In this document: piece after piece, positions 1 to 64,000 of the stretch
Position numbering within the stretch: the first letter of the stretch is position 1
Layout: the number at the start of each line of letters is the position of its first letter
DNA from: Podarcis pityusensis
Taxonomy: Eukaryota
DNA: 64,000 nucleotides
Strand: one strand, 5' to 3'
Assembly (NCBI GenBank): GCA_964106645.2
Contig: OZ067051.1
Made by a program: the position numbers and the translations under genes
The notes under the pieces: generated by a model
Databases searched by the model: none
Seen by the model: only the letters and a program-made list of their open reading frames with translations
Told to the model about the DNA's origin: nothing

Positions 1-59
1 CACATTTCCCCTTCATTTTTGGAGGGGAAAAAGTGCGTCCTATAGAGCGAAAAATACGG
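1..59. mobile_element. Right end of a Tc2/pogo-type MITE, cut off by the window edge
   Basis: Ends ...GTGCGTCCTATAGAGCGAAAAATACGG followed by TA. Same terminal and subterminal sequence as the elements at 1932, 12371 and 55540. Confidence 0.85.
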
Positions 60-1743
60 TAGTTCATCTTGTGTCTGTTACTTGAAATCAGTGCAGAGTT
101 ATCAAAATGCTGCCAATAGAACTGATGGGGATGATACTTAGTCTGCTTGTGAGACTGAGAAGGTTTAAACACATGTTTCTACAGCAGTTTGCATTGTCTT
201 TCCTGTGAGACTAGACAAGAATCACATTGAACTATAAAGCTTTGCTGTTAGCCAATAGGAAGAGACCCAAGCAAAGTTATTCTAGATAATGTGTTGCAAG
301 TAAATGTCCATATTGCACCTTCCAGATTTATAGTGAAAGCAATTCTATTATATTTCTATTAGCTCAGTCTGAATTCACCTACTAGCTATTTGCAGATTCC
401 TGTCAAAGAAATATCACAAATGAAGGGGGCTTTGTGATGGAATGCTTTAATTACAAAAGCGTCATTTTTGAGATCTGAGTTTGTTTGATATGTAAGCAAC
501 TGATGCTGGAGGTTGGGATGCAAATTATGTAATGTCAACACATTTTACCACATTTGTGTATGCTTTTACATTTTCAGTAAAAAAAGAAAAAGAAAGTGAT
601 ATATCTTAAGAGAGTTTACGTTTCTTTGCTAGGATGAGTTCAGGTAGCAGTCCTGCTCTCTACCTTGTTGCATTGGAGAAATGCATTTTTCCATTGAGTG
701 TCTAAGAATAAGCATTGGTGTTCTGCTCCATGTGCAGCTGATTCCCAGGAAAATTTCATTTTCTGGTGGTAGGCTGCAGTGATGTCTATTCTTGTTATTC
801 TCCCCACCCTGGGGAGTCTGCCAGGGCTGATTACCCCCATACCAGCCCTTTGTTAAAAACAATGCTGAAACAAAGTTTTTAAAAAATCACCTAGGTTTCT
901 GGTGCTTTGCATTTATCAAACATTTTAGTTTGTTCTTTATAAGTGTTGTGCCCAAAGCAGTCAGGCAGAGGTTGTTTTTCAGCAGTGGTTAAATGCACTT
1001 CCCTGAGTCTCTGCATATTCTATGCTACCTCCTAAGGGTCTCTTATAAATTCTGGTTGATTATTGCCTTTTCCCTGTAACCTCTTGCTAATGGCAAACAA
1101 ATTCAAGCTGGGCAGTAAAAGCTTAAAGTGTGTTTTATTAAGAGCAGCTAAAACTGCTTAGCCAGTTGTTAAAATTGCTAGCCAAAGTGTAAAATTCACT
1201 GATGCAGCCAATATTAACCTTTTCTTCATGGTTGATATCAAGAATCTTGAGAAGCATGTTTTGCTTAGTATCTTAAAAGAAATAAAAATAATTGACTGTG
1301 TATATTTTTTTAAATGGGTGTGGATCATGATCCCACACAGAGAAAATGTTGTTATTTCATTTATTAATTGCCTGGGCTGATGTTTTTGTTGACAGAACAG
1401 TTTTATGTAAGTATCTCTTCATGCTGGACACAGTCATGCACTAATTTTTATGCAAGGAGGGGAAACAAAAAATGATCAAGATACCCTTTTGAGTACAAAG
1501 AGACCAGTAACTGCCACTGACGCTAAAAGCTCTTTCAAGTTAAAACTTTCATGTTCTCCAAGACACTATAATTAGTTCAGATTCCAAGTGTCAAGTTCTC
1601 CTTTTAGCTGCAATATTTTATTCTGCCTTAAGTGACATTTGAATGCCTGTATTTTAACTCTTCCATTGTTTCCAAATTCCCAGGAGAACTTCCTGTGCTT
1701 CTTAAGAGCAAATCTAATCACATAGTGCCCAGTGAATAATGGG

Positions 1744-1857
1744 ATAACAGAACTGTAGAGTTGGAAGGGACCATGAGGCTCTTCTAGTCCAATCCTCTGC
1801 AAGGCAGGGATCTTTTGCCTAATGGGGGCTCGAACCCACGACCCTAAGAGCTATCCA
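1744..1857 (-). mobile_element. tRNA-derived SINE with CR1-like tail (Squam2/P.s.1-type), internally deleted
   Basis: Minus strand reads GGATAGCTC..GGTCGTGGGTTCGAGCCC (B box), then a CR1-type 3' end GGTCCCTTCCAACTCTACAGTTCTG. Confidence 0.7.
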
Positions 1858-1931
1858 CAGAACTGATGAGATGAGATGAGATGGAGAAGAAAGAAATGGC
1901 TTATAATAGTTTCTAAAACATTTAGTATTTA

Positions 1932-2520
1932 CCGTATTTTTTGCTCTATAAGACGCACCAGACCACAAGACGCGCCTAGTTTTTGGAGGAGGACAACAAG
2001 AAAAAAAATATTCTGAATCCCAGAAGCCAGAACAGCAAGAGGGATCGCTGTGCAGTGATCCCTCTTGCTGTTCTGGCTTCTGGGATAGCCGCGCGAAGCC
2101 TCTTCAGGGCAGCGGGATGAACCCTAACCCTAATCCTAACCCTAACTGTGCAGTGGTCCCTCTTGCTGTTCTGGCTTCTGGGAAAAGCCCCCAAGAGCTG
2201 TGCTCCCCTTAAAGAGCGCGCGGAGCATGTGTGCAGCTCTTGGGGGCTTTTCCCTGGGGAGGGAGAAGGGCAGCCCATCAGTCCCTTATTCCACCTTGCG
2301 GAAAAGCCCCCAAGAGCCGCACAGACGCTAGGCGCGGCTCTTTAAAGAGCATGCGGCCCTTGCTGGCTTTTGCAGGAGCTGGGGGAAGGGACAGAGGGCA
2401 GCCCGTCAGTCCCTTCCACCACCTCCCGGAAAAGCCCCCAAGAGCCGTGCGGAGCGTGTGTGCGGCTCTTGGGGGCTTTCCCCCGAGGAAAAGGTGCGTC
2501 TTATGGAGCGAAAAATACGG
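1932..2520. mobile_element. Tc2/pogo-type MITE with internal palindromes and telomere-like repeats
   Basis: TA at both ends (1930-31, 2521-22). TIRs CCGTATTTTTTGCTCTATAAGACGCACC / GGTGCGTCTTATGGAGCGAAAAATACGG. 70-bp palindrome at 2017-2086. Repeated AAAGCCCCCAAGAGC / GCTCTTGGGGGCTTT units. Confidence 0.9.
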
Positions 2521-4245
2521 TACTAGTGAAATGCATTGGCAACAGTGGGTAACAGTTGTGATCATGATGGTTTCAGCTATTTATTATGTAGCCATCTTGA
2601 AGTGTAATGGCTTTGTTTAATGGCAAAATTATGGGTCCAACTGTTGAAGCTTGTAGGTTTAAGTTCTAACTCAGAGCAATGTTGAAACTTGGCTTGATAA
2701 TAGGAAAGCTATGAAGACATAAGCAAGATGTGGCTTATTTGTCAATGCTGTAGATTGCCTTTTATGATGGGGGGGTAGATTTCTTTCAGTAGATGGGGAT
2801 TAGTTTGCAAGTGTTCTGTGGGGCCTTCAGAATGGTGTTAATGGCTTGTTTTGCCTGCCTGTAGTTTTGTTTACCTTGATGTGTATTCCTAAAGTGTTTT
2901 TACCTTTTAAAGCCCTTAAACATTTGGTTGGGAGTACTTAATACAAAAGACCCTTCTCCAGGTACCCCAACACCTGAGATTAAGCTGATATTGACAGGCT
3001 AGAGACAGAGACCCTTCTATAGTAGTGCCCAAACTGAGTCCAAATTCCTCCCATAACCACAAAACTTATTGGGCTTAATTCAAGTCCCTGTGGCATCTCC
3101 TATATTCATAATGTTTGGACTACCCACCAGTGGATGTAGTTTACCAAACTTATTTTCACTTCATGTTTCAGGTGGTGATGGGTAATGAACTGTCCTTTGC
3201 TTACAACCTTCCCCCACCCCCCAATGAAATGGAAATATGGCTGAACAATGTTAGTACTGGTCTTGCTACCCCCCTGCCCACACCATGCTTTCATTGCATT
3301 GGCTTTAGCTACCAGAATGATAGGTGAATTTAATGCTGTCATTCTTCTTTTGGCTGTATCTAAAATGAACATTTAACTTACTTAGCATGGCTGGCAGGGG
3401 GTCTGAGCTGCTTTGGCATTCTTAGGTGGGAAAGGCTTCTGCTTAAGAAGTTTCTTGCTGTTCTAAGTGCAACATGCACTGGCTTGACACAGATAGTTTT
3501 GAATGAAATTATGTTCTCCTCTGTTTCTTCCCATGTAATTCTCTGTCTTTCATTGCCCTGATCTTTTATTGTTGAGCAGCCACTTGCAATAAGTAGGGTA
3601 ATTGTTATTAATTCTCAGGTGGTTATATAAAGACTAGCTCTCATACCGATTGTGCAGAACACAACAGAGGAGAGGCTTATATATAAATATGCAGTGCTTT
3701 AAAAAAACAGGATGGAAATATGCTCGTAAATGTGAAGCTTTGATTCTAGCTTCTCTGTAAGTTTTGTCCAGAAGCCTAGGAAGGTGCAGTTTTCTAAGCT
3801 AAGTTTATAGTGAAGTTTCTTTAAAGCTGCAGATAAGTTTTAGAACTTCCAAATTAGGGCCAGGTTTTTGGGTATTTAGCTGCAGCTAATAAAAGTTCAT
3901 TCTCAGACATTTGAGAAGCCTGGATAGATGGACAGACTCTTTCATCTGGCACGTATTTCCAAATCCATGCTACTTTATTACAGGCCAGCTGTCTCTCATC
4001 TTCCTTCCAGGAATGTTGCAGCCTCTCCACCATTCTTACCTTGTGTGTTGCTAGCAACTTGATGCCTTCCTTAGACCTTTGGACGTTGCTACCATACATC
4101 GCCTCATATGAACTTCAGCCCACAATTTATACAAAAAACACTTTAGAGAGCCATGCAACTAACCTCCTATGCAAGGAGTTGATTTTTTTATTTTTTTTAA
4201 CAGTGAAAGCCCAATAGGAAATTGTGCTGCATTAGAAGTCATGTC

Positions 4246-4621
4246 GCGGGACGCTGGTGGCGCTGTGATCTAAACCATTGAGCCACTTGAGCTTGCTGAT
4301 CAGTAGGTCAGCGGTTTAAATCCCCGCGACGGGGTGAGCTCCCGTTGCTTGGTCCCAACTCCTGTCGACCTAGCAGTTCGAAAGCACACCAAAAAGTACA
4401 AGTAGATAAATAGGTACCGCTCTGTTGGGAAGGTAAACAGTGTTTCCTTGCGCTGCTCTGGTTTTGGTGTTCCGTTGCGCCAGAAGCGGCTTAGTCATGC
4501 TGGCCACATGACCCAGAAAAACTGTGGACAAACACCGGCTCCCTCGGCCTGTAAAGCGAGATGAGTGCTGCAACCCCAGAGTCGTCTGCGACTGGACTTA
4601 ACTGTCAGGGGTCCTTTACCT
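4246..4621 (+). mobile_element. Sauria SINE (Squam1), full length
   Basis: Head GGGACGCTGGTGGCGCTGTG, body AGTAGATAAATAGGTACCGC, tail GGGGTCCTTTACCTTT. 14-bp TSD TTAGAAGTCATGTC at 4232-4245 and 4622-4635. Confidence 0.93.
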
Positions 4622-4779
4622 TTAGAAGTCATGTCAGAGATATTCTATTGACTGTTAGTTCCCAAACAGCATGGTGACTGGAAAAGGTTAACTGAAAAAT
4701 TTACATATAAATCTAGGCTTTAGAAAAATATAGTTAAGCTGCACTCATTTTATTGCACTTGATTTCCATTTATGTCTTA

Positions 4780-5098
4780 TATTGGGGATTGGCAGCCTTT
4801 TGCCCTACAAATGATGCTGGACTACAACTTCTGTTATCTCAAATGATTGGCTCAACTGGTTGGGGCTGATGGAACCATTTTATTTATTAAATTTCTATCC
4901 AAGTTTTCTTGCAGCAAATAGCAGAATAGCAGAATACCATTTAAAAATAAAGAAAAACATCAAAAAACTTATAGAAACATTTTAAAAGCATTCAAATACC
5001 CTAATAATTTCAAAGATGCTAGGAAATTTGACAGATCTTTCAGCTATCCTATGCCTTGGTAAATAACATCTGGAGGATCACAGGTTCCCTACTCCTGT
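4780..5098. mobile_element. Degraded hAT-type MITE interrupted by a LINE 3' tail
   Basis: GATGCTGGACTACAACT...GGGGCTGATGG left half and AACATCTGGAGGATCACAGGTTCCC right half flank an A-rich insert starting TTTATTTATT. Confidence 0.5.
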
Positions 5099-5291
5099 CT
5101 AATGTAAGCCGTCACAGACCCACAAAACAACTTCCATTCTGTTATATGTCTTTGGAAAGATCAGTTGGCTATGTCAGTTGAGGAGAATAATAACTTATAG
5201 TTGCACATTTTCTGGTTCAGAAGTGTTATGGGGTTCTGCTTATGGCATCTTTTATTTTTGGATCAACACATCCCTATAATTTGTATGTATT

Positions 5292-5331
5292 TGTGTGTGT
5301 GTGTGTGTGCGCGCGCACACACACACACACA
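5292..5331. repeat. Compound microsatellite (TG)9(CG)3(CA)8, self-complementary
   Basis: Read directly from the sequence. Confidence 0.95.
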
Positions 5332-6613
5332 TTTCTGTTTTTTACCAGTGTTTATACTTGGATACGAATGAAATCCTGTGTGCGCTGTGGCATTGAATCA
5401 ACTGTGTGTAAAATTTCTCCAGCAAAAATGTTCTACTAACTTGCTATAAAGGATTCATTGTCAGAAGTTTCATTAGGAAAAAGTCTTGATTTTAGCTGTG
5501 TGTGGCAAAAAACTCAAATTGTCGAAAGTTGCAGAACAGCTCTCTGCTGCTCTGAAACGTAAATGACTAATGTGCATATTTTATTTCAGCATCTGGGCCT
5601 GAAAAGTTGCATACCAAATTTTGTTTGATTTGATCAACAATGGCTGAAAATTGGGATTTATCATGGAAATGCTGACAGATATGAACATGTGTCAACTAAA
5701 GCGTGTGCCTGACAAACCTTCTTATTGTATGGTGCTGGTGGTGAAATGTTAATTTTTTGCTGCTTTAATTGCATTTTTTCTTTGCTCAATCTAGTCTTTT
5801 CAAAGTCTGGCTGTTTTGGTTGCACTTCAGCTTTGTACTAATTTTTCCTCGAGTATGCAGAAAACTTGTCAGGTGCCTGTGCTGCTTTTTGAGCAGAAGA
5901 GTTTCCTGAAAGCCCTGGATTACCTTTCTTAGTATACAAGGATGAAAAAAGCAGCAGCTGCACTAGCAAGTCCATATTTTGCTGCAGTAATGTGTTCCTG
6001 ACAGAAGATGGTGCCTTCAGCCTTCACTCAGATTCTTCCTAGTCGTCTTCCGCCACTCTTTTTATTTTATTTAAAAAAAACATTTTGTGCTGCACAGCCA
6101 GAATGCTGTCACTAGGATTATAAATTCCGAAGCCAATTAGATAAAAAAATGTTGCAACTGAAAGCGAAGAAGCTAAAAGCTGGTGAATATCTTCATGTTA
6201 GTGTGCCAGCCTTGGAGAGCAGTTTCTAGGGAGCGCTCAGATGTGAGCTTTCTACACTGCTTTCAACACTGCTTTCTACACTTTTGCACAACATAGATCT
6301 GAAGCATCTGCCGAATTAACTGTGTGAGGGAACTTGGAGTAAGGCGTGATGATTTAAGGGTTTTATTAGATTCCATAGGACAGTAGCTTGCACAACTAAT
6401 TTAATTAATTAATTTAGAGAACGTTCATAGACCACTTAATCAGAAAAGTAAGCAGTGTAAATAATATGGCTACCGATAAAATGCAGATAAAATCAGCAAA
6501 ACTGTAAAAACAGCAACAGTATATATAAATAGTATACATAAATAATTTTCAATAAAACACAATCTGCAAAACTTGTTAAAACAAATATATATCTAAATTA
6601 TATGTCTGAGTAT

Positions 6614-6940
6614 GTCTAAACCACTGAGCCTCCTGGGCTTGCCAATCAGAAGGTTGGCGGTTCGAATCCCCACGGCGGGGTGAGCACCTGTTGCTCGGTC
6701 CCAGCTCCTGCCAATCTAGCAATTCGGAAGCATGCCAAAAAAGTGCAAGTAGATAAATAGGTACTGGTTTCAGTGTTCTGTTGTGCCAGAAGCGGCTTAT
6801 TCATGCTGGTCACATGACCCAGAAAAACTGTCTGTGGACAAACACCGGCTCCCTTGGCCTGTAAAGCGAGATGAGCGCTGCAACCCCAGAGTCGTCTGCG
6901 ACTGGACTTAACTGTCAGGGGTCCTTTTCCTTTACCTTTT
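6614..6940 (+). mobile_element. Sauria SINE, 5'-truncated with an internal deletion
   Basis: B box GGTTCGAATCC. Near-identical to the 4246 copy over its 3' half. Tail GTCCTTTTCCTTTACCTTT. Confidence 0.92.
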
Positions 6941-7226
6941 AGACTTACTGAACTAAAAGTTTACTGCAGATGTCTAAAACAGGTCTAAAACAGTACAGCA
7001 AGGGTGCCTGCCTAATGTCAATAGGCAGAGAGTTCCAAAGCATAACTGGAGCTGCTACACTGAAAGATTGACTCCTTGCCAATGCTGAACAATATATAGC
7101 ACTTTCACAGTTCCATAGATGGAAGCCATTAAATAGGTATATATGGGGCAGTCTCTCAAGTGAACTGGTCCCAAGCCACTAAAGATTTTATATATGAATA
7201 CTAAAAACCTGAACTTGCCCCAAAAA

Positions 7227-7388
7227 TCAGGTAGGTAGCTGTGTTGGTCTGATGCAGTAGAAATATATACAAAAAATTAAAAAATTGTCCAGTAGCACCT
7301 TAAGAGACCAGCTAAGTTAGTTCTTAGTATGAGCTTTCGTGTGCATGCACACTTCTTCAGATACACTCAAATACACTCAGATACACTT
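7227..7388 (-). mobile_element. Short non-autonomous Penelope-like (Neptune-type) terminal-repeat unit
   Basis: Plus-strand motifs GTAGCTGTGTTGGTCTG, TCCAGTAGCACCTTAAGAGACCA, GAGCTTTCGTG...CACTTCTTCAGATAC. 12-bp TSD TTGCCCCAAAAA at 7215-7226 and 7389-7400. Confidence 0.85.
7327..7364 (-). ncRNA. Minimal type I hammerhead ribozyme motif
   Basis: Minus strand: GUAU-CUGAAGA-A-GUGUG(CAUG)CACAC-GAAA-GC-UC^AUAC. Core boxes CUGANGA and GAAA, helix I GUAU/AUAC, helix II hairpin, helix III reduced to palindromic AGCU. Confidence 0.75.
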
Positions 7389-8447
7389 TTGCCCCAAAAA
7401 GAAAGTGGTATCCAGTACAAATATTTGAGCAGAGATGTAATATGCTGACAGGAGATTTCACTCTTGGCAGCAACTGTTGTGCAGCATTTTTCATTAACTG
7501 CAAGGTAAGTCTTACATAGAGTACATTGCAGCAATTCAGTCTTCACATTACTGATGGCTGGACTACTATAGTCAAGCTATGATGGTCCAGGAATAGTTGA
7601 TGAAGCTAGTAAAGATGCTCCTAGTTCTGAGGGCCTCCAATGACAAAGCTGGATCCAGGAGCAACCCAGGTTGCATACTTGCTCAGAGGGAATGCAACCC
7701 CTTCCAGGGCAGGTAGTTGGCCTGTTTCTCAGACACATGAGCCACTCAGGCACAGCACTTGCTAGCTAAACCAGCCTTTGACTGTGCCCACCTGACATTT
7801 TCAAGAGGAGGAGTGGGAGAAGAGACCCCAGCAAAGCTGACCTTGGTCCCATGAAGAGTGTTTTTTTAAATTTTCCTCCAAAGTGAGAGGCATGAAAGCA
7901 GAATCATACTACGCTGTAGTACAGTAATGTGGGTTGCTTATGACCATTTACATCTGGCTAGCTTGTGAGAGTTTACTGACCTCGTGTATCATTAGAGATT
8001 GGAGTAATATTTTACGTAAACAGAATTCCACTCCATTAATATTATGCTGACTTGCTGGGTTCTTACACATTTTCTCTCTCTCTCTCTGTGTGTGTAAATA
8101 ATTTACATATTCATGCTTCTCTTAAGTTTTGCTAAAGCAGGTGGAAATGGGTACAATACAATACAAATATTTACTGAGATAAAAGAAGAATCAAATTCCT
8201 TTTGGTGCAGTAAACTTCAGAGTAGCTCTTTCTTGCTTAGCCAAGGATTTTGCAATATTTATAAAAAATAAAACCAAAGTTTGTTCTCTCTTTTAGCACA
8301 TGCACTTGAGAAACATTATATACAGTTTGCGGTCAACCCACAATTTGACGACGTAAATTAAACTGGGGAAAATAACTAAAGATGTGAAGAGAATATGTTC
8401 AAGTTAATGTTAATAATTTTCATTATTAGCACCTGTGCAATATTTGC

Positions 8448-8962
8448 TTAAGAACAAAAGAAGAAACCTTTGTATCATACCAAAGGCCATCCTGTTTTCA
8501 CAGTGGGAAGGCCACAAACAGGAGCTGTGTGCAATAGGACTTCTTACTTGTGATTCCCAGTACTGTAACTGGTATTTAGCGACAAACTGCCTCTGATGGA
8601 AGGTACAGTGGTACCTCTGGTTAAGAACTTAATTTGTTCCAGAGGTCCGTTCTTAACCTGAATCTGTTCTTAACCTGAGGTACCACTTTAGCTAATGGGG
8701 CCTCCCGCCACCACCGCATGATTTCTATTCTGGAGCAAAGTTCTTAACCCGAGGTACTATTTCTGGGTTAGCAGTGTCTGTAACCTGAGATGTCTGTAAC
8801 CTGAAGCGTCTGTAACCCGAGGTACCACTGTAATATGCAGCAATGACTACTAGCTATTGATACTCCCCCTTAAAGCTGTCCTAATTGTTGCCAATCACTA
8901 CATCTTTGGGTGGCAAATTTCCTGTGCACTGTGTGAAGAAGTACTTCCTTTTGTTTGTCCTG
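8448..8962 (-). mobile_element. CR1-type LINE 3' relic interrupted by a Tigger-type MITE
   Basis: TAAGAAC tail, CATCCTGTTTTCACAGTGG and TGTGTGAAGAAGTACTTCCTTTTGTTTGTCCTG, typical of squamate CR1 3' ends. Confidence 0.65.
8606..8830. mobile_element. Tigger/pogo-type MITE, family A
   Basis: TA|CAGTGGTACCTCTGGTTAAG ... GTAACCCGAGGTACCACTG|TA. Confidence 0.92.
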
Positions 8963-10285
8963 GTTGCTAAACTCAGCTGGTCATGCTCATTTAAGTTATT
9001 TTCTTGAGACTTTGGGTCTGTATGTTTTTATAGCAATGAATAAGGACTGTTCTGCTGGATCATATGTGCTGAACACTTAGGAAGCATGAAACCTCTAAAT
9101 TCTTCCAGCCTGATGTAAATACCTGGTTTTCTGTATTGGACTTGTCAACAGAGCAAAATATTCTACTTGATGTTGCACTTCAGAATCAAACTCTATCCTG
9201 CTCTAGTTCTTATTTCTGTTAGGATATGGCTGCTTATGGCACCAGCCTGGTCCTTTCCTAGTTTTGGTATGCCAGTTGATTGACTATTCAGATTTTGTCC
9301 GGTGTTCAAATGCTTCTAACATTAATTTATTAAAGCTGAACCAAAGAGGCAAGCTTATGCTAACTCTAATAAAATCAAGATGGTCACTCTGTTATGAAAC
9401 AATGGCATTAAATTCCAATCATGTTGGAGCAAGTGATCTTTCGTTCAGTTATTCCCCCCCCCCCCCCGTTGTGATGTGTTATTAAGCTCCTGCCTTCTGC
9501 ATCTCATGGTTGTAATTATACAAACTTCCTCACCCTCCTTGTTAGTAGTTTGGATAGGGACATACCTGTGAAAGATAAATATTTATTGCAAACCGGCAAA
9601 GAGTTGACAAAGGGTAACAATTCATTGCTGTTTTTGATTATTAACAATGTGACAGCATTACAGAGAATTTAAAAAGACCTTTCCATGTGTGACTTTGTGT
9701 GAAACACTGCATTGGAGCAATAATTTTATATGAGAAGCCCAGATGAAATGGCAGAATAGGTGTACTAAGGTTCCAGCATGGAATGAAGAAATCGGTTTCA
9801 TTGATTTAGAATAATTTCCAGAACATGCATTTGATTATTGCAAAGCACTTTCAGCTCAGTTGCTTAGTGCTTTGTGGGTTTTCTGGAAATGTACCTTTTG
9901 AGAAGGGTTTTCAGGATAATTCATTCCTGGTCTTCATCATTTTGGTGCAGTGCATCCAAGGATAAACATGCTCAGCTAAAAGAAACTATTTTATGTCTTT
10001 GAAACTTGTGAAAATAGTATTTATATTATGCACCACGTATATAGTTCTAAAGGTCAGGTGCTTTTTCACATGAGGGCTATTTCTCTTTCCCATCAGAGAA
10101 GGCCCATTGTGATTCACTAGTTCTAGAAGTAACATGTTTTGCAGCTTAAAACAAAGAGGAGAAGCAGAGATTTTGACAGTGGTTATTCTGTCATAGGCAG
10201 ACCTTAGTTTAGGGTTAGCCAGTGTTGTTGAACTCTAGCTCCCATCATCCAGCATGCTTAGCAGTTGGGGATGATGGGTGTTGTA

Positions 10286-10527
10286 CAGTGGTACCTTGGG
10301 TTACAAACACCTCGGGTTACAAACACTTCGGGTTACAGACTCCGCTAACCTAGAAGTAGTACCTTGGGTTAAGAACTTTACCTCAGGATGAGAACAGAAA
10401 TCATGCGCCAGCAGCGTGGTGGCAGTGGGAGGCCCTATTAGCTAAAGTGGTACCTCAGGTTGAGAATAGTTTCAGGTTAAGAATGGACCTCCGGAACAAA
10501 TTAAGTTCGTAATCAGAGGTACCACTT
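10286..10527. mobile_element. Tigger/pogo-type MITE, family A, nested in a hAT-type MITE
   Basis: TA|CAGTGGTACCTTGGGTTAC ... AGAGGTACCACTT|TA. Flanks rejoin as GATGGGTGTTG-TA-GTTCCGGAGGGCACC. Confidence 0.9.
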
Positions 10528-10720
10528 TAGTTCCGGAGGGCACCACATGGGCTACTAGTGACACTTTTAATCTCTTGATTATCCTTTGTCCTAGCAGTTA
10601 TTGGTTCACTGGGTAAAACGAAGGGGATAGCAGACATTTTTGTCTTGTCCCTCTAGGTAACTTAAATATACTTGATGAAATGCCATTCATGAAAACCTCT
10701 GCTTTGGGATCAGTATAAAT

Positions 10721-10856
10721 CAGGCACCCCCAAATTTGGCCCTCCAGATGTTTTGGGACTATAACTCCCATCATCCCTAGCTAACAGGGCCAGTGGTCAG
10801 GGATGATGGGAATTGTAGTCCCAAAACATCTGGAGGGCCAAGTTTGGGGATGCCTG
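10721..10856. mobile_element. 136-bp hAT-type MITE
   Basis: Long near-perfect inverted repeat CAGGCACCCCCAAA...TTTGGGGATGCCTG. 8-bp TSD GTATAAAT / GTACAAAT. Confidence 0.92.
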
Positions 10857-11824
10857 GTACAAATAGTTTGGACCCTAGTTGTGAATTTCTTTCACCATCT
10901 TTCATTTGGAAGCCAGCTAATTCACATTCTTTCCTCTCCCCACTCCCCGGCTGTTCTAGTCTTACCCCTAGGGTGAGCAAGCCCAACTATAGTTGCCCAG
11001 AGGGAATGCCTTTGCCCTCATCACACCCTGAAGCTGTGGCAGAGCTCTTGCTCTTCTCCACAGATGGGACTAGTTGGTCAAACATTCTGGCTCCTCAACA
11101 AGCTGCTGTTCACTGCTTTTTGTATAAAACAAAGAAGACCTCTGCTCTGAGAAGTTGGGCAGTATTGTGTGCATAGTACACAAAACTTTCCCATCAAAAT
11201 ACAGCAGCGTAGGCCTGTATACTGTATTGTTTTTTTCCTATTGCACTTTTCAGTAGCCATACTGTGTTACAATTTTCATTATACCACTAGGTTAGGCCGA
11301 GAGAGAATGACTTAAGCAAGGCAACCCTGTGAATTTTGTGGATTTGAAATTAATATGCCTTCGCTCCACTCCAGTGTTTCTTGTGCTCTATATCACAGTC
11401 TAGAAAGAAGGGATCTCTGTGCAAGTATCTTGGGAAGCAATGAGATGGTGCTTACCCTAACATGGCATTGGAGCAAGGTATTGCTGCCCTTCTCCACTAG
11501 TATGAGATCTGTGATTCATGTTACAAATAAGCTTACATAAAGGCACAGGTCAGCTTGAGTAGCTTAGCCTTCATACAACAGAAGAATTGAAGCTCTGTGA
11601 CTCTTGTTATTCCTTCATATCCAGTATGTATGGATAGGAATTATGTACTGTACTTGAATCCGTAACTCTTGTTTCCTTCAGGTAAGAGTTGCCACTTGAA
11701 ACCACAATAGAATGTTAAGGTCTGATTACACAGGTCAATATTTTTCTTTGCCTAGACCATCTGTGCGTTGTCTTTCTCTTTTCATTGTGCCTAGAACCAC
11801 GTGCATGAGCTGAGTTTCCCTTTA

Positions 11825-12081
11825 GAGATATCCAGTGTGGTGTAGTGGTTAAGAGTGGTAGACTCGTAATCTGGGGAACCAGGTTCGCGTCTCCGCTCCT
11901 CCACATGCATCTGCTGGGTGACCTTGGGCTAGTCACACTTCTTTGAAGTCTCTCAGCCTCACTCACCTCACAGAGTGTTTGTTGTGGGGGAGGAAGGGAA
12001 AGGAGAATGTTAGCCGCTTTGAGACTCCTTAAAGGGAGTGAAAGACGGGATATCAAATCCAAACTCTTCTTCTTCTTCTTC
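11825..12081 (+). mobile_element. Squam3-type (MIR/CORE) tRNA SINE with (CTT)n tail
   Basis: A box TGGTGTAGTGG, B-box-like GGTTCGCGTCT, CORE GTGACCTTGGGCTAGTCAC, L2-like tail, (CTT)n end. Confidence 0.88.
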
Positions 12082-12370
12082 ATCTGCAGTTGCTTACTGG
12101 GGGATCACCTTGCTCCAGGGATAGACTGCTATCCAGTGCAGCGTACATAATAATACTGTACTGCATAGCCAGCCACTTTCCTTGTCAACAGTGGGACTGC
12201 AGTAGTGAAACTAAACAGGACCAACTGCATGTGTTACTTCCTTACACATATGTAAACATTGTCATTGAATACATTCCTATATCTTGTAGGGCTTGGAGGA
12301 TTCTTGACCAAACTACTAATCTTGTAAATGATGATGATGATGATTTATACCGGGGAGTCTCAGGGCGGTA

Positions 12371-12675
12371 CCATATTTTTCGCTCCATAAGATGCACTTT
12401 TCCCCTCCTAAAAAGTAAGGGGAAATGTGTGTGCATCTTATGGAGCGAATGCAGGCTGCGCAGCTATCGCAGAAGCCAGAAGAGCAAGAGGGATCGCTGC
12501 GCACCGATCCCTCTTGCTCTTCTGGCTTCAGCGATAGCCACGCAAAGCCTCTTGAGTGCAGCGGGAGCACTCCTGCCTCTTCTCTCAAGAGGTTTTGCGT
12601 TACTTTCTTGCTTTCCTCCTCTAAAAACTAGGTGCGTCTTATGGTCAGGTGCGTCTTATAGAGTGAAAAATACGG
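12371..12675. mobile_element. Tc2/pogo-type MITE, opposite orientation to the 1932 copy
   Basis: TA|CCATATTTTTCGCTCCATAAGATGCAC ... GTGCGTCTTATAGAGTGAAAAATACGG|TA. 76-bp palindrome at 12463-12538. Confidence 0.92.
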
Positions 12676-13894
12676 TACTTTTCACTCTGCTAATTGTTAG
12701 CTTGATGCTAGGTGATTTTTCCCTCTACCTGGGAGAAGAGGAAGGTGTATGAGCTGAATTGGCTGGTGAGCTTGAATTGTCTCAAAAGAAAACAAATATT
12801 GAGAGCCACTGATCTCTGGCAGCCTTCAAAATGGACAGCTCCCAACAGCTGCTGCCAACACAGCCATGCTGGTGCATACAGATGGGAGTTTTAGTCTACA
12901 ACATCTGATGGGCACTAGGTTGGCTAAGACTGGTTTAGAGGGATACATCCAGGAAGGAGGGACTGTGACTTTGCCATTTTACATTATTTTGATTGCTGTT
13001 ATATTTATTGTATATATTCTTTACATTAATATGCTGTTCACTTCTCTGGAGGCCGTTGATCCAAAACACAGTATATAAATAAACCATAACAACTTCCACT
13101 GTAGCACCAAGAGGATAGTATTTTCCACTTAAGAACAGGATTTTCCTTCCATAAAACATAAAATGGTTTGCATAGCGGCAGCAGAAGTGATTCATGCAAT
13201 TTGGCAGTGTAATCATATGTCAGTTTGGTTTTCATGATGCTTTCTCTTTGCATTGCAAAACACTTGTTTATTGTGTGCAAAGAAGGGCTTGGGTGTAAGT
13301 GTGGAAGCACAGAATAATGACAGAGCAGATTTAAAAGTAGTGGGGTAGAAAACAAAAATAGAGACATTACTAAGCTATGGACATCATTGCAAACCAGCCA
13401 ACACTGGGAAAAGACATAGTAGAGGGCAATTTATAAAAGAATGTATGAATATTTGAGATCACTATTCAAGAAACAGTTTTCAGAATCAACAAGTAAGAGA
13501 ACAATGTTTTCTGTCTCTTGAGGCATAGTATGTGGGTAGTGTTGAAATTGTAGTTTGACTTTAAAATTGCCTCAGATTTCCTTTTGTTTTGCAATCTGTC
13601 CAGCTTATCATATATGGACACGGGAAAGAAGCAAGAGGAAATATTTAAGACTTCTTCATTTCTGTGCTCTGCTGACTTTATTGCCCTCCCATATTTTCTA
13701 GCAGTAAACGTTACAAACTTTATTACATTTAAACCAGTTTTAATATAGCTGATCATAAAAAGCTAAGGAACAGAAGGGTCTGTCCATTGCAGAGGTGTAC
13801 ACTCTGAGCTGCTGCTCCCGAGTCACTGAAATAGCTACTTTTTATATCCTGAAGGATAAACATGTAGATAAATCACTTGACTGCAAAGATGGCA

Positions 13895-14155
13895 AAAGGT
13901 CTAGAAAACAATCCTATGTGGAAATGCAAAGGGAACGTAGTATGATTAGCCCTGGAGAAAAGAAGATTATGGAGAAAATGCTGACAGCTTTAAAATGTTT
14001 AAAAAGAACTCAAAGTATATGGAGAAAAACAATCGCTCTTCAACTGTGAACAGGATGGGGTGGGGGAGAAAATATTTTTAAACTGCAGGGAGGTAAAATG
14101 TGGGAGAGTTAACACTAGACATCTCCCTTCTCTAGAGTTTTTGAAAAACAGCTTT
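13895..14155 (+). mobile_element. CR1 ORF2 C-terminal relic
   Basis: Decayed GLE..SYEERLRELGMFSLEKRRLRGDM coding remnant (CCTATGTGGAAATG...CTGGAGAAAAGAAGATTA). Confidence 0.6.
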
Positions 14156-14477
14156 ATAGGGGTTATTGAAAAACAGTTTAATAGTGACACAGCATATCCT
14201 GATAGGGTTGTAAGGATTGAGAGGTCCAGAGTCAGTCCAAGTTCTTTGGAATGGTAGGCTGCCATCAGCACCTATGGCTTTAAGGTTCAAGGGCAAAGCT
14301 CGCTGGTTAATCAGACCCTTAGGAAATTTCAGGAAACAAGATCCAATTTCTTGCTCTCCCTCCTGAAACCTTCAGTACAATAAAAGATGTAGATGGTTGA
14401 TAATTGTGATCCAAGCAGTCTGAGGCACTGGATTTGGACCCCCCAAAATTCTGAATAATCCACACTGAAGTGTAGAA

Positions 14478-14613
14478 CAGGCAGCCCCAAACTTGGCCCT
14501 CCAGATGTTTTGGGACTACAACTCCCATCATCCCTAGCTAACAGGACCAGTGGTCAGGGATGATGGGAATTGTAGTCTCAAAACATTTGAAGGACTGAGT
14601 TTGCCTATGCCTG
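14478..14613. mobile_element. 136-bp hAT-type MITE, same family as 10721
   Basis: CAGGCA...TGCCTG termini. Perfect 8-bp TSD GTGTAGAA at 14470-14477 and 14614-14621. Confidence 0.93.
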
Positions 14614-16939
14614 GTGTAGAATATAGATTTATTTCAAACTACTAAAGTAGTTACCCTGTTACCCAATGAGAATAAATGATTTTGAGGAAAAGGTCAGATA
14701 ACGCTTTAGGAACATTTGGGGGAAAATGCACACACAAAAAATAAGAAAGCTATACCTTACTGTCACTCTCTGACCCTCCAAAGAGAAATGTCTTGATGAG
14801 TCAGTTGAGGAATCAAGTCTCAAGGAAACAATATACAAATACTGGGAGGCTACCAACAGACCCACAGGGGCTTGCAGCTACTTTTATTAATTTGATGGTC
14901 TTTATACTTTTCTGGCCTAGTAACACCATTTTCTGTTCTCACAATCACAAAGCTCCTTGGCTTCACAAGTCTCAAGAACAAAGCTCCTTGGCTGCAACTT
15001 TTCACAGCCCAAGTGGGGTGAAAAAGGGGCCCTGTGACAGCCCAGCTGCACAATGTTCCTCAAATTAGTGGAATGTTCAGTCTGGGCTTGGGACACTGGA
15101 GGCAGCCACAAGATAAGCAGGTGTTGTAAATTTGGGCCTGCTTGCAGTTACTGAGGGAGAAAGCTGTTTTCTCATAGCCCAGGTCTACCCAGAAGTCCAA
15201 GCTTTTCACACGGACCAAAGTTTTACCCAAAGGTTCCCCAATTTAACACATGTCCAAAGTATGAAACACAAAACCCCAAGTTCTATATAGGCATGGTGCT
15301 GTATCCCAAAGTTCTGACAGGAGTGTTTTCTTCTGAGCCAATGCTGTGCTGTCCAGCTCTTGATGAACTACAACTCAGTCTTGACCGGTGACTCGTGGTC
15401 AGGGTTAATGGGAGTTGAAATATGGCACCTAAAACCAAGATGCTACTGTAGCAGACACTTTTCCCCCCTTGGATACAACACATGGTTGGTTTAGGCATCT
15501 AGCACATTTTTGTTTCCCTAGGAAGCATTTGTATTATCACTTGCTTAAACATTGTTGTTGAAAAGTAGGTAGGCTATTGGAATGGAGGAACAGTTGAATG
15601 GTGACACTGGGTCATATTTCTGTGTGGCTTTTTAATTAGAACTACTTGGGATTTTTGGGTATAATACTTTGCATGATGAGAACATTTCAGCGTTCATTAC
15701 AAAGAAGACACTGCAAGTGTATAAAGACATTGCATTCTCCAACCATCAAGCACAATCATATAAAACATGATTTTAAGATTGAGAAGTTAGCGACAGAAGA
15801 GAAATTTGCAGGGTTCCATTTAAACTATTATTCTTGAAATGTTCCCTGCAGAGTAGGATGAAGCCACAGGTGAAAGTAGACCTTCTTCACACAATAGGAA
15901 TTAAACTAATCTTGCTACCTGTAGGCAGTTTTTCCTCCCATTGTGATTGTTCTGTGGCTTGATCCAAAGAGTAAGAAATCAAAATGACAAAGCAGTACCA
16001 TTGTCTGAACCACCATCTATTTCTTGAGGACCATGCAAATTTATACTGCTGGGTTATTCAAATGCTTTCATATCTATTTATCAGCAGAAGGTACTGTAAT
16101 AAAAATAATAAAAGATGTTACAGTAGCTACCACCTAGCCCTTTGGTCATTGTCCTGAAAGGAAATTGTTCTGTACCCCTTTATGGCTATTTTTGAATAAA
16201 TATTTTATTCCATTTTGTGGAAACTGCATAGAGACTTTTTGTGATTAAGCCATAGAAGTCTTCTAAATAAATAAAATACATACTCTGCAGACAAGGCCTT
16301 AGAACAGATAATTAAAAACATAACATGGTTCCTATGAATGAAGATTATGGTTTATTTAGTTACTTCAACAGCTTGTTTTTGGTGATCTCTGATGGCAGCA
16401 CTTATTTGACCTGCCGGAGGTTTGAGATTAGAACCCTGTTATGTTCAATTTGTCTTCTCCAACTGCTAACTCTTGCCAGGTAGTTTTATGACAGTTTATC
16501 CACAAAGCATTGAGAACAAATCTGCGATGCCCCAGAACTTGCAAACAGCTGCTTATCTAATGAACATTTTCCAGTGTTGCACCCACTTTGTCTCCTGTTT
16601 TACATTCACACAACAATGTTAATACCTTGGATAGATAAAAAGAAAGCAACTAGATAATGAGAAAAGTTGTTAATGGATAGTGTTTTGTTGCAATACTGAA
16701 CATCCCTAAAGAATTTCAACACTAAAAAGTAATTCAGTATTTAAAAATAAAATAAATTGCCAAACAGCAGCAGCAGTAACAAAAAATTAAATGAAGAAGG
16801 AAAAAAACCAAAAATAGAATACAAGAACAAACTCAAACACCACGCAATGCCAACAGTGATAATTGTAAAACCGAACAAATTTGACACTGATTTTGTGAAT
16901 CACTCTTTCCAAATTATTACTGTATTCCAGTTCCTAATA

Positions 16940-17178
16940 CAGTGGTACCTCGGGTTACATACGCTTCAGGTTACATACGCTTCAGGTTACAGACTCCGCT
17001 AACCCAGAAATAATACCTCGGGTTAAGAACTTTGCTTCAGGATGAGAACAGAAATTGCGTGGCAGCACGGCAGCAGTGGCAGGCCCCATTAGCTAAAGTG
17101 GTGCTTCGGGTTAAGAACAGTTTCAGGTTAAGAACGGATCTCCAGAATAAATTAAGTACGTAACCAGAGGTACTACTG
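16940..17178. mobile_element. Tigger/pogo-type MITE, family A
   Basis: TA|CAGTGGTACCTCGGGTTAC ... TAACCAGAGGTACTACTG|TA. Confidence 0.92.
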
Positions 17179-17419
17179 TAAGTAAAAAGGAGTGCCGCTT
17201 TTACACCAATAATGCTTTTTTGATCTTTAAAGTTTATGTAATGTAAGGTAACGAAATGAAATGAAATGTGGACTATTAATAAATATAGAATCTTTATAAA
17301 AGGATTAGTGTTATAATGGAAGGGTCATTTAGAAAGGTAAATTTAGAAATTACTGTATTTGTGTCCTCCAACTCACCACTGACACCAGCTCTATTTGACT
17401 CACAATTTTATAGAAACTA

Positions 17420-17950
17420 AAGAATAACCAAATTTACAGCATGACAGCTATCAGAAACGGATGGACTTGTGACCTGGGTTAATGATAGCGAAGTTAAAAT
17501 AGTTAGCCAGATGAAAGAGAAAAATGTCCGAGACAAAGAAAGCTCTTTTTGTAATTGAATATTTTCAAATAATATACTTTTTAGATAGTTGGTTAAGAAA
17601 TCCGTAAGGAAGGTTGAGACAGACAAACAAATTTTCAAAGCCGCTATGTAACAATCCAGGTAAGATGCTGTCTCACATACAGCATACCAAATAACAAATA
17701 CTGGAGGAAATAGAGGATCGGATTATACTTCAGAATTGGAGAAAATGTTGGGATGAATAATACCAGAAGAAACACACGGGTAGATTTGGAATAAGATGAA
17801 TAGGAAAGTTGAGTCTATGTCTTTAATAGAAAACTTGATGAAGCATTGGACAGTGTGGTATGAGACTCCTTTGAGATTATCTATGATCTGTAGAAACTGC
17901 AACAACAGGGAGAATGGAAAGGAAAAGGCAGATTTTATACATTGTATAAA
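17420..17950 (+). pseudogene. Old L1 ORF2 C-terminal relic
   Basis: ENLMKHWTVWYETPLRLSMI...C...ADFIHC aligns with the L1 segment ENLMKMIYRWYMTPVKLAKI...CWKC...GTFFH at 61451. Confidence 0.65.
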
Positions 17951-18084
17951 ATGTTTATCAAGCTATGGGAATCAGCAATTTGTTCGCAAAATAGCATTAA
18001 CTTGATGGGAAAGCAAAAGGAAAGCAAAAGCTGAACCAGTTTGAGCAGGCATGGAAATGATAGGATGTAAACCCTTGCCTTACT

Positions 18085-18428
18085 GCAAGGCCAAGGGAAC
18101 TTTTTCAGCCTGAGGGCTCTATTTCCTTCTGAGAACCCTTCTGGTGGCCACATGGCAGTGGTAAGGGGGGGCAAAGGCAAAAGTGAGTGGAGCAAGAAAC
18201 TTAAATTTCACCTTTGTACAGTACACTAGTGTTCTAAACATGCTCATACATCACTCTATACCCCCACTCAGGCAAGCAAGAGGCATTAATGATTAGCGTT
18301 CAAGGGCACATTCAAGTCAGGCAAACGTTGGTTTGGAGTTTGAATCAGGGTCATTGAGGGGGCGTGGTCTGGAGAGAGATGGTGTGGCCTTGGAGGCTTT
18401 CCAGGCTTGAGGTTCTCTATTCTTGCTT
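18085..18428. mobile_element. Degraded hAT-type non-autonomous element
   Basis: Decayed inverted termini GGGAACTTTTTCAGCCTGAGGGC ... CAGGCTTGAGGTTCTC. No clean TSD. Confidence 0.45.
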
Positions 18429-21400
18429 TACTGTCATGTTCAAATTGATTTATGCATTTTATGTTGGTTTAGCTCCCCGTCACTGTACATAAGTAAGGAT
18501 GCATGTATAAGATCCAGAATTTTAAAGCTCATGGCAAGTAATGCTTTTTTCAATATATATCATAACACTGGATAATTATATGTAATTATGTGTAATCTCC
18601 TCTTTTGCATTCATAATAATATTTGAACTCAATGAAATAAAGAAATGTATTTCGTAGAATTCATATAATCATAACAATGGCAGTAAAAACTACAGCCAGC
18701 AAGAATAACATTGTTAAAATCATTTCCAACCAGCGAAACAATGGGATAATAAATAGTACAATAATTTAAGTAGTATGTCTGTTAATGTAGTTTTAAAAGT
18801 TTGTTTTCTCATTTGGTTAGCCATGTATTCTAGCTTCTTCGTCATCATTTCCTGTTGTGTTTTACTTTAACTTCCCCTCTCTGCATCGGTCAAGCAATAC
18901 ATTGAAAGCATTGCATCTTCCAATGTAACCTTTCTGATACTGTCTTTCAAATACTGATGACATATTCCTAGTTTAGCTGTTCGGATGAGCCATTCAGTCA
19001 CTTCAGAGCTCCACTGCTTATGAATTGCCTTGTCCTACAGGAGCCAGAAGTTATTGTAAGGCAATTCATTCCTTTTCTGCACTCAGCATAGACTCAGACA
19101 CAAATCTCGACAAGGGATTCCAGTATAGCAGCAAGAACAGAGGTTTTCATGAGGCTACGGTCATTCAGTCAGTGTTTAACTCTTTTAACTCTCTGCTGTC
19201 CTGCCTGTCAGATACATTTTCCTTGTTTTGAATTGCAGATAGCTTCGGTTCTTCTTGTTCAAAAGGGTCTAGGAAGATTTTTAGCATTGCATCCAGCTCA
19301 TTGATGAGTTGCCTAATTCCCTGCCAGTGATCCTGTGGCCAAAGGCCAAATCCAGAAAAACCTCATTTTTGGGATAGTAGTATTAAAAGTTAGAAAAGAG
19401 GACAAGATGTGATAGAACAGAAGAAAGGCAAAAGAAACAGCTGGCAATTAACTGCACAGCATCTGCATATGAAAACCTTTTGCATTTCATTAGTAGTAAT
19501 TGGTGTATCTCATCAATGCATGTGGTGATTCTACAGTTTTAAAGCAAGCCAAATCTCTTCTTTGAAAGCTTCCAGTTTAAAAACTTGAGACATTCTGAAC
19601 AATGTGGATATACAACTTATTATTTATTTACCATTTTGTTCCTTTTTTTTGTTCCACATGCACAAATATTCTTAGGAGCGCATCTTGAATTTTGGTCCAT
19701 GAATTTGCCCCATGCAGAACGTTAGTTGCTACTTTTATGCCCTCCTAACCTGTGTAAAAAGTGGAGGTTTCCCATTGAAACTGGAATTATTACCTGTATC
19801 TGGTATAGAGGTTTCAGCATGTGAAGTGACCTCACTGGAGAGACACTGGTGATAGTCAGCTCAGCTCAGGATTTCTTTTGAATACCACCTGATATTCTTC
19901 TTGACTTGGTCAAAAATTGGATCTAACTTTCCTGAGAATTTTGTATGAAAAGCAGTATGCTCCACAAGGAGGTACACCTCCCCCAACTTACCTTTTTTAT
20001 TTTTTTTACTTGTGATGACCCTTCCCTCAGTTTTCAGTTAGGTGTGTCTATCTCCATGTGTTCCTCCTTGTCTCCTTTCTCCCATCTTGGTATGATTCAG
20101 TGCTCAAGCAATTAATGATTTTGCATTAGCACTCCAAGGAGCTCTGAAACGCTGGGCAGGATTCACCTAACCAGCCCTGTTAATGAAAGCCTTGTGCAAG
20201 GACTTCTGCTTGTGCAATGGACTCCCCTCTCGTTTCCCTGCCCACCCTCCTAATATTCTTTAGAGGGTCTCTTCTCCAGAGTAGCTGCAAGTGAGGAGGC
20301 AGAAAAAGGTCCTCCTTTCCTTCCACTTTATAGTTTTAATCTGAAATCTTAGGTGCAGTACTGCACCCAGAGATCAGAAACTACTCGTGCTAATGAAATC
20401 CCCTGTTGCAAAATGCACCTAGAACAATGAGAGTTTTGAACAATGCATTCTGGGTAGCAGATAAAAGATTTCTGGTTGAGACTTTTGGTGTGTGTGTGTA
20501 CCGATTTAGTCTTGCAAACCTGTCTGTAGAAAGTTTTGTCATCAGACTCCCCCCCCCCCCCCCGTTACCAGTTCTTCAGCTGGTAGGTTGTGATCACAAT
20601 TTGACTGAACTCAGGATATGACTGAACTTAAGGTGGATTGCGCTCGTAACAGATCATCACTATAAAAAGAGTGAAAAGGAGAATTAGCAGGAGAATGCTT
20701 GATGTCTATAGTTTTGAAAAAAAATTATAGTCCAATGTTGGAACTAAAGGTTGAAGACCTTGCTAGTCTAGATGTGTCCTGACATTCACTTTGCAAAGCA
20801 GTGTTAATCTCCATCTTACTTATTTGTTTAGCCTTCCAGAATTAGTTGCAGCCCTCCACTGTTGCCATTCTAGTCACAACTTCTTAATTCCCTTTGCTTA
20901 TGCTCTCTTTTAGCTCACCCTCTTTTTGAGCTGCAGATTTGACTTCAGTGTAATGAATGGGTTTCTCAGTTTCATGTTTGTGATGCTGCTCCATAAATGT
21001 GTTAAGAAATTAATTTGGAGTTTAGTTTAGCATCTTTCTTTCAGGGATTTATGCTTCTGAGCTCAAGGGCAAGACTGTTCTCTCAAAGGGATGATGGTTA
21101 GGAATTACTGATGAGAACTGAATATGAACTTTTGTTTTCTCTCCTGATTTGGTTCTAGAGATTTGGAGGAACAACAAGAGACAAGAATAGCCCTCTCAGT
21201 AGCTCTGGATCCTAGTTGTCACCCTCTGATTTCTATGTTGTTTACTTCTGTAAATCCTTAGGAAACCTTCGTGCTCTGTAACTTGTGTTGGCCTACCATT
21301 GCATTTCACTTTCTAAGGCCAGCAATTCTATCTTTGATTGCCCAGCGTCATAATCAAAGTAGAATATAAGGCATTCCATATTTGCCATCAAGAAAAGGTA

Positions 21401-22364
21401 GAAAAGAAAATGGCCACGGGGCAAGCATCAACCAGTAGTTAGAGGATAATTAGGTTTTTTTTATAGAAAAAAATGTTCTTAGGGTGACTGAACAAATTGG
21501 GCACTTACTTGATTTCTTTAAACTATGTTACTTTTCAAGCTGGCATGTGTTGACTTTCTAGCTGTACTTGAATGTTTATGTTGCCTCTTCTTTAGGATGT
21601 TCAGTTTCCTTATTTTTGTTTACTTCAAGCCTTAGTTATCTCTGTGTTACACAACTTATAAAGAGGTTAGGAGAAAATTGTCCTAAATGAAGGCTGGCTG
21701 GGGGGGAGACACCTTTTGAAATATTCCTCTTTCCCCCTGCAGATTAAAGGCTTTCAGCTTTATTTCTTTTCATCTGTCCTACTTTATAAATGAGTTTTCT
21801 GCAGGACATCCAGGTGCTTGAACTGGCATTTAATCACATTTTGGTTGCTGTGGTTTCTGGCTGAAATGTAAGCACACATTATTCTCTGTAAAGGAAAAGC
21901 TGAAAGGCATCTCAGGAACAGAAGGACTACATCAAATGGCCGAAGAATGGTTAGACGGGTTTCAGCAAAGAATCCAGAGCCTAAGAAGGTCGTCTTGGCT
22001 GTCCAACAAATCTTTCAAAGTGTGAAAATCCTCTCAAGGCAAATCTTCAGCATAAGTATGCCTTTTTTAAAAAGGCTTAAAAGTCATGTCGTTGGCAAGC
22101 ATTTCAGTATCCCTAAGAAATCCACTCCCACCTTTGTGTGGCATGTGTACAACATGGAAGGCAAGATTAATTGCTTTGCTAATGGCATTTCCATGCATAC
22201 CTGTTGCAGCTAGAGCAGCTTTTCAGATGGAGTTGACAATGTGCCCTGTTTTTCGTTTGTTGCAAGCAGATATCCCATTGCTTGCTTTCTTGTACGTGAC
22301 TCAGTCAGTGAGATGAAGGCAGCTAGTTTTGCTTGGTCTGTATATTTCGGGTAGTCCAAGCTAG

Positions 22365-22410
22365 CCTGCCTGCCTGCCTACCTACCTACCTACCTACCTA
22401 CCTACCTACC
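22365..22410. repeat. (GCCT)n(ACCT)n tetranucleotide microsatellite
   Basis: Read directly from the sequence. Confidence 0.9.
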
Positions 22411-22817
22411 TTTATATTCTGCTTGATTGTAGAAAAAACTTCAAAAGTGGTTGGGATGCTTGAATCGTCAAACCCATAAATATGGGCAGCAAAGCAAATG
22501 CAAACTGCACAATGTGCTCTTGACTTGAATTATTTTAGTCTGATGCAGGTGCCAGTGGTGAGAGTGCAAAAAGGGGTGCTTGTTTGCCAGAAAACAACAA
22601 GGTGCAACTGCACTCATTCTTTTTCAGAACCACAAGTCTGCACCATTAAGCCTTGAATAATGTGGGTGTTAAGCCATACAACTCAGTTGCCAACCTGAAG
22701 TTATAACTAGTAGCCTCTTTTCATTTCAGATAGACTCCCCACAAGCCTTGCAGCATATATCACAATCCCTGTCTTTTGTTCTTTAAATGGCTTATCTCAT
22801 ACACCTAGAGACTGTCT

Positions 22818-22966
22818 CATAAGAACATAAGAAGCTGCTGCTTGATAAATCCAATGGCTTATCTAATCCAGCATGCTGTTCTTACAGTGGCCAACCAGAT
22901 ACCTGTGGGAAATCCACAAGTAGGGTTTGAACACAAAAGCACTCTTCCCTCCTGTGGTTTCCAGCA
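22818..22966 (-). mobile_element. CR1-type 3' end
   Basis: (CATAAGAA)2 octamer tail and ATCCAGCATGCTGTTCTTACAGTGGCCAACCAGAT. Confidence 0.75.
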
Positions 22967-23261
22967 GTCTCCTCACATATCCTTGACAATTTCTCAAAAC
23001 TGCTGAGGGCATTCTCTTACTGTGATACCTCTTATGCAACAAGTTCAGGCAAGGCACTCACAAAAGCATTTTTGATTCTCTGTTCCCCCTGTTATGAAGC
23101 TTGGTCCGAACTCAGACTTGCCCAGTTCAGATCCTGATTACTACAGTGCTTTCATAATACAAAACCAACGTTTTTCAGTTGGCTTGATGCCCATGGTTAA
23201 ATCAGGAGAGTGAAATTTCAGTTAATTTCATAATTTTAATCTGTTATGCTAAAGCTGTATA

Positions 23262-23467
23262 CAGTGGTACCTGGTTATGAATGCTTCAGGTTATGAGCTC
23301 CGTTAACCCGAAAGTAGCTACTCCTGGTTGCAAGCTTTGCCCCAGGATGTGAACGAAAATTGCGTGCCTCTGGCCCCATTAGCGAAAGCGCACCTAAGGA
23401 TAAGAATGGTTTCAGCTTAAGAACGGACCTGTGGAACGAATTAAGTTCGTAACCAGAGGTACCACTG
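23262..23467. mobile_element. Tigger/pogo-type MITE, family A, diverged copy
   Basis: TA|CAGTGGTACCTGGTTA ... TAACCAGAGGTACCACTG. The right TSD is mutated. Confidence 0.85.
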
Positions 23468-26400
23468 TTTATATATATATTTGTTACCTGCCCTGGACCA
23501 TCAAGATTTCATTCCATTCACTTTTGCCAGCAAGTATGTTGGGGATGGGGAACCTGAAGCACTCCAGAAGTTGTTGGACTACAATTTCTATTGACATTGT
23601 CCATCAATTATGCTGGCTGGGACTGTTGGGTATTGTAGTGTAATAGCATCTAGAGGGCCACAGGCTCCTCATTCATGCTTTACAACATGCTGCTGTAGAT
23701 GACCACACAAGGTTGGCCAGTGGGAACTCTCGAATTACTATTCTATACATTCCTGATTGTGCTCGATGCTGATTCGTTTTAGCAGCATAAAGATGTTGTA
23801 AATTCACCTTTTAATGGAATGTGACTGCTGTGCTTGCTACTCTGCCCTGTGTTAATTGCGCTGACTCTGGAAACAAAGAGATCCTGGCTAATTCTAAGGT
23901 TTTGCTTATAGGTTTTTGTTTGCTCCTGAACTGCAAACAGATTTGCTTCCTCTGTGGAGACAGTGAGGTGCTTGATTGATCTGCTAGTTGCAGGGACACA
24001 CAACGAAGGGAATCTATTGATTGTACACAGCCAGCTGAACCTATTCTGTAATGCATTTAATTGTCCTTCATCAGAATGCATGTTACCTTGCCTGTTTTCT
24101 GTTTAGAAGGGGATTTGCTGAGTGTCTATTTAGTATTTTTTCTTTATTGCTGATGCAAATCTAATGTCTGAGAGTAGTCATTCTCTCTAACCCAGAGAAA
24201 ATGTAGGGATTTTATTCTCTAGAAAGCAATTTAAAGACTTCTCTCTTGTGCAAGAGGATTTATTTTTTAAACAAACATAACTATGCTTTGCATACCATTT
24301 TAAAAATTGGCTCTTGGGGATAGGGACTTTCTCCCTCTTAGCAGCCAGTTTTATTATTACAACTAAAACAAAAGTTGAATAAACCTAGTCTTAGAGAGGT
24401 GCTTCTTTTGCGAACAATTCTTTTTTTTAAAATCAACATTAAAAAAATCTAAGCAGTGTACAATACACACTAAAATGTAATATATGAGCATGGTATATCA
24501 TTAAGCACATCATAAAAAGATTTATACTCACATGCAATAACAGAAATATTAGAGTTATTTTGATAATACCAGGGGCTGCCATCCCTGCTCACTCTACTTT
24601 CCAAGTTCGCCTACCTACCACACTCCACAGCCCCTTGCCTTCCCCATCCTTTCACAGTGCCTTCAACTCCCATCTCCACCCCCTCTTCAACCCCATGCCT
24701 CATCTTCCCCTCACACATTGCGCCAGATGTTCCCCCTCTCCTCACTGCTCATTCCAACCCCCTTCCTTTACAGATTACACAAAACCTTCTGTCCTTTGCT
24801 TCAGCAGTCAGGCTGGGAAAGAGAAGGTTGCATCAGTGTGGATGGGCATGAGTTCAGGCCTTCCCACTCTCCCCCTGCTACTACCACTGTGAGAAGCTAG
24901 AGAAGGAAGGCTGCATTTCCCCCTTCTCCCACAGCAGCCTGCGGTGTGGCAGCAATAGGAAGAGTGGTGGAGCTGATGCACTTGCCTCTGGTTACCTCCT
25001 CACCCTCAAGGTTGCTCACCTGCTGAGGCAGATCCCCACCTATTTTCCAGCTTTGTTGCTGCTCTCTTCTTCCTCAGCCTCCTTGACTGCTGAGGCCAAA
25101 ATGGTGGTGCAGTGGCAGGAGAGCAGGATGGCTACTGGGGAGCTGCTCTGGCCTGAACATTGCTGTGCAGGTTGTTTGGGCTGCCCACCCGCTATGCCCC
25201 CCCCCTTGTTCACCTCCCTACTGTTCTCTTATCACATTGTAGTTGGTGTGGCCATGCAAACTGCAGCAAATCATTTTTTCTTGCTCTGTGTATATATAAA
25301 TAAATTCTGATCTATGATTCAGTGTAATAATTGCATTTCTGAACCTTTATGATGGATGCAAATGGATACACCAACAAAATATTAAGGATGGGGTACAATA
25401 TCCTCTTATTGGCTTGCTTCTAAAATATTTATACTATTTTTGTTTTGTTTAACAGTCATCCAGTAACAATCACTGTCTTGGTGACAGGGCTGGGTTAACC
25501 AGTAAATTCTATGCTCTGTTAGTGTTTCCTAAACTTGGGTCTCCAGCCGTTTTTGGACTACAATTCCCACCATCCCAACCTTTGATGCTCTCCTGCTTTC
25601 TGTTAAAATGTTGTCCGGTGCTATTTTTCTAGAGAAAGTGGTGCCATGAACTCACCCTTTTTCTCTTATAATGGCAATGGCGCCCACCTGAGAGGTACGA
25701 AAATTGAGTTCTGACTGAAAAAAGGGCCTTGTACTAGAATAGTAGTTCATCCAAACCTTTGATGCTCTCCTGCTCCCTGTTAAAATGGCCTAGCCTCAAA
25801 TTCCTTGCAATTTGCCCTTTGAGCATTCGAATGACATTTGCCTTATACCAAAAGCATAAACTAGACCCTTTTCTCTTAGATTGAGACACTGAGTGCCCTT
25901 GATACATGTTGTTGGAAAATTTCTCTTTGGATATGCAGGTTCTGTGGCAATTCCAGCAGTGGAATGGAAAGAAGCAGTTTTTAGATAAGTGTCCAGTTTT
26001 TTATCTTTGAAATTCAATTCAGCTGTGAGTGTTATGGATAGATAACTTTGAAAACAAGAGGATATGTCCTTTTCCCATCTTCTCTCCAGAGACTGTTGAA
26101 CGTGTTCTTAAGACAACATACTTCTAAGCGAGCCCTTCTGCAGGACTCGAGATTTCATATTGCTGTTTAGCTTTTTGATTAAAACAACATGTCTTGCCAC
26201 TGAAATATGTAAAAGAGGGATGCTTTAGTTTGTCTGAAAAAGCTGCCTGTTGTTACTTTGAAGTGTGTGGGTTCTGGCAGGCTGTGGCACCACTTTCAAC
26301 TCCTATAACTTTTAATGCAAGACCACAACAGTTAGAGCCCTCATGAAGCATGATTCCAAGAAACGTATTCCTAGCTCTTCTGCCTGACGTATTTCCTTCT

Positions 26401-26906
26401 CATTAAGGAATTAGAGATTGAAAGAAATAAGTGAGCTTGCCACTGCCACCCCTAGGCTCACTAAACAAGGAAATGCTCAGGGGAGCGGTATAGAGCACTG
26501 GCTTCTGGACATGGGCTCTTTGTGACAGGTTGCTGCTTAAGGATCTGGAGAGTCTCTGCCATTCAGAAGAAACAGTACTGGGCTAGATGGCTAAAAGGTC
26601 TGACCTGGTATGAGATAACTTATTATTTACTAGTCCAAACTCTTGTCTTCTTTGCAGAATCAAGATTCCTCGCAGTGGCTCAAATGAGTGGGACATAGTT
26701 GCATTGTTGAACTGTGTGGGAGTTGAGTAGACTGTGGGGAACTTTAGTTTTGAGATGGACTGAACAGTATTTCTGGTAGGGGACAGGTGATATTAGGTGG
26801 CAAGTTTTCCATATAATTGTGTGGATTGGAAAAACCTCTAATCCTGAGTGATTTGGTCATAACAGATCTTGGAATATCTTTGCTGAAGATGGCAAATTTT
26901 CTTCAG

Positions 26907-26938
<32 letters not shown>

Positions 26939-27065
26939 CAACAACAATAATAATTTTTTATTTATATGTCTCCCATCTGGCTGAGCTTTCCCAGCCACTC
27001 TGGGCGGTTTCCAACAAAATATTAAAATACAGTAATGCATCAAACATTAAAAGCTTCCCTAAACA
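26907..27065 (-). mobile_element. Lacertid-type L2 3' end with trinucleotide tail
   Basis: (AAT/AAC)n followed by CCCATCTGGCTGAGCTTTCCCAGCCACTCTGGGCGGTTTCCAAC...AAGCTTCCCTAAACA. Confidence 0.75.
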
Positions 27066-27256
27066 AAGTAGTGTATCATAGTACTGTTTATATGATTGAA
27101 ACAGTTTCACTCTCAGACATAATGAAGATCTGAGGGTTCTCTTTTAACACACCTGCTATATGGCTTGTGACAATGGAATTTTCATGTAAGTATAACATAC
27201 AGTAGGGGACTTTGTCCACTGTCAGTTATAGCTCTTGCTCTTCTTGATATGATATA

Positions 27257-28440
27257 TAATCATGGGGGAAAGAAAGTGCACCCTCTTTGAATTCTGTGGT
27301 TTTACATACGAAGACATAATAACAATAATTTGTTCCTTAGCAGGTCTTAAAATTAGGTAAATACAGCCTCAGATGAACAATAACACATGGCATATTACCT
27401 GCGTCATTATTTATTTAACAAAAATAAAGTCAAAATGGAAAAGTTGTATGTGAAAAACTAAGTACACCTTATGATTCAATAGCTTGTAGAACCACCTTTA
27501 GGAGCAATAACATGAAGCAATTGTTTTCTATAGGACTTTATCTGTCTCTCATGTCATTGTAGGGGAATTTTGGCCCATTCTTCTTTACAACTTTGCTTCA
27601 GTTCATTGAAGTTTGCTGGCATTTGTTTATGCACAGCTCTCTTAAGGTCCCACACAGCATTTCAATTGGGTTGAGGTCTGGATTTTGACTGGGCCATTGT
27701 TAACACCTTGATTCTGTTCTTTTTCAGCAGTTCTGTTGTAGATGTGCTGATGTTCTTGGGATCCTTGTCCTATTGCATGACCTAATTTCAGCCAAGCTTC
27801 AGCTGTTGGGCAGATGGCCACACATTTGACTGTACAGTGGTACCTCAGTTTAAGAACTTAATTCGTTCCGGAGGTCTGTTTTTAACCTGAAACTGTTCTT
27901 AACCTGAAGCACCACTTTAGCTAATGGGGCCTCCCACTGCCGCCGCGCTGCTGGAGCACAATTTCTGTTCTTCTCCTGAAGCAAAGTTCTTAACCCAAGG
28001 TACTATTTCTGGGTTAGCGGAGTCTGTAACCTGAAGCGTATGTAACCTGAAGCATATGTAACCCGAGGTACCACTGTAGAATACTTTAGTATACAGAGGA
28101 GTTCATGGTTGACTCAATGACTGCAAGGTTCCCAGGTTCTGTAGCTGCAAAACAACCCCAAATCATCACCCTTCCACCACCGTGTTTGACAGTTGTGCTG
28201 ACATGCTGTGTTTGGTTTTTGCTAAACGTGGCACTGTGCGTTATAGCCAAACATCTCCACTTTGGTCTCATCTATCCAAAGGACATTGTTTCAGAAGTCT
28301 TGTGTTTTGTTCAGATGCAACTTTGCAAACCAAAGCTGTGCTGCCATGTTCTTTTTAGAAAAACAAGGCTTTCTCCTGGAAACCCTTACAAACAAACTAT
28401 ACTTGTTTCAGTCTTTTCCTAATAGTACTGTCATGAACTA
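27257..28440 (-). mobile_element. Tc1 (DD34E) transposon relic: 3' half of transposase plus one IR/DR-type TIR
   Basis: Minus strand encodes NVLWIDETKVE, TVKHGGGRVMIWGCF, Q*DKDPK and WPSQNPDLNPIE, with 34 residues between D and E after one frameshift. Stops present. Direct repeats AAAGTGCACCCT (~27273) and TAAGTACACCTT (~27459). Confidence 0.9.
27835..28076. mobile_element. Tigger/pogo-type MITE, family A, inserted in the Tc1 transposase
   Basis: TA|CAGTGGTACCTCAGTTTAAG ... GTAACCCGAGGTACCACTG|TA. The Tc1 coding sequence rejoins across the TA. Confidence 0.92.
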
Positions 28441-28449
28441 TGTTGTTGT

Positions 28450-30474
28450 TTAGTCGTTTAGTCGTGTCTGACTCTTCGTGACCCCATGGACCAGAGCACG
28501 CCAGGCACTCCTGTCTTCCACTGCCTCCTGCAGTTTAGTCAAACTCATGCTGGTAGCTTCGAGAACACCGTCCAACCATCTCGTCCTCTGTCGTCCCCTT
28601 CTCCTTGTGCCCTCAGTCTTTCCCAACATCAGGGTCTTTTCCAGGGAGTCTTCTCTTCTCATGAGGTGGCCAAAGTATTGGAGCCTCAGCTTCACGATCT
28701 GTCCTTCCAGTGAGCACTCAGGGCTGATTTCCTTCAGAATGGATACGTTTGATCTTCTTGCAGTCCATGGGACTCTCAAGAGTCTCCTCCAGCACCATAA
28801 TTCAAAAGCATCAATTCTTCGGCGATCAGCCTTCTTTATGGTCCAGCTCTCACTTCCATACATCACTTCTGGGAAAACCATGGCTTTTACTACACGGACC
28901 TTTGTTGGCAAGGTGATGTCTCTGCTTTTTAAGATGCTGTCTAGGTTTGCCATCGCCTTTCTCCCAAGGAGCAGGCGTCTTTTAATTTCGTGACTGCTGT
29001 CACCATCTGCAGTGATCATGGAGCCCAAGAAAGTAAAATCTCTCACTGCCTCCATTTCTTCCCCTTCCATTTGCCAGGAGGTGATGGGCCCAGTGGCCAT
29101 GATCTTCGTTTTTTTGATGTTGAGCTTCAGACCATATTTTGTGCTCTCCTCTTTCACCCTCATTAAAAAGTTCTTTAATTCCTCCTCACTTTCTGCCATC
29201 AAGGTTGTGTCATCTGCATATCTGAGGTTGTTGATATTTCTTCCGGCGATCTTAATTCCGGCTTGGGATTCATCCAGCCCAGCCTTTCTCATGATGAATT
29301 CTGCATATAAGTTAAATAAGCAGGGAGACAATATACAGCCTTGCTGTACTCCTTTCCCAATTTTGAACCAATCAGTTGTTCCATATCCAGTTCTAACTGT
29401 AGCTTCTTGTCCCACATAGAGATTTCTCAAGAGACAGATGAGGTGATCAGGCACTCCTATTTCTTTAAGAACTTGCCATAGTTTGCTGTGGTCAACACAG
29501 TCAAAGGCTTTGGCATAGTCAATGAAGCAGAAGTAGGTGTCTTTCTGGAACTCTCTAGCTTTCTCCATAATCCAGCGCATGTTTGCAATTTGGTCTCTGG
29601 TTCCTCTGCCCCTTCGAAATCCAGCTTGCACTTCTGGGAGTTCTCGGTCCACATACTGCTTAAGCCTGCCTTGTAGAATTTTAAGCATAACCTTGCTAGT
29701 GTGTGAAATGAGTGCAATTGTGCGGTAGTTGGAGCATTCTTTGGCACTGCCCTTCTTTGGGATTGGGATGTAGACTGATCTTCTCCAATCCTCTGGCCAC
29801 TGCTGAGTTTTCCAAATTTGCTGGCATATTGAGTGTAGCACCTTAACAGCATCATCTTTTAAAATTTTAAATAGTTCAGCTGGAATATCATCACGTCCAC
29901 TGGCCTTGTTATTAGCAGTGTTTTCTAAGGCCCATTTGACTTCACTCTCCAGGATGTCTGGCTCAAGGTCAGCAATCACACTACCTGGGGTGTACGAGAC
30001 ATCCATTTCTTTCTGGTATAGTTCCTCTGTGTATTCTTGCCACCTCTTCTTGATGTCTTCTGCTTCTGTTAGGTCCTTTCCACTTTTGTCTTTTATTATG
30101 GCAATCTTTGTACGAAATGTTCCTTTCATATCTCCAATTTTCTTGAACAGATCTCTGGTTTTTCCCATTCTATTGTTTTTCTCTATTTCTTTGCATTGCT
30201 CGTTTAAGAAGGCCTTCTTGTCTCTCCTTGCTATTTTTTGGAAATCTGCATTCAATTTCCTGTATCTTTCACTATCTCCCTCGCATTTTGCTTGCCTTCT
30301 CTCCCCCGCTATTTGTAAGGCCTCGTTGGACAGCCACTTTGCTTTCTTGCATTTCCTTTTAATTGGGATGGTTTTAGTTGCTGCCTCCTGTATAATGTTG
30401 CGAGCCTCCATCCATAGTTCTTCAGGCACTCTGTCCACCAAATCTAAATCCTTAAACCTGTTCCTCACTTCCAC
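28450..30474 (-). CDS. BovB reverse-transcriptase portion, 674-aa open frame
   Basis: Motifs NYRTIALISH, FIDYAKAFDCV, GVQQGCILSP, LRYADD, FTFLGS. Confidence 0.93.
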   Translation of the reverse strand: MEVRNRFKDLDLVDRVPEELWMEARNIIQEAATKTIPIKRKCKKAKWLSNEALQIAGERRQAKCEGDSERYRKLNADFQKIARRDKKAFLNEQCKEIEKNNRMGKTRDLFKKIGDMKGTFRTKIAIIKDKSGKDLTEAEDIKKRWQEYTEELYQKEMDVSYTPGSVIADLEPDILESEVKWALENTANNKASGRDDIPAELFKILKDDAVKVLHSICQQIWKTQQWPEDWRRSVYIPIPKKGSAKECSNYRTIALISHTSKVMLKILQGRLKQYVDRELPEVQAGFRRGRGTRDQIANMRWIMEKAREFQKDTYFCFIDYAKAFDCVDHSKLWQVLKEIGVPDHLICLLRNLYVGQEATVRTGYGTTDWFKIGKGVQQGCILSPCLFNLYAEFIMRKAGLDESQAGIKIAGRNINNLRYADDTTLMAESEEELKNFLMRVKEESTKYGLKLNIKKTKIMATGPITSWQMEGEEMEAVRDFTFLGSMITADGDSSHEIKRRLLLGRKAMANLDSILKSRDITLPTKVRVVKAMVFPEVMYGSESWTIKKADRRRIDAFELWCWRRLLRVPWTARRSNVSILKEISPECSLEGQIVKLRLQYFGHLMRREDSLEKTLMLGKTEGTRRRGRQRTRWLDGVLEATSMSLTKLQEAVEDRSAWRALVHGVTKSQTRLND

Positions 30475-30677
30475 TGCATATTCATAAGGAATTTGACTTA
30501 GATTGTATCTTACCGGCCCAGTGGATTTTCCTACTTTCTTCAGTTTAAGCTTGAATTTTGCTATAAGAAGCTAATGATCTGAGCCACAGTCAGCTCCAGG
30601 TCTTGTATAGAGCTTCTCCATCTTTGGCTGCAGAGAATATAATCAATCTGATTTCGATGCTGCTCATCTGGTGATGT

Positions 30678-31394
30678 CTATGTGTAGAGTCGTCTCTTGT
30701 GTTGTTGGAAAAGAGTGTTTGTGATGACCAGCTTGTTCTCTTGGCAGAACTCTCTTAGCCTTTGCCCTGCTTCGTTCTGAACTCCAAGGCCAAACTTGCC
30801 AGTTGTTCCTTTTATCTCTTGACTCCAATCCCCTATAATGAGAAGAACATCCTTCTTTGGTGTCATTTCTATAAGGTGTTGTAAGTCTTCATAGAATTGG
30901 TCAATTTCAGTTTCTTCAGCACCAGTGGTTGGTGCATAAACTTGGATTACTGTGATGTTAAAAGGTCTGCCTTGGATTCGTATCGAGATCATTCTATCAT
31001 TTTTGAGATTGCATCCCAGTACAGCTTTTGCCACTCTTTTGTTGACTATGAGGGCCACTCCATTTCTTTTACGGGATTCTTGCCCACAGTAGTAGATATG
31101 ATGGTCATCTGAACTGAATTTGCCCATTCCCGTCCATTTTAGTTCACTGATGCCCAGGATGTCAATATTTATTCTTGCCACCTCAGTTTTGACCACATCC
31201 AACTTACCAAGGTTCATGGTTCTTACATTCCAGGTTCCTATGCAATATTTTTCTTTACAGCATTGGACTTTCCTTTCGCTTCCAGGCATATCCGCAACTG
31301 AGCATCCTTTCGGCTTTGGCTCTGAATCTACTTGTACTTGTCCTCCGCTCTTCCTCAGTAGCATGTTGGATGCCTTCCGACCTGAGGGGCTCAT
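30678..31394 (-). pseudogene. BovB APE endonuclease portion, separated from RT by a stop and small deletions
   Basis: IGTWNVRT, DILGISELKW, QVYAPT, and IIGDW with the following NAKVG deleted. Stop follows RRLYT. Confidence 0.9.
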
Positions 31395-31619
31395 CTTCCA
31401 GCGTCATAACTTTTATATGCCTGTTCTCTTTGTCCATGGAGTTTTCTTGGCAGGGATACTGGAGTGGCTTGCCAGTTCCTGCTCCAGGTGGATCACGTTT
31501 GGTCAAAACTCTCCACTATGACCTGTCCATCTTGGGTGGCCCTGCACGGCATAGCTCATAGCTTCTCTGAGTTATTCAAGCCCCTTCGCCACGGCCAGGC
31601 AGTGATCCATGAAGGGGTG

Positions 31620-31620
<1 letters not shown>

Positions 31621-31663
<43 letters not shown>

Positions 31664-31705
31664 ATTTTTATACCCTGCCCATCCACTCTGGGCGGATCCC
31701 AGCGG
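31621..31705 (-). repeat. (CAA)n microsatellite forming the tail of a short L2 3' fragment
   Basis: (CAA)n followed by TTTTTATACCCTGCCCATCCACTCTGGGCGG, similar to 26950-27010. Confidence 0.75.
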
Positions 31706-32737
31706 CTCCTCCCCGGCTCCTCCCAACACCCTGTTGTCATGTGCACAACGTTGGCTCCCCAATCACCCTTGCAAACTGGGGTCTCTGGTTAGGTGAACCC
31801 TGTTCCCCTCACAGAGTTCCATGGAAAGACAGATGAACTGGTAAACCACTTTGGGAGCTAAAGTTCTGTAAAGGGAATAGGGATCTTCTAACAACTCACT
31901 GCACCTATAAAAAACTACAAACAACTGTATAAAGTGGCGTGATACTATTTTAACTGTACAGTGCAGATAAGGCCTATGTCTATATATGAGAAGGCCAACA
32001 TATTGTACAGTTGGGCTGTCCAGTGATCTCTTGGTTGCTCTGCAAATACTTGCTCTATATTAACCAGCCTTTAATTAACAATGAAATGGATGGAGGCTCC
32101 CCTGAATACTGCTGTGGTTATGTTTGATCCTCTAAAAAAGAAAAAAGAGCAGAAAAAGCACTTATGGTCTGTTTACCTAGAGAGATGCTTTTCCTTTTCC
32201 TTTTGCCCCGGAGGTGATTTGGCTACGGAAGAATTGTCGGGAGTAAATGAAATACTGTAGGAGTGGAAATCTGCCTGCTCAGCATGAGGTGATGTTTCTT
32301 TGCAAAAATACCACCTAGTTACAAGAAATGTAAGATTTCTACCTTTTAGTGTGGGGAAATACATGGTTGTTCCTTGTCAACCACTTAGCAATCTGCAGAG
32401 AAGGGTATGAAACCAACTATTAGTTTTATTATGATTATTATTTTGTCTTGATTGGTACATTTGTTGACACCCAAGGGAAATAGCTGGCTGGCTAGGTGTG
32501 TTCCCTGTGTTTTGTTCTGAGGTGCTCTTTGCTACATGTCGTTCAATGATATTAAGGGGAAAGTGGCGTAATGACATAGTAAGGAAAGCTCTATATGTAG
32601 CCTAGTGTTTGGAAGACTATATATCTACAGTAAATTAAATTCTGTAGGTTGCAGAAGCTCTTTCTTTTTTTAAAGAAAGGATCAATGGAAAAGGCAGTTC
32701 TTGGGATAATCTGGACCTCTCAAGTTGTTGAATGATC

Positions 32738-33694
32738 AACAGCAACAAGGACTTTATTTGCGTAGCCAACAGGCCATAGCATCAAAGGACAAACACCGAC
32801 AAAAATACATTACAAATATAGTTACCATATAATCTTATGGCCTATTAAAACCCTAGGTAAAACCTGGATTATCATTCATCAATGACCCTCTGTCCCATGG
32901 GCAGCGGCCTTTTCTCTGGTAGGTTGTTCCAGGTCGGTTAAGTAAATAGACCAGCCAAATTGAAAGATTATAAATATAAATATAAACTTGGGGGATGGTC
33001 AGGACAGGGAGAAAGATAATAATAACCAGATGCAGATAAGTTAATAATCTCAGTACAGTGGTGCCTCGCAAGACGAAATTAATCCGTTCCGCGAGTATCT
33101 TCGTCTAGCGGTTTTTTCGTCTTGCGAAGAAACCCTCTTAGCGGCTTAGCGGATTAGCGCTATTAGCGGTTTAGCGGCTATTAAAGGCTTAGCGGATTAG
33201 CGGATTAGCTGCTAAAAGGCTATTAAAGGCTTAGCAGCTTAGAAAAAGGGGGGGAAAGCGGAAAAAAAATCTCAAGACTCGCAAGACATTTTCGTCTTGC
33301 GAAGCAAGCCCATAGGGAAATTCGTCCTGCGAAGCGCATTGAAAACGGAAAACCCTTTCGTCTAGCGGGTTTTCCGTCTTGCGAGGCATTCGTCTTGCGG
33401 GGCACCACTGTACTTAAAACTTGGCAGAGATAATAAAATACTAATAATAAAACATAATGATAATAATGATAAGATCCTAGGCGAGGAATCCGGGTGACGA
33501 CACTGATGTCATTCAGATGGCAGCTCTCAGTCTCATTGCTCTCTCGATAAATTTAGCAACCTTCTCTGTTGTCGAGCTGTTCTGGTCGGCTAGGAGTGAG
33601 AACAATTTGGCTTCGCAAGAGCGGCCCGGGATGGCAGATAGGAGCGGCGTGATGGTCTCGTCCCTGAGATCTTTATATAGGGAACAAGACAAGG
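32738..33694 (-). mobile_element. 5'-truncated RTE-X-type LINE, family B
   Basis: C-terminal peptide CSLYKDLRDETITPLL...LLADQN...VAKFIERAMRLR resembles the ORF ends at 49143 and 60114. 3' end ATGCTATGGCCTGTTGGCTACGCAAATAAA. TSD GAATGATC at 32730-32737 and 33695-33702. Confidence 0.8.
33056..33410. mobile_element. Tigger/pogo-type MITE, family B, with internal TTAGCGG repeats
   Basis: TA|CAGTGGTGCCTCGCAAGACGAA ... TTCGTCTTGCGGGGCACCACTG|TA. CpGs are retained, so it is young. Confidence 0.92.
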
Positions 33695-34528
33695 GAATGA
33701 TCTGTAGTTTATCTGAACATAATATTGTTGTCATGTGCACCAGACCTGTCTGGTATTTAGTGTGCAGCACCTATATAGCAGTACAGGTCAGACATGCAAG
33801 GCACCCAGTGGTATGGTCCAAAAATCACTTGAGCTAGCTAGGCATTTTTCCTGTTTGCGCATCTAAAGGTCAAGCCCTTACATGCTTCTATATCTTTCCT
33901 TTTACACAAGTCTCTGTTCTCTCTTTGATTCCCTCTTAAGCTTGCCTTACAGCATGATTACAATAAGATTAAAATGATTATATCAGAATCATAATTATAT
34001 GAAAATAAAATGGTGCCTATGTGGTTCAGGATGGCGTTTGTCTTACTTTAACTATAACAAAGTTATAATTGGATAGGTTTAATTGGCTTTTAAATAAATG
34101 CAATTAATTGTTACTATTTTGAGTTTTATTGTGTCATTATCTTCCTTAGTGGGTCATGCAAACAGTTATTGTGAATAATGCTTTTTTATTAAGGTAAGGG
34201 TCACTGGGGAAGAGTTATTGCATCAAAGGGGGAGGTGACCTGAAAAAGTTGGGGAACTACTGCTTTAGAGTATAACTGGAGGAGGAGGGGAGAGGATGAC
34301 CCTAAGACTCACTGCAACTCCTTCCTTTTTATGTAGGAACAAGCTCAATCTGTTTTTCTTCTTGAACTTAAACAGCATAGGGATATGACCTTTCTCTAAC
34401 AATGAAATACCTTGTGTTGCGCAGAGCTAAATCTGTGAAAGTAAAGTAGGGAGTTATCTTGCTTCCTATAGAGCAGATATGTAGAACCTTTGGCCCTCCG
34501 GATGTTGCTGAACTACAACTCCTACCAT

Positions 34529-35592
34529 GTGGCTGGATGGTTTCGTGGGAGCCGATTGGAACTAAATCCTTTGAAGATAGAGGTCCTCTGGCTGGGTCGG
34601 GATGAGGGACCAACTCCCTTCTCTTGCGGGGGCCCGGTTAGTGCCAGTGCCTTCATTAAGAGTTTGGGTGTAATCCTTGACATCTCGCTTTCCACAGAGG
34701 CGCAGGTTACAGCAACAGCTAAGGCGACATTTTTCCACCTTCACCACATTAAGCAGTTGGTCCCATACCTTTCCCGCCCCAATCTGGCCACAGTGATCCA
34801 TGGCAGCAGTCACCTTCAGGCTTGACTACTGTAATTCGCTCTAGGCGGGGCTGCCCTTGAAACTGTCCCAGAAACTCCAGCAAGTGCAGAATGCTGCAGC
34901 AAGGCTCCTTACGGGGTCCCTGCCATGGGAGCATATACACCCAGTGCTTTACCAGTTGCACTGGCTCCCAGTGGAGTATAGGGTCAGGTTCAAGGTATTG
35001 GTTTTGACCTTTAAAGCCCTTTGTGGCTTAGGGCCCTCATATTTACGGGACTGCCTCTCCTGGTATGCCCCGCAGAGGACCTTGAGGTTCATGAATAACC
35101 ATAGTTTAGAGGTCCCGGGCCCTAAGGAAATCAGACTATCCTCCACCAGGGTGGCTCTGACCTGGTGGAATGCTCTGTCCCATGAGACCAGGGCCCTACA
35201 GGATTTAACCTCCTTTCGCCGGGCCTGTAAGACAGAGCTATTCCACCTGGCCTTTAATTTGAATTCAGCCTGATCATTTATTTCCCTTCTCTTCCCTCCC
35301 CCTTCCCTTTTATGAAGATCACCCGCTCTGGGACCCCACAGCTAATTCTCCCCTGGCCTCCACGCTGGCCCAAGTAGGACTAATTCAGCCAGCTAGCCCT
35401 GGTGACCATCTAATGTTTATTGGATGGATTTTCCCCAAATTGATTTTTGAACTTTGAATTGTATTGTTATTCATGTTTTTATACTGTATTTTATGCTGCT
35501 TCTATGTTGTATTACAATTAAGTGTTTTAAATTTGTTGTTAGCTGCCCTGAGCCCAGTTTTCTGAACCGGGAAGGGCAGGGTATAAATAAAA

Positions 35593-35631
<39 letters not shown>
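34529..35631 (+). mobile_element. 5'-truncated L2 LINE inserted in a hAT-type MITE
   Basis: LELNPLKIEVL, KSLGVILD, QVQNAAARLLTG, LHWLPVEYRVRFKVL. (TTA)n tail. MITE halves at ~34475-34528 and ~35632-35720. Confidence 0.92.
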
Positions 35632-36777
35632 TACCAACCCTAGCAAATATGGCCAATGGCCCGGGTTGATGGGAGTTGTAGTTCAGAAACATTTGGACGG
35701 TCACAGATCTCCCACGGCTGCTAGAAAAGGAGTAGCTATCCTGCCTCTACTGGAAAACAGGGAAATGAAACTGAATATACTTGAGAGAATTCCTTCTTAA
35801 GAGCAGTGGCATCACTTGCTTTTTAAAATAGTAAACAGAGATGCCCTTTTTACACATTGATTATTATTCTCTCATTAAGAATATAGAACCTAGCTAGATT
35901 GGCACATACTCATCTAATACAGCACCCAGTGTCCAGCAATGGCTATCCAGATTTATTTGGGAAGCTTACAAACATTTAAAGCCCACATTTAATTTAACCA
36001 GTTACTATCTTACTAGTACCTTTGTATCTTTCTTACCATAGTCTCACACTATGTTATTTACCTCTCTATTTGGCTACATTGATTTATGTTGCCCTTTCAG
36101 CTGCTTCGATTTTACACCGTAGAAGTTTGATTTGTAACCTCAACTGGTTCTTTAAACACTTCTAACCTTCTCACTGTTTGTTTCTCATGCATATTACTAT
36201 TGAGCTTTACACACTGTCTTTTAGGGTTTAGAAAATAACCCTATTTCTGTAGTTCTTGCAGTGCTTTTCGTCATTGATCTTTTGACATTTCGTAGTTCTT
36301 GCGCTATGTCCTACCCATTACTGTAAGATTTCAGCATTGCTGCTCTGAAAACCAGGTTTATACTAAACGTTTTAATACTGTGTATGCATTTATTTTGGAT
36401 TTACAGTCTAATGTGTTGGCTTCTGCTCTACCTTCACTTTCATCATATGGACTCTCTGCCAGTACTTCCATTTGTAAAAGGTTTTTGTTTTTTTTTAATC
36501 CATAGTTTGTTTTGTTTAAGGAATTAAAATGAGAACACAGATAGTAAGAGTCTACCCCAAAATGTTTTTCAATCATGATGGAACGTTTCGTTCTGGCCTA
36601 AAGTAGATCTGTCATTGGTTCCGTGTTAGGAAAGAGTTCCAAGATAGACCTTCCAAAGATAGCAATGCCTTTATACAAATCTGTGGTGTGACCACACTTA
36701 AGAGCACTGTTTTATAGACCCATGGTATGAAGTTGGCTTTTTCTCCTAAGCCGTTTTTAAGCACAGCCTGTTTGCAT

Positions 36778-36819
36778 TCAGGTATTTAGCCATGTTGCTC
36801 TGGTCCAGTCGAAATAAAA

Positions 36820-36854
<35 letters not shown>

Positions 36855-37281
36855 ATTTCCAGTAGCACCTTAAAGGGGTAAAGGGACCCCTGACCATTAG
36901 GTCCAGTGACCAACTCTGGGGTTGGGGTGCTCATCTCACTTTATTGGCTGAGGGAGCCCGCGTACAGCTTCCGGGTCATGTAGCCAGCATGACCAAGCCG
37001 CTTCTGGCGAACCAGAGCAGCGCACGGAAACGCCGTTTACCTTCCCGCCGGAGTGGTACTTATTTATCTACTTGCACATTGTCGTGCTTTCGAACTGCTA
37101 GGTTGGCAGGAGCAGGGACCAAACAACGGGAGCTCACCCCGTCGCAGGGATTTGAACCGCCGACCTTCTGATCGGCAAGTCCTAGGCTCTGTGGTTTAAC
37201 CCACAGCGCCACCCGCGTCCCCTAGTAGCACCTTAGAGACCAACTAAGTTTGTTCTTGGTATAATCTTTCGTGTGCATGCA
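36778..37281 (-). mobile_element. Second Penelope-like terminal-repeat unit, interrupted by a SINE and truncated inside the hammerhead
   Basis: TAGCCATGTTGCTCTG..(AAAT)n..TCCAGTAGCACCTTA[SINE]GAGACCAACTAAGTTTGTTCTTGGTATAATCTTTCGTGTGCATGCA matches 7227-7350. Confidence 0.8.
36873..37222 (-). mobile_element. Sauria SINE, full length
   Basis: Minus-strand head GGGGACGCGGGTGGCGCTGTGG, B box GGTTCAAATCC. 12-bp TSD AGTAGCACCTTA at 36861-36872 and 37224-37235. Confidence 0.93.
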
Positions 37282-39689
37282 GAAGTGGTGCTGAAAACAG
37301 CCCCCTTTTTCTCTTAGAAAAGATACATTAATACCTGCTATCACTTGGTCTTATTTTCATATTACCTCTGGGTCTATATGTTTTTTTAGGTCCCTGAAGC
37401 TTTCAATGTTTAAGTTTATCTGGATTTGAAAGAGTCAATCAATATTACTTGCAATGAGTAAGCAGCTTTCATGGTCTGATGACTCATTGATTTTAATACA
37501 ATTTGTTCTTTAGTCACCTGTTGATCATTCCTTATGATCATCAAGTAATATGTTCTGTGAAAAATCTTACTTAAGTGCATTGCATTAAATTATTGCAAAT
37601 TTGAATACTATATACTTCCCTCTGAAATGTATTGAAGTATAGAACTTAGGAAATTTACACAAAACTTTCCTTCCGATTTGACCAAGGAAAAGTGTAAGAA
37701 ATATTGCAATTTTTTTGCAGAATTGTTAGGTGAGTCCCTGTTTCTCAATTGGCATGAAGGTGCTATTTTTTGCTCTTGGTGGACTTTGATAAATAATACT
37801 TTTACCTTTAAGTTTTGTGGCTTCTGTGGCTTGATACTGTATCCAAGTATTTATTTTGTTTTATTATTATATATTTATTTATTTATACCCCACATTTTCC
37901 CCTGAAGGGACTCAAGATTGCTTATAGATAGAAACAAGAACCAGTAAAACTATAGAAAAATAAATCACTAAAACACAATTAAACAATGCTAGAATTAAAA
38001 CTATTTACATATATAAAATCTGTTTAAGACATACCAATAATCACAGTTTTGTACCTTACTATTTAATAAAATAAATGCTTCTAAGAATTCTGGATAATTT
38101 CAAACACAGCACAGAAACTTCCTGACAGCTACAGTTTTGCTTGTTTATTCTCATTTTTATTAATAGAGGTGATTATTTTTGAAAAAGGTTTGTTGGGAAA
38201 TCATTCATGTATCTTTCTTTCTTTACACCTTGAATGTGTTCACTTAGCAAAATATATTTAGTCTTTGTTGTGGAACATCTGAAAAGGGGTATGTGGTTTT
38301 GTGTGCCCATTTTTTTTAAAAAAGAGAATCCTAATGCTAAAAAAAAATTAAAAATAAAGTGATGGATTACTTTGAACACTGCTTTTCCTGGTAATCAAGT
38401 GTTTACAGAAAGATGCTTTGTTCAGACCCTTTCCTGCAGCTCTGTATGCTTAAACAAAGAGCTTTTAGATTTAAACACAGCTGTTCATTTGAAAATGAAA
38501 AATCAAATTAAGCGGAACCAGCTTTTGAAAGTTAATGCTGTATAGCGACTGAAACAAAAGAAGAAATAGTGTTGTATGTTTCACTTAAATAACTTCATTT
38601 TTAAAAAGTTTTTCAAATAAAAAAGTATGGTTTCAAAGATGCTCATCTCTCACATTATCCCCCAATAGAACATCTGTGCTCATTCTGATGCAGATGAATG
38701 ACAGGAATGAAACTAAAACCGTTGAACTGCTCTTTTTAACATAATTACACCTTGTTCGTTTTGGAGACACAATGCAGGGATGAAATGCCAATTAAGACTG
38801 GTATGTTAATGAGATTGAGACTGAATAGTGGATTAGTGTGGACACAAATCCAACTGGAATTGATTTGATATAATCCCTGAAGTTCGTTCTGTTTTAATAG
38901 AAATGTTATCACATATTTGAATGTCTCCAGTGGTGGAGTTTAGAAAAAAAAAATATGGACCTGTTTTGATTTGTTTTTTGTTACATATAATGCTAGTACA
39001 ATTCTAGTATAAATTGGATGGACATAGTTGAATTCTTTGCAATGTTCATTTGAAAGAATGCATTCAGTATGTGGCAGAGCTTTTTCCCATCTGTCCATTC
39101 AGAATACCCCTTTCAATGCTCCTATGATTGATACACACTATAGCTGCCTAGGACTCAGACTGGAAAAAGGAAGCTTCTGAATTGCCTTCAATTTCTTTTC
39201 CATGATAATGCTTTCTAAGAATTGAGATTCCATTCTTATAATGTTAAGATAACAGAAATATGCATTTAATAAAAATGGCCTATAATCAATGCGTGCACTT
39301 CTCAGTGTAATTGTAATTTTTGATTGTTTCATCCCCAAATACTCCAGTACAACCATGTATTTGGTTTTTCATTTTAAAATATGCACAATTTGACCCTTCT
39401 TTGAGTTGCGGTGGGTGGGTAGGCTCATTCTTTTAACGCTAAACCATGGCTTAGCATTAGATCCAAATGGTGACATTGCCTACTCTTGGCAGCAGTTCTG
39501 CAGGGTTTAAAACTGGAGTTTTTCCCGTCCCTAACTGGAGATGCCAGGAATTGAACAAGAAATTGTGTGCATGTAATGCATGCAAATGTGGCTGATTGCA
39601 TGATCAATATGGCCAGATCTTGTACAACAACTCAAAGACGCCAAAGCATTATTCAGGCAACGGATCTGTATATTAAAGACCAGGTGACT

Positions 39690-40200
39690 ACTAGGTTTGT
39701 ATACAAATACATTGATACAGAAGATTTTGAAAGATTAATGTTCAACTTAAGTTAGAGCTTTCCTGCTGGGCCTTATGGATATACAACTAGAAATAAAATA
39801 TAGAAGACTATGGCAATATATGACCACAGTGTTGAGATTGTTATATGCACGGAGATGGAAGGATTGCTTAATGCCTACTGTGGAATAATGGTTATTGAAA
39901 TTAATGGATTTGGCTGAGATGGCAAAGTTGATGTGTTTAATTAGAGAAAAGTCACTGTTAACATTTATTAATTATTGGAAACCCCTTATGGACTTTCTGT
40001 GTAACTAGGAAAATGAACTTGTGGTATAAAGGTTTGGAGACGGGGGGGGGGGGGCGGAGAGAGAAGATTGGTTTATTGGAAGTAGAAGAGTTTAATGTTA
40101 TTAGAAAGTAAGAATTTTATACTTTTTTAAAGAGCTTGATATTTGATATTTATCTTTGTAGAGTATTTTTTCATTGTTCAATCAATCAATCATTCAATCA
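39690..40200 (+). pseudogene. L1 ORF2 3' relic
   Basis: FLLGLMD...YMTTVLRLLYARRWK...W..KLMDLAEMAKL...W matches the L1 ORF2 C-terminus. Confidence 0.75.
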
Positions 40201-40369
40201 ATCAAAAGAGGACTTTATATGAAGTCACAGCGTGGAGCAGGAAGTGGACTTTGACCCTCCTCAGATATCTCTACTTGCTGAACAGAACCATATGTGTGAT
40301 ATAGAAATGATGATAGTAGAAACTTGGGTAATGTCTCCAGTTGCCAGATCAGCACCAATTTCTTGCAAA

Positions 40370-40421
40370 TGTTGTTGTTGTTGTTGTTGTTGTTGTTGTG
40401 GTTGTTGTTGTTGTTGTTGTT
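40370..40421. repeat. (GTT)n microsatellite
   Basis: Read directly from the sequence. Confidence 0.95.
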
Positions 40422-41701
40422 AGAAGCAGGAGGAGGATCAACTTTTTCTCCAAGCGTTGATGTAGTCTACATGTTAGGTTCAAATTTTAATAGCATTTGT
40501 GGTTTTTCCTCATTTTCAACCATGAGCAGAATGGTAACCGAGTGCAGTTTCTGGATATCTAATTTTGTTTTATGCTTTTACATTAATGCTTAATTTATGG
40601 AAACTGCTATCTCAGCATCTGTATGTTTTTAATACAGGCCGCCTCACTTCTGTACATTTTGGCTTGCAAGAGAAGAATACAAGGATGGTTTGTTGTGTGT
40701 TAGTGTAAAACTTGTTATTTGGTTTAGAATTGAGCAAGGAATACATTAGTTTATCAGGAGACATCGATTAACAGAGTTAAGGAGAGGGAAGGAGTGCCAA
40801 GTTATAAAATGTAACTTTTCTCTTTCATGTTTTTATAAGCAGGCTGCAGCTATGAACTCCATGTTTCTGTCTTACTCCCTTATATTTCTGTGAAGTCACA
40901 TGTGAAACTTACTGTGTGACCCTTAGAGTGGAGTCAGTCCCTCTAGTCTTAGATGCTCATACTGATTTGCGTTGGAATGGTTCCTGCTACCAGCTCTTGT
41001 TCACCTTTCCCTAGAGGATATCAGTACCAAAATCTGTTCTTTAAAGAGAGCAGGAAAAAATTGAATGCTTTTGTAATCCCAGATTCACTGTGAGTTGCTT
41101 TGTCTGTCTTGAATGCAAGGCATATAATTTTCAGAGAGAGGACCTGCTTTTGAACAGCTGGGGTTAAATTACTGTGCTGTTGGCTAGTGAGGCACTGTTA
41201 CATGTGGTGTTTTTTGTCACCTTTCACTTAAAATCAGATTGTCTTTACAGTATTCGTTTCAAAACAGGTTTTTGGTAATCAAAGCACAGTAGCTTTAATA
41301 ACAGACATTGCCTGTACAGTTGGTCTGTGGAAACTGTGGTCATTCCTTACATGGCTGGGAATGCTTCACTCCAGGCATCTGGTTAGATAAATCCCAGTCT
41401 TTATCTCTAAATATCTAGACACCAGCTGTGTATTTCCATCTCTGTTTCTACTTTTCTTGACTATATGGCAAATAATTTTTACAGGGTGGTTTCTCAGCAC
41501 AGAGCACCCCCTTCCCTCTGTGTTTTGAGTTTTGTCTGTAGATAGTACTGCAGGATATGAGCACTACTTGCTAATTACAACTGTGGTGTCTGTTTGTGTT
41601 AGTGGGATTTCCATGTGTGAACTCAGCCCTGTACATTGTGTGGCATTATTTTAAAATTGTGTTGCAAGCAATTTGACATGAAATAAAGAATTACGGAAAG
41701 A

Positions 41702-43095
41702 GACCAATGTTTCCTTACTGTGAACTTCTGTTCCTGGTGGCACATGGAGGACATTCCTCACCTGAGGACCTCCCTCATGCTGAGACAAGCAGGATCCAAT
41801 CTTCAATCTTCCCCAGTGGGAAGGAGGGGCCATCCTGCCCTCCACCCAGACTGGCAGTGCAAAAACACAGTGTAATGAGTACTGTGAGGGGTTGCAGGCG
41901 CCAGGCTCTGAGCACTGTGAGGGGTTGCAGGAGTCAGGCCCTAGCTATGCTGACCTTATACGAATCAGGTGCAACCCGTGTAAGCATGATTGGACTGCCT
42001 CTTCTCCCGCTTCCCCTTTGGATTCATGTTGGCTACTTGAACTGTCTTTGCTACCAGCGCCACTGCCTGTACCCCGGTCCTGGTGTTCCTGCCCAGGACT
42101 CTTGCATCTCACACCCAGGATTGTGACACACAGGAATTACTCATCTGGGGAACCCAACTGTAATTCAGAAAGTAGTAGGTGTAGAATGTGCAATGAACTA
42201 TATACATCACTAAGTATGAAGCTGCCATTAGGACACCTCACTAACTCCATTATCTAATACACTGCCAGAAACCCTAGAATTCTTGCCAAAATTCCCATCA
42301 GACAGCTGATCTTGAAGAGATGAGAGAGCTGTCCTCCATGTGCCACTGGCAACAGAGATTCATGGTAAGGAAAATCTAATTTTTCTCTAGTGCCACATGG
42401 AGGGCAGTCCTCACCTCAGGATACAGCAAAGCAGTTCAGTTCTTGGGAGGCTTCATGTGGAAACCACTTTCCACAGTATCTTATGCCCTAAATCTGCATC
42501 TCCAGAAGGAAAAAAGTTTTGGGCAGAGAGACATCAGCATTATACTCTATGAAAAAGAAATTTCACCTTTGGATAGAAGGCTGGGTCTGGAGAGAGTGCT
42601 ACTTTTTAAAAAAATTAAATACACCTAACTGCAGGTTTGAGGACAAGGTCCCCCCTGGCTGAAGTGATTGACATTAGAAACTCCATTTTTAATGTAAGTA
42701 GCTTCAAGGAGAATGTGGCCAATAAGTGCTGTCAGAACTTGGTTCAAATTCCACATAGGAAACCTATGGACTATTGCTGAATTTCTCTGAACTACTCGCT
42801 TAAGGAAATGCTTACAAGGGTGAGTACATAATACATAATTTCCTGTGTTCCACAAAGTTCTTGACATCTAATTGTGCTGGTACTAAGACCTTTGTCCAGC
42901 TGAGCTTGAAGAAACTCCAGCATGTCTGTGATGTCCCTGGATGCTGGATTCTGGTCACAACTCCTGCACCAATCCAGAAACACTCCATGTGGACCCATAA
43001 GCCCTATGTTAGTGATGCCAGTAGAGCTCCAGAACCAACTTGGAGAGCCCCAGTGTTTAGTTTCCTTGTTGTCAACTGGAAGAAGCCTGGGTGAG
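41702..43095 (-). mobile_element. DIRS-type tyrosine-recombinase retrotransposon relic
   Basis: Minus-strand YR remnants MLEFLQAQLDKGLSTSTIR, HPCKHFLK...PMWNLNQVLTAL, SITSAR, PDPAFYPKV. 41707-41760 is the inverted complement of 42323-42376, a terminal-repeat/ICR arrangement. Confidence 0.8.
41871..42128. mobile_element. Solo LTR (258 bp)
   Basis: TGTAA...TGACA termini. Perfect 5-bp TSD CACAG at 41866-41870 and 42129-42133. Internal 33-bp tandem repeat. Confidence 0.7.
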
Positions 43096-44387
43096 GATGG
43101 AGGACCTCCTCCACGAATTTATGTAAATTTGGCAAGATACTACCTCCCACCCTCAGTTTCTCATCTGTATAATAGCAATTGCTACATCCTACCTCACAGG
43201 ATTATTGTAAATAAACAATAGTAAAGTATTCAACAGATGCACTATGTGAGAATTGTACCCCTGACTGATTTCACATTACAGCAGTAATCAAAGTGATTTA
43301 TGGGAAATATTTTCTAGAAAAATAGTGCTAGGCTTAGCCAGCGATTTGAGCAAAGTAGTCCTTGCAGTCCCCAGAGACTCACCTTCACACTGTGAACTTG
43401 CTTGACAAGTTGACTTTTTTGTTTTAATTTTTATCATTGATGTTACAGCTGTATTATTAACGGATTCTCATTTACACATGTCAGAGGAGGAGAAAAATCA
43501 CCTAATTAAATGCTTTCCCCATAAGGAGAAGGGGAGGGATGTGGGCTGCCAATTTATTCTCCACTCCTTTCTCTTTCCCCTACCCCACTTAAATGTGTGA
43601 TTTACAACCACCTGTCAGATATGAGCTGTAAGAATCATTTTCTAATTACCATGATTTCTACCATGCCTACTTTGAATTGTTGGAGTTTTTCTGTTCCTTT
43701 TAAATTAGGAAAAGATTCCATTACAGCATTGCTTCAATTTCAGTGGCTCCAGTAAGAGCCTGCATCTTTTCAGTTTGTAATTGATATTCGATATACGTTA
43801 TTAATGGCTCATGGGCAAAGAACATGGGCAAAGAAAGCAAGTAAACACACTAATTTCAGTAATTTAACAACAATCACAATAAAGAAGAAGGGACAAGCAG
43901 TAATAACTGCCTATGTTGGGGCTGCAATATTGAAGTTGTTCATCTTCTGAAGCCTCTTTTGGATTGAATGTGAAGCTTCTACTTTCATTTTTCTGAAGAG
44001 GACAGTATGCCCCTCCTCTAACTTGATGGTTTCCCCTTAAATCAGAAGCTGCCCACAGTTTTCCTTTTTAGTTGACCGTTGCTAGCTTAGGTTTTTATAT
44101 TCAATTCTCCTGTTCTCTGAATCTCTATGGCCTGTGGTTGTTTCTGTGGAATTTGTGATGCCAAGTCCATGACTTAGTAGATTTATATTTGGAAGAGAGA
44201 ACTCAGGGCATACTTTGAGCATAGCCTTTATAGGCAATGAGTAAAGGTGGCCACAGTTCATCATTTACTATTCTATTTTGTACAGATAACGTTGTAAAGC
44301 CTACTGTGTCAAATAATGAAGCGACTAGTCCCCAGAGGTAGTAGTTCTGGATCAAGGATTTATTGAATAGCAGATCAGTAATAGGTA

Positions 44388-44637
44388 CAGTCGGACCTTG
44401 GTTGATGAACGACTTGCGAGTTGAACATTTTGACTCCTGAACGCCATAAATCTGGAAGTGAGTGTTCCAGTTTGCAAATGTTCTTTGGAACCTGACCATC
44501 TGATGCGGCTTCTGTGGCTTCCAATTTGCTGCAGGAGCTTCCTGCAGCCAATTGGAAGCCACACCTTGGTTTCTGAACATTTTGGAAGTTGAACAGACTT
44601 CTGGAACGGATTCCGTTTGGCTTCCAAGGTACAACTG
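44388..44637. mobile_element. Tigger/pogo-type MITE, family C
   Basis: TA|CAGTCGGACCTTGG ... CCAAGGTACAACTG|TA. Internal palindrome GGCTTCCAATT...AATTGGAAGCC. Confidence 0.85.
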
Positions 44638-46335
44638 TATTGGTTTTGAGATGGGAGGAGGAGAACAGGGAGATGCTGCATTGTATCAATCCTTACTGAT
44701 ACTCAGGGTGGAGCTGTTGAAATTAATAGATGTGACTGACAAAGGTTAATTGATTTCAGTGGGTCTACTCTGAACAAAACTTTGCTGGATATGACTGGTT
44801 TCAGCACTGGCATATTTGTCACTGAGGTTTTGAAAACACTTGTATTTAATTGAGAGGCAAAATGCATTTATTGATAGTAGCTCTTGCAAAGGAGAACTTC
44901 CAACCCATGGAGCTTTCTTTGTTGTGAACTTGCTGTTTTTGTTTTGGCCGCAAAACAACTGGTGACATGTGGGTATTTAAAATGTATTTTCTTTTCTTGT
45001 TTACACTCTGTCCTATTTACCTATTAAGTGGTGATTGTGTGTTGTTGCAAAGGCAGTCAAGTGTAAATTTCATTTTTTGCTTCATCTAATGCTACTGTTA
45101 GAGGTGGATTTACACATCTGCAAGTATTTGTTGACTTGACACAGGAGCGTGAGGATCGATAGGTAGAGTTGAAATATGTGGTGTTGTTTTGTAACGATAG
45201 GAATGTGGTCTTGATGTTCCCTGTTGATTACAGAACCATTTCAATTTCTACTGCTTACCCTTGTGCCCTCTGGTAACACTTGCCATAATTCCAATTTTGT
45301 GTTTATACTTTGAAAGATTTTTTTTACTCCAAAGGAGAGCCAGATTTAGGTGGGTTATTGGTAATGGCAGTAACAGGATTATTTTTCCTGAAGTATTTGT
45401 TTGCCTTGCGGATTCTGAAGATTCAAAAGATGTTGTTGAATATAAAACTAAACTTTAATCTAGACAATTTGCACAGACTTTGATAATGGAGTGAATAAAC
45501 AATGTAAGACACTATCATAATGTTCATAAACAAAACACTGGACATATTCAGACATCATGCTAAATCACAGTTAGCATAACAAGAACTTAATTATAGGTTA
45601 TATCCAATGTTAGTCCTTCTCAGAGGAGACTCATTAAAATCAATAGACATGGCTGTCTTAGGCCCAGTTATTTCGTGGGTCTATTAGTTAGATACAACTC
45701 TATTTTTTTTTAAAAAAATAATATTTATGACTTTTATAGATTACAAAGAGAGAGAAAAAAGCAAACAAGAAAAAGAAGAAGAAAAAAACAAAAGAGAAAA
45801 ACAAAAAGAGAAAAACAATACAATACAATACAATATATAAACAGTACAAAACACAACCTAAATTCAAAACTAAACACATTAAACTAAACTAAACAAACCC
45901 CACTCCCTAACCTTAACCCTGAATAGAACAAAACAAAAAACAATTTAAAAACATACATCGTCTCTTTTCCATACTCTATCTTTCATTCCCTTGTTTCCTC
46001 GACCTCCTCACACCTCCCTTTTTGTGTTCCACTTCTATTAATTGTTTCAGCAAATCCTTTCCATCTTTCTCCATTTTCTGTGATATTGTAAATAGCGTAT
46101 TTTTTAACCTTATTTTCCATTAAGACTAAAATACTTATATGTGCTTAACTCCTTATAACATTTCTGTTAAGCCCATAAAAAAAACATTAAAAAAAAACAT
46201 TCCACCATTTTTCTATCACTCATTAGTTTTACCATAAGTCTATATATAAACTTTAAATTTTCCAATCTTCTTCCACCCTCTCCTCTCCCAGGTTTCGGAT
46301 TCTGCCAGTCCTTTCCGTCAATTCCATAAAGTCCA

Positions 46336-47007
46336 TCAACCTGGTGATCTTATGTCCGAGGCTCTTAACTCTTTTCCAAGTCCCTTCTGCAGGTCTTCTT
46401 CATTCTCTTTAATGCTAAAGAGCAAATCTCGGGGAAACTCCAGCCTGTCAATCCTTTTCTTCCTTCTGAACAGATCAGCTAAATTTCCATAGTTAAAGCT
46501 ACAGTCCATAAAGTATTTCCGAGTATATTTCAAAATTCCTCCAATTCCAAAGGCCCCCAAAACTTCAATCTCCTCCAGGCCCGAGTCCATGTCCCAAAGG
46601 TCAGTTAATTCCTGCACAGAGGGCTCTTTCCAACTTTCCTTCTTTAATCCAAGCCGGGATCCATTCCTCGGAGTCTGACATTTCCTAGATTCAATCATAG
46701 AAGGCATCAACTTACAGTCCTCAATTTGCTTCTGTAAAACCACAGGTCTCACTTGTGTTATTTTATGTTCAGCAACAGCAGCATTCTCCTTCTCCTCCTT
46801 CTCCTCCACCATTTGTCCTGCCAAAATGGGTTCCTGTACCAAGTCCTGAATTATTTCTGTGTTGGTGTTCGCTTTTTGACTCAAGTTGGTCACTTTCTGT
46901 TCCAAATTATCAACTTTGAAAGTCATGTCATCCATCTTCTTGTGAAGCTGTCCCAGCGAACAGCTTATCTTGCATAAAACAGTCACAATGGCCTCTCCTG
47001 TCAACAT
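46336..47007 (-). CDS. L1 ORF1-like coiled-coil protein, 223 aa from the first ATG
   Basis: Heptad pattern LGQLHKKMDDMTFKVDNLEQKVTNLSQKANTNTEIIQDL in the ORF1 position of the element. The RRM region is diverged, so homology is inferred. Confidence 0.6.
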   Translation of the reverse strand: MLTGEAIVTVLCKISCSLGQLHKKMDDMTFKVDNLEQKVTNLSQKANTNTEIIQDLVQEPILAGQMVEEKEEKENAAVAEHKITQVRPVVLQKQIEDCKLMPSMIESRKCQTPRNGSRLGLKKESWKEPSVQELTDLWDMDSGLEEIEVLGAFGIGGILKYTRKYFMDCSFNYGNLADLFRRKKRIDRLEFPRDLLFSIKENEEDLQKGLGKELRASDIRSPG

Positions 47008-47859
47008 TTTTAAATAGTCCAAGGTCACTCTCTGGTTCTCAGAATCCTTATCAGCAACTGGAAATCCCCCAGTTATACTCCTGTAACAGTTTTAAAAGCT
47101 CCCTCTAGAGGGAAACAGTCTCCACTTGTATCAGTTCTTTCAAGCGCAATTCAAGCATTAAATATAAATTTTCAGTTACTTTTCCTCTTTTTTAAGCGCA
47201 GAAAAGGACAATGGAAACAGTATCTTACTCTTATTTAGCTAGCTGTCAAATCCGTTCTGTCAAAAGCACTCTCTCCAAACGTCCTCTGGCAGCCCGTTCC
47301 CAGGTTCAGAGCAGTGGTAATTTGATTTTTTCACTCTCTCCTGCAGGCTCACTAGATCCAAAATTTCCCCCTCTTCTCCTGCTTCCAAGGGGGTTTTTGT
47401 ATTTTAAACCGGTGGAAATTTGATCCTTTGCCAAAAGCTTTCAAAGGCTTTAACTTGTAACGTCTTTGCTTCAGTCTATTTACAAAAACGGGAGGCGGAC
47501 TTCCTGTTTATAACCTTCCTGTTTCAGTGCCGAATTAAAGTATTTAAGAATCCACTTTTCCGTTTTACTCACGAGTAGTTGTTTAAAGTCCAATTGTCCA
47601 CAGGAAAAAGTCAGCGCTCTCCGGCAACAGCAATGCAGCTTCACTCCGTGAAAGAAGCAGTTGATTCAAAGCACTGCGCCACTCACCCCACGTCGCTCCG
47701 GATCCCCAAAACAGGGTTTCCCCGCGAGTAGGGGAGGTGCAAAGGTGCCAGCTGAATCCCACGTCCACAGGCTTCTCCCGCCTGTGGTTTTTAATGGGTC
47801 TCCGCCTCGCTGTGGCGGTTCAGACCCTGTTTTCCACGGAGCGGATTCCTCCCAATCGG

Positions 47860-47898
47860 AGGAAATCCGCCATTGCCAGAGGCGCCAACCCGGAAGTC
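47860..47898 (-). promoter_or_regulatory. Putative internal L1 promoter motifs (ETS-like ACTTCCGG, YY1-like ATGGCGG)
   Basis: Both motifs lie in the first ~35 nt of the element, where L1 5' ends typically carry them. Confidence 0.5.
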
Positions 47899-48267
47899 TA
47901 GTTAGATACAACTCTAGTTGATCCTAGGTTTGTGTGCTTCTCACCCCTTCCAACGCAGACGTGAGAGGTTCTGAAGCTTTTACTCCTTTAACTTACGCAT
48001 GTAGCATGTTGTATTGTTGAAACTGACAAATTTCGGTTAATGTTACCTGTGGTTTTCAAACAACATGCTGGAGGGCCCCAACGTGGTGCTTTACAGATAT
48101 TTTGGACTCCAGCTCTCATCTGCCAATGTGGTCAGTGGTGAAGTATAATGGGGTTTATAGTTCAAAATGTCTAGACAGCACCAGATCATGCTACCCAAAC
48201 CTGGGCAATAAAAAGGGCTAACCGAATTATGCACAATATAAAATGCTTATGGCATTAGTGCTAAGAC

Positions 48268-48460
48268 CATAAGAAGAGCCCTATCAGGCTAGGCCCATAC
48301 AGTCCAGGATTCTGTTCTCCTTGGGAAGCCCACAAGCATGACATTTGTGCTATAGCACTCTCCCAGCAACTGATGATCCCCAGCAACTGATAATCAGAGG
48401 CAGAGTGCCACTATTATAGTCACAATGACTGTAGACGTTGTTAGCCCTGTCCTACTTGAA
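48268..48460 (-). mobile_element. CR1-type 3' end relic
   Basis: CATAAGAAGAGCC...AGTCCAGGATTCTGTTCTC...GGGAAGCCCACAAGCA...CCCAGCAACTG. Confidence 0.6.
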
Positions 48461-48609
48461 TACTAAAACATGAATAGAAATTAAATAATACTTTGTTAGT
48501 ATCTAGGACGATAAAATAAACGATGAAACAAAATACTAAAAAAAACCTGAAAAAAGGAACAAGCTAAGATCAAATATGATTATATACCCCAAAACTGCTT
48601 GCAGAAAAA

Positions 48610-48820
48610 AATCCTGAAGCCAACTCCCTGTAGACCATGTTCTGGGGGATCCTGTCATCTTCCATTCTGTGGACATAACCAAGCCAGTGTAGACATCACT
48701 GAAACAGGAGTGTGAACATGCTGGGAATGTGGGCTTGGGAGAGGATATCTTTGTTTGAGACTCTGTCCTGCCATGTGATGCCCAAAATCTTCCTGATACA
48801 GCACATGTAGAAGGCACTCC
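48610..48820 (-). pseudogene. Old RTE-clade LINE relic (non-BovB)
   Basis: CIRKILGITWQDRVSNKDIL...LHWLGYVHRMEDDRIPQNMVYREL. Confidence 0.8.
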
Positions 48821-48837
48821 TGGCTGGTGCAGTGATC

Positions 48838-50784
48838 AATCAATCAATCAATCAATCAATAGATTTTATTGCATTAGCCGTGTGGCCATAGCATGATATA
48901 CATTGAAATAACAACATGAAATGGGGGTGGGGAGGTAAAGGTAGATATCTTCCTGGGCGAATACTTAAAGAAAGAGGGGGGGAAAGGGGGGGTTACTAAA
49001 GCGACAGGGGATTTAAAACATTGAGCGACAGATAGTACAGAAACAAACAAACAAAAAAAACTGCTGAAGCTGGAGGAGGACCGTTAAAGGGTCCTTCAGC
49101 TCCTCAGATTTATCCTAACTCCATTGTCCTTGTACAATAAGACTACTTGGAACTTCGTTCGATTGTGCGGCATATCGACTGCAGCTGTGGTGTTAAGGAA
49201 GAAGTTAGTGCCGCTTTCCTCTTCATCACACTAAGCAGGAAGTTAGCTGTCATCTCGGTAATCCAACAATCAGAATCCTGCAAAAGGAGGGACACTATCC
49301 AAGGCTGGATTGGGAGATGAAGCTTATTCACGAGGGGAGTTAAAAACCGAGATCTTTCATCTGTCCAGTTAGGACAGAAGAGCATTACATGTTCCATAGT
49401 CTCCAGGGCCGTGTTGTTACAGGTGCATGTTCTATTTGCGATGGGAACTCTGGAATAACGACCCGACAGAACTGCCGTAGGAAAACAGTTGAGACGGGCA
49501 CAGGTAAAGGCCCTTCGCTTAGCCTCCGAAGAAATTGTGAAGCAGTATAGAGGGATCCCTTCAGGGGGTGGAATAGCTAGGGCTAGGCCTGAACACGGCC
49601 CTCTTGCATAGGAAGCTGTGTTAGAGAAGTCAAGTTGCTGTAGTTTCTTTTTAATTGGAGGTAGGGCCGCCGGGCTGATACACTCTAAGTTAAGAACAGT
49701 TTTACAATTCAAATTGAGAAGAGAGCGGAATTTGAGGTTAATTGTAGTTTTCCAAGGGGAATTATGAATATCTCTTAGGATCAGATTGGAAAAACCACCT
49801 CTAATTCGAGCATCCGATGCTAATAGGTGGAAGCTGTAGGAAATGGCTCGACTCCATGCTCGTTTAACAATTGAGGGCTGGGCGAACTCGAGTCGTAGGG
49901 CTGCACCTGAGACACATCTCGGGACGCCGGAAAGAGATCTCAGAAACATATGAAGTGGGCGGTCCAAGTTACCTGATATTGCTGTAGTCCATACTTCGCA
50001 TCCATATAATAATTTAGGGACAACTTTGGCATTAAATATTTGAATTGCTGCTGGAAGGTGTTTGCCGCCCTTCTGGTGGTAAAATCGGACAATGGCGTTA
50101 GAGGTCATGGTTGCAGCGAGAAAGGCAGATTGTAGATGGGTGGTCCAGGAGAGATTATAAGTGAAAATTAAGCCTAGATATTTAAAGGCTTTTACCCTTT
50201 CTAAGTAGCCACCTGTGATCTTAAGCGGCTCCAACTTGAGTTTGCAGGAACGAGTGAAGTGGAGGACTTTCGATTTTTTATAATTAATATTAAGAGCTTC
50301 CGCCTTACAATAGGCGATAAATGCATTAACTGCATTTGCTAGGTCCGCAGCTGTTCTGGATAAGATGACGGCATCATCAGCATAGAAAAGGGAAGCAACG
50401 GGGTGGCCTGCTAAGTGAGGAGGGTACTTAGATGCTAGCTTCAAAGTGGAAATTGCATCATGAAGATAGAGATTAAACAGTAGAGGGGCCAAGAGACAAC
50501 CTTGTCGGACGCCCTTGGCCGTTGGAAATGGAGTAGTGAGGGAGCCGTTGGGACCACTTCGGACGCGAGCTGTGGTGTTTGAATAAAGGGAAATAATTAG
50601 GGAGAGGAGGTGCGGATCAATTCCCAGATGGGCAAGTTTGGACCATAATCTCTGCCTAGGAATGGAATCAAAGGCGGCCTCCAGGTCCATGAAAGCGGCA
50701 AATAGGTGGCCTTGCCTTGGTGCAGTGTATTTACTGGCAAGGTGATAGAGAGTTAGACAGTGGTCCATGGTTGATGCTGACTAA
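48838..50784 (-). mobile_element. 5'-truncated RTE-X-type LINE, family A, young
   Basis: RT ORF, 3' end ATGCTATGGCCACACGGCTAATGCAATAAA plus (ATTG)n tail. TSD AGTGATC at 48831-48837 and 50785-50791. Confidence 0.85.
49143..50768 (-). CDS. Non-LTR retrotransposon RT (partial) with C-terminal CCHC-like domain, 541-aa uninterrupted frame
   Basis: FMDLEAAFDSI, GVRQGCLLAPLLFNLY, LFYADD, FKYLG, RTCTC...ETMEHVMLFCP. Confidence 0.92.
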   Translation of the reverse strand: MDHCLTLYHLASKYTAPRQGHLFAAFMDLEAAFDSIPRQRLWSKLAHLGIDPHLLSLIISLYSNTTARVRSGPNGSLTTPFPTAKGVRQGCLLAPLLFNLYLHDAISTLKLASKYPPHLAGHPVASLFYADDAVILSRTAADLANAVNAFIAYCKAEALNINYKKSKVLHFTRSCKLKLEPLKITGGYLERVKAFKYLGLIFTYNLSWTTHLQSAFLAATMTSNAIVRFYHQKGGKHLPAAIQIFNAKVVPKLLYGCEVWTTAISGNLDRPLHMFLRSLSGVPRCVSGAALRLEFAQPSIVKRAWSRAISYSFHLLASDARIRGGFSNLILRDIHNSPWKTTINLKFRSLLNLNCKTVLNLECISPAALPPIKKKLQQLDFSNTASYARGPCSGLALAIPPPEGIPLYCFTISSEAKRRAFTCARLNCFPTAVLSGRYSRVPIANRTCTCNNTALETMEHVMLFCPNWTDERSRFLTPLVNKLHLPIQPWIVSLLLQDSDCWITEMTANFLLSVMKRKAALTSSLTPQLQSICRTIERSSK

Positions 50785-51414
50785 AGTGATCTAATTGGGT
50801 GTTCATGGTACTGTATTGGCATTTAATTTTTGCTGCATAATACTGTATCACTTTTAGATATTTAAACTAGTGCATGAATGTAAAGGCAAATTTCTATTTC
50901 TACAACACCTTAGGATTGAATTCATCCTGCCCAACCTTCTGTCACCCAGCTGCTTGCCTCCTTACTGTGATTTTAATTCACAAACTGTTCAAATAATCTG
51001 TCATCCTTCAAAGGAACCTTAGCACTTAACAGCTCTTCTGCGTGTTAAACTTCCATGGAAGTTTTCAATTAAAACAAACCTTTTTAGAGCTCACACTGTT
51101 TATATATAAAGAAATTTATCACCATAAAAAAAATCCCAGGAGGGAAGCTGAAAAATGCAGTAAAATCTTTGCACTGTTTAATGGTTATCACCCTTGGGTA
51201 TCTTGTAGGTTTCAACTAACGAAATGTGAGTATGAATTTCATTTCCTCCCCCGAAAAAGTCAGGCTGAATCTATTTTTTTCTGCCTCTTTGCTTGTATTG
51301 TTGCCCATAGAAAGTGTTGAAATCATTGCCCATACAACCTTTTGTAAGTATATTGGATGGTTTTATTCCCCCCCTTATCATATACCAATCTGGTTTTCTC
51401 TATCCCACATCCAA

Positions 51415-51790
51415 GAGGTTTTCTGGTGAAGGAGATGGTGCTTTTATGGACAATAGCATCAGACATGTCCCCCATTCTAACCTGTTGCTGTGCCAAGTAT
51501 CCAGGTGAGTACAGCTGGATAAGTTCAGGTCCATCCAACTCCCTCACACAAGTCTTGGTAATACATGCCAGATCAGTCCATTTATCCGTGATCAAGTTGT
51601 GGATGAGTATGGTCTTACTATAGACTGATCTGACATTAATTAACCACACTACCAAACTAGAGAGCTCAGCTGATATGCTACCAGTACCTTCCAGAGGAGT
51701 GGGAAGGTTTGTATAAGGAATAGAGATCAAACATGTAGGCCTCTGCCCAAGATGGTAGTCAGCCTTCCCTGCCTACCATCACTGAGATTG
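51415..51790 (-). pseudogene. L2 endonuclease-domain relic
   Basis: LINVRSVYSKTILIHNLITDKWTDLACITKT, a decayed LLNARSV..K...IHDLI....DLACITETW. Confidence 0.75.
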
Positions 51791-52189
51791 GAGCAGCACT
51801 TTGCAATTCCTTGCTACCTTCCTTCCCACCCAGACACATTTGAGCCCCATCATCCATCACCATATGCAGGTGGGTGATTAGGGCCACAAACAATAAACCA
51901 AAGCCCAGTAGTCAGGAGGAAGATAGTAAGCCCACTTCCAATTCTCCTCCTGCTACTTTCTACTCAGGGAACACTACCAAACCAGACTTCCCCTCTAAAA
52001 GACTCTCCCAGACCTGTTCCCCACAGTACCTGACCTACAATTCTATACCTTTACTGACAATGGGAAGGGAACCCGAAGCAGTGAATCCCTTTGGTGTTGC
52101 CCCCTTCAGGAACAAATGCACCACCTACAGCAGAGCCTTTTCTTAAAGCAAGGAAGGACCTGTACCACACTTCACATCTGAGGCATTAC

Positions 52190-52382
52190 TAAGAATTTAG
52201 GGAGCTGCCTTGCTCCAGCTGGCACATCTAGTTCAGTATTATCTAGGCTGACTAGTAGCAGCTTCTAGAAAAGACACTGTGTCACACCAGTGTCTTTTCT
52301 AGCCTTACCTGGGTATGACAAGCTTTTAGCCTGGGGTCTTCTGCATACAAAGCATATCTCAATCAATAACTGAGCTACAGCA
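52190..52382 (-). mobile_element. Degraded tRNA-derived SINE with CR1-like tail
   Basis: Minus strand GCTGTAGCTCAGT...TGCTTTGTATGCAGAAGACCCCAGG head and CTGAACTAGATG..GGCAGCTCCCT tail. Confidence 0.55.
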
Positions 52383-54345
52383 GCCTGGAGAATCATCCTG
52401 TGTGGGGACAGATAAATAAACACCACACATACACTCGCACTTTACTAAAGCTCTGATCTTTCCCCCAAAAGGTTGTACACAGAGATAATAGAATGGAGAA
52501 GGTAGGATTGGGATCTTTATCTTTACTTGAGCCCCTGTTCATACATGAAAATCACTTTGGGTCAGTCACTTGTCTCTCAGCCTACCCCTACCCCGCAGGA
52601 TGGTTGTGAAGATAAAATGGGATAACCCCAAACATGCAGCAAAACGGCCTTACTGTTTTGATCTGTTTCATTGCAATGCTAAACATTTGCAAGTCACCCA
52701 GGGAACCTGTTGAAGAGTGGTGTACAAATCAAATCAATAAATAAAATGAAGAGTAGAGTAGAAATGTGGAAAATAGTGTCTGTCCAAAGCAATTGCTGCA
52801 TTCGTTGCTAGACCAGATAGATGAAGAATAGTGCTTCTTGTCACATAAAGAAAAAATAGTTATACCTGCCACCTGCTGCTCCCATCACTGCCACCTTCTC
52901 TCCTGTCCAATAAATCACCATCATTGTGTACCCTTTGTCTCACAGATTCCAGTGTTATAATGAGGAATACCCAGCTGCTCATCTATAACTTAGGAACAGT
53001 ACTACTAACCTTCTTTGACTAATCTCATTTGTCTTCCCATATCTGAAATAAAGGACATTCTTCCCCCTTCCTCAAGTTGACTGTCAGCATTGCAGGCTGT
53101 TTCCCATTAATTTGTTTGCGTGTGTCTGTGCTGGTGTTGCAAATATTAAGAGCTGAGAGAGAGAGAGAAACCAGCTCCAGTTCCCAGCATAGCACTGGGA
53201 TTGTACCCTTTCAGAATATGGGGGAAAGTGCCCCTCCTCCATAAATCTACATATTAAAAATACAGAAATTAGTGAGAGACTTGGCTAGAATTCTTCTCCT
53301 TGGGTTTTCACTTGTTGCTGTCTTGTTAAATGATAATAAATCAAAAATTTATACAAGGAAAGATTCACACATGAGACTCTTCCCTTGCATTTTTAAATGG
53401 AACCTTTCTCCCTTTGATGCATAGGAAGATTTAGGCGTGTATTGGGGTGGGGGATTTACATGTGATCTCTAGGTGAATGCCAAAATAATGCATAACAGTA
53501 GAATAGCATTTTCTAACCTCGTTCTGCTATGAGGCCTGGGCTGATGGGAATGTTTAAAACACCTGGGAGACACTGGGTTGAGGAAGGCTGTACCAGAACC
53601 TGCCCTTCCTCCAAAACATGGGGCAAATTTCTCTCCATAATTTTGAGGCCATTTATTGGTCTCAGAAATCAGATTAAGATCCTCCTCATAATGAAGTGGG
53701 CAGTCAAGCAACCTTTCTTTACTTGCAAAAGATTGCTAATTTGCAAACCTTGAGCTGAAAGATGCATACTTCTCTATCTGAATAACACAGCACTGGGCTC
53801 TTGTGGTTCAGTAAGGGCTTATCTATTATTTTAACACACAAACATGTCACTCAAACTTCTTGTTTGGAGCAGCAGGCCGCTTAAAACACATGCCCCAAAT
53901 ATACTGCTAGTTTTTCACTGATGCAGTGAAACTCTCTTTCAGGAAAAAATGGTTTCAGATGTGTCTTATAATGAAGGACCTGGTGTTCTAATGGGATTGT
54001 GGTTTGTTTGCTTTTCTAAAACATGAGTGTTTCTCTCTCCCCACACCTTCCAAACATAGCTGACCACTCAAGAGTTTCCTGAGGCTCTTTCCTGCTGTAC
54101 CATTACTTTACTGTTCTAAAACTGTTGAGAATAACAGCAATTAAATGAGGCAAAATCAATTTCTCTGTTTGCACATTTCAGCAGGGAGTCTCATGAAAGT
54201 GACTACACATCACTCAGGCTACTGTATTGGATTTGTTTCCTTCTCTTTCTCTCCCAGCCCCTCCCCTTTTCTTTCTTTCATTCCTTCCTTCCGTCCTTCT
54301 ATGCTGGTGGTTAGGATTTGGTTGATGTTTCTAGTTAAAACCTGA

Positions 54346-54457
54346 GGGTTGGATCCAACTAAGAGCTATCCGGACTAGACCCACTGAAATTGTTATTAGC
54401 CATGTATATTAGTTTTGATGGCTCTACTTTGAGTAGGGCTAGCAATGGCTACAACCC
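54346..54457. mobile_element. Short palindromic MITE (Harbinger-like); related copies at ~44680-44795 and ~45596-45700
   Basis: GGGTTGGATCCA...TGGCTACAACCC termini with an internal AGACCCACTGAAAT / ATGGCTCTACT inverted repeat. Confidence 0.6.
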
Positions 54458-54646
54458 AGAATATGGTTGGGGAGAGAAAGGGTCTAGCACCTTCACTAAA
54501 ATGAACAATTAATTTTTTAATTTTTAGAAATTGTTTATATAAACACACATGATATTTAACTTGAGAAACTCATGACTAATACACACAAAAAAGGAAATTG
54601 ATTATTACTGTGAATTTCTATTTGTAGATTAGGTTGGATGACATTC

Positions 54647-54917
54647 TGTGAATAGGATGATTCCTCCCTCTGCCTTGATATGCGGGGTCTTCAAGGTCTC
54701 TTGCCTCTTCTTCCTGCGGGAGGAGTCATCCCACCCTCTGGATCAAACTGGTAGAGCAGAAACAACTCTTCCCCCTCCCGCAGTGCAGGAACTAAAAGAA
54801 ATGTAATCTGTGTTTGGACCCCAGGCTTAGGGGCAGGGTATGACTCATGAAGCCTCTGTTTGACCCTTGGGGCTTTCTTCAGGCAGCCCCTTCCCAAACT
54901 ACTGGCCTTGTGTCACA
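54647..54917. mobile_element. Possible solo LTR (271 bp)
   Basis: TGTGA...TCACA inverted termini. Imperfect flanking duplication ACATTC / CCGTTC. Confidence 0.4.
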
Positions 54918-54924
54918 CCGTTCT

Positions 54925-55390
54925 TGCTGCTTTCAGTATAACTTGAGTTGCATCTTCACAGCCGTCCAAGAAGATGCAAATCAGTTTCACCCTTCTGACA
55001 AAGATATTCAAATTCCTGCTCCTGGGATTTCATAACTTTTTCTTGGGCCCTCTAGACTTTATCGTGATAAAGCCGGCAGTTGTGAGGGCAGCTGTGGCAC
55101 ACAGGCCAACACCTTATCTGATGCTCTGCATAGCAACATTATGTATTCCTAATGTGTTTTTACTCCGTCTTTTTATTAGAAGTGGAAGCCGTACTTGGTT
55201 TTCCTAATGTCAGTTCATAACTTCTATCATTTCCATCTTGGGCACCAGCTATTTGTTCTTCATTTTCATCAGCATAGAAACTTATATCATTTGATGTATT
55301 AAAGCATTCTGCTTCTTTCTTTGCTTATATTCACCAAGCTGCCTTTTCGCGTCTTCTTGCCGCTTCCACTTCTTGACTTGTCTTATGTTC
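54925..55390 (-). pseudogene. Decayed divergent hAT-like (hATm/hATw/hATx-type) transposase fragment
   Basis: Minus-strand peptides NVAMQSIR*GVGLCATAALTTA, DKV*RAQEKVM and ICIFLDGCEDAT follow the order RYGV..RA.AA / K.RR..K / (Y/F)FDGRKD.T that precedes the first catalytic Asp. Confidence 0.55.
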
Positions 55391-55539
55391 AGGCATATAT
55401 AATATAACTGCAAATATTTGGCAATCATTTTTAATGATTTTTATGTAATTTTACACACATTTTTCCATGGAAAAAATAAGACAAGTTTAAAATTATTGGA
55501 AATTCTGCAAAAACACATAAAAGTCAATATTTTTATGTA

Positions 55540-56133
55540 CCATATTTTTCGCTCTATAACACGCACCCGACCATAACACGCACATAGTTTTTAGAGGAAG
55601 AAAACAAGAAAAAAAATATTCTAAACGAAACAGTGGATGTATGATTTTTGTGGTTCATGCTGTGGCCACAGACATGTGATCTGATGGTGAGTTTGGGGTA
55701 GCCCAATGCAAAAATCCTGAGGATCCATGTGGATCCATGCTTTGTAACCATGTTTTTGCACCACTGTGGCCCCAGGCAACAGTGGATGCATGATTTTTTT
55801 GGTGCAAGCTGTAGCCATGGACATGCTATGTGATCTGATGGTGAATTTGGGGTGACCCAGTGCAAAAATCCTGAGGATCCATGTGGATCCGTGCTTTGTA
55901 ACCAGGCTCTTTGTCCCTCTCTTCTCCCCACTCAGTGGCTCTTCTCCCGCTTTGCTGTTTCAAAGCGAGCAAAGCAAGCCATGGAGGAGGGAAGGAAGGG
56001 GAACCATGGATCCTCTGCTCACGACTGCAGCAGATCCCCCTGCCATCCGTAGGCATTCGCTCCATAACACGCACAGACATTTCCCCTTACTTTCTAGGAG
56101 GAAAAAAGTGAGTGTTATGGAGCAAAAATATGG
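55540..56133. mobile_element. Tc2/pogo-type MITE with an internal ~150-bp tandem duplication
   Basis: TA|CCATATTTTTCGCTCTATAACACGCAC ... GTGTTATGGAGCAAAAATATGG|TA. Repeat units at 55629-55750 and 55778-55904. Confidence 0.9.
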
Positions 56134-57018
56134 TAGTTATTTACCAACCAAAATGACAATATCTTTTGAATTCTTGGGTCATGTTGCAGCTTTTTAGGAC
56201 CCCTCATTTCTGGAATTAAAAAGTTGAAAAATTCAACACACTCTATTCTCCATCCCTAGTTTAGATAGTACAGTTCTTGCTTAGGTAATTAAACTATTGC
56301 AAAGAGACTGTTAACTCTTTGTCTTGTGGATGGGGAACCTGTGGACCTCCAAATGTTCCTGGGCCACAACTCTCATCTCCTCTGATCATGGGCCAAGCAG
56401 TCCTGGTTTGTCTCCAAGTTTGGGGCAATTAATTTTTGTTATGGTGTAACGTCATTGTAGATGTGGGGTATTTGTTTGATGGAAGTAACTAGTTGTTTTT
56501 TCATTTTTGTTAGCTCATTATTTCATATTTAGCAATAAGAACCACATTTAATCTCAAACTTCCCTTTGCTGTCTTTGTAGATGGTAAACTGTTTTGTAGA
56601 TTCATAACACAGAAAATACAAGGCCCCCACATTTATATTTGTGCAGATGTTTCAAAAACAAAACCCCTGCTGAATATACATCCATCTGGCCAAACATATT
56701 TTGAAAGTTGAGACGAGGTGCACTCTGACCTGCATTTTTGCTTATTACCAATGTATTGCTAACATATATGAATATGGGATACCTGCAGTGTTTGAGTGTT
56801 AATCTTGCAGACAGATGGCATACTTTAAAGACATTTTCAGCAAAGCAGTTGTGTAGATAGATGCTTTCCCCATTATAATTAGTATGATTCGCTTGCCTGG
56901 TTCATACAAAAAACCTTTTCCTATCTGTAATCCAGAATTAAACAAACCTTGGCTTGCTCTTCTTGCAATTGTTGTATTAAATGTACTTGTTAAGATTGGG
57001 TCATGAGTCCTCTGTAGA

Positions 57019-57650
57019 TGTCATAGAGGGGATGGTTGGATCCTGAGAAGGAATGGGAAGAGCTCAGGGAGTTGGACTTGGATGACCCTGGGAAGGGTCC
57101 TAGAAGGATGGGGGAGGTGTAATTGGGACCCCAAGAAGTGTCTGAGCTTGAGGAGGAAGGTAGTAGTTGAGGGAGTGGAGCATTGGATCCAGGGGAGGGA
57201 CCAAGCGGGTTGGCAGCAGCATGTTCTCCAGTGAATGGGAAACAGCTGGTCGGAAACCTCCTGCTGTAGAACTGCCCTGGCACCTCCTGCCAAGGAGGAA
57301 CCTCTTCTTCCACACAAGACAACTGAGTAAATCAGAAGCTGAGCTGGCACTGATTTCAACTCCAAGGACACTGAGATGTCATTGCAAGTATGAACAAACC
57401 TCACAAGTTCAGCTCACTTGAACAAGTGCCCGTTTACTTGCCCAATCCCAAAACTTTGGTTGCTTGCTGTGCTGTGAATACCCTGTCCTCCAAAATGTCT
57501 TAACTTGCATTTAGCCATGTATCTTTACCTCTTATTCACCTGCTGCACCTTGTTACCTGTGCCTTGCCCAAGTACAAGTATGATTTATGTGGTGTTAAAT
57601 TTTTTGGAAGAAACCAAACTGGGAATTTGATTTTTTCTTCTGCTGCCATC
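57019..57650 (+). mobile_element. Possible degraded Gypsy-type solo LTR
   Basis: Starts TGTCAT with a purine-rich GAGGAAGG tract distinct from its flanks. No 3' end or TSD resolved. Confidence 0.3.
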
Positions 57651-57835
57651 ATTGAGGGGAATCATATTAGTGATGAAGTCACCAAAGGCCAAAGGCCGCT
57701 TCTTGTAGCCATAATACTAACAAGAGAGATATGATCTGCATGAAGGTCACTTGTCACTTCTTAGACTTTTTCTTCCTTTTACAGTGGTACATGCTTTTCC
57801 TTTGCAAATGTAGTGGAATTAGTTTCAATCTTTTC

Positions 57836-57975
57836 AGTTGGGGATGGGGAAGTTGTGGGCCTCCAGATGTTGGACTCCAACTTCTCTCATCCTTCCTATT
57901 GGCCATGCTGGCTAGAGCTGATGGACGTTTGAGTCCAACAACATACAGAGGGCACAAGGTTGGAAAAAGGTGCTC
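57836..57975. mobile_element. Degraded hAT-type MITE
   Basis: GGGCCTCCAGATGTTGGACTC...GAGTCCAACAACATACAGAGGGC inverted repeat. Similar degraded copies near 12805, 23535, 48065 and 56325. Confidence 0.65.
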
Positions 57976-58105
57976 TCTGCAGTCCCCTTTCCCCATACCA
58001 GTTAGCAACTTCCTAGTGGTTGCTTGTTTCTTTAGGTGAAAGTCCTTCCCCTAGCTTATCTGTTTCCAGGGGAAATATGGATATCTGGCTGCAGGCAAGT
58101 GGAAG

Positions 58106-58688
58106 CAGCGGCGTAGCGTGGGTTATCAGCACCCGGGGCAAGGCAAGTAATTTGCGCCCCCTAACCCGGGGCAAGGCAAATAATTTGCGCCCCCTAACCC
58201 GGGGCAAGGCAAGTACAGTAATTTACTCTCCCAAGCAGCAGCAGCAGCGAGGCTTCTCTTTCCCCCGCGCTCTCCTGGAGCTGCCTCTTTTCTTTCCTTT
58301 TTTCCCTTTCTCCAAGGCTTTTCGCTTTCTCTCCTTAATTGATTCCTCCTCCACACCGCAGCGTTTCCTAGCTGCTTCCCCCCCCCTTCCCCTCTCTCTC
58401 CTCCTCGTTCTGCTTGCCTTGCCCTGCACTGGCAGCAGCAGGCGCAGCCAGACCCCCGCCAGCCAGCCCGCCCGCCCGCCCGCCCACCCGGCTTCCTCTC
58501 CTTTTTTTGCCCGCGGCAGAAGGCTTCGCTCTCCCCCTTCCGCGACCTCCTCGCCAAGCCGAGCGAGCGCGGGCTCCCTAACCCGTGGATTTTAGTAGGG
58601 GCAGAGAGCTGCTAGTGCGAGCGCGCCCCCCGCCCATGTTGCGCCCGGTGCGGCTGGCCCCCCTGGCACCCCCCACGCTACGCCACTG
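58106..58688. mobile_element. hAT (Ac-like) non-autonomous element carrying GC-rich cargo
   Basis: TIRs CAGCGGCGTAGCGTGGG / CCCACGCTACGCCACTG. Perfect 8-bp TSD AGTGGAAG at 58098-58105 and 58689-58696. 33-bp subterminal repeat, about 2.6 copies, at 58131-58215. Confidence 0.93.
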
Positions 58689-59545
58689 AGTGGAAGTCTC
58701 ACATTCCTTCTACATGACCACACATCTTCAGGTTGGCTTGACAGCATATTTCTGTATATTCGAAGATAGCTTCCCCCTCTGATGTGAGCCTAGTTAGTGG
58801 GAGTGATTTGTTAGTGGGAATGATTTGACTTAGAGAACAGCCTGGAGTGGGTAATTGCAAGGCCGTGTGTGGATTGTTCCTATTGTACCCTGTGTTGGTA
58901 ATTTCCTTATTTGTTTTTATAGTATGGCATTGAGAAGTCACAGGTCTTTTCTTTCCTCTATCATGAGGGCTAGAAACTGCTACAAAAAAAAAGAAGTAAA
59001 GAAAAAAGCTGGCTTACTTAGGCATTCATCTAATAGCAGACATACAAAACAAACAGACAGCAATTATTGTGAGACTGGCAACAAAATCACTAGAGTCGAT
59101 GGCTCTAATTAAGTCCCTAAGGGAATTGGTCAGGAGGAGAGCCAACATCTCCAATGAAAAGAACTGTATTGCAATATTTAATTGCCTCAATTACTGTGTT
59201 GTTAGCAATAAGGATAGATTTCTTAATTTATCTTAAATGATAAAATTGTACTTTCATATGTGTTGATTCTTGTGGAAGTTTATATTTAGGAAACAGGACC
59301 CATAATAGTAAGTATTTTATAAACAAATGCTTTACAGTCTAAACAGTTTGTGTATTCTTATGTGAAACACAAATGCAAAATTATTTAAATCTGATGTGAA
59401 GTCTGATGATGTAAACTCTCTTAAGTAATAAAAATAATGCTTACAGTAGCAAGGATTTGGAAAGTCTAAACATTCCAGTGGTGAGCCTGTAAGTATCCAG
59501 TACATAGCTGGATTTATTGAGATTCGAATAACTCTGTGTAACTTC

Positions 59546-60672
59546 AGATAGTCCTCCATGCTTCTGGAAACAGAAAAGCCCATGGGGACTATATTGCTGA
59601 GAATGCACAGAGAAGTGCAACTGCCATACTTAAATATCTTAGGACCCACAGCCTTTAAACTGTCTGAAGCAAAGTCAGTTGCTCAGCTTTTATATGGATC
59701 CCAACTAGGCCCCTTCACTAATCTTACATCACTGGTACTAGTATAATCTAAATTCCTAAGATCAGTTCTTCAAGTGCCAAAATATGTTTCAAATGCTACC
59801 TTATGTCTTGAGACAGGTTTTGTAAGAGCTGAGTCCAGGGTGTGGATGGCCACATTTAATTTCTGGCTTAGACTATCCTTTTAACCACATGGCCTTGCCT
59901 CACTAATTATAAAGGACGGCTTTCAAACAACATGGAAATGAGCAGTGGTAGACAAAATGTTAATTCTAAGTCTTACCCCACAGCTTTTACTTAGCATGGG
60001 CCATGCTGTGAACAGGCCAAAGAAACCATTAAACAGTGTATGGTTGATATAGAATGTAAGTCAGATATAACCAGGTCCTCCAATTACATTACCAGTGAAA
60101 CCTCTCCTCCCCAATGGCATATTTAACTGATCTGGAAATACCAAAACAGCGAAGAGCTTTCCCTCTTGCTTGTTGCCAGGCTCTCCCTTCAGCCATCCAG
60201 GAAGGTCGCTTCAGGAAGACACCTTATGAGGGGGAAAAATGCCTCTGTGGCCCTGGGCACATAGAAACAATTGAACATGTTTTTCTCCACTGCCAGTATT
60301 ACACAAACATATGTGCTAGGTTTATCCTGCCAATAATACCTGAATTTCCAGGACACACAGGGTAACTCTATATCTCCTTACTGCTCCAAAATATAAATCC
60401 TGATACAACATATTCAGTTGCCAGATATTATGCTGCTATGATTGACATATGTCAGAGGATAGTATGTGCCACACAGCAGGTCTGAAACTGAAGGTTTGAT
60501 TTACATGATTTATGTGCTTTTATCTTATGCTGGTCTACTGCAACTGAGAGTATGAGTATGTGCACCCTCTACTTCTGCAGTTGCCCTATTGTCTATCTAA
60601 CATGTTTTATTTATGTATGGAGGTGCTTTTATCTTATGCTGGTCTATGACCGTAATAAAGATTTTCATTGGA
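59546..60672 (+). mobile_element. Older 5'-truncated RTE-X-type LINE, family C
   Basis: AKSVAQLLYGSQL, QRRAFPLACC.ALPSA...GRF, CLC...ETIEHVFLHC align with the 49143 ORF. 3' end ATGCTGGTCTATGACCGTAATAAA. TSD TCT(G/C)TGTAACTTC at 59533-59545 and 60673-60685. Confidence 0.8.
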
Positions 60673-61254
60673 TCTCTGTAACTTCTATTGGCAATCTTAC
60701 TTTATTTCAATAAAAGGTAATTTTTTGCAAAGATAAAGTTGAAATGCAGAAGGCAGTAGTATCTCTCTGCCCTCTTTCTTCCAGCCCTGCTTATATCATT
60801 TAAACACTTACTTTTAGCATTTTCAAGTGCTTTTGAATTTTTATTTTATTTGTTGTTGTTGAGCTTTGTGGGACGCAAATGTGTGTGTGAGTGTGTTGAG
60901 GAATTTTGAAAGCGTGAAATTTTTCAGTACGTGGAATTTCACTTATTAGTTGCAGCTCTACTCATGAAGGAAATAATTGCTTTTGGTCCATGTACTGCCC
61001 TGCATACATGAACTGAGAAGCAGGAGCCAAGACGCTGAAGTACCATAACAAAAACCACAGCTTGCAGGCACTTCCTTAGAAGAGGCATTCTGTCTTTTGG
61101 TTTTCACATAGCATAGGGTTCCCCTAAAGTGCCTTTGGAAGTTTGTCTGAAATACAGCTTGCAGTTGGTCCAAAATAGAACTACAATATTATTAACTTGG
61201 GACGGTGCATCCACTATATGTCATCATTAGCTTTATCAACTATTTCAATAATCT

Positions 61255-61405
61255 ATGTGATTTTAAACTGTGTGTGGTGGGGTATTGCTTTTTTTTTGCT
61301 ATTACTGTATGTTATTTATCTTTGTGTTTTTATATTGTAAACTGCCCTGTGATCCTCACATGAAGAGTGGTGTATAAATATAACAACAACAACAACAACA
61401 ACAAC
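61255..61405 (+). mobile_element. L2-type 3' end with (ACA)n tail
   Basis: TGTAAACTGCCCTGTGATCCTC..ATGAAGAGTGGTGTATAAAT followed by (ACA)n. Confidence 0.6.
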
Positions 61406-61459
61406 GGCCAGCTGTACTCCTTCTAAATCCATTAATGGGTCCTATATGAAGTGCTCATT

Positions 61460-61907
61460 TTATGGACCACAGGTATAAAATTCACGGCATGTAATGTCCT
61501 AAGAGAAAATTTAATGAAAATGATTTATAGGTGGTACATGACACCAGTCAAGCTTGCAAAAATTTATCATTTGCCCGACAATAAATGTTGGAAATGTAAT
61601 GAGACTGAAGGTACATTCTTTCACCTTTGGTGGACATGCCCAAGGATTAAGACATTCTGGGAGATGATCTATAATGAAATGAAAAAGGTATTTAAATATA
61701 CCTTTCTGAAGAAACCAGAGGCCTTTCTCCTGGGCATGGTTGGCCAATTGGTGTCAAAGAAGGATAGAACTTTTTTTATTTATGCAACAACAGCAGCAAG
61801 AATACTCATCGCAATGTATTGGAAGACACAAGATTTACCCGCTCGGGAAGAATGGCAGATGAAGTTGATGGACTATATGGAATTGGCGGAAATGACTGGC
61901 AGAATCC
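61460..61907 (+). pseudogene. L1 ORF2 C-terminal (cysteine-rich) fragment, truncated at both ends
   Basis: RENLMKMIYRWYMTP...CWKCNETEGTFFHLWWTC...PEAFLLG...AAR...W, with no stop inside the fragment. Confidence 0.9.
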
Positions 61908-61994
61908 AGTCATTATTGTATTGTGGGCTTATTGTATTGGCTGCCAACTGCTGGAGAGTGCTGTACTGCTGATCTTTTTGTGATCTCTCCATCA

Positions 61995-62078
61995 ACATCT
62001 GGTTGGTCACTGTGGGAACAAGATGCTGGACTAGATAGGTCTTTGCTCTATTCTAGCAGGTCTCTTTGCATTCTTATA
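61995..62078 (+). mobile_element. CR1-type 3' end
   Basis: CATCTGGTTGGTCACTGTGGGAACAAGATGCTGGACTAGAT...TTCTTA. Confidence 0.7.
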
Positions 62079-64000
62079 GAGCTGTTTTTATATACAGTAT
62101 TTCCTTGCTTGAGCTTTGCATATTAAGTCAACAGATCTTATACTTGCCACAATAGAACCCCTGCTTCTTAAGCTGAGGGAGCCTGGATTTCTGTTAGCTC
62201 CTGAAAAGAATAAGTGTTTGCATATTGGGTTTGTTTAGTGTGTTTCCATACTGTGTAAGCAGAAAATACGCCTATCATTTTTATATAGAACTAGCCATGC
62301 CTTTTTAAAGGTCACTCCTATCTCAGTCAGTTCTTAAAGTTCAAGAGGAAATAAACTGCTTAGGGTTGGCATTTTCAAGTCAAGTGTCAACTTTCTGAGC
62401 CCCAAGCCTAGGAACACAGATGAGAGAAAACAGGAGATTAATAAACCAGCTGCATGACTGATGGATCTAATGATTGGTGTGTAGGAACATACCTTTGGTC
62501 TTTTGTGTTTTTCTCCTGTGTGGGAGAGATTTGGAGGCTCCACTTTTCACTTTGCAATGCACTTTGCAAGCCTTTTATATCACCTGTTTCCTTACTCATT
62601 AGTCTGCTGACGCAAGCATAAGATTTGTCACTGCTGATAAAGCTGGAGATAAGGAATGTTTCATGACAATGTCACTATGTGTAGCCCTTTAGCCACATGG
62701 CATGTGGTTAGTAGGTAGGGCAAAAAAAAAAAACCCCTAGTAGTTTGGGAGGCACTGGAGTAGGAAAACTGCCAAGGTGGACTTGGACACCAACTGCATT
62801 GACTTCTCTTTTGTATGCGGGGGGACAGTAAGATCAATAAGGAAATAAACAGAAAGAATGGGCTTTATTAATCGGCTGTTTTGGAGGCAGCAGGAAAGAT
62901 TATAATGGAACACAGGTGCTGATCGAAAGGAGCACTGAGCTTAAGCTATCTACTGTTGGCTTCTGAAGTGTTTGTATTGATTGTGGGAGATGTAGGGTAC
63001 AGCAGTATCAGACCTGCTAATTGGGATCTGGGGTTGCCTCAGGGACAGGAAGAAACATGGGTTTCTGTTGTCACAGTTTTCTTCTTTTGCCTGGCTTCAT
63101 ATGTACCACTCTGGGGTTGCTCAGCAATGGGCATGGACTGAGAGGCCGTAAGCTCTTGAATATCCAGATTTGACAACTTGGGTCACTCTGCAGCCTCTCA
63201 GCTTATTGGTGGTATATGAAGCATAAGCAGAGGGTGTGCATTCCCCAGGAACATTTGCAATATATGCTGTAGAAGGTTCATTTAAAGATACAAGAAAAGC
63301 CTTATGTCTCTTATAATATAAACTGCCCAAAAGATTACAGTCCAGGTACATGCACATAAGTCAGTCGTAAGTCAAATATAAAAATCTAGCATTTATAAAT
63401 GCTATATGCTTATCTAGAAATATTTTCTCCTGTACGGAGGAAGGGATCCTATTGTGGGTTGTCTCCACTCACTCCACTCTGCCAGCACAAACCTAGTTAT
63501 ATAAAAGTTTAAAGGTATTTTAAAGAGAAAAAGAAAGGCTTTACCACCTATGTAAGACAACCCTTTTTGTTCTATATAGAAGTGTATGCGCATGTGTGTG
63601 TGCTTGTGCTTGCTTGTTTGCTTGCTCATATGTGCACACATGCATTGGTGTGCGTGTAGATCTGTAGAAATGTGGGCCATCTCAAAATGAATTGGAGATT
63701 ATTGTGATTCAGAATGGCCTCCTTCAGTGAGTTTGTTTTGCTTTTTAATCCCAGTATATTCGACAAAAGTCTATGAAAGGGTGGGGGTAGCAATTTACTC
63801 CTCCTGTCCCCTCCCCTAAGTTACCAGTTACCTGTTATTTTAACCACTGAGTTTAAAATGCCACAGTTTCTTGACTATATGCAAGAGGGAAAAAGCACTA
63901 ATATTAGCACATTAAGAAAACTTGGAAATATATACTCTAATGACAAATTCATTTTGTACATTGGTTGTTGTTAAATTAAAAAAAGGAGGAAAATGCCACA

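Follow-up and report, generated by a model that had tools for sequence, protein, structure and literature searches.

The analysed window, a stretch of 64,000 nucleotides from Podarcis pityusensis (contig OZ067051.1), contains at positions 7227–7388 a short copy of a Penelope-like element (PLE), composed of the 3′ part of the pLTR and the tail, with its sense direction on the minus strand. This insertion is bounded by identical 12-mers (7215–7226 and 7389–7400), which constitute the longest direct repeat flanking it and bear out the clean 12-bp target-site duplication (TSD) of the preliminary description. It stands solo between the TSDs, not in tandem.

Read in the sense direction, the insertion begins with two extra 10-bp re-copies of the element's 5′ end plus two A bases (7367–7388). 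These are followed by the family-wide 5′ end cluster (7364–7367; −4 to −7 from C3), a putative RNA start, a minimal type I hammerhead motif (7327–7364), a T-rich run (7261–7288), which is the second common 3′ end of family copies, and the element's tail end (7227–7251), which in tandem copies continues into the start of an ORF (L058, L111, L116). Three 10-bp repeats are present in total (7357–7387), as described earlier, but they do not all precede the ribozyme, since the first is the ribozyme's own 5′ arm.

Positions are numbered below from C3 (7360 = 0), so that the predicted cut is +29|+30. The minus-strand hammerhead consists of CUGAAGA (7360–7354), an extra A (7353), the helix II palindrome (7352–7339), GAAA (7338–7335) and then G-C-U-C with C17 at 7331, and is closed by a 4-bp helix I (7364–7361 paired with 7330–7327). 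The minimal hammerhead originally recognized on this strand (CUGAAGA / GAAA / CUC, extra A) is thereby confirmed, and the cut predicted between 7331 and 7330 agrees with the layout of the motif. A loose core pattern (regex) matched seven sites in the window, of which the match at 7327–7364 is the one belonging to the repeat family; an Rfam scan of the window identified no hammerhead family at E≤1. In MFE folds, which were not counted as evidence, helices I and II form in the 46-nt motif and the whole unit folds otherwise. The predicted cut falls inside the insertion, at distances of 58 nt (5′ end) and 104 nt (3′ end), so that it coincides with neither end and cleavage at 7331|7330 would split the unit in two. 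The copy is 89–93% alike to the nearest relatives listed in a whole-unit search of the 1.5-Gb genome, and the locus itself is an ordinary decayed insertion.

A second, decayed member of the family is located on the minus strand at 36778. Its tail side (36778–36872) is separated from its 5′ part (37224–37281) by a SINE-like insert of ~350 bp (36873–37223, minus strand), which has its own 12-bp duplication (36861–36872 / 37224–37235) and which is a putative Sauria SINE. A TSD of the second member itself was looked for, and no clear one was found. The earlier designation of this sequence as a second copy holds for family membership but not for the same unit, since the member is split, is ~75–90% alike to the 7227–7388 unit and stops inside helix II, without the CUGAAGA core.

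SINE-like elements occupying the same site of the PLE pLTR (~+68) were observed in this second member and, using a strict pattern, in at least five of 230 loci (L175, L212, L341, L349 and L377, where L341 and L377 are halves of one locus); a short match with the 3′ end of the SINE may have primed its insertion at this site. Two more diverged relatives (71–78%) of the SINE-like element are present in the window at 4256–4620 and 6617–6928. The window also contains two near-identical 84-bp hairpins (10747–10830 and 14504–14587), which match Rfam mir-5408 below the gathering score on both strands and look like a MITE-type repeat, and a GC-rich, long hairpin-like stretch (2298–2484) with a weak MIR533 match on both strands.

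Family identity and the relationship of short and long copies

Comparative analysis revealed that upstream of long copies the shared sequence runs through the pLTR into a GIY-YIG C-terminus. A search with the GIY-YIG fragment yielded 150 of 150 scored matches, several of them in frames of 900–950 codons. Two loci, L111 and L112, contain 910-aa ORFs, in partial tandems, and these ORFs begin in the tail, immediately downstream of the hammerhead. Pfam analysis of the 910-aa ORF identified RVT_1 (438–586; E 3e-12) and a weak GIY-YIG domain (808–855; E 2e-4, just below the curated cut-off). A CX4CxxC motif was read directly between RT and GIY-YIG in the 910-aa protein (P0001); a CX2-5CxxC linker is the criterion of the Neptune/Nematis clade in the accessible text of PMC8557442. 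The unit corresponds to the pLTR end and the tail of a PLE assigned to the Neptune type, the Neptune/Nematis assignment resting on the linker motif and the choice of Neptune rather than Nematis on vertebrate distribution. The Penelope origin proposed in the preliminary description is thus supported by the long copies leading into the GIY-YIG C-terminus and by the RT/GIY-YIG ORFs, and the ORFs of L111 and L112 represent the partner with the same repeat for which a search had been suggested as a check.

The family combines the features of EN+ PLEs: a single ORF with RT and C-terminal GIY-YIG, partial tandems, a hammerhead in the pLTR, an inverted 5′ partner (90 of 139 tail-anchored insertions) and an optional tail (27 of 90 hammerhead-anchored segments). 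No match was obtained in a Pfam search with a 61-aa GIY-YIG fragment, in a PDB sequence search with P0001, or by tblastn of P0001 against the window. The intact ORFs belong to younger subfamilies, ~80% alike to the window unit. The window's own subfamily is joined to GIY-YIG ends in L006, L013 and L071 and to the ORF start in L058. Random sampling of 764 kb, including the window, yielded eight pLTR-bearing loci and two ORF fragments, from which the family was roughly estimated at 15,000–20,000 loci per genome; the eight loci are too few for end statistics. In the young subfamilies (L111, L112, L113, L115, L116) the ORFs are intact or nearly so and copies are 96–100% alike, and the family is therefore probably still active, or was so recently.

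The relationship of short and long copies was examined in a tree that included 50 short copies and 37 long ones (six of 93 candidates, being unlabelled, were left out). Short and long copies mix in every subfamily and two identical sets contain both; starred branches of this poorly resolved tree force at least six changes between the short and long labels. Mild clustering of labels was observed (21 changes vs 25.7 after shuffling, with 18 of 500 shuffles equally low). The window copy groups with short copies and with the long copies L006 and L071. A lineage of their own, in which short copies beget short copies as in a SINE, is not seen in this low-resolution tree.

One young insertion (L318/L347/L348; contig C1 near 6,052,000) is composed of an inverted half and a head-to-tail series of three short units (two of −4..+68 and a last one of −4..+82), all with the complete hammerhead; it is a possible seed of a retrozyme-like tandem.

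Ends of family copies and of family RNA

The ends of family copies were counted with exact probes of 26–27 bases, which gave 7,517 and 11,254 genome matches, both lower bounds on the number of segments. The base preceding −4 is non-template in 1,494 of the 7,517 (G in 913, A or C in 581; exact genome counts) and the template is lost at −7 in another 1,429, which brings the two classes together to 2,923 cases (39%). At the cut, a purine replaces the template pyrimidine in only 76 of 11,254 matches (exact genome counts), the probe being blind to ends preceded by a pyrimidine, the inclusion of which would about double the 76. Thirty of these 76 loci were read: 11 resemble point changes, having ≤3 mismatches over 12 nt, whereas 19 look like true ends.

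A second, tail-anchored sample, in which 5′ length plays no part in copy selection, drew on two sets of exact matches (1,552 and 474), from each of which the first 70 along the genome were taken; all lie on contigs C1 and C2, and the flank duplicate L266 was dropped (n = 139). L265 and L266, ~13 kb apart on C1, have their flank in common, which represents a local duplication. When both halves of an insertion are considered, its most 5′ base lies at −6..−2 in 54 cases, −1..+7 in 19, +8..+19 (inside the helix II palindrome) in 28, +27..+33 in one, −12..−7 in nine, beyond −12 in 19 and elsewhere in nine, with BLAST ends accurate to ~2 nt and the +8 class inflated by the palindrome. The sense half by itself reaches −6..−2 in 25 of 139, compared to 54 when either half is counted. 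The 3′ ends of the hammerhead-anchored segments lie in the T-run in 44 of 90 cases, in the tail in the 27 mentioned above, and elsewhere in 19. The whole-unit search, biased towards copies reaching the hammerhead, was excluded from the end counts, and automatic TSD calling over 1.5 kb, which returns many chance 7–9-mers, was not counted. Extension by >100 nt upstream was observed in 17 of 30 T-preceded (template-preceded) copies; long copies are thus common, indicating that ordinary 5′ truncation is at work as well. Random copy lengths, which the preliminary description had named as telling against it, are not what is observed: in both the exact counts and the tail-anchored sample, the 5′ ends cluster 4–6 nt upstream of the core. 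PLE copies starting at the 5′ edge of the hammerhead were not found in the literature searched, and subscription papers, Repbase/Dfam notes and supplements may hold such a report.

Long copies carry a TATA-like box and a CCAAT motif, which begin 33 nt and 87 nt upstream of −4, respectively. A strict TATAWAW match was obtained only for the older-type L004, the young copies having a one-base variant, and CCAAT/TCAAT occurs at ~−87 in seven of ten pLTRs examined. The unit itself contains neither motif, its 5′ end being downstream of both. We infer from the sequence that the 5′ cluster (−4 to −7) corresponds to a transcription start; the promoter of D. virilis Penelope is internal and TATA-less (PMC2377424), and the unit may have an internal promoter of that kind. 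G occupies −5 in 61% of cases, compared to the 30% expected, an excess likened to that at the 5′ end of capped L1 RNA (PMC11702581, accessible text). In simple G-preceded copies with the TSD abutting the start, the G is target-derived in three and clearly extra in one, and of the first 100 listed members of the −7 class, 86 have T as their non-template base (counted by eye). Since target microhomology explains three of the four clear cases and the −7 class mostly has T, a G copied from a cap is only hinted at.

Of 60 copies that end at −4, 10 have re-copies of the first bases immediately upstream, compared to 3.4% of random windows. The 10-nt re-copy of the type seen at 7367–7388 occurs in three places genome-wide, i.e. 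in the window and at two loci of younger subfamilies; such re-copies are thus made at insertion rather than inherited. Sequence of the ORF start (+134..+175) is joined to the −4 start in three of 134 distinct 5′ junctions (strict test), which indicates that part of the templates extend from −4 into ORF sequence, as expected of the element mRNA. Template jumps land repeatedly near +160..+175, ~40 nt into the downstream ORF start (L058, L158, L320/L352, L354, L365; fillers in L210 and L247), and this zone may represent either the 3′ end of an RNA or a third site of initiation.

Raw reads of four RNA runs (X21–X24), chosen by the species label of the best-matching genomes, were examined; in these fragmented libraries a cap is undetectable. 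At 97% likeness to the window, depth is zero on the flanks (7089–7223 and 7386–7700), so the reads on the window unit come from other copies. In X23 and X24, which belong to one study, molecule ends with adapter attached accumulate at 7330 (12 ends at depth 53 and 9 at 43; 7 at 35 and 9 at 36), with a rough Poisson expectation of 0.2–1.3 ends per base; no pile-up at 7330 was observed in X21 or X22. The position is one base off the ideal 7331, unless the T is an adapter overhang, as library kits may leave. The pile-up occurs in both first-mate orientations, though the libraries look stranded. It is an ambiguous lead for cleavage, as the cut could also arise during library preparation, and suggests, from two of four runs, that some family RNA may be cleaved. 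Of the RNA signatures previously proposed as a check, ends within one base of the cut were therefore found, albeit ambiguously, while a joint at the cut, such as a circular molecule would have, was not listed in any of the four runs.

On L111, 80–88% of reads continue into unlike sequence, as for copies within host transcripts, and at 90% likeness no beginning or end of reads was listed at the inferred start or the cut in the four runs. A back-joint of 193 nt, connecting the ORF start to −7 (L111:4920 and 5112; seven reads in X21 and 12 in X22, single-cell), may be a genomic jump copy or a circular RNA.

Origin of the short copy and comparison with known systems

The reading that we favour, with a probability of roughly 0.7, is that the 7227–7388 copy was generated when the PLE enzyme started internally in the tail of an uncut RNA and copied it to the RNA 5′ end. 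The GIY-YIG endonuclease would nick the target with a 12-nt stagger, giving the 12-bp TSD, and RT would start inside the tail and copy ~140 nt. Because the tail is also present at the 5′ end of the element mRNA, internal initiation would yield exactly such a product. At the RNA end, the cDNA would re-anneal 10 nt back, twice, giving the two extra repeats. Two such products would make the common head-to-head pairs and one product a solo copy like that in the window, the hammerhead being carried along uncut, although it may cut family RNA at another stage. The resulting copy, in effect a retrocopy of the PLE leader, lacks the upstream promoter motifs and is probably dead. For lizard Poseidon, the accessible part of PMC11167929 describes initiation of RT within the RNA, at the tail, together with extension of both target strands; hammerhead mutants of that element insert normally, cleavage being unnecessary. 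The pile-up of read ends at 7330 leaves the conclusion that inserts derive from uncut RNA unchanged.

The most serious alternative, though an unlikely one, is ordinary 5′ truncation with a structural stop, in which RT stalls or is released at the hammerhead and the cluster reflects RNA structure. Heavy 5′ truncation is usual in PLEs (PMC8557442, accessible text), −4 coincides with the outer edge of helix I, 28 of 139 insertions get no further than +8..+19, within the helix II palindrome, and the passage of the site by 17 of 30 T-preceded copies is also compatible with truncation. However, a stall would be expected at the 3′ foot of a helix, and by −4 both helices would already have been copied; many of the +8..+19 ends are fold-back joints whose partner reaches −6..−2. 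The −4 end is moreover sharp and lies at TATA distance, and the re-copying and jumps observed there are what a template end would give.

The preliminary description had proposed movement as a SINE-like monomer processed by self-cleavage. Such a SINE-like or retrozyme-like monomer would be transcribed, released by the hammerhead as a dimer, possibly circularized, and re-inserted by the PLE protein. An intact motif, a fixed-length class of copies, read ends at 7330 in X23 and X24 and the rare short tandem at one locus (L318/L347/L348) would all accord with it, and non-LTR retrozymes have been proposed to derive from pLTRs (10.64898/2026.07.22.740005, accessible text). The end counts contradict this self-cleaving unit: the template base at the cut is lost in just 76 of 11,254 matches, and one of 139 tail-anchored insertions ends within 3 nt of it. 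The copies are not units bounded by the cleavage site, and cleavage would split the window unit in two. Tandem units each with a hammerhead amount to one three-unit tandem among 90 hammerhead-anchored loci, the window unit has neither the TATA-like and CCAAT motifs nor a tandem array, and short copies form no separate lineage. In addition, the 5′ repeats are private to the window copy and no back-joint at the cut was listed. Movement by self-cleavage is accordingly considered very improbable. Hardly any weight is given to a splice acceptor either, by which an intron would end just before helix I and copies would derive from spliced RNA, in the manner of D. virilis Penelope. Long copies do have a CAG-terminated pyrimidine tract immediately upstream, and the Penelope intron end maps to helix I (PMC4209133, accessible text), but the AG would put the joint at −5 whereas the main stop is −4, TSDs or inverted halves rather than a common upstream exon abut the start, and no splice-type joint was found there in the four RNA runs.

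Family end statistics address how PLEs integrate and what their hammerhead does. The counts provide a direct genomic argument, against the cleave-and-circularize model, that cut RNA is not the template, and from them a start site, a product of ~140 nt and a signature of re-copying are predicted. Building on initiation in the tail of uncut RNA, it may tentatively be speculated that Neptune PLEs shed a strong-stop-like product, i.e. leader-only copies of their capped mRNA, thousands of which would record the start site to the base, with the hammerhead 34 nt downstream cutting the RNA in cells and removing its cap; since cut RNA is almost never inserted, the hammerhead would then act as an off-switch. 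The read ends at the cut, if true, would be a sign of cleavage by a vertebrate PLE minimal hammerhead in cellular RNA, which was sought without success in PMC11167929.

Several known systems, compared here through the accessible parts of the cited papers, resemble the family. Metazoan PLE minimal hammerheads (PMC4209133), known in turtle and snakes, share the short helix I, the extra base before helix II and the palindromic 15.2–16.2; their helix II has 7–8 bp, compared to 5–6 bp here. The same source describes solo and opposite-strand minimal hammerheads, probably from truncated PLEs, and proposes self-cleavage with circles as templates, which the insert ends observed here do not show. Non-LTR retrozymes (PMC7229834; 10.64898/2026.07.22.740005) are likewise non-coding, pLTR-related and of similar size, with a type I hammerhead, but they are tandem hammerhead units with monomeric or circular RNA, whereas the insert described here is solo with the cut inside.

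Adineta Pen2a, with its relatives (PMC3846280), shares a pLTR with TATA and Inr-like motifs, an ORF start in the pLTR plus tail, palindromic inverted junctions, solo pLTRs and TSDs (8–10 bp there). In that element, solo pLTRs without TSDs are ascribed to recombination or deletion and inversions to self-priming on antisense RNA. With EN+ PLEs of the Neptune/Nematis type (PMC8557442), the family has in common RT plus GIY-YIG, the CX4CxxC linker, partial tandems, an inverted 5′-truncated partner, an optional tail and the pLTR hammerhead; variable 5′ truncation is described there, whereas many copies here stop at one point before the hammerhead. A different clade is represented by the green anole element Poseidon PAc (PMC11167929), for which RT starts (3′ ends) rather than 5′ ends have been mapped. 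No RNA-seq read with an end at the cut was detected in that work, in contrast to the ambiguous pile-up seen here in two of four runs. As in the family described here, its ORF starts beside the hammerhead and there are two 3′ end zones, and its both-strand extension fits the inverted pairs, with cleavage unnecessary for insertion.

What the first reader, a model, noticed from the sequence alone, without database searches (positions are those of the whole stretch)
45703..47898. Complete 'half-L1' (ORF1-only) retrotransposon in a lizard, with a likely partner L1 in the same window
Seen: a 2196-bp element with an 18-bp TSD, an L1-type 5' end, a ~0.9-kb 5' UTR and one 223-aa coiled-coil ORF. The ORF's stop codon (46336-46338) lies inside a fragment of the ORF2 end in another frame, followed by 3' UTR and A tail. 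All of EN and RT is absent. 46297-46340 matches the L1 ORF2 fragment at 61864-61907 at 41 of 44 nt. Established: ORF1-only HAL1 elements are known from mammals. Inference: this is an independently evolved squamate equivalent mobilised in trans. Its diverged ORF1p might help it hijack, or dominantly inhibit, L1 RNPs through coiled-coil co-assembly. Retention of the ORF2 end and 3' UTR hints at a required cis signal. This is the best candidate for an undescribed system here.
Basis: partly seen in the sequence, partly recalled or inferred. Interest (0 to 1): 0.8.

Follow-up and report, generated by a model that had tools for sequence, protein, structure and literature searches.

The report
Lizard half-L1 with a cut-down ORF1
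This is one recent insertion of an abundant wall-lizard "half-L1": a 2.2-kb jumping element that keeps the start, the tail and a shortened first gene of an L1 retrotransposon but has no copying enzyme, so it probably borrows that enzyme from complete L1 elements.

Summary
A 2196-bp insert lies on the minus strand at 45703-47898, flanked by a perfect 18-bp target-site duplication. It has a 9-A tail, an 891-nt 5'UTR and one 223-aa ORF. The ORF's stop codon sits inside a 44-nt stretch that matches an L1 ORF2 end.

The whole element is L1-derived. Its first 333 nt match the exact 5' end of a full-length Podarcis L1. From nt 1559 onward it matches the ORF2 tail and 3'UTR.

The ORF is a pruned ORF1p (hhalign probability 99.5%, E 5.8e-23). 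It keeps the coiled coil but lacks the N-terminal ~51 residues, ~42 residues of the RRM core and ~17 residues of the CTD.

The same deletions and the same ORF1/ORF2 junction occur in subfamilies only 28-45% identical in protein. Thousands of contigs from three lizard species lie on the element, and one species has the empty site. So this is a family, not a local deletion.

The "partner L1" in the window is only a 447-bp dead fragment. Selection on the protein is suggested but not shown. Trans-mobilisation and co-assembly with L1 ORF1p are untested.

The scan has already met this family elsewhere in this genome. It is a new variant of a known kind (HAL1-like).

The parts
45685..45702 (.). Target-site duplication, copy next to the A tail
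   Evidence: 18/18 identical to 47899-47916
45703..45711 (-). A tail (9 A on the element strand)
   Evidence: Read directly
45712..45921 (-). Low-complexity, pyrimidine-rich distal 3'UTR (element nt 1978-2187)
   Evidence: GC 20-36%. Matches the half-L1 contig L008 at 73-77% but not the L1 references.
45922..46203 (-). 3'UTR homologous to the L1 3'UTR. Includes a strongly conserved G-rich block at about element nt 1861-1920.
   Evidence: blastn to L003 9695-10105 (75%) and L004 13020-13158 (75%). The block is 80-91% identical across elements. It has very high contig depth at 45964-46057.
46204..46340 (-). Remnant of the last ~44 codons of L1 ORF2, non-coding here. The ORF2 frame is broken by a 2-nt gap and differs from the ORF's frame.
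   Evidence: Aligns to L004 12721-12864 (78%), to L003 from 9695, and to window 61864-61907 (41/44)
46336..47007 (-). ORF of 223 codons plus TGA: a pruned L1 ORF1p
   Evidence: phmmer hits to L1 ORF1 proteins at E 5e-12 to 8e-11. hhalign probability 99.5%, E 5.8e-23.
46756..46998 (-). Coiled-coil part of the ORF (residues 4-84)
   Evidence: AF2 helix 4-84, pLDDT 80-97 over residues 1-70. Parallel in-register homotrimer model scored 0.80 against a best control of 0.24.
46516..46539 (-). Site of the ~42-residue deletion of the RRM core (between residues 157 and 164, depending on the alignment)
   Evidence: BLASTP and MAFFT alignments to P0006 and P0011
46405..46410 (-). Site of the ~17-residue deletion in the ORF1p C-terminal domain (between residues 200 and 201)
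47008..47898 (-). 5'UTR, 891 nt. The first 333 nt are the L1 5' end, CpG-rich.
   Evidence: Element nt 1-333 match L004 7029-7361 (72%) and L002 81-387 (69%). Nt 364-879 match the 5'UTR of the L003 element (71-73%).
47899..47916 (.). Target-site duplication, copy next to the 5' end
61460..61906 (+). Separate 447-bp fragment of the L1 ORF2 3' end. It is not part of the element and is not a functional partner.
   Evidence: 90% identical to nt 5289-5734 of the L004 L1. Nothing else of an L1 is in the window.

Best explanation
The insert is a full-length copy of a non-autonomous, internally deleted L1 family of lacertid lizards that works like mammalian HAL1.

Origin (shown by homology): an ancestral L1 lost everything from the C-terminal tail of ORF1 to the last ~44 codons of ORF2. 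Its ORF1 also lost its first ~51 codons, about 42 codons of the RRM core and about 17 codons of the CTD.

Transcription (inferred): the element is probably transcribed from the retained CpG-rich L1 5' end and polyadenylated.

Mobilisation (inferred): it is copied into new sites by target-primed reverse transcription, using ORF2p supplied in trans by autonomous L1s. The perfect 18-bp TSD, the A tail and the full-length 5' end fit this.

The protein (in silico only): it keeps a trimer-forming coiled coil and a basic, probably unfolded C-terminal remnant.

Role of the protein (inferred, about even odds): master copies have kept the frame open because the protein helps the element's own RNA reach or hold ORF2p.
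For: 1. Insertion anatomy: perfect TSD, A tail, single ORF, no EN or RT.

2. L1 origin of all parts:
- Element nt 1 aligns with the first base of a 6.2-kb Podarcis lilfordi L1. In that L1, ORF1 (P0003) is followed by Exo_endo_phos and RVT_1 ORFs.
- Nt 1559-1977 align with the ORF2 tail and 3'UTR of two references.

3. ORF1 homology:
- phmmer E values of 5e-12 to 8e-11 to ORF1 proteins.
- hhalign probability 99.5% over 202 columns.
- P0006's best PDB hit is human LINE-1 ORF1p, 2ykp, E 0.0046.

4. A family, not a local event:
- L001 is collinear across the junction and has the same stop position.
- All subfamily ORFs share both internal deletions and the ...RSPG end.
- 2317 to 5478 contig pieces per run from three species lie on the element, while the flanks stay at single-copy depth. 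Several contigs span 46258-46421.

5. Insertion polymorphism between species: a contig of organism E joins 45700 to 47929, which is the empty site.

6. Coiled coil: AF2 helix and trimer model scored 0.80 against 0.24.
Against: - Trans-mobilisation is not shown, and no autonomous L1 is in the window.
- Selection on the protein is weak at best. Nei-Gojobori dN/dS between subfamilies is 0.4-0.6, but synonymous sites are saturated and differences are nearly equal at the three codon positions.
- Of the 10 best-supported differences from the family majority inside the ORF, 4 are synonymous and 6 are not, which is not significant.
- Residues 85-223 have no confident fold.
- Some relatives have truncated ORFs (P0002, P0009) or a further deletion (L008-L011), so the ORF may be dispensable.
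- The target site does not look like the classical TT/AAAA.
- No run on record as RNA holds the element.
Confidence: 0.8

Rival explanations
1. The family is real, but its ORF is a dispensable relic. The RNA is mobilised only because it carries the L1 promoter and the L1 3' end, as a long non-coding L1 parasite. The intact frame in this copy reflects its youth.
For: - Codon-position differences between subfamilies are nearly uniform.
- The C-terminal half is not predicted to fold.
- Relatives have truncated ORFs (P0002, P0009) or a 277-nt further deletion (L008-L011).
- The most conserved and most abundant blocks are non-coding or at the junction: element nt 1-60, 1441-1680 and 1861-1920.
- A scan note describes protein-less 1.1-kb L1-type retroposons in this genome (unchecked).
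Against: - Frames of 201-223 codons are open in subfamilies whose ORFs differ at about 40% of nucleotide positions. They share the same end and the same two deletions.
- A frame that master copies did not need would carry shared stops.
- There is an ascertainment caveat: the protein library only holds frames that were open.
Confidence: 0.3
2. The pruned ORF1p acts on the partner L1. Through its coiled coil it forms mixed trimers with L1 ORF1p, either to enter L1 particles (hijacking) or to poison them (dominant inhibition).
For: - The coiled coil is the best-kept and best-predicted part. It is 48% identical over residues 1-128 to the ORF1-type N-terminal part of P0005, a P. raffonei ORF1/ORF2 fusion gene model.
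- The RNA-binding domains are gutted.
Against: - No test of mixed trimers was made.
- The coiled coil has diverged strongly between subfamilies (28-45% identity), which fits escape from co-assembly as well as it fits co-assembly.
- A self-trimer model says nothing about partners.
Confidence: 0.15
3. An ordinary L1 copy suffered a deletion after it inserted at this locus.
For: None beyond the L1 homology of the ends.
Against: - The same junction and stop occur in L001, L005 and L007-L011 from other sequencing runs.
- Contigs from three species bridge the junction.
- The TSD flanks the 2.2-kb form.
Confidence: 0.01
4. The insert is a processed retrocopy of a host mRNA, or a domesticated ORF1-derived host gene.
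For: A TSD plus A tail also mark retrocopies. The 5' end is CpG-rich, like a housekeeping promoter.
Against: - Nearly the whole length is homologous to L1 elements.
- It is present in thousands of contig pieces.
- The 5' end coincides with the L1 5' end.
Confidence: 0.01

Closest known systems
HAL1 (half-L1) elements of mammals. PMC5753468 cites Smit 1999 and Bao & Jurka 2010 and describes them as non-autonomous derivatives of L1 that encode only ORF1p and originated independently several times in mammals.
   Same: - L1 5' end, an ORF1-type gene and an L1 3' end.
- No ORF2.
- A multi-copy family with TSDs and A tails.
- Must use ORF2p in trans.
   Different: - The host is a lacertid lizard, and the origin is from lizard L1s, so it is not a member of any mammalian HAL1 lineage.
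- The ORF1p is pruned: no N-terminal region, no RRM core and a shortened CTD. From my own knowledge of HAL1, which I could not check because Bao & Jurka 2010 is not held, HAL1 ORF1p is described as a full ORF1p.
- About 44 codons of the ORF2 end are retained as non-coding sequence.
L1 ORF1p of the coiled-coil/RRM/CTD type (human structure 2ykp; Podarcis proteins P0003 and P0006)
   Same: Collinear homology over 202 columns, with a parallel trimer-type coiled coil at the N-terminal end.
   Different: It lacks about 42 residues of the RRM and about 17 of the CTD. The C-terminal half is not predicted to fold.
HeT-A of Drosophila telomeres (from my own knowledge, not checked here)
   Same: A non-LTR element that encodes only a Gag/ORF1-type protein and relies on the reverse transcriptase of another element.
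   Different: Unrelated lineage, telomere-specific, with a complete Gag that has a host-beneficial role.
Other internally deleted L1 derivatives of Podarcis seen here: the P0005 fusion in L003 and the shorter form in L008-L011
   Same: The same 5'UTR lineage, the same ORF2 tail and the same 3'UTR.
   Different: - P0005 joins the ORF1 coiled coil in frame to the C-terminal region of ORF2.
- L008-L011 lack element nt 1181-1457.

Membership tests
HAL1-type (half-L1) non-autonomous L1 derivative | 5' end, coding part and 3' end all derived from L1 | tested here: met
   blastn to full-length L1 in L004 and to L002 and L003; hhalign to ORF1p
HAL1-type (half-L1) non-autonomous L1 derivative | Encodes an ORF1-type protein and no ORF2 (no EN, no RT) | tested here: met
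   There is a single ORF. The six-frame reading shows nothing else. Only about 44 codons of the ORF2 end remain, out of frame.
HAL1-type (half-L1) non-autonomous L1 derivative | A family of retrotransposed copies that share the same deletion junction | tested here: met
   L001, L005 and L007-L011 share the junction. Thousands of contig pieces come from three species, one of which has the empty site. TSD confirmed.
HAL1-type (half-L1) non-autonomous L1 derivative | Mobilised in trans by L1 ORF2p | not testable with these tools
   Inferred from the TSD, the A tail and the L1 3' end
Mammalian HAL1 lineages (descent) | Descent from a mammalian L1 lineage | tested here: not met
   The nearest relatives of the ORF and the UTRs are Podarcis L1 sequences
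Canonical L1 ORF1p (coiled coil + RRM + CTD) | Trimeric coiled coil | tested here: met
   In silico only: AF2 helix 4-84 and homotrimer score 0.80 against a best control of 0.24. In the tool's calibration the mark was reached by 21 of 30 proteins solved as pairs and 0 of 23 solved as single chains. pLDDT is at least 65 and the runs share at least 57% of contacts.
Canonical L1 ORF1p (coiled coil + RRM + CTD) | Complete RRM domain | tested here: not met
   A gap of about 42 residues relative to P0006, P0003 and P0011, shared by all subfamilies. pLDDT is below 50.
Canonical L1 ORF1p (coiled coil + RRM + CTD) | Complete C-terminal domain | tested here: not met
   A gap of about 17 residues relative to P0006 and P0011
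Processed pseudogene / retrogene | Sequence derived from a single-copy host mRNA | tested here: not met
   L1 homology throughout, and high-copy

The most novel reading that the evidence does not exclude
The lacertid half-L1 lineage has kept, through long diversification, a minimal ORF1p that is little more than a trimerising coiled coil with a basic tail. If selection maintains this protein, ORF1p can serve retrotransposition, or antagonise the partner L1 through mixed trimers, without its RRM and an intact CTD. That would separate the coiled-coil function of ORF1p from RNA binding in a natural system.
Probability: 0.2. Interest if true: 0.8.

Novelty: new variant of a known kind. Interest (0 to 1): 0.5.

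Why it matters
HAL1 elements are a mammalian textbook case. An independent, abundant and recently active equivalent in wall lizards shows that losing ORF2 while keeping ORF1 is a recurrent route for L1 parasites.

The unusual point is that the retained protein has lost the RRM core and part of the CTD, yet its frame is open in deeply diverged subfamilies. That gives a natural experiment on what ORF1p is needed for: trimer formation as against RNA binding, and cis preference.

It also matters for annotation of lacertid genomes. These 2.2-kb elements and their roughly 200-aa ORFs escape Pfam and can be mistaken for orphan genes.

Tried and rejected
- Pfam on the ORF gave only a sub-threshold HSBP1 coiled-coil hit. 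Pfam also failed on genuine Podarcis ORF1 proteins even at E 10, so its silence says nothing.
- The word-based protein search gave 0 hits.
- phmmer and profile searches of the ORF and its family against PDB sequences found nothing useful. The ORF1p profile A4 hit only coiled coils.
- The ESM Atlas feature search gave unnamed arthropod clusters at 0.90-0.91, which is not informative.
- A single-sequence AF2 model was poor, pLDDT 44. With a 10-row alignment only the helix became confident. I therefore ran no fold search, because the C-terminal half is unreliable.
- Consensus RNA folding of the ORF2 tail and of the conserved 3'UTR block gave -5.5 and -0.35 kcal/mol with no convincing covariation. 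A structured cis signal is not supported by these few sequences.
- The exact-protein look-up of the ORF is not on record.
- Within-subfamily dN/dS could not be computed, because no close copies could be fetched. The only proxy is the 4 synonymous to 6 non-synonymous differences from the read-laying table.
- Contigs of organisms A and B reach across the element ends by only 18-29 letters. That is under the tool's 31-letter rule, so I do not count them as proof of a filled site.
- Run X20 is only guessed to be RNA, so I make no claim of expression.
- Bao & Jurka 2010 could not be read.
Full report
**1. The observation**

The region was read directly. On the minus strand, 45703-47898 is a 2196-bp insert. 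The 18-mer TAGTTAGATACAACTCTA stands at 45685-45702 and again at 47899-47916 without a mismatch.

The element ends in 9 A (45703-45711). Before that comes a pyrimidine-rich, low-complexity stretch. The first 200 nt are 60% GC with 14 CpG, and GC falls to 20-36% at the 3' end.

The only long frame is 47007-46336: 223 codons from ATG, or 230 from an upstream GTG. The 5'UTR is 891 nt. No frame carries endonuclease or reverse-transcriptase sequence.

The 44-nt match to 61864-61907 is real. It is 41/44 in inverted orientation, with E 1.6e-12 within the window. The ORF's TGA lies inside that match, in a different frame from ORF2.

**2. The rest of the window**

The window's L1 piece is 61460-61906, 447 bp. 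It is 90% identical to nt 5289-5734 of a 6.2-kb L1 reference. Beyond the element itself, nothing else of an L1 is present in the window. It is a dead fragment cut on both sides, not a partner.

The window also holds two other kinds of LINE. An EN ORF and an RT ORF lie at 28450-31394, and an RT ORF lies at 49143-50768.

**3. Is the ORF an ORF1?**

Several searches were silent:
- Pfam.
- The word search.
- PDB sequences.

The exhaustive HMMER search of 1.84 billion representatives gave 11 hits. They fall into two groups.

Group (a) is short proteins of 87-212 aa (P0001, P0002, P0007, P0008, P0009), 28-45% identical to the ORF. P0001 matches end to end (E 3.7e-25) and ends in the same ...RSPG.

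Group (b) is longer proteins (P0003, P0005, P0006, P0011). They match the N-terminal 128-170 residues at E 5e-12 to 8e-11. P0011 matches only the C-terminal 65 residues (E 8.6e-5).

Group (b) is L1 ORF1p, on three grounds:
- P0003 lies directly upstream of ORFs with Exo_endo_phos and RVT_1 in a Podarcis lilfordi contig (L004, GCA_947686815.1; species from PMC12860763).
- P0006's best PDB hits are human LINE-1 ORF1p (2ykp, E 0.0046) and mouse ORF1p (2ldy), collinear over about 190 residues.
- Pfam does not recognise even these genuine lizard ORF1 proteins, so its silence on the ORF carries no weight.

A profile-profile comparison of the short family (A3) with the ORF1p set (A4) gives probability 99.5% and E 5.8e-23 over 202 columns.

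**4. What is missing from the ORF**

Pairwise and multiple alignments show four losses relative to ORF1p:
- The first ~51 residues. The ORF starts at the equivalent of an internal Met of P0005. At the DNA level, element nt 879-891 correspond to L003 7985-8153.
- About 42 residues in the middle of the RRM.
- About 17 residues of the CTD.
- The tail beyond RSP(D/G).

From my own knowledge of the human ORF1p structure, the 42-residue gap removes the central strands and the second helix of the RRM. I did not map this residue by residue.

AF2 with a 10-row alignment gives a confident helix for residues 4-84 (pLDDT 80-97 over residues 1-70). Residues 85-223 have pLDDT below 50.

A homotrimer model of residues 1-120 scored 0.80 against a best control of 0.24. 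Contacts are in register at heptad positions 4-60. The partner's pLDDT is at least 65, and the runs share at least 57% of their contacts. In the tool's calibration the mark was reached by 21 of 30 proteins solved as pairs and by 0 of 23 solved as single chains. The tool warns that a three-copy job is unlike that calibration and that a pass may come from memory of solved relatives.

So the model supports a parallel trimeric coiled coil but does not prove it.

**5. The ends of the element are L1**

- Element nt 1-333 align to L004 7029-7361 (72%), starting at the first base of both. They also align to L002 81-387 (69%), upstream of the complete ORF1 P0006.
- Nt 364-879 align to the 5'UTR of an L1 derivative in Podarcis raffonei (L003, GCA_027172205.1).
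- Nt 1559/1560-1977 align to the ORF2 tail and 3'UTR of L003 (75%) and L004 (75-78%).

The five-way alignment shows the breakpoint. Upstream of GTTGATGGACT the element agrees with the half-L1 contig L001. Downstream it agrees with the L1 references. The ORF1 frame meets the ORF2 tail out of frame and stops at once. The ORF2 frame is further broken by a 2-nt gap.

**6. A family or a local deletion?**

It is a family, on three lines of evidence.

First, other contigs share the junction. L001 (P0001) is collinear with element nt 1163-1657 across the junction and has its stop at the same position. L005 and L007-L011 share the junction too. All short proteins share both internal deletions, so the pruning predates the split of the subfamilies.

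Second, contigs from other species lie on the element. Laying Logan contigs of four runs at 85% likeness or better placed 4122, 2317 and 5478 pieces on the element for runs X1, X4 and X10 (three differently labelled organisms). In X1, 603 of the pieces are 99% alike or better. The flanks stayed at single-copy depth. Contigs span 46258-46403, 46291-46416, 46239-46377 and 46291-46421, each across the junction. Depth summed over contigs is not a copy number, so I use it only to say "many".

Third, one species lacks the insertion. A contig of organism E joins 45700 to 47929, with 58 letters on the shorter side. That is an empty site, so the insertion is younger than the split from that species.

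The blocks with the highest depth (element nt 1-340, 1465-1650 and 1840-1935) are also the best conserved between diverged elements. They are shared with L1s and with other derivatives.

**7. Constraint on the protein**

This part is weak. Nei-Gojobori dN/dS between subfamilies is 0.4-0.6. However, synonymous sites are saturated and differences are almost equal at the three codon positions.

Of the ten best-supported differences between this copy and the family majority inside the ORF, four are synonymous and six are not. That gives a ratio of about 0.4, which is not significant.

The better argument is that frames of 201-223 codons, with the same end and the same two deletions, stay open in subfamilies that differ at about 40% of ORF positions. 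The protein library holds only open frames, which biases this argument.

Truncated relatives (P0002, P0009) and a form with a further 277-nt deletion (L008-L011) show that the ORF can be lost.

**8. A cis signal in the tail?**

The ORF end plus ORF2 tail (81-88% identical) and a 3'UTR block (88-91%) are the most conserved parts. RNAalifold found no structure with covariation in either. Conservation is shown. A structured signal is not.

**9. Literature**

The held library describes HAL1 as a non-autonomous L1 derivative that encodes only ORF1p and that arose several times in mammals (PMC5753468). Searches combining HAL1 or half-L1 with lizard, squamate and related terms found no description of such elements in squamates. 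Bao & Jurka 2010 is not held, and Repbase and Dfam could not be consulted.

**10. Earlier notes of this scan**

Searches list many 1.8-2.2-kb "half-L1" copies on other pieces of this genome. One follow-up reads "pruned ORF1", which my independent tests on this copy confirm. Another reads "protein that matches nothing known". My profile comparison, which includes 201-212-aa ORFs of that kind, speaks against that reading. So the scan has found this family before on other DNA.

**11. Verdict**

This is a real, recent, full-length copy of a lacertid HAL1-like family with a cut-down ORF1p. It is a new variant of a known kind. The "partner in the window" is wrong. The functional ideas remain untested.

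Noticed in passing
window 28450-31394 (minus): Two adjacent long ORFs of another LINE. One is 238 aa with Exo_endo_phos and one is 674 aa with RVT_1. By eye it looks like an RTE/BovB-type element that is nearly complete.
   Followed up: partly
window 49143-50768 (minus): A 541-aa ORF with the RVT_1 domain and a Cys/His-rich C-terminal end. It belongs to a third kind of LINE in the window.
   Followed up: partly
L003 8001-10105 (Podarcis raffonei CM049768.1): Gene model P0005 joins the ORF1 coiled coil in frame to the C-terminal region of ORF2. The same ORF2 tail and 3'UTR follow. This is another internally deleted L1 derivative, annotated as a gene.
   Followed up: partly
L008-L011 (Logan contigs): A shorter derivative that lacks element nt 1181-1457 but keeps the 5'UTR, the coiled-coil part, the junction and the 3'UTR. 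The same 123-aa product is on record on five contigs, four of them shown, from four different runs.
   Followed up: partly
window about 45998-46020 (minus); alignment A7 columns 46-65: A G-rich tract in the 3'UTR is nearly identical in four elements that are otherwise about 75% alike. It recalls the conserved G-rich polypurine tract of mammalian L1 3'UTRs (my own knowledge). No function was tested.
   Followed up: no
L004 5765-7072: The full-length Podarcis lilfordi L1 used as reference starts inside the end of a long C2H2 zinc-finger ORF of 435 aa.
   Followed up: no
P0011 (838-aa gene model): A chimeric gene model. It begins with an ORF2-tail-like stretch that runs straight into the middle of ORF1 (RRM and CTD), and then continues into ORF2-like sequence.
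   Followed up: no
window 47917-47928 against the organism E contig: At the empty site, organism E has 18 other letters where this genome has about 14 next to the TSD. The target region itself has diverged by small indels.
   Followed up: no

Follow-up and report, generated by a model that had tools for sequence, protein, structure and literature searches.

The window analysed here is a 64,000-bp stretch (C14:4,092,001-4,156,000) of a 1.515-Gb genome, which we call G000 and which, to judge from its size and repeat types, is probably that of a lizard. It contains a 583-bp element spanning 58106-58688 and bracketed by an 8-bp target site duplication (TSD), AGTGGAAG, whose two copies at 58098-58105 and 58689-58696 (plus strand) match perfectly. 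The element ends in 17-bp terminal inverted repeats (TIRs) at 58106-58122 (plus strand) and 58672-58688 (minus strand), complementary at 16 of 17 positions. Between the left TIR and the interior, the left subterminal region (58123-58215, plus strand) holds 2.5 copies of a 33-bp repeat that is present once in the parent element described below; units start at 58131 and 58164, and the third is interrupted at 58215 and continues at 58576. The right subterminal region (58577-58671, plus strand) is as found in empty family members of 160-170 bp. An earlier note on this DNA had recognized the perfect TSD, the 17-bp TIRs and the interrupted third repeat, and each was confirmed.

That note had also delimited a captured segment at 58216-58575, to which two corrections apply: the first 10 bp are filler, and the cargo is made up of two blocks of donor sequence brought together by a later deletion. 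At the left capture junction, the filler (58216-58225, plus strand) has no counterpart in the donor, and seven of its bases duplicate the repeat of the element itself. Block 1 (58226-58427, minus strand) derives from the 5′ CpG island of BCOR and is identical to a donor on G000:C4 at 23/23 and 189/200 positions. Block 2 (58426-58576, minus strand) resumes about 208 bases further on in the same donor (140/146 identical) and ends in a 1-bp microhomology with it at 58576. In both blocks the BCOR sense strand is the minus strand of the window. Adjoining the deletion breakpoint, a 12-bp motif native to the donor (58413-58424, minus strand) corresponds to part of the subterminal repeat in inverted orientation, a marginal likeness given that an equally long match arose in 98 of 2000 shuffles of the donor.

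In composition, the interior (58216-58575; GC 0.63, 24 CpG, CpG observed/expected [o/e] 0.81) stands out from the 1-kb flanks of the element (GC 0.46 and 0.37, o/e 0.09 and 0.12) and from the entire window (o/e 0.27). The earlier description of a CpG-rich interior in AT-rich surroundings thus holds for the interior, whereas the left flank is only mildly AT-rich. As a whole, the 583-bp element (GC 0.64, o/e 0.76) exceeds the CpG island thresholds of GC >0.5, o/e >0.6 and >200 bp, and its own ends match the cargo in GC and CpG richness (GC 0.61 and 0.71). Elsewhere in the window, long frames at 28453-31403 and 49146-50780 (minus strand) look like candidate pieces of a LINE reverse transcriptase.

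Because the best 40 matches of the element in the genome were all full length at 98-100% identity, and because all 30 fetched short copies were flanked by perfect and distinct 8-bp TSDs, the element is not a chance arrangement; it is a non-autonomous hAT transposon. The interior as query gave 300 candidate places genome-wide. Counting copies with and without cargo, as had been proposed, gave 286 places on many contigs for the exact left cargo junction and 1026 for the uninterrupted junction, and the exact left element end occurred 2299 times. Twenty uninterrupted-junction loci were checked: 17 were short empty elements, two held pieces of the parent interior and one was interrupted. The cargo-bearing copies share identical junctions (286 exact) at places with differing TSDs, showing re-transposition after capture. 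Divergence from the majority sequence was 0.26% for short copies, a value that understates family age since it comes from the 30 copies closest to the window copy, and 0.5% for a longer form of the element. Two copies 21 kb apart (G000:C5:23.32 and 23.34 Mb) have common private mutations and different TSDs, and are likely a local hop.

Through deletion derivatives, we traced the family to a 3619-bp parent hAT with a broken transposase and a hAT dimerisation domain, to which the 17-bp TIR and both ends of the window element are 89-95% identical. A protein search returned ten matches, three of which lie within open 841-codon frames. The three open-frame units (G000:C1:96,628,287-96,633,441, C14:20,394,948-20,399,820 and C13:30,947,562-30,952,381) are 4820-5155 bp long with perfect TSDs and are identical at 836-841 of 841 residues, and their frame matches PF05699 (hAT C-terminal dimerisation, 7.7e-12) and DUF4371 (7.6e-17). 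Since the cargo element shares its ends, including the TIR, with the transposase-coding copies, we infer that the 841-codon transposase mobilises it. The cargo gave nothing beyond chance matches of 19-20 nt against the four transposase-bearing copies, and no match to the parent interior. The interior of another locus, L044, was considered as a second cargo and rejected, as it equals the parent's own promoter end. Two parent derivatives, L115 and L123, have a common 160-bp insert that is missing from the 3619-bp copy. Around one open-frame unit (L257:2-670 and 5432-6385; G000:C13:30.94 Mb) lies what by eye is a putative olfactory-receptor cluster.

The cargo alone, as a genome query, returned only element copies among its best 40 matches. 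A genome-wide pattern in which a cargo word continues into letters incompatible with the element gave five matches: one non-element locus, two damaged copies and two chance matches. The non-element locus, G000:C4:59,202,190-59,202,762, is the donor, 94-96% identical overall with blocks at 94.5% and 95.9%, and no family TIR or repeat was present in the 45 kb examined around it. By the criteria of Tan et al. (2021; PMC8277862), a Pack-TIR has a parental copy at least 90% identical that is not flanked by the element, as seen here, and >100 bp of non-element DNA between the TIR ends, which amounts to 351 bp in the window and 544 bp in long copies. The donor sits in an approximately 16-kb CpG-rich domain (o/e 0.45-1.0) just upstream of the first spliced exon of BCOR. 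Contigs of presumed-RNA sequencing runs cover L058 5911-6441 and depart from the genomic sequence at a GT located 680 bp from the donor, on its far side. Their next 30 letters have a single occurrence genome-wide, 38 kb on at C4:59,241,229, where an AG precedes them. The exon there starts a frame that we take to be the BCOR N-terminus, and exons downstream encode the BCOR domain PF15808 (1.5e-46) and ankyrin repeats (Pfam matches for two of four pieces). A 951-codon frame among these downstream exons had no Pfam match. The runs concerned (X1-X14), whose RNA status is presumed only, come from other organisms and do not fix the BCOR start site, and the donor may be either promoter or first-exon DNA. 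The proposal that a host gene's 5′ CpG island had been captured is thereby supported, with a single non-element donor at the BCOR 5′ end on C4. The two outcomes named beforehand as fatal to it, a segment native to the autonomous hAT or one with no donor, are contradicted by the four transposase-bearing copies that lack the cargo and by the donor itself.

The 214 donor bases absent from the window form, used as a query, gave 11 matches, namely the donor and ten elements. These long elements measure 761-779 bp, have perfect TSDs in 10/10 cases and the same junctions as the short form, and are colinear with the donor (519/551 identical). In the short form, the two blocks are fused over a 2-bp microhomology. 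Because the long copies still have the roughly 208 bp concerned, the window form likely shed about 200 bp after capture. Splicing as the origin of the 208-bp gap was ruled out, as the long copies retain those bases. The ratio of cargo to parental length is 544/573 in long copies and 351/573 in the window form; Tan et al. used a filter of 80-120%, for young cases.

Sequencing runs from relatives contain different forms of the cargo. In run X16, one unbranched 1751-nt contig passes through the donor at a flat depth of 11, indicating that this one run holds the donor only. In contrast, cargo contigs reach depths of 4,738-6,566 in run X19 (50 in flank), without an 11-bp deletion, and of 905-1,157 in run X20 (29 in flank), with that deletion; the right capture junction is identical in the two. 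In run X15, depth was 4,948 over shared parts and 166 over the long-only part, against 15-26, in agreement with about 290 and 10 copies; contig depth is a rough guide and gives no true copy number. The presence of amplified long forms in two relatives (X19 and X20) and of the donor only in one (X16) fits amplification of different forms in different relatives. Two flank letters are common to X16 and G000 and absent from X19 and X20, yet X16 has no copies; this absence may reflect loss or a history of introgression, two sites being too few to choose.

We then considered what the copies have become. CpG transitions make up 31 of 45 substitutions in short copies and 24 of 39 in long copies, corresponding to rates 12.7 times (p = 4e-16) and 9.5 times (p = 2e-11) those at other sites, and 5 of the 13 differences between element and donor are CpG losses in the element. 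Excess CpG transition is an established mark of germline methylation. As their CpG sites mutate 9.5-12.7 times faster, the copies are likely germline-methylated, and this mutation pattern departs from that of island promoters, which are unmethylated in the germline and escape CpG hypermutation. The flanks of 45 copies had a median o/e of 0.29, and one of the 45 was island-like. Judged from base composition and substitutions, the likeliest reading is that the bulk of the copies are passengers, methylated and not functioning as promoters, and single active copies may exist among the family.

The earlier note had favored the opposite view, that of a mobile CpG island or cryptic promoter, and on these data that suggestion fares poorly. 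Under it, the BCOR piece in each copy would stay unmethylated, recruit CpG-binding or Polycomb factors and start transcripts. Each copy does bring along 580 bp at GC 0.64 and o/e 0.76, and RNA-like contigs over the cargo from another organism, organism A, show element-type letters at 5418, 5419, 5428, 5618 and 5626, such that transcription of copies in organism A is possible and a minority could escape methylation. However, the predominance of CpG transitions among substitutions and the bulk-DNA character of the flanks run counter to protected islands, and the contigs are blind to transcript starts and strand; hundreds of intronic copies would yield them passively. We regard portable promoters as improbable for the family, and the letters in organism A as a sign of passive presence at most. 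That these letters represent an older BCOR allele was considered and rejected; donor-only runs lack them, and on that ground they are element-derived.

With respect to origin, the BCOR 5′ piece was likely copied once into a broken empty element during break repair, and the two capture junctions, one with a 1-bp microhomology and the other with the 10-bp filler that in part duplicates the repeat of the element, would point to DNA template switching. Neither the founder insertion nor the exact empty acceptor was found, and the repair route is what we infer from the junctions. Capture would have been followed by the 11-bp deletion, the approximately 200-bp deletion and a burst, in that order, with amplification likely driven by the family's transposase supplied in trans. 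The whole account, a non-autonomous hAT of about 300 copies with a single BCOR 5′ CpG-island source, acquired by repair, trimmed by deletion and amplified in trans, we hold at a probability of roughly 0.9.

A quite unlikely alternative is that the broken element acquired its cargo from RNA, with a 5′ or divergent transcript of BCOR as the template. In favor of this, the donor is located where a gene begins and is spanned by a 664-nt donor-type contig in RNA-like run X10; read on the BCOR strand, the deleted 208 bp have GT as their first and AG as their last two letters; and a captured piece with no intron is compatible with an RNA source. However, the long copies keep the 208 bp, placing their loss after capture, in line with the 2-bp microhomology; the cargo has neither poly(A) nor an exon joint; and filler with microhomology is typical of DNA repair (PMC8277862). 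The reverse direction, in which the segment is transposon sequence by origin and an old piece of it was exapted at the BCOR locus, could appeal to the GC-rich element ends and the shared 12-bp motif, but is largely refuted already, and we give it next to no credence, given the 45 kb around the donor clear of family TIRs and repeats, the lack of cargo in all tested transposase-bearing copies, the donor form with the same letters at 5418, 5419 and 5428 in runs X16 and X10, the 5 of 13 differences that are CpG losses on the element side, and a motif match that shuffling reaches 98 times in 2000.

Capture from BCOR and spread to many sites make the element a multicopy Pack-hAT, a Pack-TIR of a known kind; this assignment is well supported, and what is new is the scale and the traceable history. 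The survey of Tan et al. (2021; PMC8277862) reports 370 animal Pack-TIRs in 100 genomes, of which 208 are hAT. Four cases are multicopy, at 3-5 copies, and one of these four is a hAT that carries part of a 5′ UTR; the survey's supplement has none for the Anolis lizard. The earlier statement that few vertebrate cases are described is therefore apt for multicopy elements and too strong for animal Pack-TIRs at large. According to the same text, the survey pipeline demanded a unique top hit, a filter that would likely miss high-copy families such as this one. The closest likeness given there (PMC8277862) is Pack-hAT-N8_XT of Xenopus tropicalis, with 291 bp of CAPSL 5′ UTR in three copies: both are non-autonomous hATs that carry a few hundred GC-rich base pairs from the 5′ part of a gene, with a donor far from the copies, distinct TSDs, and microhomology or filler at the junctions. 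They differ in that the BCOR element has about 300 copies rather than three (or five in another frog case), and in that its long precursor, later deletion and open transposase are all present. The junctions also resemble those of most Pack-TIRs and of Ssk-FB4 in Drosophila (FoSTeST model), with microhomology on one side, filler on the other and repeated transposition after capture, as far as described in PMC8277862; unlike our element, FB4 is MULE-like and carries a nearly whole coding gene, expressed, in four copies, whereas the BCOR cargo, which is non-coding, appears methylated. Plant Pack-TYPE elements such as Pack-MULEs likewise hold host fragments between TIRs, are multicopy with a GC-rich bias and form multi-donor patchworks (PMC8903248, accessible text). 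They are set apart from the present case by its vertebrate host and its CpG-island cargo from a Polycomb co-repressor gene, BCOR being described as a PRC1.1 subunit (PMC13703134, accessible text). A literature search spanning open papers found no lizard or reptile Pack-hAT; repeat databases may already contain an entry for this family. Among plant Pack-TYPE elements, maize Pack-hATs reportedly also carry host fragments.

In animals, TIR transposons had been regarded as capturing host DNA in multicopy form rarely and on a small scale (four cases with 3-5 copies; PMC8277862). In the present genome, one developmental CpG island lies at unrelated sites in about 300 near-identical copies. Since the donor, its long precursor element and relatives in which differing forms were amplified are all available, the case amounts to a natural experiment on two questions: whether a fragment of a CpG island can keep methylation away in new surroundings, and whether silencing directed at the copies spreads to BCOR. 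The case further suggests that in repeat libraries high-copy Pack elements pass for ordinary MITEs.

Other GC-rich interiors occur in the family. Among the 30 left ends that come first on C1, three enclose the BCOR piece, 14 are short and the other 13 have a 200-bp interior of another kind; a biased pick of 37 further loci divided into 17, 17 and 3 others. This second interior (GC 0.70, o/e 0.77; 2.1% divergence over 30 copies) occurs neither in the parent nor in the BCOR region and defines elements of 380-430 bp (L146-L169 and others on G000:C1, e.g. L151:1497-1922), which, given the 13 of 30 left ends, perhaps number about 1000. A search for its donor found none, its 41 matches being 39 with both element ends, one truncated copy and one chance match. 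In the three open-frame units, the parent's CCAAT promoter and first splice donor are gone, and the right end is a nested 1.7-2.0-kb element that includes a 56-bp tandem repeat, another short inverted-repeat element and a third GC-rich segment (GC 0.63, o/e 0.73) with three E-boxes and a pair of splice-donor motifs oriented toward the transposase. In run X5, one contig fuses element-type BCOR cargo to this third segment (L058:5403; L256:9139) and is a chimeric Pack element in organism A. By composition, the second and third interiors may be captures and are candidates only. We tentatively entertain, as a possibility rather less likely than its negation, that the family takes up CpG-island promoters of its host one after another and multiplies them into hundreds of copies (BCOR at about 300, the second interior at about 1000, the third, and chimeras), and that captured promoters feed back on the parasite, as all three open-frame copies have swapped their native promoter and first exon for a captured-looking GC-rich segment.

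At L035/L163 (G000:C1:11.80 Mb), a short element without a matching TSD adjoins another copy of the third segment, which is hence multicopy outside the transposase units. At L222 (G000:C1:61.10 Mb), a 505-bp element with a perfect 8-bp TSD and a degenerate right end has a GC-rich interior unique among the fetched loci, and is possibly a further capture.
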